IMG/VR virus record: IMGVR_UViG_3300020454_000018
Coordinates: 1 to 53,170 of that record
Direction: 5' to 3' (one strand)
DNA: 53,170 nucleotides
DNA from: a virus
Taxonomy: Duplodnaviria; Caudoviricetes
Below, in pieces: positions 1 through 53,170 of the stretch. The notes under the pieces are model-generated. The model was given only the letters and a program-made list of their open reading frames with translations. It had not been told where the DNA came from and searched no databases. A program made the position numbers and the translations under genes. The number at the start of each line of letters is the position of its first letter. Position 1 is the first letter of the stretch.

Positions 1-329
1 CACCACAAAAACGGAGCTCGGTACACATAATACTAATACTACCTATATACACATACAGAATAAGCAAGAATAAAAAGCGCTAAATAACCCTTAGTACACA
101 TAGCACACAACTCCCCCTATGGCTAGACAGGTTTCTTGTAACTAAGGAAAAGCGCTTATGCCACGCCGGGCTCGGGTGGATTTTCATGCGGAGCCGGGTT
201 TTTTCTCGTATAGAAAAAATAGGGTATCCTACCCAAAGGTAGGTGCTGAGTAGCCTCATCTATCATAATAGCTAAAATTCTTTGAGTAAGGGGTTATAAA
301 TTTTTTTAATCCAACTATTTATTTGTATT

Positions 330-494
330 ATGAAGCGATTATGGAGATTATGGGCTCAATCATTAGGTGAGAAGCAAGGGGAATCCGATTCCGAAGCCGA
401 TGCTATAGCAAGGTTTCGTACAATCCTTATTCTACAGGGTGTTATTACTAATGTGTTGATATCCATTAATATACTTATTAGTTGGTTAAAGTGA
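330..494 (+). CDS. small phage membrane protein (54 aa, MKRLWRLWAQSLGEKQGESDSEADAIARFRT...)
   Basis: Manually translated ORF below the track cutoff. The WRLWAxxLGEK...EADxIAxxRT pattern plus a hydrophobic C-terminus resembles a small protein common in marine T4-like phages. Confidence 0.7.
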   Translation: MKRLWRLWAQSLGEKQGESDSEADAIARFRTILILQGVITNVLISINILISWLK

Positions 495-624
495 AGGGTT
501 TATACTCTTTTGTTTTAGCTTCTTTCTTATCTGTACTATGTATATCCCTTATAGTAGTATTATCAGTTGTACCCAATGCGAATCGATTTCTTCTTTAAAC
601 TAAGTCTTATGGAGTAGTTAATAT

Positions 625-633
625 ATACTTATA
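625..633 (+). promoter_or_regulatory. putative late promoter variant ATACTTATA
   Basis: One-mismatch variant of the recurring ATATTTATA, 6 nt before ATG 640. Confidence 0.4.
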
Positions 634-639
634 CACACA

Positions 640-834
640 ATGGGTATAAAACTAAAACCAAGTACTAAAGAATATAAGAGGGATTCTAATGGAAGAATGA
701 CTAATAAGTGGATATGGAAGCATTACACTGTTAGTGGCGCTAAAACAGAAGAACTCTTAAAATTATATAAAACGACCCCTAAGAAGAAAAATGTAATTAA
801 AAGAGAGTTGGAACGAAGGGGAGTAGAGTTTTAG
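640..834 (+). CDS. hypothetical basic protein
   Basis: 64-aa ORF with ATG, downstream of a promoter-like motif. Confidence 0.65.
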   Translation: MGIKLKPSTKEYKRDSNGRMTNKWIWKHYTVSGAKTEELLKLYKTTPKKKNVIKRELERRGVEF

Positions 835-1510
835 TATTATCAATTCTTTCTAAAAATTCATTAGCTATATAACGATAACCTTCTTCATTGGGATGACCAT
901 CTCTTTTAGATATAGTTAAATCCTTATTCTTTAAATGGTTTGCCCAACCTACCTTACCACCTTTAGAAGATTTAGTCCACAAATCACTATATTGTATCTG
1001 AGGAGATGTACTTACATTATCATTCTCATCAGTATTAATATCATCAAACCCCAATTGAGATAAATTCCATAAGATAACATCCTTTGTTCTTTTAGATAAA
1101 TCATTACATAAATCGATTATTGCATTAATATAAGGGTCATCCTTTACTATAGTTGGCAAGTAGTATGTATTATACCACTCACGAACAATATCAATTTTTA
1201 TTTCTCTAAATCTGTTAGTGTCTCTTTCAACACCAACATCTCTATCTCTAAACCAAACCATATCAGAATCCGGCCCCAAATTCATTCTACCCTGTCCACT
1301 TAAATTTAAAATAACAATATCATCTTTTGTTATATCACCAAAATGTCTGATTAACTGATGTAGTATGTTTTCATTAGTACTTCCAACCTTAGCGCCCATT
1401 ACTATCTCACACTCCAATACTAACTTTAATTGATTAGACCAATGTGAGTTCCTAAATTGTGGTGTACCATATGGTTCAGAGAAAGAATCACCAAATACAA
1501 ATATTTTCAT
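797..1510 (-). CDS. SGNH/GDSL-like hydrolase or acyltransferase
   Basis: N-terminal VFGDSF, block II GSTN, C-terminal DGHP. Confidence 0.75.
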   Translation of the reverse strand: MKIFVFGDSFSEPYGTPQFRNSHWSNQLKLVLECEIVMGAKVGSTNENILHQLIRHFGDITKDDIVILNLSGQGRMNLGPDSDMVWFRDRDVGVERDTNRFREIKIDIVREWYNTYYLPTIVKDDPYINAIIDLCNDLSKRTKDVILWNLSQLGFDDINTDENDNVSTSPQIQYSDLWTKSSKGGKVGWANHLKNKDLTISKRDGHPNEEGYRYIANEFLERIDNTKTLLPFVPTLF

Positions 1511-2403
1511 ATTAAATCCTTTTCGTATTTAACCTTTAAGTTTTTAGCGTTTTCTAATATTGTTTTTTTGATATCATCCTTATCTAAGATATCGTATTCT
1601 AATAATTTACCGACCTCTCCATATTCATTCAATCTTTCAGCTACATACAATCCAATAGTTTGATTAGCATGCATTCCGAAATGACCATCCGCAAAGTGCC
1701 CAGCCGTTTCATCTGTTATTGTTTCACCAGCTGATTCAAAAATTCCTTTATAATCCTTATCGCCTAAAAACCTATGTATCCATTTTCTTAATTCAGGTCT
1801 AGCTATAAGCATTGTTTCATCGGCTACAATATACCAATTAAGATTAGCAGCATCACAATAACAAAAAAACATTTTTAACTTTCGTATCATAGTTTGAAGA
1901 TGAACATCTGCATCGATAGTTTCCATTATAAGAGTTTCAAACATAGGTAAATGTTTGTCAATCCACTCAGAACCTAAATGTATTTGATTATAATAATTAA
2001 ACCCCATACCAAAACCCTCTCTTGTGGGTGAATGATTGTTCCAATCCATTTTATAATTTAAAACTCCCCACTCACCTATCTCTTTAGAATAGAACTCATC
2101 TCTACCTAAAGCAGATAGTTCGAATAGAAATAGATTTTCTGAAGGTTTAAACTCATCTGATTCCACAACCTTATAAACTTCCCTAAAGATTCTATCATTA
2201 CCATGTCCACTTTTTGCGTGATTAATTACTTTGGGTGTTACTTTTTTTTGTAGAAAGGAAGGCCAACTGAATTCAAACATTGAATTATCAACCATTGGTC
2301 TGAGTTTATTATAAAGAATCTTTATTCTTTTATTAACCCAATAATGAAATCCACCACCTTCGGTGTAAGATGTACCAAATGTACGAATATATTTGTAACT
2401 CAT
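1507..2403 (-). CDS. SGNH-like hydrolase or acyltransferase
   Basis: FGTSYT, SGHGN and DGHF motifs; 4-nt coupling to the next gene. Confidence 0.7.
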   Translation of the reverse strand: MSYKYIRTFGTSYTEGGGFHYWVNKRIKILYNKLRPMVDNSMFEFSWPSFLQKKVTPKVINHAKSGHGNDRIFREVYKVVESDEFKPSENLFLFELSALGRDEFYSKEIGEWGVLNYKMDWNNHSPTREGFGMGFNYYNQIHLGSEWIDKHLPMFETLIMETIDADVHLQTMIRKLKMFFCYCDAANLNWYIVADETMLIARPELRKWIHRFLGDKDYKGIFESAGETITDETAGHFADGHFGMHANQTIGLYVAERLNEYGEVGKLLEYDILDKDDIKKTILENAKNLKVKYEKDLI

Positions 2404-2428
2404 ATTTATAGTTAGTTATAACATTTTT

Positions 2429-2442
2429 ATATTTATAAATAT
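2429..2442. promoter_or_regulatory. palindromic ATATTTATAAATAT, putative bidirectional late promoter
   Basis: Perfect 14-bp palindrome giving ATATTTATA on both strands, between divergent genes starting at 2403(-) and 2459(+). Confidence 0.6.
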
Positions 2443-2458
2443 CGAAAGGAAATAAATT

Positions 2459-2719
2459 ATGGCACACGAAATATTAAAGCTAGATGGTACAGTTGATTTT
2501 ACTTGGACTGATACAGAATATTCAGCTTCTCAACACTCAGGTTCAGCTGGTGGAATTGATGAAGTAGGTAGAACTACATTACCTAATGGTGATTTAGTTT
2601 GGATGTATGCATTTACATCTTCAGCAAGTAGCGCAAGTTTGATGTCTCAATTAGAAACTGAAAATAGTGGTACAGATGCACCACACATCAGAATAGCGAA
2701 CTGGTCTGGATTAAGTTAA
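2459..2719 (+). CDS. small Ser-rich protein, possibly virion-associated
   Basis: 86-aa ORF with five [ST]-[GAS]-S tripeptides and AAAGGA upstream. Confidence 0.65.
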   Translation: MAHEILKLDGTVDFTWTDTEYSASQHSGSAGGIDEVGRTTLPNGDLVWMYAFTSSASSASLMSQLETENSGTDAPHIRIANWSGLS

Positions 2720-2720
2720 A

Positions 2721-3470
2721 TTGCGAATACTCATATTGGGTACGGCTCGTTCTGGCACCACATCACTATTACTAGCTTTAGGGAAAGATAATATCAGGTG
2801 GAGAATAAACGAACCATTTTTAATTCGTGATGAGCAAGCTACTCATAGGATACAATCAAACAAAGTAAAGGTGAATGAAAGACCAATGGATTATCCGTTG
2901 GAAGAACTTTCCGCAACCGATACTTGTTGTGTCAAATCCATTGTAGGTCAAATACCCCTAATCTTTGAGTACAAAAGAATTTCAAAATTAGAACAACACA
3001 AAAACTTCATAAGTGACTTTTCAACATACTTTGATAAGATTATCCTATTAGATAGAAGAAATACAGAGGAACACTGGTTTAGTATGCTAAACCTACTTAG
3101 ACTAAACCATATAAATCCTAATAACTTTAATCCACACCTCAGCAAATATGGTGATAATTGGAATAACTTTACACCATTTAAAAAGTGGTACAAAGAAGAT
3201 ATACCTGAAGGATTTGATTTAGAAATGAGAAATGCAGGAGAATATGATTTATTTATTGAATCCAAAGAACTTTTAAAACAAACCTCTGAGTTATTAAACC
3301 TACCTATCTTTTATTATGAGGATTTATATTCTACTAATAAGAACACTCAAACAAAAAGCTTAGAAACACTATGTTTATATTTAGATAATATCATAGAGCT
3401 AAACACAATTAAAAAAAAACTATCCCCAACCAAACGATTACTTCAATCAGGTAGTAAACCTTTACTATAA
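2721..3470 (+). CDS. sulfotransferase-family protein
   Basis: N-terminal PAPS-binding loop ILGTARSGTTSL, NEPF, IILLDRRN and YYEDL; TTG start. Confidence 0.75.
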   Translation: MRILILGTARSGTTSLLLALGKDNIRWRINEPFLIRDEQATHRIQSNKVKVNERPMDYPLEELSATDTCCVKSIVGQIPLIFEYKRISKLEQHKNFISDFSTYFDKIILLDRRNTEEHWFSMLNLLRLNHINPNNFNPHLSKYGDNWNNFTPFKKWYKEDIPEGFDLEMRNAGEYDLFIESKELLKQTSELLNLPIFYYEDLYSTNKNTQTKSLETLCLYLDNIIELNTIKKKLSPTKRLLQSGSKPLL

Positions 3471-3486
3471 AAATAATAAAGAAATA

Positions 3487-3529
3487 CCTTGGAATTCTCA
3501 TTTTTTTTTCGTATATTTACTATGTAAAT
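3487..3529 (+). promoter_or_regulatory. Bacteroidetes-type early promoter with palindromic operator-like tail
   Basis: CCTTGG-N19-TATATTTA, overlapped by ATTTAC-TAT-GTAAAT; one of seven equally spaced copies. Confidence 0.75.
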
Positions 3530-3549
3530 AACTAATAACACTTAAAAGT

Positions 3550-3759
3550 ATGAAAGTAAAAATAAACGATAAAATAACTTGGAAAGATAAATATGGTAGA
3601 ATACTACCAGGAATAGTAACAAGTATTGGTAAATATGATGCTATGCCTGATCTTGATTTAAATGGATGTATTGGTATAAGTGCTCCTACATTCCTACCAA
3701 TCAGTAAAGATTGGAATAACGCAATAATTGACCCTTTCCAAATATTAACAATTGGGTAG
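3550..3759 (+). CDS. hypothetical early protein
   Basis: 69-aa ORF after the early promoter; its stop codon lies inside tRNA-Cys. Confidence 0.6.
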   Translation: MKVKINDKITWKDKYGRILPGIVTSIGKYDAMPDLDLNGCIGISAPTFLPISKDWNNAIIDPFQILTIG

Positions 3760-3824
3760 TTGACCGAGTGGTGAGGTGGTGGATTGCAAATCCATATACG
3801 GGAGTTCGAATCTCTCACTACCCT
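3754..3824 (+). tRNA. tRNA-Cys(GCA)
   Basis: Acceptor GGGTAGT/ACTACCC, anticodon arm GTGGA-TTGCAAA-TCCAT, T-loop GTTCGAATC, U discriminator; no encoded CCA. Confidence 0.95.
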
Positions 3825-3918
3825 CATATTTATTATTAAAGTTAATATTATATTGTACTTTTAGCTCTTAAATAGAGATATGGTATTTTATATTTAAGTT
3901 AATTATATTATAAAGATT

Positions 3919-4623
3919 ATGTATTCAAATGTTATTTGTATAGGAGATTCATATACAAACGAAGTTGAGCAGCTTTCTCAATTTGATTCTGAATTTAAAA
4001 AGGTTGGATATGAATTTAAATCATACCCACAACTATTAGGTGAGCATTATAAATGTAAGTGGGAAACCTTCGGAGAACCTGGTATGCCAATGGTTTTTAC
4101 ACTACAAACATTAATTGATAAAATTCCTTACATATTATCATTAGAAAATCCTTTGGTAATATATCAATTTGGATTTTTTTCAAATATGATTTTACATATA
4201 GAAGATAACAAATGGATAAATTGGAAATCACTACTATCAGAAAACTTCTTAAAACAACAATTCCAATCATATTCTAAGTATGGAGTCATATCAGGACATG
4301 GAAATGAGTTACCAAATATTGAAGATAAAACACTTTTATTAGATTATACACAAAAATTTGGGGAACAAACAAATTATTTTATTATACAATACTTTTGTAC
4401 CATAACAGATATTCTACATAAATTAGGAAAATCAAATATCTATGGTATGTTTTTAGCAACACCTCAGTTTAAATTACCAAAGCACGATAGATTATTACCA
4501 CATTTTGGGGATTGGTCTGAACCAACCATAAAAGATTTATTTCCTCAGATAGATGATACCCATAAAAGTACAGAAGCAAATCAAAAACTATGCGATTGGA
4601 TTGTTAATAAAATACAAAAATAA
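3919..4623 (+). CDS. SGNH-like hydrolase or acyltransferase
   Basis: CIGDSYT, SYPQLLG, GEPG and C-terminal DTH. Confidence 0.7.
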   Translation: MYSNVICIGDSYTNEVEQLSQFDSEFKKVGYEFKSYPQLLGEHYKCKWETFGEPGMPMVFTLQTLIDKIPYILSLENPLVIYQFGFFSNMILHIEDNKWINWKSLLSENFLKQQFQSYSKYGVISGHGNELPNIEDKTLLLDYTQKFGEQTNYFIIQYFCTITDILHKLGKSNIYGMFLATPQFKLPKHDRLLPHFGDWSEPTIKDLFPQIDDTHKSTEANQKLCDWIVNKIQK

Positions 4624-4633
4624 TTACAATTTT

Positions 4634-4676
4634 CCTTGGATATATCAATTTTTTTTCGTATATTTACTATGTAAAT
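4634..4676 (+). promoter_or_regulatory. Bacteroidetes-type early promoter with palindromic tail
   Basis: CCTTGG-N19-TATATTTACTATGTAAAT. Confidence 0.75.
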
Positions 4677-4692
4677 AAATAAAATAAAAATT

Positions 4693-4833
4693 ATGTGTAT
4701 ACCTGGTGCAATATTTGAATACGAACAAACCGAAGAACACGAAGGATTAGTGTATATCGGTGATATCTTAGACTATGGAGATGGTTGGGTAGATATGGAA
4801 ACTGCTGAAATGTTATTAGCAGAAAATGGATAG
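4693..4833 (+). CDS. small acidic early protein (46 aa, MCIPGAIFEYEQTEEH...)
   Basis: Manually translated; follows the promoter with an A-rich start context and overlaps the next gene start. Confidence 0.6.
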   Translation: MCIPGAIFEYEQTEEHEGLVYIGDILDYGDGWVDMETAEMLLAENG

Positions 4834-5014
4834 TTGGTATTATAGAGAAATGGGTTCTCGAAATAAAAAAACCCAAAAACTATCTTACTACAATGTAAGA
4901 GTAACCGATTACAAAATAGATGATTGTGAGTGTATGGCTAGGCAGTTTAGACCTCATTCACCTTGCAAACATATGAAACGATTAAAAGAAAAACTCTCTC
5001 ACCTTAGTATTTAA
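4826..5014 (+). CDS. SWIM zinc-finger protein
   Basis: CxC-x(n)-CxH signature: CECMARQFRPHSPCKH. Confidence 0.8.
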   Translation: MDSWYYREMGSRNKKTQKLSYYNVRVTDYKIDDCECMARQFRPHSPCKHMKRLKEKLSHLSI

Positions 5015-5818
5015 ATGAAAAACTTATTGGTTTTTTATGGGGAACTTAGATGTTTCGAAACCATTATACAACTATATGAAAAATATGGATGGTTAGATAA
5101 CTATGATGTTTTTGTATCGACTTGGGATAGTTCTAATGGTGAAGAACTAAACGCATCGGATATAATGCAAAAATATGAAAAAATCAATTTTCTTTTCAAA
5201 GTAACTAATCCATACTATGGTAACTTACAAAGACACGAAAATTGTATAATATATCATTGTAAAAGTGTATTCGATGAAATAGATGTAAATCAATATGATA
5301 ATGTAATACTACAAAGAACGGATGTTGAAGCTAGATTGGATATGGTTGATTTTGATTTAGTTACCGATAATGTTGTTTACAGATGGTTTGATAATGTGCA
5401 AGGTGAGACAACTAAAGATGGTCTTTATAATGAAGATGGTAGTTCTAAATTAAAAACTTGGATGAATGATTTACTTATAGTTGGTAAAGCAAAAATACTA
5501 AAAGAGTTTTTTCAATCTGAATCTAAAGGATTGCCAAATTACACAAAAGGTGTAAGTAATCAAAAAGATATAAAAAAGAGTGGAGTACAACTCAGACCTC
5601 CAAATGAATCTTTAGGAGATATCGAATGTTTAGACATAGCTCCTAACATTCTAAAGGATAGAATGAAAAACTTATATTATAAATGGGGGATGAATGCATT
5701 TCTTATATTACATAGAAGTCCCGAAATGTGGCATCAATTTGGTATGTCTGAACAATACCCTTATTATAATGAATACATATTAAACGAAAGAAAAAGATTA
5801 GATATAATAAAAAGATAA
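5015..5818 (+). CDS. putative glycosyltransferase-like protein
   Basis: YGELR, DVFVSTW, YDNVILQRTD and ND motifs typical of a phage GT-A-like family. Confidence 0.5.
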   Translation: MKNLLVFYGELRCFETIIQLYEKYGWLDNYDVFVSTWDSSNGEELNASDIMQKYEKINFLFKVTNPYYGNLQRHENCIIYHCKSVFDEIDVNQYDNVILQRTDVEARLDMVDFDLVTDNVVYRWFDNVQGETTKDGLYNEDGSSKLKTWMNDLLIVGKAKILKEFFQSESKGLPNYTKGVSNQKDIKKSGVQLRPPNESLGDIECLDIAPNILKDRMKNLYYKWGMNAFLILHRSPEMWHQFGMSEQYPYYNEYILNERKRLDIIKR

Positions 5819-6120
5819 TGAAACAACACTTACAAAGATACATAGGTTGGTACTTTTTAGCAGCATCACTTGGATTGATTATGGGAGGAGAATACTTTAC
5901 AGGATTCCTCATAGCATTAGTAACACTTTTAAAAGTACCACCATTTGATTGGGTAGGTAGAGCTATGGATTGGGCAGCTGGGATTGGAGTTAAGTGGGGA
6001 TTGAAAATGAGAAGTTGGAAAGAAAAACAAAATAAACCAATTAGGGTATTAGTAACAATAGTTGCTATTATTCTCATATTGTTAATATGGTGGTTTATGC
6101 CCGAATGTGAACTATGTTAA
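5818..6120 (+). CDS. membrane protein
   Basis: Two to three hydrophobic helices; coupled to the upstream stop. Confidence 0.7.
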   Translation: MKQHLQRYIGWYFLAASLGLIMGGEYFTGFLIALVTLLKVPPFDWVGRAMDWAAGIGVKWGLKMRSWKEKQNKPIRVLVTIVAIILILLIWWFMPECELC

Positions 6121-6218
6121 GAAAATCTTACATATGGTTAAGAGTGTTCTTTATTAGGATACCAAAAGAAATAAAGTACAAATTGCAAGAGATGTACGAT
6201 ATGGAAAACTTTAGATAA
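6114..6218 (+). CDS. small hypothetical protein (34 aa)
   Basis: Manually translated MLRKSYIWLRVFFIRIPKEIKYKLQEMYDMENFR; fills the gap exactly. Confidence 0.45.
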   Translation: MLRKSYIWLRVFFIRIPKEIKYKLQEMYDMENFR

Positions 6219-6219
6219 A

Positions 6220-6420
6220 ATGGATGGAAAAGAAACAACGGTAGCATATCTACCAAAGGGATGTCGAAAGGTTAGGGTAGAGGTATTTCCCTATCATGTC
6301 GATAGGATTGTTAATAGTAGAGCTAGAAAGCCCGTTATACCTTTAGATGCAGAAATATTAGCTATAGGAGTAGGACCAACCTTCTTAGAATCATATAAGA
6401 AGAAATATAAAGTTAAGTGA
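6220..6420 (+). CDS. hypothetical protein
   Basis: 66-aa ORF in operon context. Confidence 0.6.
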   Translation: MDGKETTVAYLPKGCRKVRVEVFPYHVDRIVNSRARKPVIPLDAEILAIGVGPTFLESYKKKYKVK

Positions 6421-6643
6421 GTTCAAGCTCGGTACGAATAGTATCTACCCCTAACTCAGCGTGATATATCTCATTCAATGTAAAACAATCGGTATCTATA
6501 AAAGTATGATTCCCCTCAGTATGAACCAACACACAGTCTTTCAACGATTGGATATAACCAACCTTATGAACAGTGAAATCATCAGTATAGATAATGTGGG
6601 TAGTATTGTTAACTCTATCCCATCGTTGTTGTAAGTTTAACAT
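6413..6643 (-). CDS. hypothetical protein
   Basis: 76-aa minus-strand ORF filling an otherwise empty gap. Confidence 0.55.
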   Translation of the reverse strand: MLNLQQRWDRVNNTTHIIYTDDFTVHKVGYIQSLKDCVLVHTEGNHTFIDTDCFTLNEIYHAELGVDTIRTELELT

Positions 6644-6661
6644 ATATTAATAATTATAAGT

Positions 6662-6763
6662 ATGGATGTAATAGTAGAGGGAGTAACGATATTAGTGGTG
6701 TTAGCATTCGCAGGTATTGTTATTATGGAAATGTTCCCTATAGATGATGATAAAAATAAATAG
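6662..6763 (+). CDS. small membrane peptide (33 aa)
   Basis: Manually translated MDVIVEGVTILVVLAFAGIVIMEMFPIDDDKNK. Confidence 0.4.
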   Translation: MDVIVEGVTILVVLAFAGIVIMEMFPIDDDKNK

Positions 6764-6813
6764 TGCTAGAACTATCAATATTAAAGAGATAAAAAAATTT
6801 TAAATTTTCGACT

Positions 6814-6978
6814 ATGAAAGAGATTGTGTATTTTAAGGCAAAAAGGGTAATCGATAGTTGTGATTCGGTTTCCCAAGTTATTCCTTGTAGGAGGTATATC
6901 GAACAATTCTATAAGGTGTTTGATGATGAAAGATTGTATAAAAGACTTTTGAACCGATGGAAAGAGAAATTTCGTTAG
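6814..6978 (+). CDS. small hypothetical protein (54 aa)
   Basis: Manually translated MKEIVYFKAKRVIDSCDSVSQV... Confidence 0.55.
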   Translation: MKEIVYFKAKRVIDSCDSVSQVIPCRRYIEQFYKVFDDERLYKRLLNRWKEKFR

Positions 6979-7045
6979 TTGTCAGTTGTCTGCTTGTCAG
7001 TTGTCAGTGTCTATTTTTGCTGTCAAGTAGTCAAGTAGTCAAGTA
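6977..7045. repeat. intergenic short tandem repeats (AGTTGTC-like x5, GTCAAGTA x3)
   Basis: Directly visible direct repeats in noncoding DNA. Confidence 0.85.
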
Positions 7046-7078
7046 TATATAGAGAGAAATTCTAAAAACATAAATTAA

Positions 7079-7828
7079 ATGAAAAGATTATTTACCTTTG
7101 GTTGTTCACACACTAAACATTTCTGGCCTACTTGGGCACATATTCTATCATTAGGATGTGATGAGTTCTATAATTTCGGTAAACCTGGCACTGGAAACTT
7201 TAGGATTCTTAACCAAATAATGAGAGCTAACCAACACTTTAAATTTACAAAGGATGATTATGTGGCTATCGCTCTTAGTTGTAACCATCGATATGATATC
7301 ATTGAAGATATAGCTGCTCCAGAACCATCTTGGATTTCATTGGGAAGTATGTTAGATGATAAGTACCACACTAAAGATTTTCAACACTACCTTAATGATT
7401 TAGGTGGAAACGAAAACACAATTACTATACTCAATTGTATTAAACAAATTTTAAACAATACCGATAATGTAAACTATAAAATCTTTTCCGCATTTGAAAT
7501 AAAAGATTCCGATGAGATTCAGTACCATTTAGATTCTAAAGTAACATTAGGTGGTATTAGTGAATCATATGGGAACAGAGGAACATACTACATAAAATCA
7601 TCTGAAAATGCTATCGGTATACCTGATGGACACTACACTATACCAATTCACTTACGATTAGTAAAGGATGTATTTAGTGATTGGTATGATGATAAATATG
7701 ATAAAATAGTGTGGAAGTGGGAAGAAACAATGCCTGATATGCATGGTAAAATAGAACAAGTATTTGGTTGGGTTAACGATTCTCAATATGAATTTATTGG
7801 AAACGAATTAATAAAGTTAAATAAATGA
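7079..7828 (+). CDS. SGNH-like hydrolase or acyltransferase
   Basis: FTFGCSHT, WPTWA, NFGKPGTGN and DGH. Confidence 0.7.
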   Translation: MKRLFTFGCSHTKHFWPTWAHILSLGCDEFYNFGKPGTGNFRILNQIMRANQHFKFTKDDYVAIALSCNHRYDIIEDIAAPEPSWISLGSMLDDKYHTKDFQHYLNDLGGNENTITILNCIKQILNNTDNVNYKIFSAFEIKDSDEIQYHLDSKVTLGGISESYGNRGTYYIKSSENAIGIPDGHYTIPIHLRLVKDVFSDWYDDKYDKIVWKWEETMPDMHGKIEQVFGWVNDSQYEFIGNELIKLNK

Positions 7829-8109
7829 TTTGGGAAGGTAAGGAAGTATTACACTTAGTTCTAATGAAAGACCCGTTTCAACGAATTATGGATGGTTCTA
7901 AAAAAATTGAATATAGAGATAGAACCGATTATTGGAATCGTAGATTGCACGGAAAGGATATTAAGTTGATTTATTTTCAATACGCTTATCACAAAAACCC
8001 AACACATATGGTTGTTGAATGTACAGATGTACAAATTACAGATAGATGGGAACTACACTTGGGTAATATAATACACTTAGATAATAAACATTTAGATGAA
8101 ATACTTTAA
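7825..8109 (+). CDS. ASCH-domain protein
   Basis: LHLVL...FQRIMDGSKKIEYR...YW signature. Confidence 0.8.
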   Translation: MIWEGKEVLHLVLMKDPFQRIMDGSKKIEYRDRTDYWNRRLHGKDIKLIYFQYAYHKNPTHMVVECTDVQITDRWELHLGNIIHLDNKHLDEIL

Positions 8110-8575
8110 AGTAAACTTAGCTCAAGTACCCACAAATGATTCTGATGTAAAGAAACACATATTGGTTAATAACGATGTGGAAGCAATAATTAATAAAGCT
8201 AAAGATGAATTGAATTATGATGGTATGTATGATATCAATGATGCTAAGATACGATTTGAAAACAATATGTGGTGTTATGTATATTATCAAAATGATGAAC
8301 CTATGGGTATCCATTGGTACTATGATATAAGACCTGATGTTTATGGTAAGCAATTATTTATAAGTAAACATAGAGATGGTAAACTATCTCAACAATGGTA
8401 CGAAAAAAATCTTAGTATGTTATATAACGAAGGTTATGAAAATTATGTATTCTATGTTGATGATTGGAACGAAAGAAGTTTAAACAAAGTTCAGAGATTA
8501 CCTGGAATACAATCAATATCTGTACATATGTTTAATGAAATGATTGGAGCCGCAAGAAAAAATATTCAATTATAA
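8096..8575 (+). CDS. GNAT-family acetyltransferase-like protein
   Basis: LFISKHRDG and the C-terminal motif YVDDWNERS; similar to 16636..17196. Confidence 0.6.
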   Translation: MKYFKVNLAQVPTNDSDVKKHILVNNDVEAIINKAKDELNYDGMYDINDAKIRFENNMWCYVYYQNDEPMGIHWYYDIRPDVYGKQLFISKHRDGKLSQQWYEKNLSMLYNEGYENYVFYVDDWNERSLNKVQRLPGIQSISVHMFNEMIGAARKNIQL

Positions 8576-8576
8576 T

Positions 8577-8607
8577 TTGGATAATTCAATAATTTTTTGT
8601 ATATTTG
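8577..8607 (+). promoter_or_regulatory. Bacteroidetes-type promoter
   Basis: TTGG-N19-TATATTTG, ending 4 nt before ATG 8612. Confidence 0.7.
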
Positions 8608-8611
8608 TAAT

Positions 8612-8980
8612 ATGAATGAATTAGTATATGACCCAAACAACCCTTTATCTGATGAAGAATTAGATAAAATAGCTGAAGAGGATTTCGATAAGTTCTTAGA
8701 ATATTTAGATTCCAAAACAGCATACCTAAAGCAATTCAGTAAACCATTGGATGCATATCATTTAAAACGATTTGCATCACAAGCTAAAATGGAATCTACT
8801 GGAGAATCACTAACTACTGAAGAAATAAAGAAACTTCAAAAGCAAGGTGAGAAGAATGATGCAGAATCATTTGATGAAGAAAAGCATAAAGAGTGGATTG
8901 ATAAAAAACACCATATGTTAAAGAGTGGTAGTATGGGAGTTAAGAACATAAAGACCCACAGGTCACAATGGTTTGATTAA
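8612..8980 (+). CDS. hypothetical protein
   Basis: The track ORF begins at TTG 8597 inside the promoter; ATG 8612 (MNELVYDP) is preferred. Confidence 0.7.
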   Translation: MNELVYDPNNPLSDEELDKIAEEDFDKFLEYLDSKTAYLKQFSKPLDAYHLKRFASQAKMESTGESLTTEEIKKLQKQGEKNDAESFDEEKHKEWIDKKHHMLKSGSMGVKNIKTHRSQWFD

Positions 8981-9216
8981 TGAAAGAGATTGATGTGCAT
9001 GGTATGTTACACTCTGATGCTATAATCTATGTAGAAGATGCGGTATTAGAAGAATCACTTAAAACAAATCTGTTTGAGCTAAAGGTAATTACTGGTAATT
9101 CACCACGATTACAAAGAAGAATAAAAAACGAAATTTGTAAAAAACATAATTTAAAATCAGATATACCTACTTATAACTTAGGTACAATGTTGATATATAA
9201 CGATAGATTAATATGA
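8980..9216 (+). CDS. stand-alone Smr-domain nuclease
   Basis: IDVHG (DxH) and VITGNS motifs in a 78-aa protein. Confidence 0.8.
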   Translation: MKEIDVHGMLHSDAIIYVEDAVLEESLKTNLFELKVITGNSPRLQRRIKNEICKKHNLKSDIPTYNLGTMLIYNDRLI

Positions 9217-9351
9217 AAAAATTAGTATTTTTAATAAAGGAGCAAAACGAAGCTCCGAAAGTTATAGAGTTTATAACGGATAGAACACCAGAATGGACAA
9301 TTGAACAATATGGTAGAAATAGATTACCATTAGAAATGGAGTTAATTAGAG

Positions 9352-9589
<238 letters not shown>

Positions 9590-9596
9590 CAATATT

Positions 9597-9668
9597 GGCC
9601 CGTTCGTCTAGTGGTTAGGACGCAAGGTTTTCATCCTTGTAACAGGAGTTCGATTCTCCTACGGGCTA
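9597..9668 (+). tRNA. tRNA-Glu(UUC)
   Basis: Acceptor GGCCCGT/ACGGGCT, anticodon arm CAAGG-TTTTCAT-CCTTG, GTTCGATTC. Confidence 0.95.
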
Positions 9669-9675
9669 CAAAACA

Positions 9676-9879
9676 ATGATTTACCCATCATACAAAAGAC
9701 CCATACACTACATTAACAACACACCATATGTTGTTCATGCAATCATACCTATTCATAGAATAAAGGATGTAAGATTAGTAAAAGAGTGGTTAGGATGTGA
9801 TACTGCATTTAAATTAGCAAGAGAGGGAAATTATTGGTTTTGTGTAGAAATCGAAGAAGCAAATTGGGAATATGTTTAA
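9676..9879 (+). CDS. hypothetical protein
   Basis: 67-aa ORF overlapping the next start. Confidence 0.6.
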   Translation: MIYPSYKRPIHYINNTPYVVHAIIPIHRIKDVRLVKEWLGCDTAFKLAREGNYWFCVEIEEANWEYV

Positions 9880-10390
9880 AGAAAAAATTATATTAAATAA
9901 TGATGAATGTGAATACATTATTAGTTTGTGTGATACATTTAACCCATCTATGATATTTGATTATAAAACAAATACAGGACAAATTAACGAACACTCAAGA
10001 GTATCAGAAGAAGCATACTTTACTGATTTAGAAAAAGTAAAATCTATTATTTTACCTAAATTAAAAGAGTATAATATAAAAAACTTACCCGATAAAACAA
10101 AAGTTTTAAAATACACAAAGGGTAGTTATTTTAAAAAACATAGAGATAGAGGTAGGGGGTTGGAACATAGAAAACTAACCCTTATCATACAATTAACAAA
10201 TAGTGTAAAGTACGATGGAGCTGAGTTATATGTTGATAATAAATTAACATCAAAAGCAATTGGAAACCTAATACTATTTGATTCGGGTAAATTACATGAA
10301 GTTACTGAACTCACAAAGGGTGAACGATTTGTTTTAGTTAGTTGGATTACTACAGAAGATATGATGATAAATAAAAAAACTTTAGTTTAA
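9872..10390 (+). CDS. 2OG-Fe(II) oxygenase (prolyl-hydroxylase-like)
   Basis: HRD...RKLTLIIQL...YDGAEL...LHEV...GERFVLVSW. Confidence 0.9.
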   Translation: MFKEKIILNNDECEYIISLCDTFNPSMIFDYKTNTGQINEHSRVSEEAYFTDLEKVKSIILPKLKEYNIKNLPDKTKVLKYTKGSYFKKHRDRGRGLEHRKLTLIIQLTNSVKYDGAELYVDNKLTSKAIGNLILFDSGKLHEVTELTKGERFVLVSWITTEDMMINKKTLV

Positions 10391-10404
10391 ATATTTATAT
10401 GTAT

Positions 10405-10860
10405 ATGGGTTGGACAGACTATTTTAGAAGTATAGCAGAAACTGTATCACGAAAATCGAAAGATGATAGAACCCAAATTGGTGCCGTTATTGTTGGTAAA
10501 GATAAAGAAATTGTATCAACGGGCTATAACTCTTTTCCAAGAGGTATAAACGATTTTAAAAAAGAAAGACAAGAAAGACCAGAAAAATACTTTTGGTTTG
10601 AACACGCTGAACGAAACGCAATTTATAATGCTGCTCGTATCGGCGTTTCCACTAAGGGATGTACTATGTACCTAACTTGTGGAGTTCCCTGCGCTGATTG
10701 TGCAAGAGGAATTATTAATGCTGGGATTGTAAGAATATTTGTAGCACGAGGAGGTGGAGCAAAATCTCAGAAATGGATAGATTCAGCTGAAAGAAGTATG
10801 GAAATGTTTGATGAAGCTGGAGTCTCTGTTCAATGGTATGATGAATTCTCAATAATATAA
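10405..10860 (+). CDS. dCMP deaminase
   Basis: TGYNSFPRG, HAERNA and PCADC zinc motifs; ATATTTATA at 10391-10399 favours the start at 10405. Confidence 0.92.
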   Translation: MGWTDYFRSIAETVSRKSKDDRTQIGAVIVGKDKEIVSTGYNSFPRGINDFKKERQERPEKYFWFEHAERNAIYNAARIGVSTKGCTMYLTCGVPCADCARGIINAGIVRIFVARGGGAKSQKWIDSAERSMEMFDEAGVSVQWYDEFSII

Positions 10861-10997
10861 TGGATATAGAACAATTTATTAAAAACTCAACACAAAAGGA
10901 AATCGTAAGTAAAATACTTGAGCTAAAAACTAAGCCACAAAAAAAAGATGTTACTTTGATTATCCAAAAATTACAACAACAATTGACTGATAAGTAA
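10860..10997 (+). CDS. small hypothetical protein (45 aa)
   Basis: Manually translated MDIEQFIKNSTQKEIVSKILELK...; TAATG coupling. Confidence 0.55.
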   Translation: MDIEQFIKNSTQKEIVSKILELKTKPQKKDVTLIIQKLQQQLTDK

Positions 10998-10998
10998 G

Positions 10999-11166
10999 AT
11001 GACTGAAGAAAAACAAATAGAAGAAATTCTATACGAATCTCACTCGGTAAATATGAAGAGGGAAGTTATGGATAAGGCACTTGAAATTATGGGAACAGAC
11101 CCACAAATAAGAAGAATAGATGCTTATCAACAAGCTTATACTGAACTTGTAGAGGATAATCTATAA
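10999..11166 (+). CDS. small hypothetical protein (55 aa)
   Basis: Manually translated MTEEKQIEEILYESHSVNMKREVMDKA... Confidence 0.6.
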   Translation: MTEEKQIEEILYESHSVNMKREVMDKALEIMGTDPQIRRIDAYQQAYTELVEDNL

Positions 11167-11171
11167 TTTTT

Positions 11172-11180
11172 ATATTTATA
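11172..11180 (+). promoter_or_regulatory. putative late promoter ATATTTATA
   Basis: Recurring intergenic motif, 3 nt before ATG 11184. Confidence 0.55.
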
Positions 11181-11183
11181 GGT

Positions 11184-12188
11184 ATGGCAAGAAGAAACAA
11201 AAGAAATCGTTCAGCTCTTTCAAAAAGACAAAGACAGCAAAGGGTAAGAAACAGAGGTGCTTCTAACAAATCCTTAAATAATCAAACAACAAATGGTGGG
11301 GAATTTACCTTAGAAGATGGAACTCCATATGTAGGCGATTACCATATTATGCCAGATGGTACACCAATGACTGGGGCTAAACATAAAGGAAGAGGGTTCG
11401 CAGGTTTAAGGCGTAGAAAAAGAAGGAGTAAACTATTAATACCAGTAACTACACCTCCATCTGATACTACAGCTGATACTACACCTCCACCCACAACTAC
11501 ACCAGCTCCAGTAAAACCACCACAGGTTAACAGACCGCCAGTTAGAATACCACCAAGACCACCCAAAGTAGATTTAAGTGGAATTATTACTCAACCATAT
11601 AAACGATTAGAAAACTATGGGAATCAATATCCAGCTACAGATTCATCTGTAAAAGATGCAGCAGGTACAAATATCTCATCCTACTATTTAAGAGGAGGAT
11701 ATGCATCTAGGGTTATGGGTCATATTTCACCAAACAGAGAAGCCATTCAGACACAAAGTTTTCTTAGAAGAGCAGAAGTTAGGAGTGAGCTTAATATAGA
11801 TTTTATTTTACGATTGGATGGAAAATATTACACATCTGCACAACAATCAGCAAAAATCAAAAGCGCAGAAGCTGAAGGAAATACTTACTATATAAACAGT
11901 GTACCTGTTATAAGAATAGATACAGCAAGAATTAAACCATATGTAGCTAAAGGTTTATTTAAAACAGAAGAGGATTATTCATTCAATCCACCATCAAATC
12001 AAATAGATACTTTAAGTGAAATTTTAGATACTATAGATTGGGTTTGTAGAAAAACAGCTGCCTTAGAACAACCAAGACCATATGGATATAGATATGATGA
12101 TAGAACCGCAGTAGCTGCTAGGCTAGATATGGATGCGGTAATAGCATCAGCAAACAAACCACCAAAAATTAGGTGGAGACAATCATAA
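11184..12188 (+). CDS. Arg/Pro-rich putative virion protein
   Basis: Basic N-terminus MARRNKRNR, a GGEF...YVGDYH...MTGAKH module and a Pro/Thr linker. Confidence 0.6.
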   Translation: MARRNKRNRSALSKRQRQQRVRNRGASNKSLNNQTTNGGEFTLEDGTPYVGDYHIMPDGTPMTGAKHKGRGFAGLRRRKRRSKLLIPVTTPPSDTTADTTPPPTTTPAPVKPPQVNRPPVRIPPRPPKVDLSGIITQPYKRLENYGNQYPATDSSVKDAAGTNISSYYLRGGYASRVMGHISPNREAIQTQSFLRRAEVRSELNIDFILRLDGKYYTSAQQSAKIKSAEAEGNTYYINSVPVIRIDTARIKPYVAKGLFKTEEDYSFNPPSNQIDTLSEILDTIDWVCRKTAALEQPRPYGYRYDDRTAVAARLDMDAVIASANKPPKIRWRQS

Positions 12189-12197
12189 AACTAATTA

Positions 12198-13010
12198 GTG
12201 AAAAAATTTAAAAGGTTATATACAAATGGAAGTAGTATTACTCACGGCTGGCCTTTATGTCATAGTAGATACTTTGATATCTACAAAAGATTTTATGATG
12301 TTGAAGCTTGGGAAGTGAAGGGTGATGAAGAATCATTAGATAGTAGAATATCAATCAATTGGCCAAATCGTTTAGCAAATATATTAAATGTAGAGTTGAT
12401 TGATGAGAGTAGAGGTGGGGGTTCTTCATTAAGAGCTATGCGAATGTGTATGGAATATATAAATAAAAATTTAGACACTATAGATGATACTTTATTTATA
12501 ATTGAAACAACCTCTGGATATAGAGATGAATTATATTCAAATAGATTAGATAGATTATTCAATGTTGTAACCTCAAACTGTATAGACCCCAAAGATTGTA
12601 CCGATGATATTAATGATAGGGCAAAAATCAAAGATGAACTGGAAAGCTATTTTAAATATTTTGTAAATGATAAACATCATTATAACAAAGAAGCAAACTA
12701 TTTTATTGGATTCTTTTCATTATTAAAACAATTAGGATGTGAATTCTTTATTGTAAATCAAGCTATCAGAGGATATGCTGAGAACTACTATAATAAAATA
12801 TATGAAAGATTAGATATTGATGATAGAGTTTTAAAGTGGGATGGTGGTGATTGTATAGTACATTGGTATTGGAAAGAAAAGAAATATCACATTGGAGGAG
12901 AGTTAGAAAAACACATAGGTGATACAGATTATCATCCTGGCTACTTTGGACATATAAAAATAGCTGAACACATACACAACGAATTAAAAAAATACTATGG
13001 AAAAGTTTAA
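12198..13010 (+). CDS. SGNH-like hydrolase or acyltransferase
   Basis: YTNGSSIT, NWPNRLA, GGGS and DYHP. Confidence 0.7.
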   Translation: MKKFKRLYTNGSSITHGWPLCHSRYFDIYKRFYDVEAWEVKGDEESLDSRISINWPNRLANILNVELIDESRGGGSSLRAMRMCMEYINKNLDTIDDTLFIIETTSGYRDELYSNRLDRLFNVVTSNCIDPKDCTDDINDRAKIKDELESYFKYFVNDKHHYNKEANYFIGFFSLLKQLGCEFFIVNQAIRGYAENYYNKIYERLDIDDRVLKWDGGDCIVHWYWKEKKYHIGGELEKHIGDTDYHPGYFGHIKIAEHIHNELKKYYGKV

Positions 13011-13365
13011 CTGGTTACATTTATTTTATGCAATTATATTAATATCAACTGCACAAATAGCAGTTTGGTTTCAACATAATTGGCAATTTATTAATCCAAA
13101 ATATAAACCCGAATGGTGGGGATGGTATGTTGTAGCAGTACCGATTACTTATTTATTTTTAAAAGGTACATACTTTGGAGTTACTGCTTTTGGTGGTGAT
13201 TTGTGGCCAAATAGATTTATAGGATTTATATTAGGAATCATATCATATGCTTTGTTAACCGCATACTTTTTTAAACAACCAGTAACATCAAAAATATTTG
13301 TTCAATTAATTTTATGTTTTTTGATTGTTTTAGTACAAGTTCTTTGGAAGGAAAAGGTTCAGTAG
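12997..13365 (+). CDS. four-helix membrane protein (DMT/SMR-like)
   Basis: Four hydrophobic segments in 122 aa. Confidence 0.6.
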   Translation: MEKFNWLHLFYAIILISTAQIAVWFQHNWQFINPKYKPEWWGWYVVAVPITYLFLKGTYFGVTAFGGDLWPNRFIGFILGIISYALLTAYFFKQPVTSKIFVQLILCFLIVLVQVLWKEKVQ

Positions 13366-13366
13366 T

Positions 13367-13375
13367 ATATTTATA
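13367..13375 (+). promoter_or_regulatory. putative late promoter ATATTTATA
   Basis: Intergenic, 3 nt before ATG 13379. Confidence 0.5.
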
Positions 13376-13378
13376 GAT

Positions 13379-13729
13379 ATGGAACTGATACCTATTCACA
13401 ATCTATATTGGAAAAAGTATTTAATGTATGGCTATCATGGATTGATATCTATGTGGATGGATGATTATGGATTGCCTGTTTATAAAGATGTAGTATCTAT
13501 AATACACCAAGCTATGTTATTAAAAAAAGAAGGTGTTACTATTTTAAGATTAGGTAAAGATAAAGTTTGTTTTGTTGATAAATCTGAATACAAATCTGTA
13601 CTAAGAGAATCTATGAAATTTTTCTTAGAAAAAGAAGAGTACTTAGAATGTGCAAAAGTAAGAGATTTATTAGCTGGTAAAATACGACAGAAAAAAAGAA
13701 AAAAAATAATTCAACAAACACTTATATGA
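13379..13729 (+). CDS. protein with UvrB/UvrC (UVR) coiled-coil motif
   Basis: EKEEYLECAKVRDLL. Confidence 0.6.
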   Translation: MELIPIHNLYWKKYLMYGYHGLISMWMDDYGLPVYKDVVSIIHQAMLLKKEGVTILRLGKDKVCFVDKSEYKSVLRESMKFFLEKEEYLECAKVRDLLAGKIRQKKRKKIIQQTLI

Positions 13730-14079
13730 AACAATGGTCTATGTTTATAGGTAGATGGCAACCTTGGCATGAGGGGCATCTATGGTTAATCAATCAACGA
13801 TTAAAAGAAGGTAAATATGTTTGGGTTGCAATTAGAGATGTAAAAAAAACAGATAATCAACCTTGGTCATCATTTGAAGTTTTACAAAATTTACAAAAAG
13901 AATTAAAACCATTAATAGAAGATGGTAAAGTTATGGTTTCAATAATACCCGATATCGAGTCTGTAAACTACGGAAGAGGAGTTGGATATGATATTATAGA
14001 GCACGAACCACCAAAAGATATTAAAGAAATATCAGCAACAAATATCAGAAAACAATTGCGTGAAGAGGGAAAATTATAA
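13726..14079 (+). CDS. cytidylyltransferase-like nucleotidyltransferase
   Basis: FIGRWQPWHEGH (HxGH) and ISATNIR. Confidence 0.85.
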   Translation: MKQWSMFIGRWQPWHEGHLWLINQRLKEGKYVWVAIRDVKKTDNQPWSSFEVLQNLQKELKPLIEDGKVMVSIIPDIESVNYGRGVGYDIIEHEPPKDIKEISATNIRKQLREEGKL

Positions 14080-14097
14080 CAAAAACAATTTAAATAC

Positions 14098-14106
14098 ATA
14101 TTTATA
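14098..14106 (+). promoter_or_regulatory. putative late promoter ATATTTATA
   Basis: Intergenic motif upstream of the Hint polyprotein gene. Confidence 0.55.
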
Positions 14107-14129
14107 ATAAAATATTATAGGGTAACAAA

Positions 14130-16460
14130 ATGAAGGGCACTTTTTTTTCAGCAGACTTTCTTGTAGATGAAAGTAACAATCTAAGATTGATGGAGATGAA
14201 TACAGATACGGCCTGTATTACAGATACATTAGATACTTACTTTGATTTAACCGAGTTTATAAACTTATTACAATCAAACAATATTACTACGATTCATGCA
14301 ATCTACAAAAACATACACCTCAACTTTATAGATTGGTTAGAAAATAAAATTAGTACAGATGCTACTTTTATAACAAGCTTCGAAAAAACACAAGAAGCGC
14401 AAGATACTATTTATCCAACTGCTATAGCAGATGCTGATGATAAATTTATTTTAAGATTAGCATATGATGAAAACGCATTATTCGATTCTACATATTGTAA
14501 AATCAGAACTAATGTATTAAGTTTGTTTCAAGAAAATAATGATAAAGATTCTGTACCAGAATTCTTTTTAAGTGGAAGTACGGGAGTTATTAATGAAATG
14601 ACAAGCTCGTTAAATGATAATAATAGATTTCCTGATTTAGTAAGAAAAAAAGTAGCTGATGGTAGTGGATTATCTATTGACTTTATTAAGTTCGATAACT
14701 TAGATGTATCATCATCAAACCAAGTTTGGAGTGATTATATTGCTAGTGAGTTAGATACTTCTGTAGATTATGTTGAAAAGTATCACATATCACCTAACTG
14801 GGATTCTCAAAATAGAGTAGATTCCATAAGACAGTTTGGAATAGTATATGGAAGTAATATTGATTATATAAAATTTGGAAGTTATAAAATCCAAAGTGTT
14901 ATAGAAATGCCAAATGCATTAAGTGGTAGTTCAACCAACAATGTAATTGAAATTGGTAAACAACATTACTTTGAATATACAACTAACTTTATGAGACATA
15001 ATAAGTTGGATGGTATTCTTAGTTCTGAAAAAATTCAAAATATAGATAACTCATTCGCAGAACTACCATCTCTTAGTGTAAACGATGATGTAAAATCATT
15101 CTTTATAAGTGGTTCTCCTGATACTGATGATGTAAACATATTTCACAGTTGGTCAAATGATGGGGTTGATTTCCCAATAGGTTCTGAAGTTACATCATCT
15201 ATTATAGAAGCAATGCAATCTTCTTCATTAGATTATTTTAACATAATAGAAAAAACTTTACCAAACGGAGAAACAATTTATTGTGGTATCAATAAGGTTT
15301 TCTTAATATATGAGTCATCTTCAAATCAGATGATGTTTAGAAGAGCAAATCAAATAACAGCATCAGACCATTATTTTGTTGACCACAGTGGTTCACTAAC
15401 ATCCGTATCTCAATCAGCTTATGTTGTATTAGATTCATCAGACTATTCACTCTTTAGAATTGATGTTGAAACAACGGATACATACTTTGTTAGCGCATCA
15501 AAGCCAGTTATCGTTCACAACGCACCATGCTTTGTTGCTGGTACAATGATTCACACCGAAGATGGTAAAAAGAAAATAGAAGATGTGATAGTTGGTGATA
15601 AAGTAGTAACATACAATCACGATAATGACTCTGCAGAATGGAAAGATGTGTTGGAAGTTATGAGAAAAGATAATGAATATGTTGTTACTTATGTATTTGA
15701 AAATGGAACAAAACTTACTGCTACACCTGACCATCCACTATTTGTAGTAGGAAAGGGATACTCTTCTTATCAACCTATCCAAACAAAAGATGATAGTGGT
15801 TTAGATGTAGAGCAAGTATTGTTAGGTGATGAGGTATTACATATAGATGGATATGGTGTAACCATTGAGGATATAATAGAAGAGGAAGAAAAAGAAACAG
15901 TATATAATCTAAAAAAAGTTGCAGATAATCATAACTTCTACGCAAACGACTTTTTAGCACACAACAGATTTGTACCACCATGTTGTTTTGCAGCTGGTAC
16001 ACAAATCCTATTATCAAATGGTGATACTAAAAATATTGAAGATATAGTTGAGGGAGATGAAGTAATGGGATGGAATGGTGAAATATTAGAAGCTTCATTG
16101 GTAACCGCAACTAACAACAAACATACAGTTGATTCACACTGGGAAGCATGTAAAAAATTAGGTGATGAACCATCATTATATACAATCAATGATACGGGAA
16201 TAGAGTTCACACCAGAACACCCATTCCTTACAAAAGAAGGATGGAAATCATTAGTACCTGATTTATCACAAGAACCATATAAATCAGAATCACCAGCAAA
16301 AGAACTTAAAGTTGGAGACTCTATTAATGTTAATGGATTGTGGGAAGAGATAGCAGAAATAAAAATAGTAAGGTCAAATCCTGATGAAGTAGTTTACAAC
16401 ATTAGTGTTGATAAGATACATTCATATATAGCAAACGGAATAATAGTACATAACAAATAA
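14130..16460 (+). CDS. ATP-grasp-like domain fused to three tandem Hint (intein-like) domains
   Basis: N-terminal DFLVD...LRLMEMNT. Hint1 about 15012-15521 (G at position 1, ends VHN); Hint2 15528-15965 (CFVAGT...TPDHP...AHN); Hint3 15984-16454 (CFAAGT...TPEHP...VHN). Confidence 0.85.
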   Translation: MKGTFFSADFLVDESNNLRLMEMNTDTACITDTLDTYFDLTEFINLLQSNNITTIHAIYKNIHLNFIDWLENKISTDATFITSFEKTQEAQDTIYPTAIADADDKFILRLAYDENALFDSTYCKIRTNVLSLFQENNDKDSVPEFFLSGSTGVINEMTSSLNDNNRFPDLVRKKVADGSGLSIDFIKFDNLDVSSSNQVWSDYIASELDTSVDYVEKYHISPNWDSQNRVDSIRQFGIVYGSNIDYIKFGSYKIQSVIEMPNALSGSSTNNVIEIGKQHYFEYTTNFMRHNKLDGILSSEKIQNIDNSFAELPSLSVNDDVKSFFISGSPDTDDVNIFHSWSNDGVDFPIGSEVTSSIIEAMQSSSLDYFNIIEKTLPNGETIYCGINKVFLIYESSSNQMMFRRANQITASDHYFVDHSGSLTSVSQSAYVVLDSSDYSLFRIDVETTDTYFVSASKPVIVHNAPCFVAGTMIHTEDGKKKIEDVIVGDKVVTYNHDNDSAEWKDVLEVMRKDNEYVVTYVFENGTKLTATPDHPLFVVGKGYSSYQPIQTKDDSGLDVEQVLLGDEVLHIDGYGVTIEDIIEEEEKETVYNLKKVADNHNFYANDFLAHNRFVPPCCFAAGTQILLSNGDTKNIEDIVEGDEVMGWNGEILEASLVTATNNKHTVDSHWEACKKLGDEPSLYTINDTGIEFTPEHPFLTKEGWKSLVPDLSQEPYKSESPAKELKVGDSINVNGLWEEIAEIKIVRSNPDEVVYNISVDKIHSYIANGIIVHNK

Positions 16461-16461
16461 A

Positions 16462-16608
16462 ATGGCAAATACAAATAAACCACCGATATATAAAAAAATA
16501 GCATTTGATATTTCTCAAACAAAACAAGTTTTGAGTTCTGATGAACAAACTAAAGTAACAAACATACTCAATAATTTTATTACCTATTTCAAGGCTAAAC
16601 ATACCTAA
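16462..16608 (+). CDS. small protein (48 aa) directly downstream of the Hint polyprotein gene
   Basis: Manually translated MANTNKPPIYKKIAFDISQTKQVLSSDEQTKVTNILNNFITYFKAKHT; starts 1 nt after the stop. Confidence 0.65.
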   Translation: MANTNKPPIYKKIAFDISQTKQVLSSDEQTKVTNILNNFITYFKAKHT

Positions 16609-16612
16609 ATTC

Positions 16613-16621
16613 ATATTTATA
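16613..16621 (+). promoter_or_regulatory. putative late promoter ATATTTATA
   Basis: Intergenic motif before ATG 16636. Confidence 0.5.
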
Positions 16622-16635
16622 TCAAATAGGTTTGT

Positions 16636-17196
16636 ATGGATAAAGAGCAGTTTTATGAAATGCGATTGCATAGAGATAAGTTTGAAGCTCGTAATACCGA
16701 AAGAGATTCATCGTTTTATTTCAAAGTAATAGATAAGAACAACCCACTTCACATTAGGGATAATATATCCCATCTTAAATTCCTTTGTAAATCTATAGAT
16801 AAGAATTTACCCGAATGGAAAGGTAAACCTGTATTAGATATCTGCTTAGAAAGATTAAACACATCATCATTATTTTTATTATTTCATAAAGACTTTAACA
16901 AAGCATTGGGATGGATGTGGGCATCCGAAATGTTTACTTACAATTGGATTGATAGTCTACACAAACTTCCAATAGATAATTCGGTATATGTTGGGGGAGC
17001 TTATATACAAAAAAATCTAAACCCACCACCAAACACTGGATTACAGTTATATTTTCAATTTTTTTCTTATTTTTTACAAAAATATGAAAACTTATTTGGT
17101 TATATGGATAAATGGAACAAACCCTCCATTTACATTTCACATAAATTAGGATGTGAACAATTTAACTTTATAGAGGATTATGGCAGAGAATATTAG
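16636..17196 (+). CDS. GNAT-family acetyltransferase-like protein
   Basis: LGWMW, VYVGGAYIQK and YMDKWNKPS...KLG. Confidence 0.65.
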   Translation: MDKEQFYEMRLHRDKFEARNTERDSSFYFKVIDKNNPLHIRDNISHLKFLCKSIDKNLPEWKGKPVLDICLERLNTSSLFLLFHKDFNKALGWMWASEMFTYNWIDSLHKLPIDNSVYVGGAYIQKNLNPPPNTGLQLYFQFFSYFLQKYENLFGYMDKWNKPSIYISHKLGCEQFNFIEDYGREY

Positions 17197-17842
17197 TAAG
17201 AACCCACCAAAGGGTAAGATAAAATTTGATATCACATTATCAGATGAACAAAAGAGTACAAAGACAGCAGTTTTATATCACCCATATAATTTTATTATGG
17301 GTAAAGCTGGTAGTGGTAAAACACTATTAGCAGTACAGATTGCATTAGATATGTTTTTCACTCGTAAGATAAACCAAATAATAATAACAAGACCAACAGT
17401 ATCAAATGAAGATAATGGGTATCTACCTGGTTCGTTAGATGAAAAAATGGAACCTTGGTTAGTTCCTATTCGTTCTAATATGAGAAAGGTTTATAACAAA
17501 CCAGCTATATTAGAAAAAATGGAATCACAACAAAACATAGAATTGGTTTCACTATCTCATTTTAGAGGAAGAACATTTGAAAACGCATGTGTAATTGTAG
17601 ATGAATTTCAAAATTTAACTAAACAACAAGTAGGAATGGTGTTGAGTAGATTGGGAAAGGGTTCAACTATGATTCTCACTGGAGACCCACAACAGATTGA
17701 TTTAAAGTTTCCAAACGATTCAGCTATACACGAAGTACCAAAGGTTAAAGAATCTAAATTTGTATATGCAACTACATTATTAGATAATCATAGACATGAG
17801 GCATTAGATGAACTGCTAAGATTATTACAAAATTATTCGTAA
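17180..17842 (+). CDS. phoH: PhoH-family ATPase
   Basis: GKAGSGKT, ITRP, GYLPG, RGRTF, DEFQN and GDPQQID. Confidence 0.95.
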   Translation: MAENISKNPPKGKIKFDITLSDEQKSTKTAVLYHPYNFIMGKAGSGKTLLAVQIALDMFFTRKINQIIITRPTVSNEDNGYLPGSLDEKMEPWLVPIRSNMRKVYNKPAILEKMESQQNIELVSLSHFRGRTFENACVIVDEFQNLTKQQVGMVLSRLGKGSTMILTGDPQQIDLKFPNDSAIHEVPKVKESKFVYATTLLDNHRHEALDELLRLLQNYS

Positions 17843-17857
17843 AATAATTTACTTTTT

Positions 17858-17900
17858 CCTTGGATATATCATATTTTTTTCGTATATTTACTATGTAAAT
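17858..17900 (+). promoter_or_regulatory. Bacteroidetes-type early promoter with palindromic tail
   Basis: CCTTGG-N19-TATATTTACTATGTAAAT. Confidence 0.75.
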
Positions 17901-17912
17901 AATTAAGATATT

Positions 17913-18104
17913 ATGACTTGGTTAAAGATAAAAGAAGATAAAATCAAACAACTACAAAAAGATAAGGTAGTTGCTTTAGATAAGATTGATACTTTACGAA
18001 AAATGAAAAAAGATTTCCCAAAATCTGATGATGTAAGGTTTTCACTTCAATCTGCTATGACTGATTTACAAATCATCGATAAAGAATTAATGATGTTAAC
18101 TTAA
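17913..18104 (+). CDS. hypothetical early coiled-coil protein
   Basis: 63-aa ORF after the promoter. Confidence 0.65.
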   Translation: MTWLKIKEDKIKQLQKDKVVALDKIDTLRKMKKDFPKSDDVRFSLQSAMTDLQIIDKELMMLT

Positions 18105-18121
18105 ATATAAAAATTAAAATT

Positions 18122-18301
18122 ATGATAAAAGCAATAAAAAAGAAAATGTTAACCTATCTGTTTATGGATTGGGTAAAAAACGAAACTGATTTGGATACCC
18201 TTAAAGTATCTAAACAATTTATTAGAAAAAGAGAAGTAGAAATAACAGGTCACATTCCTGTAATGGGATTTAGGTCTCATTTATCTGAAAATAAATCATA
18301 A
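18122..18301 (+). CDS. small hypothetical protein (59 aa)
   Basis: Manually translated MIKAIKKKMLTYLFMDWVKNETDLDTLK... Confidence 0.6.
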   Translation: MIKAIKKKMLTYLFMDWVKNETDLDTLKVSKQFIRKREVEITGHIPVMGFRSHLSENKS

Positions 18302-18304
18302 AAT

Positions 18305-18347
18305 CCTTGGTTATTTGAAATATTTTTCGTATATTTACTATGTAAAT
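18305..18347 (+). promoter_or_regulatory. Bacteroidetes-type early promoter with palindromic tail
   Basis: CCTTGG-N19-TATATTTACTATGTAAAT, whose last two bases overlap ATG 18346. Confidence 0.75.
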
Positions 18348-18861
18348 GAGTGATAATATTAATCCAAAAACTAAAAATTTGAATAAAAAAATACTTTATA
18401 TAGATATGGATGGTGTGTTGGTTGATTTCAACAAAGCTATCACTAAATTCTTAGATACACATCCACATCTAAAAGATAAGTTTAAAGATTGTCCTGACCA
18501 CATACCAGGTATCTTTAGAAACCCACCTCCTATAGATGGGGCTATTGATGCTATTAACAAATTACACAATAGTGGTAAGTATGATATGTTCATAGCTACC
18601 TCAGCACCTTGGGGTAACCCACAATCACTTACTGATAAAAGATATTGGATAGAGGATTACTTTCCTCATATATTCCACAAAAAAATTGTTACCACTCACA
18701 CCAAAGGGCACTTAATGGGTGATTACCTAATCGATGATAGATTGAAGAATGGTGCTGGTGATTTCAAAGGTAAACTTTTAAGATTCGGATTGGATTGGGA
18801 AAATGATAACAAACCAAATGAGTTTCCTGATTGGGATAGTATATTAGATTACTTACTATGA
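18346..18861 (+). CDS. 5'(3')-deoxyribonucleotidase (HAD superfamily)
   Basis: YIDMDGV, ATSAPW, GDYLIDDR. Confidence 0.9.
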   Translation: MSDNINPKTKNLNKKILYIDMDGVLVDFNKAITKFLDTHPHLKDKFKDCPDHIPGIFRNPPPIDGAIDAINKLHNSGKYDMFIATSAPWGNPQSLTDKRYWIEDYFPHIFHKKIVTTHTKGHLMGDYLIDDRLKNGAGDFKGKLLRFGLDWENDNKPNEFPDWDSILDYLL

Positions 18862-19556
18862 TAAACAACTTATTTCCTACACCGATTTATAGTAATACCA
18901 TAGATTCAGATACTCTAAAAAAGTTACAAACTGATATCAATGATTATATTAAAAATAATCGAAATGAATTTAATTTAAAAGCTTGGAATTGTAATACAGA
19001 AACAAATATATTATGCGAAGAAGAGAAATCTTTTTTTCCAAAATATTTAAAAGATTTAATAATACAAAATACTGTATCTTACTTTTCTCAAGCTGGGTTT
19101 AAACTTTCACCTTTTTTTATAAGTGGTTGTTGGTTAACGCTTGGTGGAAAAGGAGCGTTTCAAGACTTGCATGACCATTTAGATTCTACTACCCAAAGAG
19201 ATGTATTTTCGGGTGTGATGTATATATCAATTGATGAAAATAGCGGTGGTGAGTTTATCATACAATCACCAATAGATACCTTAGTAAATCTATTACCACA
19301 TTCAGGAATCGAAAGTAAATCTGAAAGACCCGAATATAATAAATCAAATACAGCAAAGTATAAACCACGAATTTTAATGAACGCAAAAGAAGGAATGTTT
19401 ATATCTTTTCCATCTTGGTTAAAACATGGTAGTTTAGATTATAGGTCAGATAAGAAAAAAAGAATATCAATAAGTTGGAACATAACACTTTTAGATAACA
19501 TAACCTTTGATTCAACAAACGCATTACTAACAAACCCAACCAATCAAATGATATGA
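18858..19556 (+). CDS. putative 2OG-Fe(II) oxygenase
   Basis: LFPTPIY, HDH, FSGVMY, FPSWLKH and RISISWN. Confidence 0.85.
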   Translation: MINNLFPTPIYSNTIDSDTLKKLQTDINDYIKNNRNEFNLKAWNCNTETNILCEEEKSFFPKYLKDLIIQNTVSYFSQAGFKLSPFFISGCWLTLGGKGAFQDLHDHLDSTTQRDVFSGVMYISIDENSGGEFIIQSPIDTLVNLLPHSGIESKSERPEYNKSNTAKYKPRILMNAKEGMFISFPSWLKHGSLDYRSDKKKRISISWNITLLDNITFDSTNALLTNPTNQMI

Positions 19557-20008
19557 AAGAATTCGATAGTTTAAATGTACTTTTAAAAATAGCATTAGTA
19601 TATTACACTCTAATGCTTTTCTTAACAACATCTTGTACTCCAACCGATGATGAACCACTAATCATACAACCTACATTAGAATTAGATGGTAGATTACCTA
19701 TGGATAATAATGGGTATTATTTATTAGAACTTAACGATAGTTCTTTTCAAACAATACACACTATTACAGGTACAGTTGGTAGCACACTTTCAGATGAACC
19801 AATAAAGGTGGAGTGGGATAGTAATTTAACTTGGTATCTTCAAAACGAATGGGAAGTAATGACAGCTAATCCTGCATCATATGCAGTTGATGGTGTTGTA
19901 CATAATGTTATAGGGCCGGTTCAAACAATGGTTGGAGATACACTAATACTAACTGGAACTATAAGAGAATACTTAGTTTCTGATACTATAAAATTTATTT
20001 TAGAATGA
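19553..20008 (+). CDS. putative lipoprotein
   Basis: Hydrophobic signal ending in a lipobox-like LTTSC. Confidence 0.6.
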   Translation: MKEFDSLNVLLKIALVYYTLMLFLTTSCTPTDDEPLIIQPTLELDGRLPMDNNGYYLLELNDSSFQTIHTITGTVGSTLSDEPIKVEWDSNLTWYLQNEWEVMTANPASYAVDGVVHNVIGPVQTMVGDTLILTGTIREYLVSDTIKFILE

Positions 20009-20322
20009 GAGGACCTGTACAATTTCCACAAACACCAATAACAGAAGAAACATTTAAAAAGCAAGGTTGGAAAAAAGAGTTTGATACTGATAATGAAATG
20101 GAAGAAATATATCAGTACACTCTTAATTTACCAAAAGAAAATAAAGACCCATATGGATTACAACTTATATCTACAACAAATATAGATAAAATAAGAGGAA
20201 TCGAAAAGGGTTGCTTCGTTGTACAACTATTAGATTGTAATGGATTAGGACAGTGTACAACAGAAGAAGAAATAGAAGTATTATATAAAACACTTACACG
20301 CAAATCAATTTATAAACAATGA
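20005..20322 (+). CDS. hypothetical protein
   Basis: 105-aa coupled ORF. Confidence 0.7.
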   Translation: MRGPVQFPQTPITEETFKKQGWKKEFDTDNEMEEIYQYTLNLPKENKDPYGLQLISTTNIDKIRGIEKGCFVVQLLDCNGLGQCTTEEEIEVLYKTLTRKSIYKQ

Positions 20323-21002
20323 AAAACTATACAGCAGAACAAATACAACAAAACTATGATAAGTTCATAGATGCTCTTAAAAAAGTATTTAAGGGTGAAC
20401 GACTAGAAAAACTCTTACATATGTATTCTGATTCAGAATTAGGACAAGAATTAGCAGTTGCTCCTGCTAGTGGTAAGTTAAACTTTCACAATGCTTATGT
20501 TGGTGGTTATATAGACCACGTTATGAATGTAGCTAGAAATGCACATAAAATTAAAAAACTATTTGTAGAAGGTGGAGGATATGTAAACTTTACCGATGAA
20601 GAACTATTCTTTGCAGCATTTCATCACGACTTAGGTAAGTTGGGAGATGGAACAGAACCATATTATATACCACAAACTTCAGAGTGGCATCAGAAGAATA
20701 AAAAAGAATTCTTTACACACAATCCAAAGTTACAATACTTTGATGTAACTGATAGAGCATTATGGTTACTTAACAAATATGGAATCACATATACTCAAAA
20801 AGAACAATTGGGTATAATGATGGCTGATGGATTATATAATGAGGCAAGTAAAAAATATTGGATATCTTATAATGAAGATTTCCAACTAAAAACAGATTTA
20901 CCATACATTATGCATTGGGCTGATTGTATGAGTACTAGACAAGAAAACTCAGAATATAGAGTTCAGAATGGAATATATGACAAAATGTCAGGTGGTTTTT
21001 AA
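20319..21002 (+). CDS. HD-domain phosphohydrolase (YhaM-like)
   Basis: APAS...HNAYVGGYIDH, HHDLGK and HWAD. Confidence 0.88.
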   Translation: MKNYTAEQIQQNYDKFIDALKKVFKGERLEKLLHMYSDSELGQELAVAPASGKLNFHNAYVGGYIDHVMNVARNAHKIKKLFVEGGGYVNFTDEELFFAAFHHDLGKLGDGTEPYYIPQTSEWHQKNKKEFFTHNPKLQYFDVTDRALWLLNKYGITYTQKEQLGIMMADGLYNEASKKYWISYNEDFQLKTDLPYIMHWADCMSTRQENSEYRVQNGIYDKMSGGF

Positions 21003-21022
21003 TAAAACCTGACAAAATGTCA
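20978..21022. promoter_or_regulatory. two TGACA-AAA-TGTCA palindromes upstream of Hsp20
   Basis: Identical 13-mers at 20978-20990 and 21010-21022, followed by TGGTACGCATTTGG at 21035. Confidence 0.65.
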
Positions 21023-21091
21023 TACAATTAGGAATGGTACGCATTTGGTACTAATAAAAGTAAATGTTTAAAATAAAAAAAAGAAAAAATT

Positions 21092-21475
21092 ATGATGACA
21101 ATTACAACTTTTAATGATTTATTTGATGATATGTTCAATGAACCTATCTTCAGAAGAGGTAGGAAATCCTACACAAATGCATATGGTAATTTTGATGCAA
21201 CAGTTTTAGAAAACGGAAAACAACAAGTTACAATTAATACTACAGGACACAATCCCAAAGATATTAAAATTGATGTTACCGATACAGAACTAAGAATTGT
21301 ATCAAAAAAAGATGAAAACTCTTCAAGATTTGTTTCAGATATTGACTTAACCCTTACAGTAGGTAAAGATTATGATGGAACAAAAACAGAAGCTAAGTTT
21401 GAAAACGGACTACTTACTCTCCTAATTGATAAGAAAGCTGATAAGAAACGAAAATCTCTCAAAATCTCTTATTAG
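21092..21475 (+). CDS. small heat shock protein (Hsp20/alpha-crystallin)
   Basis: G(H)NPKDIKIDV and the EAKFENGLLTL motif. Confidence 0.9.
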   Translation: MMTITTFNDLFDDMFNEPIFRRGRKSYTNAYGNFDATVLENGKQQVTINTTGHNPKDIKIDVTDTELRIVSKKDENSSRFVSDIDLTLTVGKDYDGTKTEAKFENGLLTLLIDKKADKKRKSLKISY

Positions 21476-21494
21476 TACTAATCACATTAGATAG

Positions 21495-21521
21495 AAAGGG
21501 GAGTTTATCTCCCCTTTTTTT
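21495..21521 (+). terminator. rho-independent terminator
   Basis: AAAGGGGAG-TTTAT-CTCCCC followed by T7. Confidence 0.85.
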
Positions 21522-21530
21522 ATATATTTA

Positions 21531-21539
21531 ATATTTATA
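21531..21539 (+). promoter_or_regulatory. putative late promoter ATATTTATA
   Basis: Immediately after the terminator and before ORF 21565. Confidence 0.55.
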
Positions 21540-21564
21540 TAAGTAAAATAAAACATAATAAGTT

Positions 21565-21744
21565 ATGAACGAAGCAAGAAAGCTAAAAGCATATTCCCAC
21601 ATCGAAGGGATTGAAAGTAGAGCTAAGTTATTAGAAAAGGGAATTACTGGAAGTCAACAAGTAGACCCTAAAACGGCACTTAGACTTACTAAAGAAATTC
21701 TCAATTTAAATACAAAAGTAAAAGAATTGGTAGATATTTCGTAA
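21565..21744 (+). CDS. small hypothetical protein (59 aa)
   Basis: Manually translated MNEARKLKAYSHIEGIESRAKLLEKG...; TAATG coupling to the next gene. Confidence 0.65.
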   Translation: MNEARKLKAYSHIEGIESRAKLLEKGITGSQQVDPKTALRLTKEILNLNTKVKELVDIS

Positions 21745-22838
21745 TGAAATTCAGAACATTCTTATTAGGATTATCGGCATTGTTCGTTGCTTTCAACGCT
21801 GCCTTTTTTTCTGTAAGTGGTTTATCTAAACTATTTGCTGGAGCATCGTTATCTGTTATACTAATGGCTAGTTCTTTAGAGTTAGCAAAACTAATTACTG
21901 CTGGTTATCTTTACAATTATTGGGAAAAGATAAATAAAGTATTTAGATGGTATTTAACTTTTGGTGTTGTTATATTAGTATTAATTACATCACTTGGTAT
22001 CTACGGATTCCTAACATCAGCATTTCAAGACACCTTTAATCAATTCTCAGCAAATGAAAAACAAAAAGCATTCTTACAACAAAAAGAAAAGTTCTACGCT
22101 GATGATGTTGCAAGATACGATGAGGAACTTAAAAGAATATCTAATAACATCTCTACTCTTTCCAATGCTAAATCTCAACAAATCGAAGTACGAGACACCT
22201 CGGTGGTTGGGGGCGTTAGACGAACCATCTCTACTTCCGAACTTAGGATTTCACAAAAGCGTATTGAAGTTGAAGAAGAGAATCGTAAAAGTGTTCAGTC
22301 AAAAAGAGAAGTAGCAGCAGACTCACTACAATCTATTCAGCTAAAAGTTTTAGATTTAGATACAAACTTGGAGGGGGCATCAGAACTTGGCCCACTACAA
22401 TATCTAAGTGGATTGACTGGATATGGTATGGATAGGATAATCAACTGGTTAATCTTAATCATTATATTTGTTTTTGACCCATTAGCAGTAGCGCTTGTAG
22501 TTGCTTTTAACAATGCTTTACAAGTTGATAGGGGTATTGTAGATAAACAGAAAGTAATTCGTAGGAGAGAGTTATATGATGAAGTACCTGAAGAAGAAGA
22601 TATTGATGAAATCGATGTAAAAGATGAAGAAGAAGTTTTACCACCCGAGGCAAGAGGATTCGAACCACCTAAAAAAGAACTTGAACTAACAAAAGCAGAT
22701 ATTCGACTATATACACATCCTAATTTTAATTGGGAAGATAGAAGGACGTGGCAGAACGACCCCAAAGCAGTTCACTATTGGATAAAAAATATAAAAGATA
22801 AAAGATATCCTGATGATTTCGAAACAAAAACCTATTGA
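21744..22838 (+). CDS. membrane protein with coiled coil
   Basis: Three N-terminal TM helices, a long coiled coil, then ELGPLQYL...IIFVFDPLAVAL. Confidence 0.75.
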   Translation: MKFRTFLLGLSALFVAFNAAFFSVSGLSKLFAGASLSVILMASSLELAKLITAGYLYNYWEKINKVFRWYLTFGVVILVLITSLGIYGFLTSAFQDTFNQFSANEKQKAFLQQKEKFYADDVARYDEELKRISNNISTLSNAKSQQIEVRDTSVVGGVRRTISTSELRISQKRIEVEEENRKSVQSKREVAADSLQSIQLKVLDLDTNLEGASELGPLQYLSGLTGYGMDRIINWLILIIIFVFDPLAVALVVAFNNALQVDRGIVDKQKVIRRRELYDEVPEEEDIDEIDVKDEEEVLPPEARGFEPPKKELELTKADIRLYTHPNFNWEDRRTWQNDPKAVHYWIKNIKDKRYPDDFETKTY

Positions 22839-23649
22839 TGATTTTGTTTTTATTGAAATAGAAATATTTTCATACTGTAATCGAAAATGTTGGTTTTGTC
22901 CAAACTCTTTTGTAGATAGGCGGGGTGAGAACCTAATTATGCCTGAAAAAAAATATCTTAGTATTCTTCAACAACTAAAAGATATGAACTTTAAAGGTGA
23001 GATAGCTTATAGTAGATATAATGAACCATTATCTCATAAAGATATTTTTATAAAAAGGTTAGAACAAGCAAGAGAATATCTACCCAACGCAAAGTTAAGA
23101 ACCAACTCAAATGGTGATTATGTTACAAAAGAATACATAATAGATTTACATAAAGCAGGATTGAATGAATTATTCATACAACAATATTTAAAAAATAATG
23201 AAATCTATAATCACACCAGAGTAAAAAAAGAAATTAAAAGAAAATTAGATAAAGTAGGATTACCATATAAGTTATTATATGATTACAAAGATAGAAAAAT
23301 TGAATATGATTTATCTTACAAAGATATGGTTGTACATATCCGAGGTAGAAACTTTACCTTTGATGGGAGTAGTAGAGGAGAGACTGTACCACTTGCAGTT
23401 GATTATGTAAGAACAGAACGATGCTTAAAACCATTTACTTCGATGTATATCGATTATAATGGTAGCGTTATGATTTGTTGTAATCTTCGTTCAGATATTA
23501 AACAGCATGATATTGGATATATGGGTAATGCATTCGAAACACCAATTAAAGAAATTTGGAATGGTGATAGGTATCTAAGCTGGAGAAATCATCATCAGTT
23601 TAATGGGCCAAAAGAAGGTGCATGTAGAAGTTGTAAAATAGGTTTATGA
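22813..23649 (+). CDS. radical SAM protein with SPASM/twitch domain
   Basis: CNRKCWFC, NEPL and C-terminal C...YIDYNGSVMICC...CRSC. Confidence 0.9.
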   Translation: MISKQKPIDDFVFIEIEIFSYCNRKCWFCPNSFVDRRGENLIMPEKKYLSILQQLKDMNFKGEIAYSRYNEPLSHKDIFIKRLEQAREYLPNAKLRTNSNGDYVTKEYIIDLHKAGLNELFIQQYLKNNEIYNHTRVKKEIKRKLDKVGLPYKLLYDYKDRKIEYDLSYKDMVVHIRGRNFTFDGSSRGETVPLAVDYVRTERCLKPFTSMYIDYNGSVMICCNLRSDIKQHDIGYMGNAFETPIKEIWNGDRYLSWRNHHQFNGPKEGACRSCKIGL

Positions 23650-24803
23650 TAGAATACAAAGTTTTAAAAAATAATATTACAATAGTTCTCAATGAAGAGT
23701 GGGATAGTTCAAATGATAAAGAAGGGATACCGCTTTTAGCAACCGAAAAAAGAAATAATAGATATGGGCCTGTTCGTGTTAGTGGTAAAAATATTAAGTT
23801 TTACAATATAAAAGAAACAGATGTAAATACTACCTATGATTATTTATTTTTAGAAGGATATGATAGCTCTTTAAATAATCTTACTGAACATACTTTATAC
23901 AAAAACTTAAAAGTAAACGAAGTTATAATAGCTCATTCAGGAGAATATGCTACAGCAGATGAACTAAAAGAATGGAATAACTTTTTAAATAAAAATAATA
24001 TTTCATACAAAGAAAAAAAAGTTGTTATTCCAATTGATGAATATAAAGAAGATACATATGGGTGGAAACTATTTAAATATCCATTTTCGGCACTAAGATT
24101 TTTTTGTTCTACTGATAACAAAACTTTTGTAGGAGATGAATATACTATTGATGATTGTATAGGTGTAGGATTTAGTGAAGAACAAAAGCCAAAAGTATTT
24201 AATTGTTTAATAAATTCAGTTAGGCGTGGTAGATTTCACTTAGCAGAACAACTCTTACAATCATCTTGCTTAGAATATGGAACTTGCTATTGGAAAGAGA
24301 TGGTTTATGATAATAAAAAAATACCATCATATGGTAAACATTGGATTGATTCTAAGTATAAAGTAAAAGCTGATAGATTCAAATTTCAACCTCAACATTC
24401 AAAGAACGCTTATATAGAATTACAATGCGAATCTCACATAGAACAAAACTCAACATTCGTTACAGAAAAAGCATCAAAGGCATTTATGGGATTACAATTT
24501 CCGTTTTTCTTAGCACAACCAAACTATTATCAGTATTTTAGAGATTGGGGATTTGATATGTTTGATGATATATTTGACCACTCATATGATACACTACCTA
24601 TTAGAACAGAAAAGGAATTATATCATAAAGTAGATATGATAATATCTCAATTAGAAAAAGCATGTGAATGGGATTTACATGAAATTTATATCCATAATAA
24701 AGTTAGATTATTACACAATCAGCAACGATTATATGAATTAGTACATTCTAATAATAACAGAGAATCTGCCTTATTCGATTTTATTTTTCAAAAAAACTTA
24801 TGA
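23646..24803 (+). CDS. putative glycosyltransferase (GT-B, GT10-like C-terminus)
   Basis: FNCL...R..R, FVTEKASKAF and GFDMFDDIFDHSYD motifs. Confidence 0.5.
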   Translation: MIEYKVLKNNITIVLNEEWDSSNDKEGIPLLATEKRNNRYGPVRVSGKNIKFYNIKETDVNTTYDYLFLEGYDSSLNNLTEHTLYKNLKVNEVIIAHSGEYATADELKEWNNFLNKNNISYKEKKVVIPIDEYKEDTYGWKLFKYPFSALRFFCSTDNKTFVGDEYTIDDCIGVGFSEEQKPKVFNCLINSVRRGRFHLAEQLLQSSCLEYGTCYWKEMVYDNKKIPSYGKHWIDSKYKVKADRFKFQPQHSKNAYIELQCESHIEQNSTFVTEKASKAFMGLQFPFFLAQPNYYQYFRDWGFDMFDDIFDHSYDTLPIRTEKELYHKVDMIISQLEKACEWDLHEIYIHNKVRLLHNQQRLYELVHSNNNRESALFDFIFQKNL

Positions 24804-24809
24804 AATTAT

Positions 24810-24840
24810 TTGGATATGTAAAATATTTTTCGTATATTTG
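24810..24840 (+). promoter_or_regulatory. Bacteroidetes-type promoter
   Basis: TTGG-N19-TATATTTG upstream of uvsE. Confidence 0.75.
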
Positions 24841-24859
24841 ATATATCAAATAAAGTTAT

Positions 24860-25810
24860 ATGAATTTAGGATACGCATGTATTAATATGACCTTATCAGG
24901 TCAAAAGCCAAAAGTAACTACAAATCGTAGTATGATTAAGAAAACCTTTAAAGAAAAAGGTTTATCATATGCTGGTGAGTTAGGAATGTTAAACGCAGCC
25001 GATTTAAGTAAGATACTTAGATGGAATGTAGAAAACAATATTAAATGTTTTAGATTATCTTCAGAGTTCTTTCCGTGGGCATCAGAATATAAGTTTAAAG
25101 ATTTACCACAATACTTACGAATCAAAACATTATTAGCTGGTGCAGGTAACTACGCTAAACAAAATGGATTACGATTAACTTCACATCCAGGTCCGTTCAA
25201 TGTATTGGTATCACCACACAAGCATGTGGTTGATAATACAATTACTGATTTAAGAATACATGGAGAAGTATTCGATATGTTAGGATTAGAGCGTTCACCA
25301 TACAACAAAATAAATATACATTGTAATGGTGTATATGGAGATAAACAATCTGCTATGGATAGATTCTGTAAAAACTTTGAGTTACTACCAGAATCAGTTA
25401 AGACTCGTTTGACTGTAGAGAATGATGATAAGGCATCAATGTACTCAGTAAAAGATTTAATGTATATACATAAAAGAATTGGTATTCCTATTGTATTTGA
25501 TTATCACCACCACAAATTTTGTACAGGTGATTTATCAGAGCAAGAAGCTTTGGAGTTGGCTTTATCAACTTGGCCTAAAGGTATTACACCAATAGTACAT
25601 TACTCAGAATCTAAAATGTTACACGAAGGTAACGAAAAACTAAAACCACAAGCTCACTCAGATTATATCAATGATTTACCAGATACATATGGTAATGATG
25701 TTGATATTATGGTAGAAGCAAAAGCAAAAGAATTATCTATATTACCATTTGTTAATTCAAATAAATGTGAGTATAGTGGTTTATTAAGTACATCAAGTTA
25801 TGCAAGCTAA
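24860..25810 (+). CDS. uvsE: UV DNA damage endonuclease
   Basis: LGYACIN, FRLSS, HPGPF, NIH, ENDD, FDYHHH, HYS, AHSD and EAKAKE. Confidence 0.95.
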   Translation: MNLGYACINMTLSGQKPKVTTNRSMIKKTFKEKGLSYAGELGMLNAADLSKILRWNVENNIKCFRLSSEFFPWASEYKFKDLPQYLRIKTLLAGAGNYAKQNGLRLTSHPGPFNVLVSPHKHVVDNTITDLRIHGEVFDMLGLERSPYNKINIHCNGVYGDKQSAMDRFCKNFELLPESVKTRLTVENDDKASMYSVKDLMYIHKRIGIPIVFDYHHHKFCTGDLSEQEALELALSTWPKGITPIVHYSESKMLHEGNEKLKPQAHSDYINDLPDTYGNDVDIMVEAKAKELSILPFVNSNKCEYSGLLSTSSYAS

Positions 25811-25973
25811 AGAGTGGTTAGAAAAAGAAGAATGGGATAATTTACCAGTAGATTCTCAGAAGTGGTCACACTATACAATGATGGATACTATTATGGAAGA
25901 ATATGCTAAGGTATATTTAAAAAACAAATTAAAAGAAATAAGTAATAATACAAAATTAAATAAATTTTTATGA
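25800..25973 (+). CDS. small hypothetical protein (57 aa)
   Basis: Manually translated MQAKEWLEKEEWDNLPVDSQKWSHY...; overlaps both neighbours. Confidence 0.5.
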   Translation: MQAKEWLEKEEWDNLPVDSQKWSHYTMMDTIMEEYAKVYLKNKLKEISNNTKLNKFL

Positions 25974-26152
25974 AACACTTTATGAATAACGGAAAAGAAT
26001 ATTTAAAAATGACTAAAGAAGATATGGAGTTTAGACAAGGTAGGAGTAAAAAACAATATGAAAATAATGCAAAGGCTGGACTCACTGCATCATTTTTATT
26101 ACTTTTAACTTTAGCTGGCATAATCATATATGGATTATTAACTACAAGCTAA
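25970..26152 (+). CDS. small membrane protein
   Basis: RQGRS motif followed by a TM helix. Confidence 0.6.
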   Translation: MKHFMNNGKEYLKMTKEDMEFRQGRSKKQYENNAKAGLTASFLLLLTLAGIIIYGLLTTS

Positions 26153-27025
26153 ATGTATAGGTATCAAAAACTTCTATATAATAGTGATTGTATTTTAGAT
26201 ACAAAATCAAATACTGTCTTTTTTGAAGGTGATGACGGTTGGGATACATATCAACAATGGATAAAAGATTACCCTATTTTAGAAGAAGATATTAAAGCAC
26301 AAAAAGTACAACTACTAAGATGGAATCAAGGTAGACCCATATATTTAGATGATACAAAATATCATTATCATAGAAATGGTATATTATTTAAAACAGAAAC
26401 AGATAACATTTATTGTGAATATGATAACGATGGGTTTTTGATAAAAAAAGAAACCACAACAGATAATGGAAAAGAAATAGAAGAGTATGTTGTTGTAAAT
26501 AAAAAATCACTTCTCAGTAAACGGATAACACCATCAGAAATAATTCATTATCAAGCAACTCCACATCAAGCTATATATAAAAAGTATAAGCAAAATGGAT
26601 TTAATATAGAAGAGTATTTAAGTAATAACAAAATTTACAAAAGTAGTTTTACAAAAAACTCAATCAGAGTAGAAAAGCAATTTGCTAATGGATATACTAC
26701 TGAAGCAAAAACATATGTTGATGATATACTTGTTAAAGAAAAGTTTTATTTTTCTGGTACAAGTACAATATCAAAGAAAAATCACAAACTAAGAACAGAA
26801 GATGCTGCAGGTTATTATTATACAGAATATTACCCTACTACGAATTGTAGAGCTGAAGGACTTTTAACCGAAAATGATAAACCAACTGGAGTATGGAAAT
26901 TTTATCATGTCAATGGTGAAGTAGAATCTGAGCATTTTTTTAATGATGGTAGATTTGAACAATATAGTAGGTCATCCGTATATTATGAGGATGGTACTTT
27001 AAACTTTAACATTAAGCATGATTAG
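26153..27025 (+). CDS. MORN-variant repeat protein
   Basis: C-terminal EYYPxxxxxxEG...GVWKFYHVNG...YYEDG repeats. Confidence 0.65.
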   Translation: MYRYQKLLYNSDCILDTKSNTVFFEGDDGWDTYQQWIKDYPILEEDIKAQKVQLLRWNQGRPIYLDDTKYHYHRNGILFKTETDNIYCEYDNDGFLIKKETTTDNGKEIEEYVVVNKKSLLSKRITPSEIIHYQATPHQAIYKKYKQNGFNIEEYLSNNKIYKSSFTKNSIRVEKQFANGYTTEAKTYVDDILVKEKFYFSGTSTISKKNHKLRTEDAAGYYYTEYYPTTNCRAEGLLTENDKPTGVWKFYHVNGEVESEHFFNDGRFEQYSRSSVYYEDGTLNFNIKHD

Positions 27026-27914
27026 TATTATTATTCCATTTGCCGTAAAAAACGAAGAAGATATAAATCTACACAATTGGCCAAATCAAGATTTAGGATT
27101 TAATATATACAATACAATACAATGTATAAAAAATATTAATAAACTTTTAGATTTTGATAAAGAAATAATATTGGTTGATAATACTAATAATTTTCCAAAA
27201 CTTAAATTACCAAATCTAAAAGTAATAAAAGGTTGGCAATATCTTACTGAAGATGAAATAAAATCAAAATCTGATTTTTCAAAATATAAAATAGATAATT
27301 TTAAAAACCAATCAATGTGGGCATCTATGGCTTACAATATAGGTTTGAAAGAAGCAAGGGGTGAGTATGTTATTTTACAGCATAATGATATACATTATCA
27401 TAACAACTTAATACCAAATATGATAAACCTTATGAAAAATGAAAGTTTAGAATATATTTCAGCTGATTTTAAAAAACTAACTATCTCTGGTTATTTGGGT
27501 AATAAAGAAGTAATGGATAACATCGAAAATGATATTGAAGTTAGTTATATAGATGGTGGTTATATTAAAACCAAAAAAATAGGATTTGCAGATTGTTACT
27601 TTTTTATTTCGAAAAAAGAATTCTTTAATGATTATTATGTTGATTGGGCATATGGAGATTCAAATCATGGGGCTACTATAAAGTGTTTAAAAAACAAAAA
27701 AGATTTTTTACACTTAAGTCCATTTTATGATAATCCAAACTTTGAAACCAAAAATAAACTAAGAACTTATTATTTTGATTCAAAAAAATTTATAACACAT
27801 TTAAAGGGTGGGTTTTCTCAAAACAAACTATCGTTTAAAAAAATACATAAAAATATTATGAGTGTTGTATATCAAGACGAAATTTACAAATATTTAAATT
27901 TAATAAATGATTGA
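27018..27914 (+). CDS. glycosyltransferase family 2-like protein
   Basis: ISIIIP, EIILVDN, AYNIGLKEARGEYVILQHND. Confidence 0.85.
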   Translation: MISIIIPFAVKNEEDINLHNWPNQDLGFNIYNTIQCIKNINKLLDFDKEIILVDNTNNFPKLKLPNLKVIKGWQYLTEDEIKSKSDFSKYKIDNFKNQSMWASMAYNIGLKEARGEYVILQHNDIHYHNNLIPNMINLMKNESLEYISADFKKLTISGYLGNKEVMDNIENDIEVSYIDGGYIKTKKIGFADCYFFISKKEFFNDYYVDWAYGDSNHGATIKCLKNKKDFLHLSPFYDNPNFETKNKLRTYYFDSKKFITHLKGGFSQNKLSFKKIHKNIMSVVYQDEIYKYLNLIND

Positions 27915-28656
27915 AGCACACATCATAACTTTACCTAAATCAAAACACAGTATGAGTTTGGCTGATAGATGTATTACTAATCTCAAAGAAACTTTTGGTT
28001 TTGATAATCCAAACTGGAATGTTTCTTATTCATATGGCGTTGATAAGTATTCAGTTTGGCAAACATACATAGATTCTAATCTTAATTTAAATATTGATAC
28101 TTTTGGTGTAGGAAATTTAGAATCAGAAATAGCAACTTTTTTTTCTCACTTAAATTTATGGCAAAAATGCTTGGATAATTCAAAAAAATTTCTTATATTA
28201 GAGACTGATTCTGTATTTACAAAAGATGTAGATATAAATCAATTATTAAATTTTGATGGGGATTTATTAAATTTAGGATATCCTAATTGGGGTAGTTCTA
28301 TAAATGGAAAGCAAAATAATATAGATATAAAAATGGAATGGTTGGATAAACCAAATGGTATTTTAAAAAGAGAGTTTTGTGAAAATGAGCACGATAGACA
28401 CTCACCACACTTAGGAAGTTGTCATTGTGATACCGAATGGTTATTTGGAGCACATTGTTATTTACTAAACCCATCAGGAGCAAAAAAATTATTGGATAGT
28501 TTAAAAAAAGGAATAGAACCAGCTGATACATACATAAGTCAAAAAGTATTAAATATTTATGATTTACTACCACACCCAGCCAAACAACTAAATGATAATA
28601 GTTTTATCCAAAGACATTATAAACATAACGGAATTGATGACCAATGGGATTACTAA
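27907..28656 (+). CDS. glycosyltransferase family 25-like protein
   Basis: SHLNLW, LILETD, GAHCYLLNPSGAKKL and PAD. Confidence 0.8.
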   Translation: MIEAHIITLPKSKHSMSLADRCITNLKETFGFDNPNWNVSYSYGVDKYSVWQTYIDSNLNLNIDTFGVGNLESEIATFFSHLNLWQKCLDNSKKFLILETDSVFTKDVDINQLLNFDGDLLNLGYPNWGSSINGKQNNIDIKMEWLDKPNGILKREFCENEHDRHSPHLGSCHCDTEWLFGAHCYLLNPSGAKKLLDSLKKGIEPADTYISQKVLNIYDLLPHPAKQLNDNSFIQRHYKHNGIDDQWDY

Positions 28657-29120
28657 ATAACTTATATATTTTTGTCTATGCTGATGTTAAAAATAAATTA
28701 GCAACATATAGAATTAACGATTATGATGAATTTAATGATTATAGTAAAAACATTAGTCAATCTAGTATTAAACAATTAGTAAATGTAATTGATAATTCTA
28801 CATATGAAAAAATAGTTTTGGTATGTAGAAGTAAAGATGAACCATATACACAAGAGTTTCCAGCTCAATTATATTTGGATTATATCAAAAAAAATTCAAA
28901 GAAAAATATAAAAGTATTTTATCAAAACCCACTACCAGCTAATGTACCAAACTTTGAAGATGATTATATGATAATTAGATTTGGGTGGGATTCTGGATGT
29001 GAGTTTGATAACGCAGTTGGTGAGGATAAGTTATTTGATACTGAATTATCAGATGGTTCTTACACTTTACTTTATAATAAAAATAAATCCATAAACTTAA
29101 ATAAAAAATCAATTTTATGA
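28644..29120 (+). CDS. hypothetical protein resembling the N-terminus of the Hint polyprotein
   Basis: DDYMIIRFGWDSGCEFD compared with DDKFILRLAYDENALFD. Confidence 0.55.
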   Translation: MGLLNNLYIFVYADVKNKLATYRINDYDEFNDYSKNISQSSIKQLVNVIDNSTYEKIVLVCRSKDEPYTQEFPAQLYLDYIKKNSKKNIKVFYQNPLPANVPNFEDDYMIIRFGWDSGCEFDNAVGEDKLFDTELSDGSYTLLYNKNKSINLNKKSIL

Positions 29121-30001
29121 ATGTAGTAGATAAACAATATCAAGGGTTTCTTAGAAAACTAATAATGTATGGAACTGAAAAAGATGATAGAACTGGTACA
29201 GGTACATTATCTTATTTTGGTGATACCTTTAGGCATGATATGAGTAAAGGGTTTCCACTTCTTACAACAAAGAAGATGGCAGTAAAATCAATGGTTACAG
29301 AACTTAAATGGTTTCTCAGAGGTGATTCTCACATTGGTTACTTATTAGAAAATGGATGTAACATATGGAATGGTGATGCATATAAGAAATATCAAAGAGT
29401 AGTTGATTGGGATTTAGATGAAGCACTATCAGAAGAAGAGTTCATTGATAAAGTTAAAAACGACAAAGATTATTGGCACTATGGATTGTTAGGTCCAATC
29501 TATGGAACACAATGGAGAAAATGGGGTAGTAAAACATATATTGACCAAATCAAAGAACTTATACAAAATCTAAAACATAATCCAAATAGTAGGAGACACA
29601 TAGTATCAGCTTGGAATGTTGAGGATTTAGAAAAAATGACTTTACCGCCTTGCCACTACTCATTCCAATGCTATGTAGTAGATAATAAATTATCACTAAT
29701 GTGGAATCAAAGAAGTGTAGATGTATTCTTAGGATTGCCATTTAACATAGCATCATATGGATTACTCTTATTACTATTATGTGAAGAGACCGGATATGAA
29801 CCGGGTGAACTGATTGGTTCGTTGGGTGATGTACATTTGTATAAAAACCACTTAGAGCAAGCACATGAACAAATAAGAAGAGAACCTAAAAAATTACCAA
29901 AAATTAAATTATCTAATATTCATATATTAGAGGGTGAGTTTGATTATGAGATTTTAGATTACGAATCACACCCTACAATTAAAGCACCATTAAGTAATTA
30001 A
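29117..30001 (+). CDS. thyA: thymidylate synthase
   Basis: DRTGTGT, FPLLTTKK, GPIYGTQWR, SRR, LPPCH, QRSVDVFLGLPFN and HLY. Confidence 0.97.
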   Translation: MNVVDKQYQGFLRKLIMYGTEKDDRTGTGTLSYFGDTFRHDMSKGFPLLTTKKMAVKSMVTELKWFLRGDSHIGYLLENGCNIWNGDAYKKYQRVVDWDLDEALSEEEFIDKVKNDKDYWHYGLLGPIYGTQWRKWGSKTYIDQIKELIQNLKHNPNSRRHIVSAWNVEDLEKMTLPPCHYSFQCYVVDNKLSLMWNQRSVDVFLGLPFNIASYGLLLLLLCEETGYEPGELIGSLGDVHLYKNHLEQAHEQIRREPKKLPKIKLSNIHILEGEFDYEILDYESHPTIKAPLSN

Positions 30002-30003
30002 TT

Positions 30004-30387
30004 ATGAATTATCACGAAGATGACAGAGCACAAAGATTATTAGATATATTTCCTTTAGATAAAGGACAAGTAAATATATCTTATATAAATTCAACTGAAC
30101 ATATAGTTGCGTGGCACAAACACGAAAAACAAACTGACTACTGGATTTGCTTGAAAGGTAGTTTAAAAGTAGGATGGGCAACCGAAGATGATGGTTGTGA
30201 ATTCAAATACCTTTCAGATAAAAATCCACAAGTCTTAAAGATACCACCTGGTGTGTATCATGGTTATAAGGCATTAGAGCCGGGAACAATTTTAGCATAT
30301 TATGTAACACATAAATACGACCCATCAGATGAACACAGAAAATCTGTAGGAGCATTTGGTGAGGAGTGGAAAACAGAAAACAAATGA
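30004..30387 (+). CDS. RmlC-like cupin (dTDP-sugar epimerase/isomerase-like)
   Basis: EDDR, AWHKH, QTDY and IPPGVYHGY. Confidence 0.8.
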   Translation: MNYHEDDRAQRLLDIFPLDKGQVNISYINSTEHIVAWHKHEKQTDYWICLKGSLKVGWATEDDGCEFKYLSDKNPQVLKIPPGVYHGYKALEPGTILAYYVTHKYDPSDEHRKSVGAFGEEWKTENK

Positions 30388-30866
30388 GTAAAAAATATAA
30401 AGTAATTTTAATAAGCGGTGGATTTGACCCCGTACACAAAGGTCATATACAATGTATCCAAAACGCAAAAGAACTTGCAGATGAAGTTTGGATAGGTTTA
30501 AACAACGATAGTTGGTTAAGAAGAAAGAAAGGTAAATCATTTATGAAAGAGCAAGAGAGGGCATTTATAATGGATAATATCAAAGGTGTTAGTTGGGTTT
30601 ATATTATGAATCCAAAAATACACAATGATGAATCAGCTTGTGATTTTATCGATGCATCAAGACATAAATGGATGAGAGAGAAAGGTGGAGTTTGGGAAGA
30701 AGGAATTATGGCGTTTGGTAATGGTGGTGATAGAGTTGCTGGTGCAGTACCATCCGTAGAAGAAGATGTTTGTAAAGGATGGGGTATCGATTTAGTTTGG
30801 GGACTTGGTGATAAGGTTCAATCATCTTCTTGGTTATTAGAAAAATATAACAATTTAGCAGTATAG
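30384..30866 (+). CDS. cytidylyltransferase-family nucleotidyltransferase
   Basis: SGGFDPVHKGH, LNND, NGGDR and KVQSSS; ATG 30384 overlaps the upstream stop. Confidence 0.88.
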   Translation: MSKKYKVILISGGFDPVHKGHIQCIQNAKELADEVWIGLNNDSWLRRKKGKSFMKEQERAFIMDNIKGVSWVYIMNPKIHNDESACDFIDASRHKWMREKGGVWEEGIMAFGNGGDRVAGAVPSVEEDVCKGWGIDLVWGLGDKVQSSSWLLEKYNNLAV

Positions 30867-31636
30867 TGAAATTTTGGGCAATAGGTGATAGTTATGTAGA
30901 CCCACATGAATATCCAATTAGAGGTAAAAAGTGGGCATCTGTTATGATAAGAAGCTTAAAATCAGATAAATATTTTATATTTGGTAATGGTGGATTCGAT
31001 GCAGAAACTGTTTTAGATAATTTACTTTTAAATTTACATCTGTTAGAGGATGGTGATTTAGTTGTACTTTTTCTACCAACTTTATGGAGACATAGATTAC
31101 CATTGGCAGATAATATGATAGATAAATATTCTCAACTTATTGACCCACCAAAAACCAAAAACATTGAAAATGTACAAATACTAAATGGGTTTATGGTTAA
31201 TAATCATTTACATAATACACATCAATATCTTGCACCACCACTAAATAAAATGGATTTAGATAATTTAATGGATAAAGAAGAAAAGTTTATTGAGCGTTCA
31301 AAAAATTGGAATAAAAAGTTAGATTTTCATAAATTAGTAACATCTTTAAAACCAAACGCTCTTAGAATAGAATCTATTTTAAAATCAATAGTAAAATTAA
31401 AACCAAAAGTAAACTTTGAATTTTTTACTTGGTGTGAAAATGAATTTACAGATTTAGTAAAAGACTTACAATTTATAAAAAAAGAGCTTGGGTTTTATGA
31501 AACACAACATATGGCTTGGTTAAGTGGAAAAGATGGGATGGAGGGTGACCACCACTTCTCATCCGATATGAATGAAAGATTCGCTAGCTATCTAATAAAA
31601 AAATACCCAAACCAATTTGATAATAATCTTATATGA
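30866..31636 (+). CDS. SGNH-like hydrolase or acyltransferase
   Basis: AIGDSY, FGNGG and C-terminal DHHF. Confidence 0.7.
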   Translation: MKFWAIGDSYVDPHEYPIRGKKWASVMIRSLKSDKYFIFGNGGFDAETVLDNLLLNLHLLEDGDLVVLFLPTLWRHRLPLADNMIDKYSQLIDPPKTKNIENVQILNGFMVNNHLHNTHQYLAPPLNKMDLDNLMDKEEKFIERSKNWNKKLDFHKLVTSLKPNALRIESILKSIVKLKPKVNFEFFTWCENEFTDLVKDLQFIKKELGFYETQHMAWLSGKDGMEGDHHFSSDMNERFASYLIKKYPNQFDNNLI

Positions 31637-32187
31637 AATATAAAAAACAATGGAAAGAGTGGTTTGATGGTGGTAACACCATATGGAGTGAATATGGATA
31701 TAACTACCATTCATACAAAATAGCATCAAACCTACTACCAACATTAGATATACCAAAAGGTGGTGATATACTTCAGTTTGGATGTGGTGTTGGTGTTACC
31801 ATTGAAAAGTTATGTGAACTATATGGTGATAAGAGAGTGTATGGATATGATATATTTAATCCACTAAATCATTCAAGAATATTTTCCTTTGATGTGTATA
31901 AGGAAAAACTACCTAAAAGAAACATATCATATTGTGATATTGATATAGGTTCAGTATCAACTGATAAAAACATAAGATATGATTTATTTGATTACGCTTG
32001 GGATTACTTAATAGAAGGTGGATATATTTTAATTAATAATTCTATCGTAGAAGAGTTTAAAAAACTTCATCCTATAGCAATACAAAATGCTGAAATCAAA
32101 CAATTAAATGAATTTGATAATAAAGAATTGTGGAAGAACCCACATCAAAATAGATTAAACACAAAAACCTTAGTAAAGAAATTATGA
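31633..32187 (+). CDS. class I SAM-dependent methyltransferase
   Basis: ILQFGCGVG, VYGYD and LIEGGYIL. Confidence 0.8.
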   Translation: MKYKKQWKEWFDGGNTIWSEYGYNYHSYKIASNLLPTLDIPKGGDILQFGCGVGVTIEKLCELYGDKRVYGYDIFNPLNHSRIFSFDVYKEKLPKRNISYCDIDIGSVSTDKNIRYDLFDYAWDYLIEGGYILINNSIVEEFKKLHPIAIQNAEIKQLNEFDNKELWKNPHQNRLNTKTLVKKL

Positions 32188-32420
32188 ACATAGATATTAA
32201 ACCCTTAGTAGAAAAGTATCCTAACGATGCAGAGTTAGGTTCAAAAGTTAGAGAAATATATTGGGATAGAATAGATAAGATTAACCAACTCGGTAAATTC
32301 GGTGGTACAATCTATGAATCACCAGATGGTGGTGAAACAATCTATGAAAGACCATTCGGTTCTGACTTATCAGAAAGAAAATTAGTAAAAGACAAATCAC
32401 AATTAAATTTATTCGAATGA
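32184..32420 (+). CDS. hypothetical protein
   Basis: YPNDAELGSKVR and IYESPDGGETIYERPFG, two short motifs typical of phage proteins. Confidence 0.65.
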   Translation: MNIDIKPLVEKYPNDAELGSKVREIYWDRIDKINQLGKFGGTIYESPDGGETIYERPFGSDLSERKLVKDKSQLNLFE

Positions 32421-33037
32421 GCAAAATAGTAACAGATAGAATTAAATTAAAAAAACCAATCACAGATTTACCTAAAAATAAATCTGAAGAAGAAGTTATA
32501 TCAGCGGCATTATTCACCGCATTACAAAAAGAAAAAGGATTTGGATTATCAGCAAATCAAATTGGTGTAGATAAAAGAATGTGTGTTATTAACATTAAAG
32601 AACCAATGGTATTGATAAATCCTAAAATTGTTAAAAGAAGTGAAGAAGCAGTACAATACATTGAGAGTTGTTTATCGCTTCCTAAAACAATGAGAAAACC
32701 AAAGAACACAGTAAGAAGTATTTCAATCACTGTTGAAACTGATAACTTAGGAACAGTAGAGTTTGGACCTGATGAAAAGGATAAGATTGGTACGGAAGGG
32801 CATAATTACTTTGGTGATGAGGGATTATTGGAGTGTGTTGTAGCTCAACATGAGATAGACCATTTAGATGGTATTCTAATCACAGATTCAATTAGAACAT
32901 ACAACATTCAAAGGGTATCCGAAAAAAAATATGGAAGAAATGATAAGGTAATGGTTAAATCACCAGATGGTGAAACGGATTTTATAAAATATAAAAAAGC
33001 CATACCATTATTGGAGAAAGGATATGAAATTGTATAA
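32417..33037 (+). CDS. def: peptide deformylase
   Basis: GFGLSANQIG, ESCLS and QHEIDHLDG. Confidence 0.93.
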   Translation: MSKIVTDRIKLKKPITDLPKNKSEEEVISAALFTALQKEKGFGLSANQIGVDKRMCVINIKEPMVLINPKIVKRSEEAVQYIESCLSLPKTMRKPKNTVRSISITVETDNLGTVEFGPDEKDKIGTEGHNYFGDEGLLECVVAQHEIDHLDGILITDSIRTYNIQRVSEKKYGRNDKVMVKSPDGETDFIKYKKAIPLLEKGYEIV

Positions 33038-33051
33038 AAAAGAACGGAACA

Positions 33052-33285
33052 ATGGCAAAATTAATATTTAAGTATAGTAACGGCTGGAAGCAAAATGTTA
33101 GGGAGGCAAACGAAATTAAGTTTGATGTACCCGATGATATGAATATGAATGAATACAAAGCCGTAATGATAAGATTGGCTCATTCATTAGGTTATTCACC
33201 AAAATCTATAAAAACAGCTTTTGGTGATTTAGAGGATAACAAAGAAGATATAAAGACTTTGTTAAAGGACATAAAAGATGTTTAA
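33052..33285 (+). CDS. hypothetical protein
   Basis: 77-aa ORF. Confidence 0.65.
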   Translation: MAKLIFKYSNGWKQNVREANEIKFDVPDDMNMNEYKAVMIRLAHSLGYSPKSIKTAFGDLEDNKEDIKTLLKDIKDV

Positions 33286-33532
33286 AGAAATTAAGGATAA
33301 TTTATTACAAGTTAACTTACTTAATCAATCAGTCATTGAACTGTTGATTGAAAAGAAAATTCTTACACAAGAAGAAGTGGAGGATAGATTGTTACACAAT
33401 CAAAAGTTGTTTGTACAAACAGCTAAAGAATTCGCAAAACTCATCAATGAAGCAGATAAATTAAAAAGAAAGGTCAAAACTACCGATGATGAGCTAATGG
33501 ACTTATACTTTGGTCCAATAGGTGAAGCATAA
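33278..33532 (+). CDS. hypothetical protein
   Basis: 84-aa overlapping ORF. Confidence 0.65.
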   Translation: MFKEIKDNLLQVNLLNQSVIELLIEKKILTQEEVEDRLLHNQKLFVQTAKEFAKLINEADKLKRKVKTTDDELMDLYFGPIGEA

Positions 33533-33549
33533 AATAAATGAGATTTTAT

Positions 33550-33580
33550 TTGGATATGTGAAATATTTTTCGTATATTTG
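33550..33580 (+). promoter_or_regulatory. Bacteroidetes-type promoter
   Basis: TTGG-N19-TATATTTG upstream of the endolysin/sigma operon. Confidence 0.75.
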
Positions 33581-33610
33581 TTATAGTTTAATCAAAAGGG
33601 AATATACCGT

Positions 33611-34198
33611 ATGAGAAAGACAACAATAATTATTACGATAGTAATTTCAATACTATCATTCGGAATGATTGATTCCGCAACTTCTGAATCTCCTAGATGG
33701 GATAGGTTAGAAGCTATAAAACAATCAGAAATACTCAGAAAAGAAGCTGAGGAGTTAAAAATTAAACAATATCATCAAGATGAATTAGATAGATTCTTAA
33801 ATGATATTGGATTCAGAGAAAGTGGTAATCGATATGATATCACTAATACTTGGGGATATATGGGAAAGTATCAATTCGGAAAATCCACACTAAAAGGATT
33901 GGGATATGATGTTTCTCGTAAAGAATTCCTTAACAACCCAGAATTACAAGAGGAGGCAATGTTATCTTTATTATCACACAACAAAGAAAAACTACAAACC
34001 TATATTGATTTATTTGATGGTGAAACAATTAATGGTATGTATATTTCAGAAAGTGGTATATTGGCAGCTGCACATCTTGGAGGACAGGGTTCAGTAAAGA
34101 GGTATTTTAAAAATGGTAAAGTTTTTAAAGATGCTTATGGAACAAAAATTACATCGTATATGAAAACATTTAGTGGATACGATATTAAATTAAATTAA
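33611..34198 (+). CDS. lysozyme-fold peptidoglycan hydrolase with N-terminal signal/anchor
   Basis: RESGNRY (catalytic Glu), GYMGKYQFG and LAAAHLGG. Confidence 0.8.
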   Translation: MRKTTIIITIVISILSFGMIDSATSESPRWDRLEAIKQSEILRKEAEELKIKQYHQDELDRFLNDIGFRESGNRYDITNTWGYMGKYQFGKSTLKGLGYDVSRKEFLNNPELQEEAMLSLLSHNKEKLQTYIDLFDGETINGMYISESGILAAAHLGGQGSVKRYFKNGKVFKDAYGTKITSYMKTFSGYDIKLN

Positions 34199-34205
34199 AT
34201 TAAAA

Positions 34206-34469
34206 ATGGTTATAGAAATAATTTTAGGAGTATCGGCAGTATTTAATATTTTATTATTAATTGGTGTTAGAAATCTACTCAAACAAAACGAAAGATTAGA
34301 AGATGATTTGATTGGCACTATTAATGGTGTAGTACAAACAGTCAATGATGCTAATGAAAAAATGAAGCAAGCAGATATCAGAGGTTCTTTTGAATCAGAT
34401 GATGAAGTTGGTTCTGTATTTAAAGAACTAAAAAGAATAGTAGTTGAACTAAACGAACAATTTAAATAG
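34206..34469 (+). CDS. membrane-anchored coiled-coil protein
   Basis: N-terminal TM helix and GSFESDDEVG. Confidence 0.65.
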   Translation: MVIEIILGVSAVFNILLLIGVRNLLKQNERLEDDLIGTINGVVQTVNDANEKMKQADIRGSFESDDEVGSVFKELKRIVVELNEQFK

Positions 34470-34472
34470 AAT

Positions 34473-35207
34473 ATGCCCAGACCAAGAAGAAAAAAATCGA
34501 AAATGTACTTTGGTACACCTGCACAAGATGCTATAATTGCTTATAACAAATGTAAAAACCCAAAAGAACGAAATAAAATTTATAATGATGGGATTAAATA
34601 TCCATTTGATAAATTAGCAGAAAATGTTTTAAATACATTTAAATTTACTTACTTTGATGTACCAAAATCTGATGTTAAAAAAGAAGTAGTATCAGCTATG
34701 GTAGAAAAAATACATATGTACAAAGAGGGTAAAGGAAAGGCATTTTCATATTTTACGATTATAGCAAAAAATTATCTGATTCTAAATAATAATGGTAATT
34801 ACAAAAGGTGGCAAAAAAACGCATTAATATCTGAAATGCCACAAACTTGGAATCCTGAAAATGATTTTAATGAAACACAACAAAATGAAGAATATTCTGA
34901 ATTTAGAAAAATTATGCTAAGTTATTGGGATAAAAATCTAACTGTTGTTTTTACAAAGAAAAGAGATATCCAAATAGCAGATGCAGTATTGGAGTTATTT
35001 AGAAGAGCAGATTATATAGAAAACTTTAATAAAAAACATTTGTATTTACTGATAAGAGAAATGACCGATTGTAAAACACATTACATTACAAAGGTGGTAA
35101 ATGTTATGAAACAACATCAGAAAAAAATGTTAAATGCATTCTTAGAGGGAGATGTAATAGAAGATAATGTAAATCAGTTTTGGAATGAAGAAGAGCATTT
35201 ACGATAA
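34473..35207 (+). CDS. phage sigma factor (T4 gp55-like, late transcription)
   Basis: Sigma region-2-like KLAEN...EKIHMYKEGKGKAFSYFTIIAKN, comparable to the FAYFT motif of gp55 homologues. Confidence 0.75.
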   Translation: MPRPRRKKSKMYFGTPAQDAIIAYNKCKNPKERNKIYNDGIKYPFDKLAENVLNTFKFTYFDVPKSDVKKEVVSAMVEKIHMYKEGKGKAFSYFTIIAKNYLILNNNGNYKRWQKNALISEMPQTWNPENDFNETQQNEEYSEFRKIMLSYWDKNLTVVFTKKRDIQIADAVLELFRRADYIENFNKKHLYLLIREMTDCKTHYITKVVNVMKQHQKKMLNAFLEGDVIEDNVNQFWNEEEHLR

Positions 35208-36888
35208 ATACATTATTGGTATTTCATATGGATTTCACGATTCTGCCGTAGCTCTAATTAAAAATGGAAAGGTTTTAAATGCGGTTGAAGAAGAAAGATT
35301 CACTGGTATAAAACACGATTACTCATTTCCAATAAATTCAATTAATTGGATTCTAAAAGAAAACAATATAAATGGAGATGATATCTCAGTAGTTTGTTAT
35401 TATGAAAATCCAAAATTAAAATACGATAGAGATAAAAAATCGTATTGGAAATATTTTTGGAAGAATCCATTTAACTTTCCAAAAAAATCTAATCCATTTG
35501 ACCCAATTGAAAACATATTTAGAAAAGCTAAAATTACAGTTGGTAATCACCACTTATCTCATTTAGCATATTCATATCTTACATCAGACTTTGATGAATC
35601 AGCCATACTATCTGTTGATGGTGTTGGTGAATGGGATACTACAGTGATGGCATATGGAAAGCAAAATCAAATAAAAAGATATGGGGAGGTTGTATATCCA
35701 CACTCATTAGGATTACTTTATTCTACAATCACTGCATTCTTAGGATTTAAACCAAATGAAGGTGAGTATAAGGTAATGGGATTGGCACCATATGGTACAC
35801 ATTTATTTCACCATAAAATGTTTGATGAACTAATAAAGGAAACAGATGATGGATTTGAACTAAATATGGATTATTTTTCATATCATTATTCTGATAAAAT
35901 AATGTTTAACAAAAAACTTTCTAAGTTATTTAACATACCAAATAGATTACCAAATGAAAAAGTAAATGATATTCATAAAAACATAGCTGCAGCTTTACAA
36001 TACACATATGAAAAGCATTTCTTTAAATTATTAAATAAGTTATATAAAAAAAGTAAATCTAAAAACTTATGTTTGAGTGGTGGGTGTGCATATAATGGAA
36101 CTGCTAATGGTAAGATACAAAGTAAAACCCCATTCAAAAACATTTGGATTCCACCAGCCCCATCAGATGCTGGTTCAGCTATTGGAGCTGCTCTTTACTA
36201 TTGGAATCATATTACAAATCAAAGAGAAGAAAATAAATCACCTTTCTTAGGTCCATCAGAAAAAATATTAAATGTAGTAAATGTAATAAAAGAAAATGAT
36301 ACTAAGATATTTTATGAAGCACTATCTGATGAAGAATTATTTCCTAAAATAGCTAAACTAATATCCGAAGGTAATATTATTGGATGGGTTAGAGGTCAGT
36401 TAGAATTTGGTGCAAGAGCATTAGGTAATCGTTCTATCTTAGCAGACCCGAGAGACCCACAAATGAAAAAGAGGGTAAATATGGTAGTAAAGAAAAGAGA
36501 AGGATTTAGACCATTTGCTCCTATGGTTACTTATGAGGATATGAAAAACTTTTTTACACCAACGATTGAAATACCTTATATGAACCAAATTGTTTCAGTT
36601 AAACCTAAGCATAGAAAAAAATTACCAGCTATCACACATATAGATGGTTCAGCAAGAGTACAAACACTTAGAGAAGATTTTAATCCTAAGATGTATAAAC
36701 TCTTAAAAGAATATCAGAAGATTACAAAGTATCCAATACTACTTAATACATCATTCAATCTCAAAGACCAAACTATGGTTAGAGATTCACAAGAAGCAAT
36801 TGATACATTTATGAATTGTGATATGGATTATTTAGTAATTGATAATATTTTTATATCCAAAAAAATACTTTCTGAAACTTTAACATAA
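35185..36888 (+). CDS. O-carbamoyltransferase (NodU/CmcH family)
   Basis: HDSA, EEERF, HHLSH, DGVGE, EGEYKVMGLAPYG, GGCAYN, EFGARALGNRS, KKREGFRPFAP and NTSFN. Confidence 0.95.
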   Translation: MKKSIYDKYIIGISYGFHDSAVALIKNGKVLNAVEEERFTGIKHDYSFPINSINWILKENNINGDDISVVCYYENPKLKYDRDKKSYWKYFWKNPFNFPKKSNPFDPIENIFRKAKITVGNHHLSHLAYSYLTSDFDESAILSVDGVGEWDTTVMAYGKQNQIKRYGEVVYPHSLGLLYSTITAFLGFKPNEGEYKVMGLAPYGTHLFHHKMFDELIKETDDGFELNMDYFSYHYSDKIMFNKKLSKLFNIPNRLPNEKVNDIHKNIAAALQYTYEKHFFKLLNKLYKKSKSKNLCLSGGCAYNGTANGKIQSKTPFKNIWIPPAPSDAGSAIGAALYYWNHITNQREENKSPFLGPSEKILNVVNVIKENDTKIFYEALSDEELFPKIAKLISEGNIIGWVRGQLEFGARALGNRSILADPRDPQMKKRVNMVVKKREGFRPFAPMVTYEDMKNFFTPTIEIPYMNQIVSVKPKHRKKLPAITHIDGSARVQTLREDFNPKMYKLLKEYQKITKYPILLNTSFNLKDQTMVRDSQEAIDTFMNCDMDYLVIDNIFISKKILSETLT

Positions 36889-36917
36889 CATTAAGTTAAC
36901 AATTTCTTAACATTGAT

Positions 36918-36937
36918 ATACTTATAATAAAGGAGGT
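36918..36937 (+). promoter_or_regulatory. late promoter variant ATACTTATA plus strong Shine-Dalgarno AGGAGGT
   Basis: Visible upstream of ATG 36943. Confidence 0.55.
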
Positions 36938-36942
36938 ATATT

Positions 36943-37293
36943 ATGAAAAGAATAATTACTACAATCCTCCTACTCTTATTATTTGTTCCACTATTTGGCC
37001 AAAATAGAACATTAGAGAAGGTGGATGAAAATGTGTACAGATATAAAGTTACAAACAACGAAGGCTCTGTTTCACAAAAAGGAACTTACATCAAAAACGA
37101 AGAAGGTAACCTGTTGATGCATGGTTATTGGAGTAATGATTTAGGTACAAGAGCATTGTATAGAAGAGGAATTTTAGTATGGATAAAACCGAAAGGACAT
37201 CCTCGATATACTTATAAACAGATAGAGCTCGAACAATTGAAGGCGGAAGTTAGAAGATTGAAGAACTTAATAGCTCTAAATGACCAATCGTAA
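36943..37293 (+). CDS. secreted protein with signal peptide
   Basis: MKRIITTILLLLLFVPLFG-Q N-terminus. Confidence 0.75.
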   Translation: MKRIITTILLLLLFVPLFGQNRTLEKVDENVYRYKVTNNEGSVSQKGTYIKNEEGNLLMHGYWSNDLGTRALYRRGILVWIKPKGHPRYTYKQIELEQLKAEVRRLKNLIALNDQS

Positions 37294-37312
37294 TTCAAAG
37301 TGATTGGATAAC

Positions 37313-37342
37313 AAAGCCCAACCCCGTAAGGTTGGGTTTTTT
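37313..37342 (+). terminator. rho-independent terminator
   Basis: AAAGCCCAACC-CCGTAA-GGTTGGGTTTTTT. Confidence 0.85.
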
Positions 37343-37490
37343 GTTTGACACCCAATATTGTTCACACAAGTGGTGTTAAAATCCAAAATGTACTTTTAGA
37401 TTCGTATATATCATAGTTATTAATTGGACAGTCCGATGTTTTGTAATATGAAAAAGTTATTTTCATTAATTTAAAGCAAAGGAGAACTAT

Positions 37491-37727
37491 ATGGAATTTC
37501 TTAAAAAGATTGGCAATTGGGCTAATCATCTAACAGAAATCGGTATAAGTGTTATCGCTTTAGGAGTAGTATTAGAAGTACTATTCAAAGGCGCTAATAT
37601 TCCTTTCTGGCCAGAGGTATCGGTAATAGATAATATTATGGGTATTTTGGGTGGATTGAGTAATGAAGGTCTATTAGGATTAGTAGGAGCTTTCGTTTTA
37701 TACCACATTCTTAAAAAGAAAGATTAA
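37491..37727 (+). CDS. small two-TM membrane protein (holin-like size)
   Basis: Two hydrophobic helices and a basic C-terminus; flanked by terminators. Confidence 0.7.
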   Translation: MEFLKKIGNWANHLTEIGISVIALGVVLEVLFKGANIPFWPEVSVIDNIMGILGGLSNEGLLGLVGAFVLYHILKKKD

Positions 37728-37755
37728 GGATAACACCATAACCGGTTAAGACAAT

Positions 37756-37784
37756 AAAACCTCTCAGAAATGGGAGGTTTTTTT
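37756..37784 (+). terminator. rho-independent terminator
   Basis: AAAACCTCTCA-GAAA-TGGGAGGTTTTTTT. Confidence 0.85.
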
Positions 37785-37791
37785 ATTTCAG

Positions 37792-37800
37792 ATATTTATA
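37792..37800 (+). promoter_or_regulatory. putative late promoter ATATTTATA
   Basis: After the terminator, heading the baseplate module. Confidence 0.6.
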
Positions 37801-37821
37801 GTTAGATAATATACAAAAATT

Positions 37822-38247
37822 ATGAGTACAGATTTTGAATTATTTCCTGGTAAAAATTTAAGTGGATTATTTAAAGATATCTATGATAACCAGCAAAATA
37901 AAAAAAGTAGAATATCAGAACTAATTGCTGAAATGAAAAAGGTAATTAGACATTCTGGTGATATGGCAGTAATTGGTCCAATCATAAAAGATTTAGTAGA
38001 TACATCTGTTAGAAACGATGAATCATTAATTAAAATGGCAGCTATTGCACAGAGAATGATTGCATCAAAAGATAAGACGGTAGGTGAAGATGGATTCTTA
38101 ACTGATAAAGAAAAAGAACAATTACTACAACAATTAGAAGATGTAGTAGGTGAAGTTGCTGATGAAAAAATACAAGTTGATGAATTAACAAACGAAGTTG
38201 AAGAACTAAAACAAAAAGTAGAAAATGTCAAGGAAAAGAAGCTTTAG
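37822..38247 (+). CDS. hypothetical helical protein heading the structural module
   Basis: 141-aa ORF. Confidence 0.75.
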   Translation: MSTDFELFPGKNLSGLFKDIYDNQQNKKSRISELIAEMKKVIRHSGDMAVIGPIIKDLVDTSVRNDESLIKMAAIAQRMIASKDKTVGEDGFLTDKEKEQLLQQLEDVVGEVADEKIQVDELTNEVEELKQKVENVKEKKL

Positions 38248-39466
38248 GCAAAAGTTAAAAGCATTTGGTAGTAATATAGGGAGCACCGAAAATGAATTTG
38301 TAAAAGGTGTGGTAAGTGATGTTATTACTGATAATGAACACCCATTAGTTGAAGATGGAACAATACCTTTTGGTAGAATAGGATATATACGATTTGTACC
38401 AATGGGTGCATTATTTATGTCTGCTGATAATGGATTCTTTGCGGCTCCGTTTGATAAAAATCAAATAACCTTACCATTAAAAAATGAAAGAGTAGATATT
38501 TTAAAAACTACAAGTGGATATACCTATAGAAGAGGTAACGGAAACCTATCACCAAATACAGATGGTGTGGGTGATACTTTAGCTAAGTTATTTAGAACCT
38601 TTAGTGATGATGATTCAGCAAACTCATCAGAATATCAATCAACTTCAAACACTGGTATATCAAATAAAAAAGATTCGGGTAATGATGAATCATCAGGTTT
38701 TGGTGATAACTTTGAACCACAAAACGAAAATATTCATCCATTAAAATTATTTGAGGGTGATACAATTATGCAAAGTAGATTCGGTCAATCTATACGATTA
38801 AGCGGATACAATAATTCTGAACAAAAACTACATCCATCGATTATTATCAGAAATAGAGAAAATGATTTATCTCAAACTAACTTAGAATTGGCAGAGCAAG
38901 CAGAAGAAGATGTAAACAGAGATGGTTCTATAATATCAATGACATCTGGTGAATTTAAATTAGATTATCAGCCAGGTATTATTGATGATGGTGGTTCATC
39001 TAATTTTGAACAAACTGCGGCTTCTTTTGAAGATTATCCATCTGAACTAAAAGGTGACCAAATTTTAATTAATAGTGGAAGAGTAATTATATCATCCAAA
39101 GAATCTGAAATGATTTTTTATTCTAAGGGAAATTACGGATTTATTTCAGATGGCGCACTTTCTATCGATAACAAAGGTGGGATGATTGTTAATGTTGATG
39201 ATGATGTGGATTACATAACAAATGGTAGTGATTACAATATTACAACCGAAACTGGTGAAATACATTTAGGTAATGGTTCAGATGAAGAACCATTGGTACT
39301 GGGTGATACCTTAGTAGAATTATTAAATCAACTCTGTACGGAATTACAGAAAATGAATCATCCAACACCAGCAGGTCCATCAGGTCCACCAGTAAATGCA
39401 CCAGCATTCGCAAGTATCGCTGCAAAATTAAAAACAATACTCAGTAAGAAAAACTTTGTAGACTAA
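38225..39466 (+). CDS. baseplate hub/spike protein (gp5/gpV-like)
   Basis: OB-fold-like N-terminus (PLKNERV), EGDTIMQSRFGQSIR, a beta-helix-like C-terminus ending HPTPAGPSGPP, and its position before gp25/gp6. Confidence 0.65.
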   Translation: MSRKRSFRQKLKAFGSNIGSTENEFVKGVVSDVITDNEHPLVEDGTIPFGRIGYIRFVPMGALFMSADNGFFAAPFDKNQITLPLKNERVDILKTTSGYTYRRGNGNLSPNTDGVGDTLAKLFRTFSDDDSANSSEYQSTSNTGISNKKDSGNDESSGFGDNFEPQNENIHPLKLFEGDTIMQSRFGQSIRLSGYNNSEQKLHPSIIIRNRENDLSQTNLELAEQAEEDVNRDGSIISMTSGEFKLDYQPGIIDDGGSSNFEQTAASFEDYPSELKGDQILINSGRVIISSKESEMIFYSKGNYGFISDGALSIDNKGGMIVNVDDDVDYITNGSDYNITTETGEIHLGNGSDEEPLVLGDTLVELLNQLCTELQKMNHPTPAGPSGPPVNAPAFASIAAKLKTILSKKNFVD

Positions 39467-39467
39467 T

Positions 39468-40265
39468 ATGAGCTGGGGTATATTCAAGTCCAATATGAAA
39501 AGGTATATGGCTAATCCTATAGGTGTAGCTACACAACAAGCCTTTGCCAAAAAACTTACTACTGAATACGATATGTGTATGAGACGAGGTATTCAAGGAA
39601 TTAACCTATGTTCAATACAAAAAGGAAATCCTCAACTTATGGAACAATTAGTTAATGTTGCACTTGCTCAATGTTTCGCTATCCAATCACCACCTAAACC
39701 TGTTCCACTATCACCTATAATTAAAAATTTAGGTCCAGCAATCAAAGCTTATTGGGCTGGAGCGACTATGAACCCATTCCCAATCCCACCGATACCTGCG
39801 CCAGGAGCAATACAAAATATTATAGTATCCCAAAACATTTGTATAAATCCGGGCATGTGGGTAGTACAATTTCCACTACCACCTGTTTTATCACAAAACT
39901 TCTTTATTGATATTTTTGTATTAGCAGCACAAATACATTTACTTACCTTAAAAGGAATGATTTATACTACATCACTTTATCCATCAGCACCATCCCCAAT
40001 ACCAGGACCTGGTGTGATAGCTTGGAGTATGTATGTAATACCTGGTGGAAGAATAGGTAGTGGTGATGATGACGATGATGAAAATACATCAATAGTATCT
40101 GACTGGCAACCATTAGGTAACGAACTACCATCTACTGTAATACCAAAAAGATTTAGTCCAAATTCAGTATATAATACTGGAGATGTTATAGAATCAGGTG
40201 GTAACTTTTATTTAGCACAAAATCCTGAAAAAAATGGGGAAAGGTGTTGGAATATCCCATTCTAA
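39468..40265 (+). CDS. putative virion protein, Pro-rich, with small C-terminal CBM-like motif
   Basis: Baseplate context; FSPNSVYNTGDVIESGGNFYLA. Confidence 0.55.
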   Translation: MSWGIFKSNMKRYMANPIGVATQQAFAKKLTTEYDMCMRRGIQGINLCSIQKGNPQLMEQLVNVALAQCFAIQSPPKPVPLSPIIKNLGPAIKAYWAGATMNPFPIPPIPAPGAIQNIIVSQNICINPGMWVVQFPLPPVLSQNFFIDIFVLAAQIHLLTLKGMIYTTSLYPSAPSPIPGPGVIAWSMYVIPGGRIGSGDDDDDENTSIVSDWQPLGNELPSTVIPKRFSPNSVYNTGDVIESGGNFYLAQNPEKNGERCWNIPF

Positions 40266-40286
40266 CGACTAAAATATTATTAATGT

Positions 40287-40295
40287 ATATTTATA
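40287..40295 (+). promoter_or_regulatory. putative late promoter ATATTTATA
   Basis: Intergenic, before ATG 40315. Confidence 0.55.
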
Positions 40296-40314
40296 TTAAA
40301 CAAACAATAAAATT

Positions 40315-40869
40315 ATGAATTCAAAAAAATTAGTAAAAGTAATTAAGACGTTAGTAGAAGCAGAAGTTGCTAAAAAGCACGAAGTTTTTATGAAAAAAAC
40401 TTTTCCTAAAATTTTAGAGGAAGCTGTAAATGCTAAAATGAAAAATATTGTTTCAAATACAGAAGAAGAAACTGATGCATTTTCATTAGCAAACGCAGTG
40501 TTAGAAGAAGATAGAAAAACTTCTAAACCAGCTATTGAAAAACAAACATATACTAAGAACCCTATGTTAAATCAGGCACTTAATGAAACTCTTCAAAGTG
40601 GAATGACTGATACGATGGATAAAACAGTTACATTTGGTACACACAATGTAGCGGCTGCTGGTGGTGGAACACCTGTAGGACAAAGTAGTATCCAAACATT
40701 CAGACAAGAAATGGCATCTAAGATGGGATTACAACCAGCTGGCCAACAATCATCTCCACAACCAAATGGATTAGGAGTAACAACTGGAGTACCTGGTTTA
40801 GATAAGATTCTTAACAGAGATAATTCAGAGCTTGTAAAAGCGATGACTAGAAAAGGAATAGGAGCATAG
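40315..40869 (+). CDS. hypothetical structural-module protein
   Basis: 184-aa ORF before gp25. Confidence 0.7.
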   Translation: MNSKKLVKVIKTLVEAEVAKKHEVFMKKTFPKILEEAVNAKMKNIVSNTEEETDAFSLANAVLEEDRKTSKPAIEKQTYTKNPMLNQALNETLQSGMTDTMDKTVTFGTHNVAAAGGGTPVGQSSIQTFRQEMASKMGLQPAGQQSSPQPNGLGVTTGVPGLDKILNRDNSELVKAMTRKGIGA

Positions 40870-40870
40870 A

Positions 40871-41302
40871 ATGGCTTATGAGTTGAATAAAAAGATTGTA
40901 ATTGATACTGAAGAGTTTAATAACTATGCAGTAGGTATCACCTTACCAATACAAAGAGGTGAGGATGGATACTTTAGACAATCTTTTAAAACATTCGACC
41001 AAGTTCGTTCTAACCTAAAGAATTTATTACTTACAAAAAAAGGTGAAAGAATATTTCAGCCAGATTTTGGAAGTGGGTTACATGATTTGTTATTTAATCC
41101 AGCAACAGAGAAATTTGAAGAGGATTTGGAAAATACAATAAATGATGCAGTAGCAAAATGGTTACCCTATGTTATTGTAGAAGATATTAATATTGATATA
41201 ACTAAAGAAATGACTGATAATAATCAAGCAAAAGTATCTTTAAAATTTAAACAAGAGGGAGACCAAACATTGGATACTTTAACATTTTTGGTAGAGGAAT
41301 AA
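40871..41302 (+). CDS. baseplate wedge subunit, gp25/GPW family
   Basis: NLKNLLLTKKGERIFQPDFGSGL...WLP. Confidence 0.92.
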   Translation: MAYELNKKIVIDTEEFNNYAVGITLPIQRGEDGYFRQSFKTFDQVRSNLKNLLLTKKGERIFQPDFGSGLHDLLFNPATEKFEEDLENTINDAVAKWLPYVIVEDINIDITKEMTDNNQAKVSLKFKQEGDQTLDTLTFLVEE

Positions 41303-41303
41303 T

Positions 41304-43355
41304 ATGGCACTTAATAATCAAATAAAAAGTTTTAAGGATAAAGGTAGAGATATAAAATACCTTAATAAAGATTTTGTTGATTTTAGAACAAATCTAATTG
41401 AATTTGCTAAAACTTATTTTCCAACAACATATAATGATTTTAACGAATCATCGCCAGGTATGATGTTTATTGAAATGGCATCTTATATTGGTGATGTATT
41501 AGGATACTATATTGATGATACTTTTAAAGAATCCTTAATTACTACTGCTGAAGATAAAGAAAATATATTTGAATTAGCAAGAATGATGGGATATAAACCA
41601 AAGGTAACATCTCCATCTACAACTAAGTTAAGTGTGTTCCAATTAATACCATCAAGAAGATTAACAAATCCTATATCATCAGGAGATTTAGCATTTGAAC
41701 CTGATACTGATTATTACCTAAGAGTAAAAGAAGGAATGGAAGTGGATGCAGATGGAATACAATTTAGAACAACTGAGTTGTTAGATTTTGCTGATGCAGA
41801 TGGTAGAGAAATAACTGTATATGAAAGAGATTCAGATACAAATAATCCTAAATTTTATTTAGTAAAAAAATATGTTGATGTTATCTCTGCTGAAGAAAAA
41901 CAAATTGAAATCACATTTGGTACAACTCAAGATGAATACGCTAGAATAGATATACCTGATAATAATGTTATAGGAATCTATGATGTAAGAGATGGTAATA
42001 ACAACAAATATTATCAAGTACCATATTTAGGACAAGAAATGGTTTATGTTGAGTACTCTAATAGTGAAGCACAAGACAAAGATTTATTTCAATTTAGAGA
42101 TTCAGTAGCATCTATTCTTAAATTAATTAAAACACCAAGAAGATTTAAAGTTATTACAAACTCAAATGGTTCTACTACAATACAATTTGGTAGTGGTGAT
42201 GGTGGAAAAAATGATGAACTATTAATTCCTACATTTAAAAATGTTGGTTTGGGGCTTACCAATTCAATTGATAAATTAGGTCAATCATTTGACCCATCTA
42301 ACTTTTTACTTACTAAATCATATGGACAATCTCCAAAAAATACTACGATGGTTGTAAAATATTTAGTAGGTGGTGGTGTTAAAGCAAATGTACAACAAAA
42401 TAAAATTCAAAGAATTACCAAAGTATCATTTGACGAAGATTTATCAGCATTTGATGATGGAGCTAGAAATCTATATTCTACTGTAAAAAATTCATTAGCA
42501 GTTGATAATGAACAACCAGCTACAGGTGGTAGAGGAGCAGAAACATTAGAAGAGATAAGAGAAAATGCTATAGCAAACTTCGGTTCACAAAACAGAGCAG
42601 TAACATCTAGAGATTATCAAGTTAGAGCATTATCTATGCCACCTAAGTTTGGTAATATTACAAAAGCATTTTGTGCAGCTGATGGTCAATTGGATGATAA
42701 TTCACCAGGTTCAATATTAGCTTCACCATCTGCACTAAATGAATTTTCAAAATTAGTACAGGACTTACAAGCTGATGGTAAAAATACTGATAAACAAATT
42801 AAAGAACAAGTATCTAAATTTTTATCGAATAAAAAATCTAATGTAAAAGAAAAAAATAATCCGTTTGCAGTAAACTTATATGTGTTAGGATATGATTCAA
42901 ATAAAAAATTAACTTCTCTTAACAGAGCTATAAAAGAAAATCTAAAAACATATCTTAATGAATTTAGAATGTTAACTGATGGAGTAAATCTCTTAGATGG
43001 ATTTATTATCAACATTGGTTTAGATTTCGAAATAAGAGTATATAGAGATTATAATAAAAGAGAAGTGTTAACAAACTGTATAACAGCAATAAAAGATTAT
43101 TTTGAAATTGATAAATGGACATTTAACATGCCAATAAACATAAGTGAGGTTGAGATGTTAATTGGAAATATAGAAGGAGTACAATCCGTAGTAAAAACTG
43201 AGTTTAAAAACTTATGTGGAGGTACTTCAGGTTATTCACCAAATTCATATGATATTACTGGGGCAACGAAAAATAAACAAATTTATCCTTCATTAGACCC
43301 ATCGATATTTGAATTTAAATACCCAGATAGGGACATAAGAGGAAGAGTAGTATAA
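41304..43355 (+). CDS. baseplate wedge protein, T4 gp6/baseplate J-like
   Basis: KDFVDFRTNLI...DFNESSPG, GYKP, IQFGSG, ATGG and QNRAVTSRDY. Confidence 0.9.
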   Translation: MALNNQIKSFKDKGRDIKYLNKDFVDFRTNLIEFAKTYFPTTYNDFNESSPGMMFIEMASYIGDVLGYYIDDTFKESLITTAEDKENIFELARMMGYKPKVTSPSTTKLSVFQLIPSRRLTNPISSGDLAFEPDTDYYLRVKEGMEVDADGIQFRTTELLDFADADGREITVYERDSDTNNPKFYLVKKYVDVISAEEKQIEITFGTTQDEYARIDIPDNNVIGIYDVRDGNNNKYYQVPYLGQEMVYVEYSNSEAQDKDLFQFRDSVASILKLIKTPRRFKVITNSNGSTTIQFGSGDGGKNDELLIPTFKNVGLGLTNSIDKLGQSFDPSNFLLTKSYGQSPKNTTMVVKYLVGGGVKANVQQNKIQRITKVSFDEDLSAFDDGARNLYSTVKNSLAVDNEQPATGGRGAETLEEIRENAIANFGSQNRAVTSRDYQVRALSMPPKFGNITKAFCAADGQLDDNSPGSILASPSALNEFSKLVQDLQADGKNTDKQIKEQVSKFLSNKKSNVKEKNNPFAVNLYVLGYDSNKKLTSLNRAIKENLKTYLNEFRMLTDGVNLLDGFIINIGLDFEIRVYRDYNKREVLTNCITAIKDYFEIDKWTFNMPINISEVEMLIGNIEGVQSVVKTEFKNLCGGTSGYSPNSYDITGATKNKQIYPSLDPSIFEFKYPDRDIRGRVV

Positions 43356-44413
43356 TGTATTATTTTTTAACCGCATCAAAAGACGCTACGATATTCCAAC
43401 AACAACCAACACAAAATACTGGGTTGGATGAGATTTTGGAAGTATCTAAAGTTTACTATGGCTCACTAAAAGACATAGCAAGAACTTTGGTGAAATTTGA
43501 TACTAACACTTTATCAGCAAGCTTATCAAATGGTGATGTTACTATGAGTATAGCTGAATTAGTTTTAAGAGAAACAGAACCTACAGAAGTTCCATTATCA
43601 TATTCATTGGAAATAAATCCTATTTCACAAAGCTGGGAAATGGGAATCGGAACTAGATTTGATGATATATCATCAGAGGGATGTACTTGGAATTATAGAG
43701 CATCTGGTTCTAATTGGTTACCAACAAATGTACCTAATAGTGGTAGTGCTACTGGTTCATTTAATGGTAAAGGTGGAATGTGGTACACTGCTTCACAATC
43801 TACTCGTACTTATGATTACGAATCAAGTGATTTAATTACAGATGTATCTTCATCATTATCTTTTTGGTTAGATGGTGGATATCCGAATGAAGGATTTATT
43901 ATAAAACATAGTTCACAAAAAGAAAATAACGATATTGATTATGGTCAATTAAAATTCTTTAGTAAAGAAACTCATACAATATATCAACCAAAAATTAGAA
44001 TTGGTTGGGATGATAGTAGATATGAAACTGGTTCACTACAAACATTACCAGAAGAATACAAAATATCATTAAAAAGATTAAAAAAATCATATAAAGCCGG
44101 TGGGAGATATGATATAGAAGTATTCGCAAGAGAGTTGTATCCACAAAAAACTTTTCAAAACACATTTGGATACTCCACAGGCAGCTTACTTCCAACATCA
44201 TCTTTCTACCAAATAAGAGATTATGAAAGTAACGATATTATAATTCCTTTTGGGGATTATTCTAAACTAAGTACATATTCAAATAAAAGTAGAATAAGTT
44301 TAGATTTATCGAACTTTGAAGTTAATAGAAGTTATAAGGTAGAGTTAAAGATAGAACGAAGTGGTTCTTCTGAATACTTTGATGATGATTATATATTTGA
44401 AGTAGTTGAATAA
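43355..44413 (+). CDS. virion/baseplate-associated protein (DNRLRE/CBM-like N-terminus)
   Basis: KDATI...NTGLDEILEV...RTLVKFD...W; 13 [ST]-[GASQ]-S motifs. Confidence 0.6.
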   Translation: MYYFLTASKDATIFQQQPTQNTGLDEILEVSKVYYGSLKDIARTLVKFDTNTLSASLSNGDVTMSIAELVLRETEPTEVPLSYSLEINPISQSWEMGIGTRFDDISSEGCTWNYRASGSNWLPTNVPNSGSATGSFNGKGGMWYTASQSTRTYDYESSDLITDVSSSLSFWLDGGYPNEGFIIKHSSQKENNDIDYGQLKFFSKETHTIYQPKIRIGWDDSRYETGSLQTLPEEYKISLKRLKKSYKAGGRYDIEVFARELYPQKTFQNTFGYSTGSLLPTSSFYQIRDYESNDIIIPFGDYSKLSTYSNKSRISLDLSNFEVNRSYKVELKIERSGSSEYFDDDYIFEVVE

Positions 44414-45423
44414 TGGCATTAGAAAAAGAAGTAAGGATTGATGAACTAACCTCAAGTGGTTCAAAAGCTATAAAATCCATTGACCCATATGGAAGGCATA
44501 ACTATTTTGCCGAACAAATGAAGGAAGTAAATGGTTCTATGGATGGTGAAGTTAGTGGTAAACTGCGTAGACCAAAATACGATGAGGAACAACTACTTTT
44601 AGCAGTTGATACTGAGGTAGATGAACTCATACCTGATAAACCAAAAGATTTACCAGCCGTTGTTAGACAAGAAGATTACGATGCATTACAAAGACAGGTT
44701 GATAGATTAAACGCTGTTGTAGCTGATTTGAGGAGACAATTAGCTGATGGGCAAGCTAAAATTTCTGAACTGGAATCAACTATTGAGGGTTTAAAATCTG
44801 AATTAGATGCATCGTTACTAAGAGTTGCAGTAGCTGAAAACTCAGCAGAAGCTGCAGCTGATAAGTTTGCGCAAACTTCTATTGATTTACAACAAGCTAT
44901 TCAAAAATCTGTAGCTGAAGCTATTGAAAGAGTTTCATTAGAAGCTCAAGTAGAAGGTTTATCAGCACAGAAAGAAGCATTAGTAGCTCAAGTATCTGCA
45001 TTAGAATCGCAGGTAGCTGGTGTACAAGCTCAACTCCAAGCAGGTGCAGAATCAGCTGCTGGTAAGTGGACTGCTAATATTGTTCCTAAAGCTGAAGAAG
45101 GTAAACCTGATTTATATTATTATAGTACGAGAAAAGGAACAAGAAGTACTGGGTGGAAGAACGGACCAAATATTGATTTAACAAATGCTACTGAAGACCC
45201 AGTTACATTTACATTTCAAAGAGATGGAAGTTCTTGGTTAACACTACCACCATCAACTACAGTACAATCGGGTGAAACTAAAAAAGTAAGCTTTGGGCCG
45301 TCTGGAGATAAAGCTCTAAATGGAAAAAGAAGAAGGAAAAAAGATTACAATGGTAATGTAAAGGTTTCAGCTGCTGGTGAAACAATAACATTTAACTATC
45401 AGAATAAACACCATAAAGGATAA
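44413..45423 (+). CDS. coiled-coil virion protein with beta-rich C-terminal domain
   Basis: Long heptad region followed by an Ig-like beta segment. Confidence 0.65.
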   Translation: MALEKEVRIDELTSSGSKAIKSIDPYGRHNYFAEQMKEVNGSMDGEVSGKLRRPKYDEEQLLLAVDTEVDELIPDKPKDLPAVVRQEDYDALQRQVDRLNAVVADLRRQLADGQAKISELESTIEGLKSELDASLLRVAVAENSAEAAADKFAQTSIDLQQAIQKSVAEAIERVSLEAQVEGLSAQKEALVAQVSALESQVAGVQAQLQAGAESAAGKWTANIVPKAEEGKPDLYYYSTRKGTRSTGWKNGPNIDLTNATEDPVTFTFQRDGSSWLTLPPSTTVQSGETKKVSFGPSGDKALNGKRRRKKDYNGNVKVSAAGETITFNYQNKHHKG

Positions 45424-45425
45424 CA

Positions 45426-47312
45426 ATGGCTATAAAAAACTTTAAAGAAATATTAAATAAGGAAGCCAAGCGGGTTGATATTAAAGATAGAAAAATCTTT
45501 GAAAGAGGAAGAATGCCTGCCTTCTTTGGTAGAGGTATGACTGATACTATTGAGTTTATTCTTTATGATAATGGTAGTAATCAATTACCACAAGGAGAAA
45601 AAGGTAAATTAGTAAGGTATATTAATATTTCAGAAATAGATAATATTAGAAATTATTTATTAATTGCAAGAGGAGCAGCTTCAAATCAAGCACCAGAATA
45701 TTTTGTAGATGTAGAAAAACTAATAAATGAAGCCGGATATAAAAATGGTTTGTTTAGAACACAAATTACTTTATTAAATAAAAGAGTTGGAAGTGAGCAT
45801 TTTCAAAATAAAGTTTGGATACATGAAATATCACCATCACGAACAGAAGTTAGAGTTTTACCAGTTAAAACAGAAGATGTTTTTTTAGAAAAAGATTTAA
45901 GAGATAGATACAAAATACTTTTACAAAATGGTGAGTTTAAAGATGATATACTAAATAGATTAGATGGGTTTGTAGATTCAATTGATGCAAACGCTGTATT
46001 AAAAAAAGTACAAGCATTATATGGACAAGATTGGATTAATAATGTTAAAAGAGAATTTAAGATTCAAGATTTTAATGGGTTTATTAATGATGTAACTATA
46101 AAAGCAAAACAAGCTATAGGGTATTATATTAGTAATAGAGGATATACATTTGGTAAATCTGATTATGGTAAACCATTAATAGATGATTTACAAGCACCAA
46201 AAGGTGATAGAAAAAGAAGAAGGAGAAGAGGTAGACGAAGAAAATCAAACTCACAAAGATTAGATATTAGAACTTTACAAAAAAAATCTATGGAGATTAT
46301 TTGTGATGCTATTAGATTTCTTTTACCAAAAAGAAATTTACAAGTACCTGAAAGTCCAACACTTACAAAATTAGCAAGTAGAGATAAGATATCTACTATA
46401 CTACAAACATTTGGTACATCTAAAAAAATAGATACACAAGTAACTAAACCTGTAAGGATTACAAAACCCCTAAAAGTTGTAGCTGCTAAAATAACAACAA
46501 AACCAGTTGAAAGACCTGCTCCAACTAAACCAATTAAAATAGCACCACCAGCTAAAAAATATTATTTTTATGATGTGTATTTTAGACGAAGAGGAATCAG
46601 TAGAAAATCAGCTGTAGTAGAATACATAGATATGAGTGGTGATAAAAATTCCTTTTCAATGCCACCTGGCAAACGAGTTAAAATATGTGCATTAGAAGGA
46701 AGTGTAAACACAAAATTCCAAAAAAAGAAAGTAAGAGTAACTAAAAAAGAACTATGTGTGGTTGATACCCCAGTTCCAAAATTTGTAAGACCAAAAAGAC
46801 CACCTGTAAGAAAGGATTTGAGTAAAGAACAAATAAAAGTAGTTAAGGATTTAAATCTACCAACTCCAATTAAAACAAAAACTCAAATAAAATATGATAT
46901 TGGTATAGATGAGATAAAGGCAAATATTAAAAAATCATTTTTGGGATTACCAAAAATAAAATTTGGAGGACTTCATGCAGGAGGAAGAAGAAGAGCACCA
47001 TCTCCACCAGCACCACCAACTCGTAGAGAGACTAGGAGGAATAAAAGAAGAAGAAGGGGAAGAAAACCAGTTGTAACGATACCATCAAATAGGAGAAGAA
47101 GAAGAACAAGAAGTACTCCAAAAGTAGTATCACCACCAAGAATGTCGTTTGTACAAAGAAAAAGAAAATTAAGAGGTATATCAACTCCACCAAGACAAAA
47201 CTTTAGAAGTAGAGGAGGAGGAGGTTCTATACAGAACTTTGGTTCGGGTAGAGTTCAAAATCAGTTTACACCAGGTAACACATTTACAGGTTATAGTAGA
47301 GGAGGATATTAA
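45426..47312 (+). CDS. virion protein with Arg/Pro-rich C-terminal tail
   Basis: IHEISPSRTEVR motif, poly-Arg tracts, structural context. Confidence 0.7.
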   Translation: MAIKNFKEILNKEAKRVDIKDRKIFERGRMPAFFGRGMTDTIEFILYDNGSNQLPQGEKGKLVRYINISEIDNIRNYLLIARGAASNQAPEYFVDVEKLINEAGYKNGLFRTQITLLNKRVGSEHFQNKVWIHEISPSRTEVRVLPVKTEDVFLEKDLRDRYKILLQNGEFKDDILNRLDGFVDSIDANAVLKKVQALYGQDWINNVKREFKIQDFNGFINDVTIKAKQAIGYYISNRGYTFGKSDYGKPLIDDLQAPKGDRKRRRRRGRRRKSNSQRLDIRTLQKKSMEIICDAIRFLLPKRNLQVPESPTLTKLASRDKISTILQTFGTSKKIDTQVTKPVRITKPLKVVAAKITTKPVERPAPTKPIKIAPPAKKYYFYDVYFRRRGISRKSAVVEYIDMSGDKNSFSMPPGKRVKICALEGSVNTKFQKKKVRVTKKELCVVDTPVPKFVRPKRPPVRKDLSKEQIKVVKDLNLPTPIKTKTQIKYDIGIDEIKANIKKSFLGLPKIKFGGLHAGGRRRAPSPPAPPTRRETRRNKRRRRGRKPVVTIPSNRRRRRTRSTPKVVSPPRMSFVQRKRKLRGISTPPRQNFRSRGGGGSIQNFGSGRVQNQFTPGNTFTGYSRGGY

Positions 47313-47314
47313 TT

Positions 47315-50300
47315 ATGGCACGAAGAAGAAGAAGAGGTAAGTTCGGTGGACCAAAGAATACTAGGCCACCTTCTAGGAGAAAAAAAACTCCTAGTAGAAC
47401 TAGAAGAGTGCTTAGAAGTGTAAAACGAAGAAGTCGTGTAATACCACCAAAACCAAAGCCAGTTGTTCTTAAAAAAAGAAATGTAAAAGTAGTAAGAACT
47501 GTACCAACTCCACAACCACCAAGAAGTAGGAGACCAAGAGTTAGTACTCCAAGACCTGCAATAAGAATAACACCACCAACACCACCTGTAATAAAAAGTA
47601 GACCGGCTGCTATTGCTAAACCGAGAAGAGCACCAGCACCACCACCTCCACCTCCAAGAACAAAAAGAAGTAGAGGATTTACTGATGTAGTGAAAGTTCC
47701 ACCACCACCACGTCCAACACCAATAATGCCAAGACCTCGTACAAGTCCAAGTAGGATTGACCCAAATACTATTTCTGATGTAGATAATTACCTACAGAGT
47801 ATGAGAGATAGAGGATTTGCTATGGGTAGTAGTATTAATCTTTCACCTATCGGATTAAGTAGTACTCAAGCTGGTTCTCGTTTACAAGGAGAAGGCGGTG
47901 GCTTTAGAGGAATACCAACAGATAGAAGATTTGATGATGAACTATTAGTACCATTTGATACATCATCACTTGTACTACCAACTCCAGGTCCACCTCCACC
48001 ACCAAGACCTACACCACCAAGACCAACACCAATTTTAGATGGGCCAGAACCTCGTCCAACTGTACAAGATTTACCTATCAAATCAGTTACAGTTAATGTT
48101 ACATCAACACCGAGTGGAGCTGAGGTATTAGTAAATGGTGTAAAACAGAATATTAAAAATACACCATCTGTTTTAACTCTTACTACTAAGCAACTTATTG
48201 GAACTACAAAAACACTTACAGTAAGAAGAAACGGATATAGAAGTAATGAATCTTACAGTGTTACTGGAAGAATAGAAACTGTAGTAACTACTAAAAGTAG
48301 ACAAGTACCAATTCTTGATGATTATGTAGCACCATCATTTATTCAAGGTGGTTTAGCTAACATCAATTATTTGGAATCTCAAGGAAGGTCAATGTCATTT
48401 GCATCAAATCAAATGATGCAATCGATTGGTGGGCCAAGAGGACAGTTTGAGCAAATGATGATTCAAAACGAAAGAGCTCGAGCTAATCGTGAACCAAGAT
48501 TCAGAACTGAAAAATACGAAGAAACAAAAAAAGAATTTAGGTTTGATGTAAACAAAAAAGTAGATGGTAAAATAGTAGGTTCAGCATCTGACCAATCGGT
48601 ACAAGACTTATTTCAAACTTGTCACTTTGATTTAGTAAAAAATTCGACAGGAGGAGGACCTGTAATTCCTGATTTACCAGATGATACAGATACTACAAGA
48701 GATGATGGACCAGCAACAATATCAGTACCTGAATTATTAGTTTTAACAGGCGATAGAGATAATCCTGATGGTTCAGAATTAACTCAGCATTATTCTGCGG
48801 TGGTAAATGGAAATGATGTAAAGAGAATAAATTCAAACACATTTAAAGGTAGAGCAGGTTCACCATTTAGTGTAACACTACAAGCTACAGATAGAAGTAA
48901 TATGAAGATTAAATATTTTCACGTTGCTAAAGGAAGTATTGTAGATGAAGATTTTAAAGGATTCGAAAGCGTTCCAGCTGAAGAACTAACAATAGATGTA
49001 GAAAAACCTATTACAGTTGTAATTTATTTTGAAAAGGTAACACCTATATCAGTACCATCAGTAATAATAACCCCAACACAATTCAGATACAATATAGCTG
49101 AACCAATTGGATTATCACTGGGATATGATTCGACTAATTGTGATTATGTTGAAATGAAACTTAACAAAACCACATTAAAAGAAGAAGATGAGGATGGGGC
49201 ATTTTTAATTAGTAATAAAATGTTCAACTCAGGCGTAGGACAGTATATTGGTTATGTTTGCCCTTACAATAAAGGATATGGACAAGGTACACCACAAAAA
49301 TTTGTAATTAATGTTGTAAATCAAGTAGCAGTTAAAACACCTGATATTGTAGATATAGCATATCCTGAAATATTAAAAGGTGCTGACTTTAAAGGATATG
49401 ATGTTGATTTTTCCATCTCATATCAATCAGTAAATACAAACTTTGTAAAGATTTATTTAGGTGATAAGAGTAAACCATATGGAAAATTTGCACCTAACCA
49501 AGCAGTTGATTTTAATGTTTTAAATGTTATAAAAAAATTAAGTGATAAGGTAAATGAAGATGAAGATGAAATAAAATTTGATATACTATTACAACCTCAT
49601 AATACATCAACATCAAAAGAAGTTATTGGTAAATTAGAAACTATTTCAATTACATTTATGAAATCTAATCTTGATTTACCGAGAGAAGATATTGTAAATC
49701 AGCTATGTGATGCATTTGAATTGGATTTAAATCTATTTGATGATGAAACATCAAAATATCTAACACACTTAGCACATTTTGGTGATGGAGAAAATAAACT
49801 TATTGCTAACTGGGAAAAGGATGATGTAACATTTAGAAACTTTAAATATGATTCATTAAGAGAAAAATTTATACCTGAATATGTTAAAGGTGGATTTAAT
49901 GCATTGGTTCTAAAAATGTACGAACCACTTGGTAAAGAAATACAACCAAACCAAGAATTATTCATTTCAAAAATTATTACACAACCAATCATAGATGAAA
50001 TATCAATAGTTGATGATTCAGAAGAATATTGTGTAGCACTAAAAGGACCGAACTTCGGTTTAAATGATTGTGGTTCACCAGCTGATACTGGGTTTGAACT
50101 TATAGATGAATTAGTAGGTAGTGGTTCTCAATCATCAGCTAAACTAATAGATACATTTGTTTCATCAAGTGGTATTGATACAAAAAAATTAGATATAGAA
50201 TATGTTTCATCTTCCTTTGATTTCATAGAAACGGAATATGGATACTCAGTAGATGGTACTATAAACGAACAATATAGATTTGATAACTTTGCCCACTTTG

Positions 50301-53170
50301 GTTCTGCTGAAGAAAGAGCTAGAAATTACTTTTATAAAGTATCCTTATTAGAAACTTATAAAAATGGTATAGCTACAATAGAAAGTGGTAGTGGTTCATC
50401 TACTGGTTCGTTATCTTTACTTAGAGAAAAAGAATCTCTTCAAAAGAAAATAAACGATGTAAAAGCTAACTTTGATGGGTTTGAACATTTCTTAACAGAT
50501 TCAACATCATCTTTAGCATTCCCTAAAGAATCAGATGGGTATTCACTTCAATCAACTGGTAGTACTGATTCGGTAGCTTGGTATAACACTTTATTAGTAT
50601 CATCATCAGATTATGATAGAAACAATACTGATTATCTTGCCAATAATATACCTGCTTATGTAAAAAATGATGAAGAGCAAACTGACTTCATAATGTTCTT
50701 AGATATGTTGGGTCATCACTTTGATATTCTTTGGTCTTATATCAGAGCATTGAAGAAGAATATAAAGGTTGAAGAAAAACAAAGAGTTGGTATAAGTGAT
50801 GATATGTTAAAGCATATTCTTAAAAACTATAGTTGGATTCCACACTCTTCCCAATCAACAAAAAAATTATGGGAGTATGTTTTAGGATACAGAGATTCTA
50901 AACAAACATCAAAACTTATAAAAAGTGGTAAAGAGTATGAAAATACAATATGGAGAAGAATATTAAATAATCTACCATATCTACTAAAACACAAAGGTAC
51001 TCGTAGAGGTTTAAGTGCAGTTTTATCAACCTATGGTATTCCATCATCACTACTAACTATTATGGAGTTTGGAGGACCAAGACAAACAGATTCACAAACT
51101 TCTACATTTACATTTGATGATAGAACATCTGCAGTTGTAATGCCAAATGATGAACAAAATTCTAAAATCTTAGTAGACTGGAAATTAGAAAATGGTGTAT
51201 CATCATCACATGCAGTTGAGGTTAGATTTAAAACAGATGAAACACATACTCAACCTATTATAAAAAATGAACCATATTGGAATGTATCGTTAGAATACCT
51301 ACATGGTAATATGGGTAGATTAAACTTTTCTTCATCGTTTGGAGATATTACGACAGAATCTGGTTCATTATTCAACAATGAATTTACACAATTAGTTGTA
51401 AATGTTAATCATCACAATGCTGGTGAAGCTGGCGCATCGGAATCTATTGAATTAGTTGCTATGCAAGATTTTCAAAGTAGAATTAGAATGCAACTAAGTT
51501 CTTCAACAGAATTTACATCATCAATAAACGAATTCTTTAGTGGTTCACAATTATCTGTTGGTGAAGGGTTTACTGGTTCATTGGATGAATTTAGAATTTG
51601 GAGTTCCTCACTTTCATCATCAGTAATATCAGACCATACTTTATTTCCTGAAAAAGTAAGTGGTAATCATATATCATCATCTACAGAAGATTTGATGTTA
51701 AGATTAGATTTTGAAAAACCAAAAAATCTTAATGTATCTCAATCAATACCAAATGTTGCACCAGATACAGGTTCAAATGGGTTAATTAAATATGCTAGTG
51801 CAGCTAGTGCTAGTGGATTTAGTACTAATACATCATACCCATACCACTATGAAGTATATGATAGAACAGTAACTGCTAAAGTTCCAGCTATGGGATTCGG
51901 ACCAGCTGATAAGTTTAGATTTGAATCAGCATCGTTAGTACAGAATCTATCATATAGACAAAGAGCTACAAAGAAAGCATTTGATACTGCGCCATTGGAT
52001 TCAAATCAATTAGGTATATTCTTATCACCTACAAAAGAATTAAATATGGATATCATCAAATCATTACCTGATTTTATAATTGATGATTATATAGGAGAAG
52101 CTGGTCACCAATATAAGGATGATTATCCTGATTTACTTGGTTTGAGAAAGTATGTATTTGGTAGATATAATCTTAACATATATGAGTATATTAATATTAT
52201 CAAATATATAGATAAATCATTGTTCGAAACAGTTAAACAAATGATACCTGCTAGGGTTAAGGTACTTGATGGTTTATTAATAGAACCACATTTCTTAGAA
52301 AGAAACAAAGAAGTAAGAAGAGAACCACAAGCAGAATTGATGGAATCTAAAGAAGGTGTAGAAGATATATCTAAAAACTCTGTTATAGATATTACATCTT
52401 CAGTTGAACATAAAGAAGGAAATTTAGATTTATCTAATCTGATAAGTATAGAAGAAACTCTTCCATCATTTGAAGGAGCAATAAGTGAAAGTAAATTAGA
52501 AGAAGTAAATGCTGATTTTAATAATTATAATACAACTATTGATGATACTAATATTACTGAAATATCAAGTAGTAGATTAGATTATGAAGTATTAATTGAT
52601 GATGCAGCACCATCTCAATCTTTAATTTCTGAAATTGATTTTAATAATAGTGAAATTGTAGGATTAGACCCAGATGGATTATCAAAAGCTGGATTTGGTA
52701 TTGGACCAGCAACAAATGGTTTCATTCTTAGAACTACAAGAGATAATTTTAATAATTACAAAAAAGAAAAACTTAGAGTTTGGGTTGTTAAAAAAGAAAA
52801 GAAATTTAAACAAAAAGTACAATTAAATCCATTGGATAGTTCATTGGGTACAATTGTATCAGAATCAGCGGTAAGAACAAAAACAATAATATCATTTACT
52901 TCACCATCTGGTTCATTAGCAAATTCAATTGGTCAAGTTGATAATGATGGAACTATAGTACAAGTAACCCCATTAGAAGGTTATTTACCAACACACAATA
53001 GAAATACATCTGATTTGACAACAGGTATGGAAAATTTATACTTTAGAGGTTGTAAACAAACACAAGCTACAACCTTAGATGGAACACCTCCAATAGAGGT
53101 ATTTACTACTAATCCTAACACTCTAAAAGTATCAGATAGTGGTAGAGGAAGTGGTGAACCGATATTAGAG
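47315..53170 (+). CDS. very large baseplate wedge/tail protein (at least 1952 aa, truncated by window end)
   Basis: Absent from the track, consistent with no in-window stop; frame checked at start, middle and end. Arg/Pro-rich N-terminus, PEGA-like VTSTPSGAEVLVNG (about 48090), IWRRILNNLPYLLKHKGT (gp7/gpI-like, about 50950) and LamG-like FTGSLDEFRIW (about 51570). Confidence 0.85.
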   Translation, partial: MARRRRRGKFGGPKNTRPPSRRKKTPSRTRRVLRSVKRRSRVIPPKPKPVVLKKRNVKVVRTVPTPQPPRSRRPRVSTPRPAIRITPPTPPVIKSRPAAIAKPRRAPAPPPPPPRTKRSRGFTDVVKVPPPPRPTPIMPRPRTSPSRIDPNTISDVDNYLQSMRDRGFAMGSSINLSPIGLSSTQAGSRLQGEGGGFRGIPTDRRFDDELLVPFDTSSLVLPTPGPPPPPRPTPPRPTPILDGPEPRPTVQDLPIKSVTVNVTSTPSGAEVLVNGVKQNIKNTPSVLTLTTKQLIGTTKTLTVRRNGYRSNESYSVTGRIETVVTTKSRQVPILDDYVAPSFIQGGLANINYLESQGRSMSFASNQMMQSIGGPRGQFEQMMIQNERARANREPRFRTEKYEETKKEFRFDVNKKVDGKIVGSASDQSVQDLFQTCHFDLVKNSTGGGPVIPDLPDDTDTTRDDGPATISVPELLVLTGDRDNPDGSELTQHYSAVVNGNDVKRINSNTFKGRAGSPFSVTLQATDRSNMKIKYFHVAKGSIVDEDFKGFESVPAEELTIDVEKPITVVIYFEKVTPISVPSVIITPTQFRYNIAEPIGLSLGYDSTNCDYVEMKLNKTTLKEEDEDGAFLISNKMFNSGVGQYIGYVCPYNKGYGQGTPQKFVINVVNQVAVKTPDIVDIAYPEILKGADFKGYDVDFSISYQSVNTNFVKIYLGDKSKPYGKFAPNQAVDFNVLNVIKKLSDKVNEDEDEIKFDILLQPHNTSTSKEVIGKLETISITFMKSNLDLPREDIVNQLCDAFELDLNLFDDETSKYLTHLAHFGDGENKLIANWEKDDVTFRNFKYDSLREKFIPEYVKGGFNALVLKMYEPLGKEIQPNQELFISKIITQPIIDEISIVDDSEEYCVALKGPNFGLNDCGSPADTGFELIDELVGSGSQSSAKLIDTFVSSSGIDTKKLDIEYVSSSFDFIETEYGYSVDGTINEQYRFDNFAHFGSAEERARNYFYKVSLLETYKNGIATIESGSGSSTGSLSLLREKESLQKKINDVKANFDGFEHFLTDSTSSLAFPKESDGYSLQSTGSTDSVAWYNTLLVSSSDYDRNNTDYLANNIPAYVKNDEEQTDFIMFLDMLGHHFDILWSYIRALKKNIKVEEKQRVGISDDMLKHILKNYSWIPHSSQSTKKLWEYVLGYRDSKQTSKLIKSGKEYENTIWRRILNNLPYLLKHKGTRRGLSAVLSTYGIPSSLLTIMEFGGPRQTDSQTSTFTFDDRTSAVVMPNDEQNSKILVDWKLENGVSSSHAVEVRFKTDETHTQPIIKNEPYWNVSLEYLHGNMGRLNFSSSFGDITTESGSLFNNEFTQLVVNVNHHNAGEAGASESIELVAMQDFQSRIRMQLSSSTEFTSSINEFFSGSQLSVGEGFTGSLDEFRIWSSSLSSSVISDHTLFPEKVSGNHISSSTEDLMLRLDFEKPKNLNVSQSIPNVAPDTGSNGLIKYASAASASGFSTNTSYPYHYEVYDRTVTAKVPAMGFGPADKFRFESASLVQNLSYRQRATKKAFDTAPLDSNQLGIFLSPTKELNMDIIKSLPDFIIDDYIGEAGHQYKDDYPDLLGLRKYVFGRYNLNIYEYINIIKYIDKSLFETVKQMIPARVKVLDGLLIEPHFLERNKEVRREPQAELMESKEGVEDISKNSVIDITSSVEHKEGNLDLSNLISIEETLPSFEGAISESKLEEVNADFNNYNTTIDDTNITEISSSRLDYEVLIDDAAPSQSLISEIDFNNSEIVGLDPDGLSKAGFGIGPATNGFILRTTRDNFNNYKKEKLRVWVVKKEKKFKQKVQLNPLDSSLGTIVSESAVRTKTIISFTSPSGSLANSIGQVDNDGTIVQVTPLEGYLPTHNRNTSDLTTGMENLYFRGCKQTQATTLDGTPPIEVFTTNPNTLKVSDSGRGSGEPILE

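What the first reader, a model, noticed from the sequence alone, without database searches (positions are those of the whole stretch)
14130..16608. ATP-grasp-like enzyme fused to three tandem Hint domains separated by tiny peptides: a possible self-processing peptide-ligation system
Seen: the architecture is [ATP-grasp-like]-Hint1-HN|AP|C-Hint2-HN|RFVPPC|C-Hint3-HN|K-stop. Hint2 and Hint3 keep Cys1, TxxHP and the terminal HN. Hint1 has Gly at position 1 but keeps HN. The +1 residues are A, R and K, not C/S/T. The N-terminus begins DFLVD...LRLMEMNT, the metal-binding D...ExN motif normally at the end of ATP-grasp folds, which suggests circular permutation. Known: Hint domains lacking a +1 nucleophile (BIL or PT-HINT type) cleave or form thioesters rather than splice. 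Inference: autoprocessing would leave ATP-grasp+Hint1 as a stable product and release AP and RFVPPC as activated thioester peptides. These could be ligated to a target or act as substrates of the fused ligase. A 48-aa ORF follows 1 nt after the stop and a GNAT gene follows that.
Basis: partly seen in the sequence, partly recalled or inferred. Interest (0 to 1): 0.9.

Follow-up and report, generated by a model that had tools for sequence, protein, structure and literature searches.

The report
Phage ligase fused to self-cutting domains
A marine phage gene joins a rearranged ATP-using ligase to three intein-like self-processing domains and is almost always followed by a tiny partner protein, forming a widespread module that I could not find described.

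Summary
ORF 14130-16460 (776 aa) reads N-domain / degenerate Hint1 ending HN / AP / Hint2 (Cys467...HN612) / RFVPPC / Hint3 (Cys619...HN775) / K / stop. The N-domain has no sequence-family match. It folds confidently (pLDDT 93.9) as a circularly permuted ATP-grasp, closest to glutathione and glutathionylspermidine synthetases. D9, E22 and N24 are each kept in at least 90% of 127 relatives. Hint2 and Hint3 are type-A BIL-like; their nearest solved relative is Tetrahymena BIL2.

The family is large and found almost only on phage contigs. It carries 0-3 canonical Hints after Hint1, and the number follows clades. Of 415 canonical Hints, 414 keep Cys1 and 403 keep HN. The +1 residue is K or R in 382 of those 403.

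The 48-aa ORF downstream is present in 77 (plus 2 weak) of 80 loci. It is predicted to clamp the N-domain and Hint1 (ipSAE 0.84, controls 0.00).

Linkers run from 0 to 18 residues, yet all exteins together stay at a median of 7-9 aa whatever the Hint number. Specific AP or RFVPPC products are therefore unlikely. My best reading is a self-processing pro-ligase whose BIL domains excise themselves. No processing step has been shown. The GNAT call is unsupported.

The parts
14130..16460 (+). Whole ORF, 776 aa: permuted ATP-grasp-like N-domain, Hint1, AP, Hint2, RFVPPC, Hint3, K, stop
14130..15008 (+). N-domain, aa 1-293. Circularly permuted ATP-grasp fold. D9, E22, N24, R109, K173 and R234 are each kept in at least 90% of 127 relatives; T25, Y112 and D119 are invariant.
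   Evidence: AF2 model pLDDT 93.9, pTM 0.90. Foldseek and VIA matches to glutathione synthetase, GspS and YgiC. Conservation. ESM Atlas leads to ATP-grasp clusters. No sequence-family match.
15009..15521 (+). Hint1, aa 294-464. Degenerate Hint with Gly295 in place of Cys1 and no TxxH block; ends H463-N464.
   Evidence: hhalign against Hint2 and Hint3, probability 94.5 and 94.6%. HN kept in 277 of 283 Hint1 domains.
15522..15527 (+). Linker A465-P466
   Evidence: AP is the commonest Hint1-to-next-Hint linker, 87 of 196.
15528..15965 (+). Hint2, aa 467-612. Type-A BIL-like: Cys467, T532..H535-P536, H611-N612.
   Evidence: (6y75 / 6tmm E 2e-26; 2lwy E 1.6e-24)
15966..15983 (+). Linker R613-FVPP-C618. 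Starts with the family-wide +1 Arg/Lys and ends with Cys before Cys1.
15984..16454 (+). Hint3, aa 619-775. Type-A BIL-like: Cys619, T694..H697-P698, H774-N775.
16455..16460 (+). One-residue C-extein, Lys776, then the stop codon
   Evidence: After the terminal HN of the last Hint, a lone K is the tail in 29 of 52, 118 of 127 and 2 of 3 proteins, grouped by Hint position.
16462..16608 (+). 48-aa partner protein, starting one base after the stop of the large gene. Y10 is invariant; K11 and F39 are kept in at least 90% of 39 aligned copies. The C-terminus is usually K-x-K-H-x.
   Evidence: Found at position +1 in 75 of 81 loci. Two more were found by HMM and two weak copies were seen. Alignments. 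Complex prediction ipSAE 0.84 against 0.00 for controls.
9872..10390 (+). 2OG-Fe(II) oxygenase (PF13640). In relatives its homologues usually sit 2-4 genes from the family gene; here it lies 3.7 kb upstream.
16636..17196 (+). Not a constant neighbour.
   Evidence: No Pfam, PHROG, NCBIfam or PADLOC match. Homologue within four genes of the family gene in 11 of 81 loci.

Best explanation
This is a phage-specific two-gene module.

Gene 1 encodes a pro-enzyme with two parts. The constant part is a circularly permuted ATP-grasp carboxylate-amine ligase (glutathione-synthetase / glutathionylspermidine-synthetase-like fold) fused to a degenerate Hint domain. That Hint has lost its N-terminal nucleophile but keeps the C-terminal His-Asn. 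The variable part is a short Pro/Lys-rich C-terminal tail interrupted by 0-3 (here two) type-A BIL-like Hint domains.

Gene 2 encodes a protein of about 47 aa that clamps the ligase and Hint1 together, either as a subunit or as a bound substrate.

Proposed mechanism. Steps 1-4 are inferred from the known chemistry of type-A BIL domains; none is shown here.
1. Cys467 and Cys619 form thioesters with the preceding residue.
2. Asn612 and Asn775 cyclise and cut the chain after themselves.
3. The freed amino groups of Arg613 and Lys776 attack the thioesters. Both Hints drop out, and the exteins AP, RFVPPC and K are joined into a nine-residue tail on ligase-Hint1. Alternatively, cleavage without joining simply removes the Hints.
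4. The conserved His463-Asn464 of Hint1 may then cut that tail off.

The working entity would be ligase-Hint1 bound to the small protein. Processing would act as a built-in, single-turnover maturation step. The substrates of the ligase are unknown.
For: Fold:
- The N-domain model has pLDDT 93.9 and pTM 0.90.
- All Foldseek matches at E < 1e-3 are glutathione or homoglutathione synthetases, GspS, YjfC/YgiC or a putative GspS. The best is 6.8e-6 with probability 1.0, but TMq is only 0.37-0.47.
- The VIA wide search puts eleven entries of the same kind on top, with Z 9.8-7.6 over model residues 1-290.
- Classical ATP-grasps (RimK, ArgX, LysX, E. coli GshB, Ddl) align only from model residue about 51, and only to their own first 200-250 residues. 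That is the pattern expected for a permutation.
- D9, E22, N24, R109, K173 and R234 are each kept in at least 90% of 127 sequences whose mean column identity is 16%.

Hints:
- The nearest solved sequences are BIL domains: Tetrahymena BIL2 (E 2e-26) and a bacterial intein-like domain, 2lwy (E 1.6e-24). True mini-inteins score 1e-14 or weaker.
- Of 415 canonical Hints in 327 family proteins, 414 have Cys1, 403 have HN and 397 have TxxH. The +1 residue is K in 268 and R in 114 of the 403, and is never C or S.
- A one-residue C-extein (Lys, then stop) is kept in most members. This makes sense only if the C-terminal reaction is coupled to something, such as ligation of that Lys.

Exteins behave as one tail:
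- Their summed length has a median of 7, 9, 9 and 7 aa for 0, 1, 2 and 3 canonical Hints.
- They are enriched in Pro (8-19%, background 3%) and Lys (13-29%, background 5%).
- They end in K in 9/16, 53/74, 133/138 and 1/3.
- Hint1-only relatives carry uninterrupted Pro/Lys-rich tails of the same kind.

Partner:
- The small ORF is at +1 in 75 of 81 loci. Two more copies were found by HMM and two are weak; one locus is truncated and one has none.
- Complex prediction gives ipSAE 0.84 in 3 of 3 runs against a best of 3 controls of 0.00. That mark was reached by 58 of 80 solved complexes and 2 of 110 mismatched pairs. The runs agree in at least 90% of contacts, and the partner pLDDT is 86-87.
- Contacts fall on both the N-domain and Hint1.

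Literature: type-A BIL chemistry comes from passages of PMC4031507.
Against: - No processing step, ATP use or binding has been measured.
- The N-domain matches no ATP-grasp sequence family. TM-scores are modest, so a catalytically dead or repurposed fold is possible.
- The -1 residue of Hint2 is usually Pro (117 of 414 canonical Hints). From memory, Pro at -1 is unfavourable for the N-S acyl shift in inteins.
- The review read says cleavage products dominate over splicing for type-A BILs, so the joined tail may never form.
- Arg at +1 of internal Hints and Lys at +1 of last Hints could be a requirement of the domain rather than remnants of a tail.
- A few members have long Cys-rich tails, or a last Hint without HN. 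A simple 'short tail' picture does not cover them.
- The full-length model was too poor (pLDDT 72, pTM 0.40) to show whether any tail can reach the ligase site.
- Gene adjacency among related phages may partly reflect inherited synteny.
Confidence: 0.45

Rival explanations
1. BUBL-like conjugation. The thioester formed at Cys467 (and/or Cys619) is not resolved within the same chain. It is captured by a lysine of another protein: the 48-aa partner (K11, kept in at least 90% of copies), a host protein or a virion protein. Ligase-Hint1 or a linker would then become covalently attached by an isopeptide bond, without ATP.
For: The closest solved relative of Hint2 is Tetrahymena BIL2 (6y75 / 6tmm, E 2e-26). 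Its depositors describe it as forming an isopeptide bond to a lysine and conjugating its N-extein to other proteins without ATP (PMC8616854, section 2.4 passages). Lys is the +1 residue of 268 of 403 Hints. The partner's Y10-K11 is predicted to lie on Hint1 residues 433-434.
Against: Internal Hints have Arg, a poor nucleophile, at +1 (114 of 403). No ubiquitin-like extein is present. Relatives with no canonical Hint at all keep the ligase, Hint1 and the partner (L075, L076), so conjugation cannot be the core function of the module. No target is known.
Confidence: 0.2
2. Persistent parasitic or neutral BIL elements. The canonical Hints are mini intein-like insertions in a dispensable-looking tail. 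They are kept only because imprecise loss or failure to excise would harm the ligase, and they have no regulatory or chemical role for the phage.
For: Copy number does vary, from 0 to 3, with at least 8 changes on the tree. The summed exteins look like one short tail. Conservation of catalytic residues is also what is expected of any intein that must still excise.
Against: No homing endonuclease is present; the domains are 146-157 aa. None has a C, S or T nucleophile at +1 except 2 with T. Copy number is clade-structured, with 8 changes against 16-30 for shuffled labels. Internal and last Hints are old, position-specific paralogues, with 10 changes against 19-30 shuffled. They sit at the extreme C-terminus rather than in a conserved motif of the host protein. 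The one-residue Lys C-extein is conserved.
Confidence: 0.15
3. Hint1 cleavage plus the Hint2 and Hint3 thioesters release AP and RFVPPC as activated thioester peptides. These are then ligated to a target or used by the fused ligase.
For: The layout is an upstream Hint able to cut after HN, a peptide, then a downstream Hint with Cys1. That is chemically suited to give a peptide with a free amine and a C-terminal thioester. Some relatives have longer aromatic and Gly-rich linkers that recur within clades, for example a 13-residue linker in 21 clusters.
Against: Many linkers are absent or a single residue. Hint1 is followed directly by Cys in 44 of 277. Linkers such as R, RA, KA and K occur between canonical Hints. 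Sequences are not conserved across clades. Total extein length does not grow with the number of Hints.
Confidence: 0.1
4. The N-domain is not an enzyme. The protein is a structural or injected phage protein that uses Hint autoproteolysis for maturation, as proposed for other Hint-bearing phage proteins.
For: PHROG matches of the Hint part include families annotated as virion structural protein and head protein (phrog_38766 at 1.9e-5, phrog_15127 at 1.4e-3). A baseplate gene lies later in the window.
Against: Those PHROG matches cover only the Hint domains. The gene sits among metabolic-type genes (cytidylyltransferase-like, PhoH, 2OG oxygenases), not in the structural block. Acidic, amide and basic residues at ATP-grasp-like positions are kept in at least 90% of 127 relatives.
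Confidence: 0.05

Closest known systems
Type-A bacterial intein-like (BIL) domains, e.g. PDB 2lwy
   Same: Hint fold, Cys1, block-B TxxH, C-terminal His-Asn and no Cys/Ser/Thr at +1. The sequence match is E 1.6e-24. The expected chemistry is a thioester plus Asn cyclisation, with splicing by aminolysis or plain cleavage (PMC4031507 passages).
   Different: Here up to three stand in tandem, behind a degenerate fourth, at the very C-terminus of an enzyme. They are separated by 0-18 residues, have a near-universal Arg/Lys at +1 and often a single Lys as the whole C-extein. The family is found on phage contigs, not bacterial genomes.
Tetrahymena BUBL locus, BIL2 domain (PDB 6y75 / 6tmm)
   Same: Best solved sequence match to Hint2 (E 2e-26). 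The BIL domain belongs to a polyubiquitin locus and is flanked by two ubiquitin-like domains. Lysine is involved in resolving the thioester (PMC8616854 section 2.4).
   Different: The exteins there are ubiquitin-like domains. Here they are an ATP-grasp-Hint1 unit and peptides of a few residues. No Ubl domain is detected.
Circularly permuted ATP-grasp ligases: eukaryotic glutathione synthetase, glutathionylspermidine synthetase, YgiC/YjfC, CP_ATPgrasp families
   Same: Best structural matches over the whole N-domain. The Mg-binding-type D...ExN hairpin lies at the N-terminal end of the aligned region. These are carboxylate-amine ligases.
   Different: There is no detectable sequence similarity to GSH_synth_ATP, GSP_synth, CP_ATPgrasp_2 or ATP-grasp_4. 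The domain is much smaller (about 293 aa against 370-600). It is fused to Hint domains and paired with a 47-aa protein.
PT-HINT domains of polymorphic toxins
   Same: Pfam PT-HINT matches above cut-off (46.2 bits against 27.7). The layout is a conserved N-terminal part, a Hint, then a variable C-terminal end. A few relatives carry Cys-rich tails of 23-70+ aa after Hint1.
   Different: No toxin domain follows the Hints; the ORF ends with one Lys. There is no secretion-related N-terminal region.
ATP-grasp ligases that work on a small bound protein or peptide (LysX/ArgX with LysW; RimK; graspetide ligases such as MdnC)
   Same: ATP-grasp fold (Z 4-6) encoded beside a small protein that is predicted to bind it.
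   Different: These are weaker structural matches than the GSS/GspS group. The partner here has no acidic C-terminal tail, ends K-x-K-H-x, and also contacts Hint1. Whether it is a substrate is unknown.

Membership tests
ATP-grasp superfamily (circularly permuted GSS / GspS-like branch) | ATP-grasp three-dimensional fold | tested here: met
   The model has pLDDT 93.9. Foldseek gives probability 1.0 and E 7e-6 to 6e-4 for GSS, GspS and YgiC. VIA gives Z 9.8-7.6 over residues 1-290 for eleven such entries. TMq is only 0.37-0.47.
ATP-grasp superfamily (circularly permuted GSS / GspS-like branch) | Mg/ATP-binding acidic-amide triad on a beta-hairpin (D...ExN) | tested here: met
   D9, E22 and N24 lie on strands 2-12 and 18-24. 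Each is kept in at least 90% of 127 sequences. That this spacing equals the Mg ligands of D-Ala-D-Ala ligase is recalled, not tested.
ATP-grasp superfamily (circularly permuted GSS / GspS-like branch) | Permuted order: the Mg hairpin precedes the N- and central domains | tested here: met
   RimK, ArgX, LysX and E. coli GshB align model residues 51-290 to their own residues 1 to about 200-240 only. GSS- and GspS-type chains align from model residue 1.
ATP-grasp superfamily (circularly permuted GSS / GspS-like branch) | Match to a curated sequence model (ATP-grasp_4, CP_ATPgrasp_2, GSP_synth, GSH_synth_ATP, or any Pfam ATP-grasp family) | tested here: not met
   No match at E up to 10. phmmer against PDB sequences finds nothing relevant.
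ATP-grasp superfamily (circularly permuted GSS / GspS-like branch) | ATP-dependent carboxylate-amine ligation | not testable with these tools
   Needs enzyme assays.
Type-A BIL domain (Hint2, Hint3) | Hint-domain sequence match | tested here: met
   Pfam Intein_splicing, Hint_2, PT-HINT, Hint and Vint are all above cut-off. PDB BIL domains score E 2e-26 and 1.6e-24.
Type-A BIL domain (Hint2, Hint3) | N-terminal Cys and block-B TxxH | tested here: met
   C467 with T532/H535, and C619 with T694/H697. Family-wide, 414 of 415 have Cys1 and 397 of 415 have TxxH.
Type-A BIL domain (Hint2, Hint3) | C-terminal His-Asn | tested here: met
   H611-N612 and H774-N775. 403 of 415 family-wide.
Type-A BIL domain (Hint2, Hint3) | No Cys/Ser/Thr nucleophile at +1 | tested here: met
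   R613 and K776. Of 403: K 268, R 114, T 2, no C or S.
Type-A BIL domain (Hint2, Hint3) | Autocleavage or splicing activity | not testable with these tools
   Needs expression and mass spectrometry.
Canonical (class 1) intein | Cys/Ser/Thr at +1 of the C-extein | tested here: not met
   A465, R613 and K776. Family-wide figures.
Canonical (class 1) intein | Insertion inside a conserved site of a host protein; often a homing endonuclease | tested here: not met
   The Hints lie in the C-terminal tail after the conserved part. The domains are 146 and 157 aa, with only marginal terminal matches to homing-endonuclease models (E 0.005 and 0.028 over about 35 residues).
PT-HINT polymorphic toxin | A toxin domain C-terminal to the Hint | tested here: not met
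   The ORF ends one residue after Hint3. No further domain is detected.
BUBL (BIL plus ubiquitin-like repeats) | Ubiquitin-like exteins between BIL domains | tested here: not met
   The exteins are 2, 6 and 1 residues. No Ubl family in Pfam.
   No Pfam family at E up to 10, and no PHROG, NCBIfam or PADLOC match. The fold was not modelled.

The most novel reading that the evidence does not exclude
The module is a viral protein-tagging machine that combines two ligation chemistries in one polypeptide: ATP-independent BIL thioesters and an ATP-grasp acyl-phosphate ligase. The BIL domains hand the ligase-Hint1 unit, or a short Pro/Lys peptide, onto a lysine of the 47-aa partner or of a host protein. 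The ligase, and perhaps the neighbouring 2OG oxygenase, then extends or modifies that adduct. This would amount to a ubiquitin-like conjugation system without E1, E2 or E3 enzymes, encoded by marine phages.
Probability: 0.15. Interest if true: 0.9.

Novelty: new variant of a known kind. Interest (0 to 1): 0.72.

Why it matters
Hint and BIL domains are known as inteins, as toxin-release modules and as the hedgehog and BUBL processing domains. ATP-grasp ligases are known as peptide and metabolite ligases. I found no description of a fusion of the two. The full-text searches for 'Hint domain' + 'ATP-grasp' + 'phage' and 'Hint domain' + 'cyanophage' returned only unrelated papers.

The family is not rare:
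- 455 clusters at 90% identity and 231 representatives at 50% identity.
- 89 IMG/VR stretches.
- Near-identical DNA in marine metagenomes of about ten studies, once possible source samples are set aside.

It gives intein chemists natural features to work with. These include a tandem BIL array, a conserved one-residue Lys C-extein, a near-universal basic +1 residue, and a Hint that seems to have kept only the Asn-cyclisation half. It gives phage biologists a conserved three-part cassette (ligase-Hint, micro-protein, and often a 2OG oxygenase) whose target in the infected cell is unknown. All parts are small and soluble-looking, so the proposed steps can be tested directly in E. coli.

Tried and rejected
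- **The search for related loci.** The single N-domain found no relative. The 127-row alignment was too diverse to give patterns. The 26-row alignment A2 worked.
- **BFVD fold search** of the N-domain: no match at E <= 0.001.
- **Sequence searches of the N-domain.** Pfam, NCBIfam, PADLOC, PHROGs and PDB phmmer gave nothing relevant.
- **tblastn of the whole protein** against 50,697 GenBank phage records: only Hint-part matches in 6 records.
- **Full-length AlphaFold model.** pLDDT 72 and pTM 0.40, with the N-terminus poorly modelled on the shallow alignment. It was not used for inter-domain geometry.
- **ESM Atlas** for the 48-aa protein: no usable hit.
- **SET-domain impression.** I thought the +2 gene in 21 loci might be a SET-domain methyltransferase. 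Pfam gave no family, so I dropped it.
- **Other neighbours.** The APS kinase (5.2e-16) and the weak, below-cut-off sulfotransferase match in some loci look like general island content rather than part of the module.
- **Cyclic peptide products.** I considered head-to-tail cyclic peptides or an Ala-Pro diketopiperazine made between two Hints. I rejected this as a general function because many relatives have linkers of 0-1 residues.
- **Class-3-intein-like chemistry for Hint1.** No conserved Cys in Hint1.
- **RNA libraries.** Contigs from three metatranscriptome runs of two studies match parts of the gene with no differences. The tool states that this does not show transcription, and uncovered parts mean nothing.
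- **Joints in DNA run X7.** They skip 892-1896 bases between Hint-coding parts but have only 21-42 letters on the short side at 90% likeness. I treated them as cross-matches between repeats or relatives.
- **GTDB species genomes.** One hit only, a 2.8-kb contig binned with a Cyanobium MAG. This is too little to name a host.
- **Tools and files not available.** Supplementary files of papers were not consulted.


Full report
**What is in the sequence.**

The window is a 53-kb fragment of a virus record, with CheckV completeness of about 30%. It has about 30% G+C. It carries PhoH, 2OG oxygenases, a carbamoyltransferase and a baseplate wedge gene, plus three tRNA genes. Its baseplate protein is 37-41% identical to those of a Microcystis phage and Flavobacterium myophages.

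ORF 14130..16460 encodes 776 aa, and a 48-aa ORF starts one base after its stop.

Pfam and NCBIfam recognise two Hint domains, aa 466-612 and 619-775, far above their cut-offs. Pfam finds no family in aa 1-465 above its cut-offs, even at E up to 10.

**Hint1.**

No family model sees residues 294-464. A profile built from relatives nevertheless aligns over its whole length with the Hint2 and Hint3 profiles (probability 94.5% and 94.6%, E about 8e-8). The N-domain control scores 0.2%.

In that alignment Gly295 takes the place of Cys1 and the TxxH block is missing. The block-F-like stretch and the terminal His-Asn remain. HN is kept in 277 of 283 Hint1 domains. Hint1 therefore looks like a Hint that has lost the thioester half of the chemistry and kept the Asn-cyclisation half. 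That reading is an inference.

**The N-domain.**

With an alignment of 127 sequences, AlphaFold2 gives a model with pLDDT 93.9 and pTM 0.90.

- Foldseek against the PDB returns only glutathione or homoglutathione synthetases, glutathionylspermidine synthetase, YjfC/YgiC and a putative GspS at E < 1e-3. The best is 6.8e-6 at probability 1.0, although TMq is only 0.37-0.47.
- The independent VIA search of 48,161 chains puts eleven entries of the same kind on top, with Z 9.8 to 7.6, 194-230 aligned residues and model range 1 to about 290.
- Classical ATP-grasps (RimK, ArgX, LysX, E. coli GshB, Ddl, TTLL, MdnC) follow at Z 4-6. They align only model residues about 51-290 to their own first 200-250 residues.

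That pattern is what a circular permutation predicts. The hairpin carrying D9, E22 and N24, which ends the classical fold, here opens the protein.

D9, E22, N24, R109, K173 and R234 are each kept in at least 90% of sequences, and T25, Y112 and D119 are invariant. This holds in an alignment whose mean column identity is 16%. ESM Atlas features also point to ATP-grasp clusters, at score 0.94, as a lead only.

At the sequence level the domain belongs to no curated ATP-grasp family. That eukaryotic glutathione synthetase is itself a permuted ATP-grasp is recalled knowledge. The Pfam name CP_ATPgrasp_2 shows that such permutations are recognised.

**Hint2 and Hint3.**

A family profile searched against PDB sequences hits the following:
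- Tetrahymena BIL2, 6y75 / 6tmm, E 2e-26.
- A bacterial intein-like domain, 2lwy, E 1.6e-24.
- A protein annotated as containing an intein C-terminal splicing domain, 8w20, E 1.7e-17.
- Mini-inteins only after these, at 1e-14 or weaker.

In 327 non-identical family proteins there are 415 canonical Hints. Of these, 414 have Cys1, 403 have HN and 397 have TxxH by a simple pattern. The +1 residue is K in 268 and R in 114 of the 403, T in 2, and never C or S.

These are the defining features of type-A BIL domains. According to the review passages I read, such domains form the N-terminal thioester, cut at the C-terminus by Asn cyclisation and can splice by aminolysis, with cleavage products dominating (PMC4031507). 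The depositors describe BIL2 as forming a lysine isopeptide and conjugating its N-extein to other proteins without ATP (PMC8616854, section 2.4).

**The family.**

- The word-indexed search found 455 proteins at E <= 0.001 among 2087 candidates of 426-1358 aa.
- The exhaustive search of 50%-identity representatives found 231 at E <= 0.001, of which 90 are at 1e-30 or better. Nearly all of the 150 listed match from their own residue 1.
- IMG/VR holds 89 encoding stretches, of which 80 were fetched, on contigs of up to 326 kb.
- One genome per 185,579 prokaryote species gave a single hit, on a 2.8-kb MAG contig.
- 50,697 GenBank phage records gave only Hint-part hits.

Among 80 complete genes (79 loci plus the window), the total number of Hints including Hint1 is one in 2, two in 37, three in 37 and four in 4.

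On a tree of the N-domain plus Hint1 (59 distinct rows), the number of canonical Hints needs 8 changes, against 16-30 (mean 23.9) for 200 shuffles. On a tree of 87 canonical Hints, 'internal' versus 'last' needs 10 changes against 19-30. Domains lacking a recognisable Cys1 or HN were left out of that tree. The Hints are therefore old, position-specific paralogues and not sporadic insertions.

**Linkers and tails.**

- After Hint1, the linker is AP in 87 of 196, absent in 34, A in 16 and SP in 7. The rest are longer, aromatic and Gly-rich stretches.
- Between canonical Hints, the linker nearly always begins with R or K. It ranges from a single R to 18 residues.
- After the terminal HN of the last Hint there is usually one K and then the stop.
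- Hint1-only proteins end in short Pro/Lys-rich tails or, in about ten cases, in Cys-rich tails of 23-70+ aa.
- Summed over each protein, the exteins have median lengths of 7, 9, 9 and 7 aa for 0, 1, 2 and 3 canonical Hints. They are enriched in Pro and Lys. They end in K in 9/16, 53/74, 133/138 and 1/3 (247 proteins could be parsed, and tails over 30 aa were set aside).

This argues that the exteins are pieces of one short tail rather than separate products. It also argues that the terminal Lys is a participant in the chemistry. Both points are inferences.

**The small ORF.**

A homologue of ORF 16462-16608 lies immediately downstream, on the same strand, in 75 of 81 loci. The gap is mostly -1 to 31 bases. 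An HMM finds it in two more loci (E 2.6e-18 and 1.6e-14) and weakly in the two Hint1-only loci (E 0.005 and 9.5e-5). One locus is cut short and one shows none.

Y10 is invariant, and K11 and F39 are kept in at least 90% of copies.

Folding aa 1-464 with the small protein gave ipSAE 0.84 in 3 of 3 runs, against 0.00 for the best of 3 controls. That mark was reached by 58 of 80 solved complexes and 2 of 110 mismatched pairs. The runs agree in at least 90% of contacts, and the partner pLDDT is 86-87. Because my own alignments were used, those calibration counts hold only roughly. Contacts cover the N-domain (8-20, 30-37, 117-141, 229-258, 278-288) and Hint1 (297-299, 370-384, 407-439). This supports binding but does not show it.

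A 2OG-Fe(II) oxygenase (PF13640) lies within four genes in 63 of 81 loci. Its homologue in the window is at 9872-10390. Shared ancestry of gene order may explain part of this.

**Interpretation.**

I read the locus as a self-processing pro-ligase with a micro-protein partner. The fold, the conserved residues, the BIL character, the conserved cassette and the predicted complex come from tool results. Every chemical step (thioester formation, Asn cyclisation, joining, Hint1 cleavage, ATP use) is inferred.

The main rivals are:
- BUBL-like conjugation to a lysine of another protein.
- Neutral persistence of BIL elements.
- A non-enzymatic structural role.

Near-identical DNA occurs in marine metagenomes of about ten studies once the three possible source samples are set aside. 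Identical pieces also lie in three RNA libraries of two studies, which does not prove transcription.

Noticed in passing
Homologues P0257 and P0262, and about eight other proteins: Some family members have only Hint1, followed after HN by a Cys-rich tail of 23-70+ aa that usually ends in K. These look like small disulfide-rich or metal-binding peptides that Hint1 could release.
   Followed up: partly
L025-L028; also L034 and similar proteins: A subgroup has a last Hint without the terminal HN. It ends instead in a conserved stretch of about 30 residues (...SGLGDNELLN...), reminiscent of type-B BILs, which lack the intein block G.
   Followed up: no
window 9872-10390 and 18858-19556; loci L001-L080: 2OG-Fe(II) oxygenase genes recur near the family gene: a homologue within four genes in 63 of 81 loci. 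The window has two such genes flanking the locus, 3.7 kb upstream and 2.4 kb downstream.
   Followed up: partly
window 11184-12188: A 334-aa ORF with a long Pro/Thr-rich low-complexity stretch and no PHROG match. A homologue was found in only 1 of the 80 related loci.
   Followed up: no
window 3754-3825, 9516-9590, 9597-9669: Three tRNA genes: Cys-GCA, Ala-TGC and Glu-TTC.
   Followed up: no
window 47315-53170: A very long ORF (at least 1952 aa) runs off the 3' end of the window, downstream of the baseplate wedge gene. It may be a structural protein such as a tail fibre.
   Followed up: no
L006:10499-10927 and 20 other loci, position +2: A conserved ORF of about 145 aa follows the small partner gene in 21 loci. 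It looked SET-domain-like by eye, but Pfam gave no family.
   Followed up: partly
P0237, P0264: Two database proteins join an unrelated N-terminal part to a fragment of the N-domain. In one, that part looked by eye like an aspartyl-tRNA synthetase. These are probably chimeric or mis-called metagenome genes rather than real fusions.
   Followed up: no
window 13726-14079: The gene just upstream is a short (117 aa) cytidylyltransferase-like protein (Pfam 2.6e-5). A homologue lies within four genes upstream in 15 of 81 loci.
   Followed up: no
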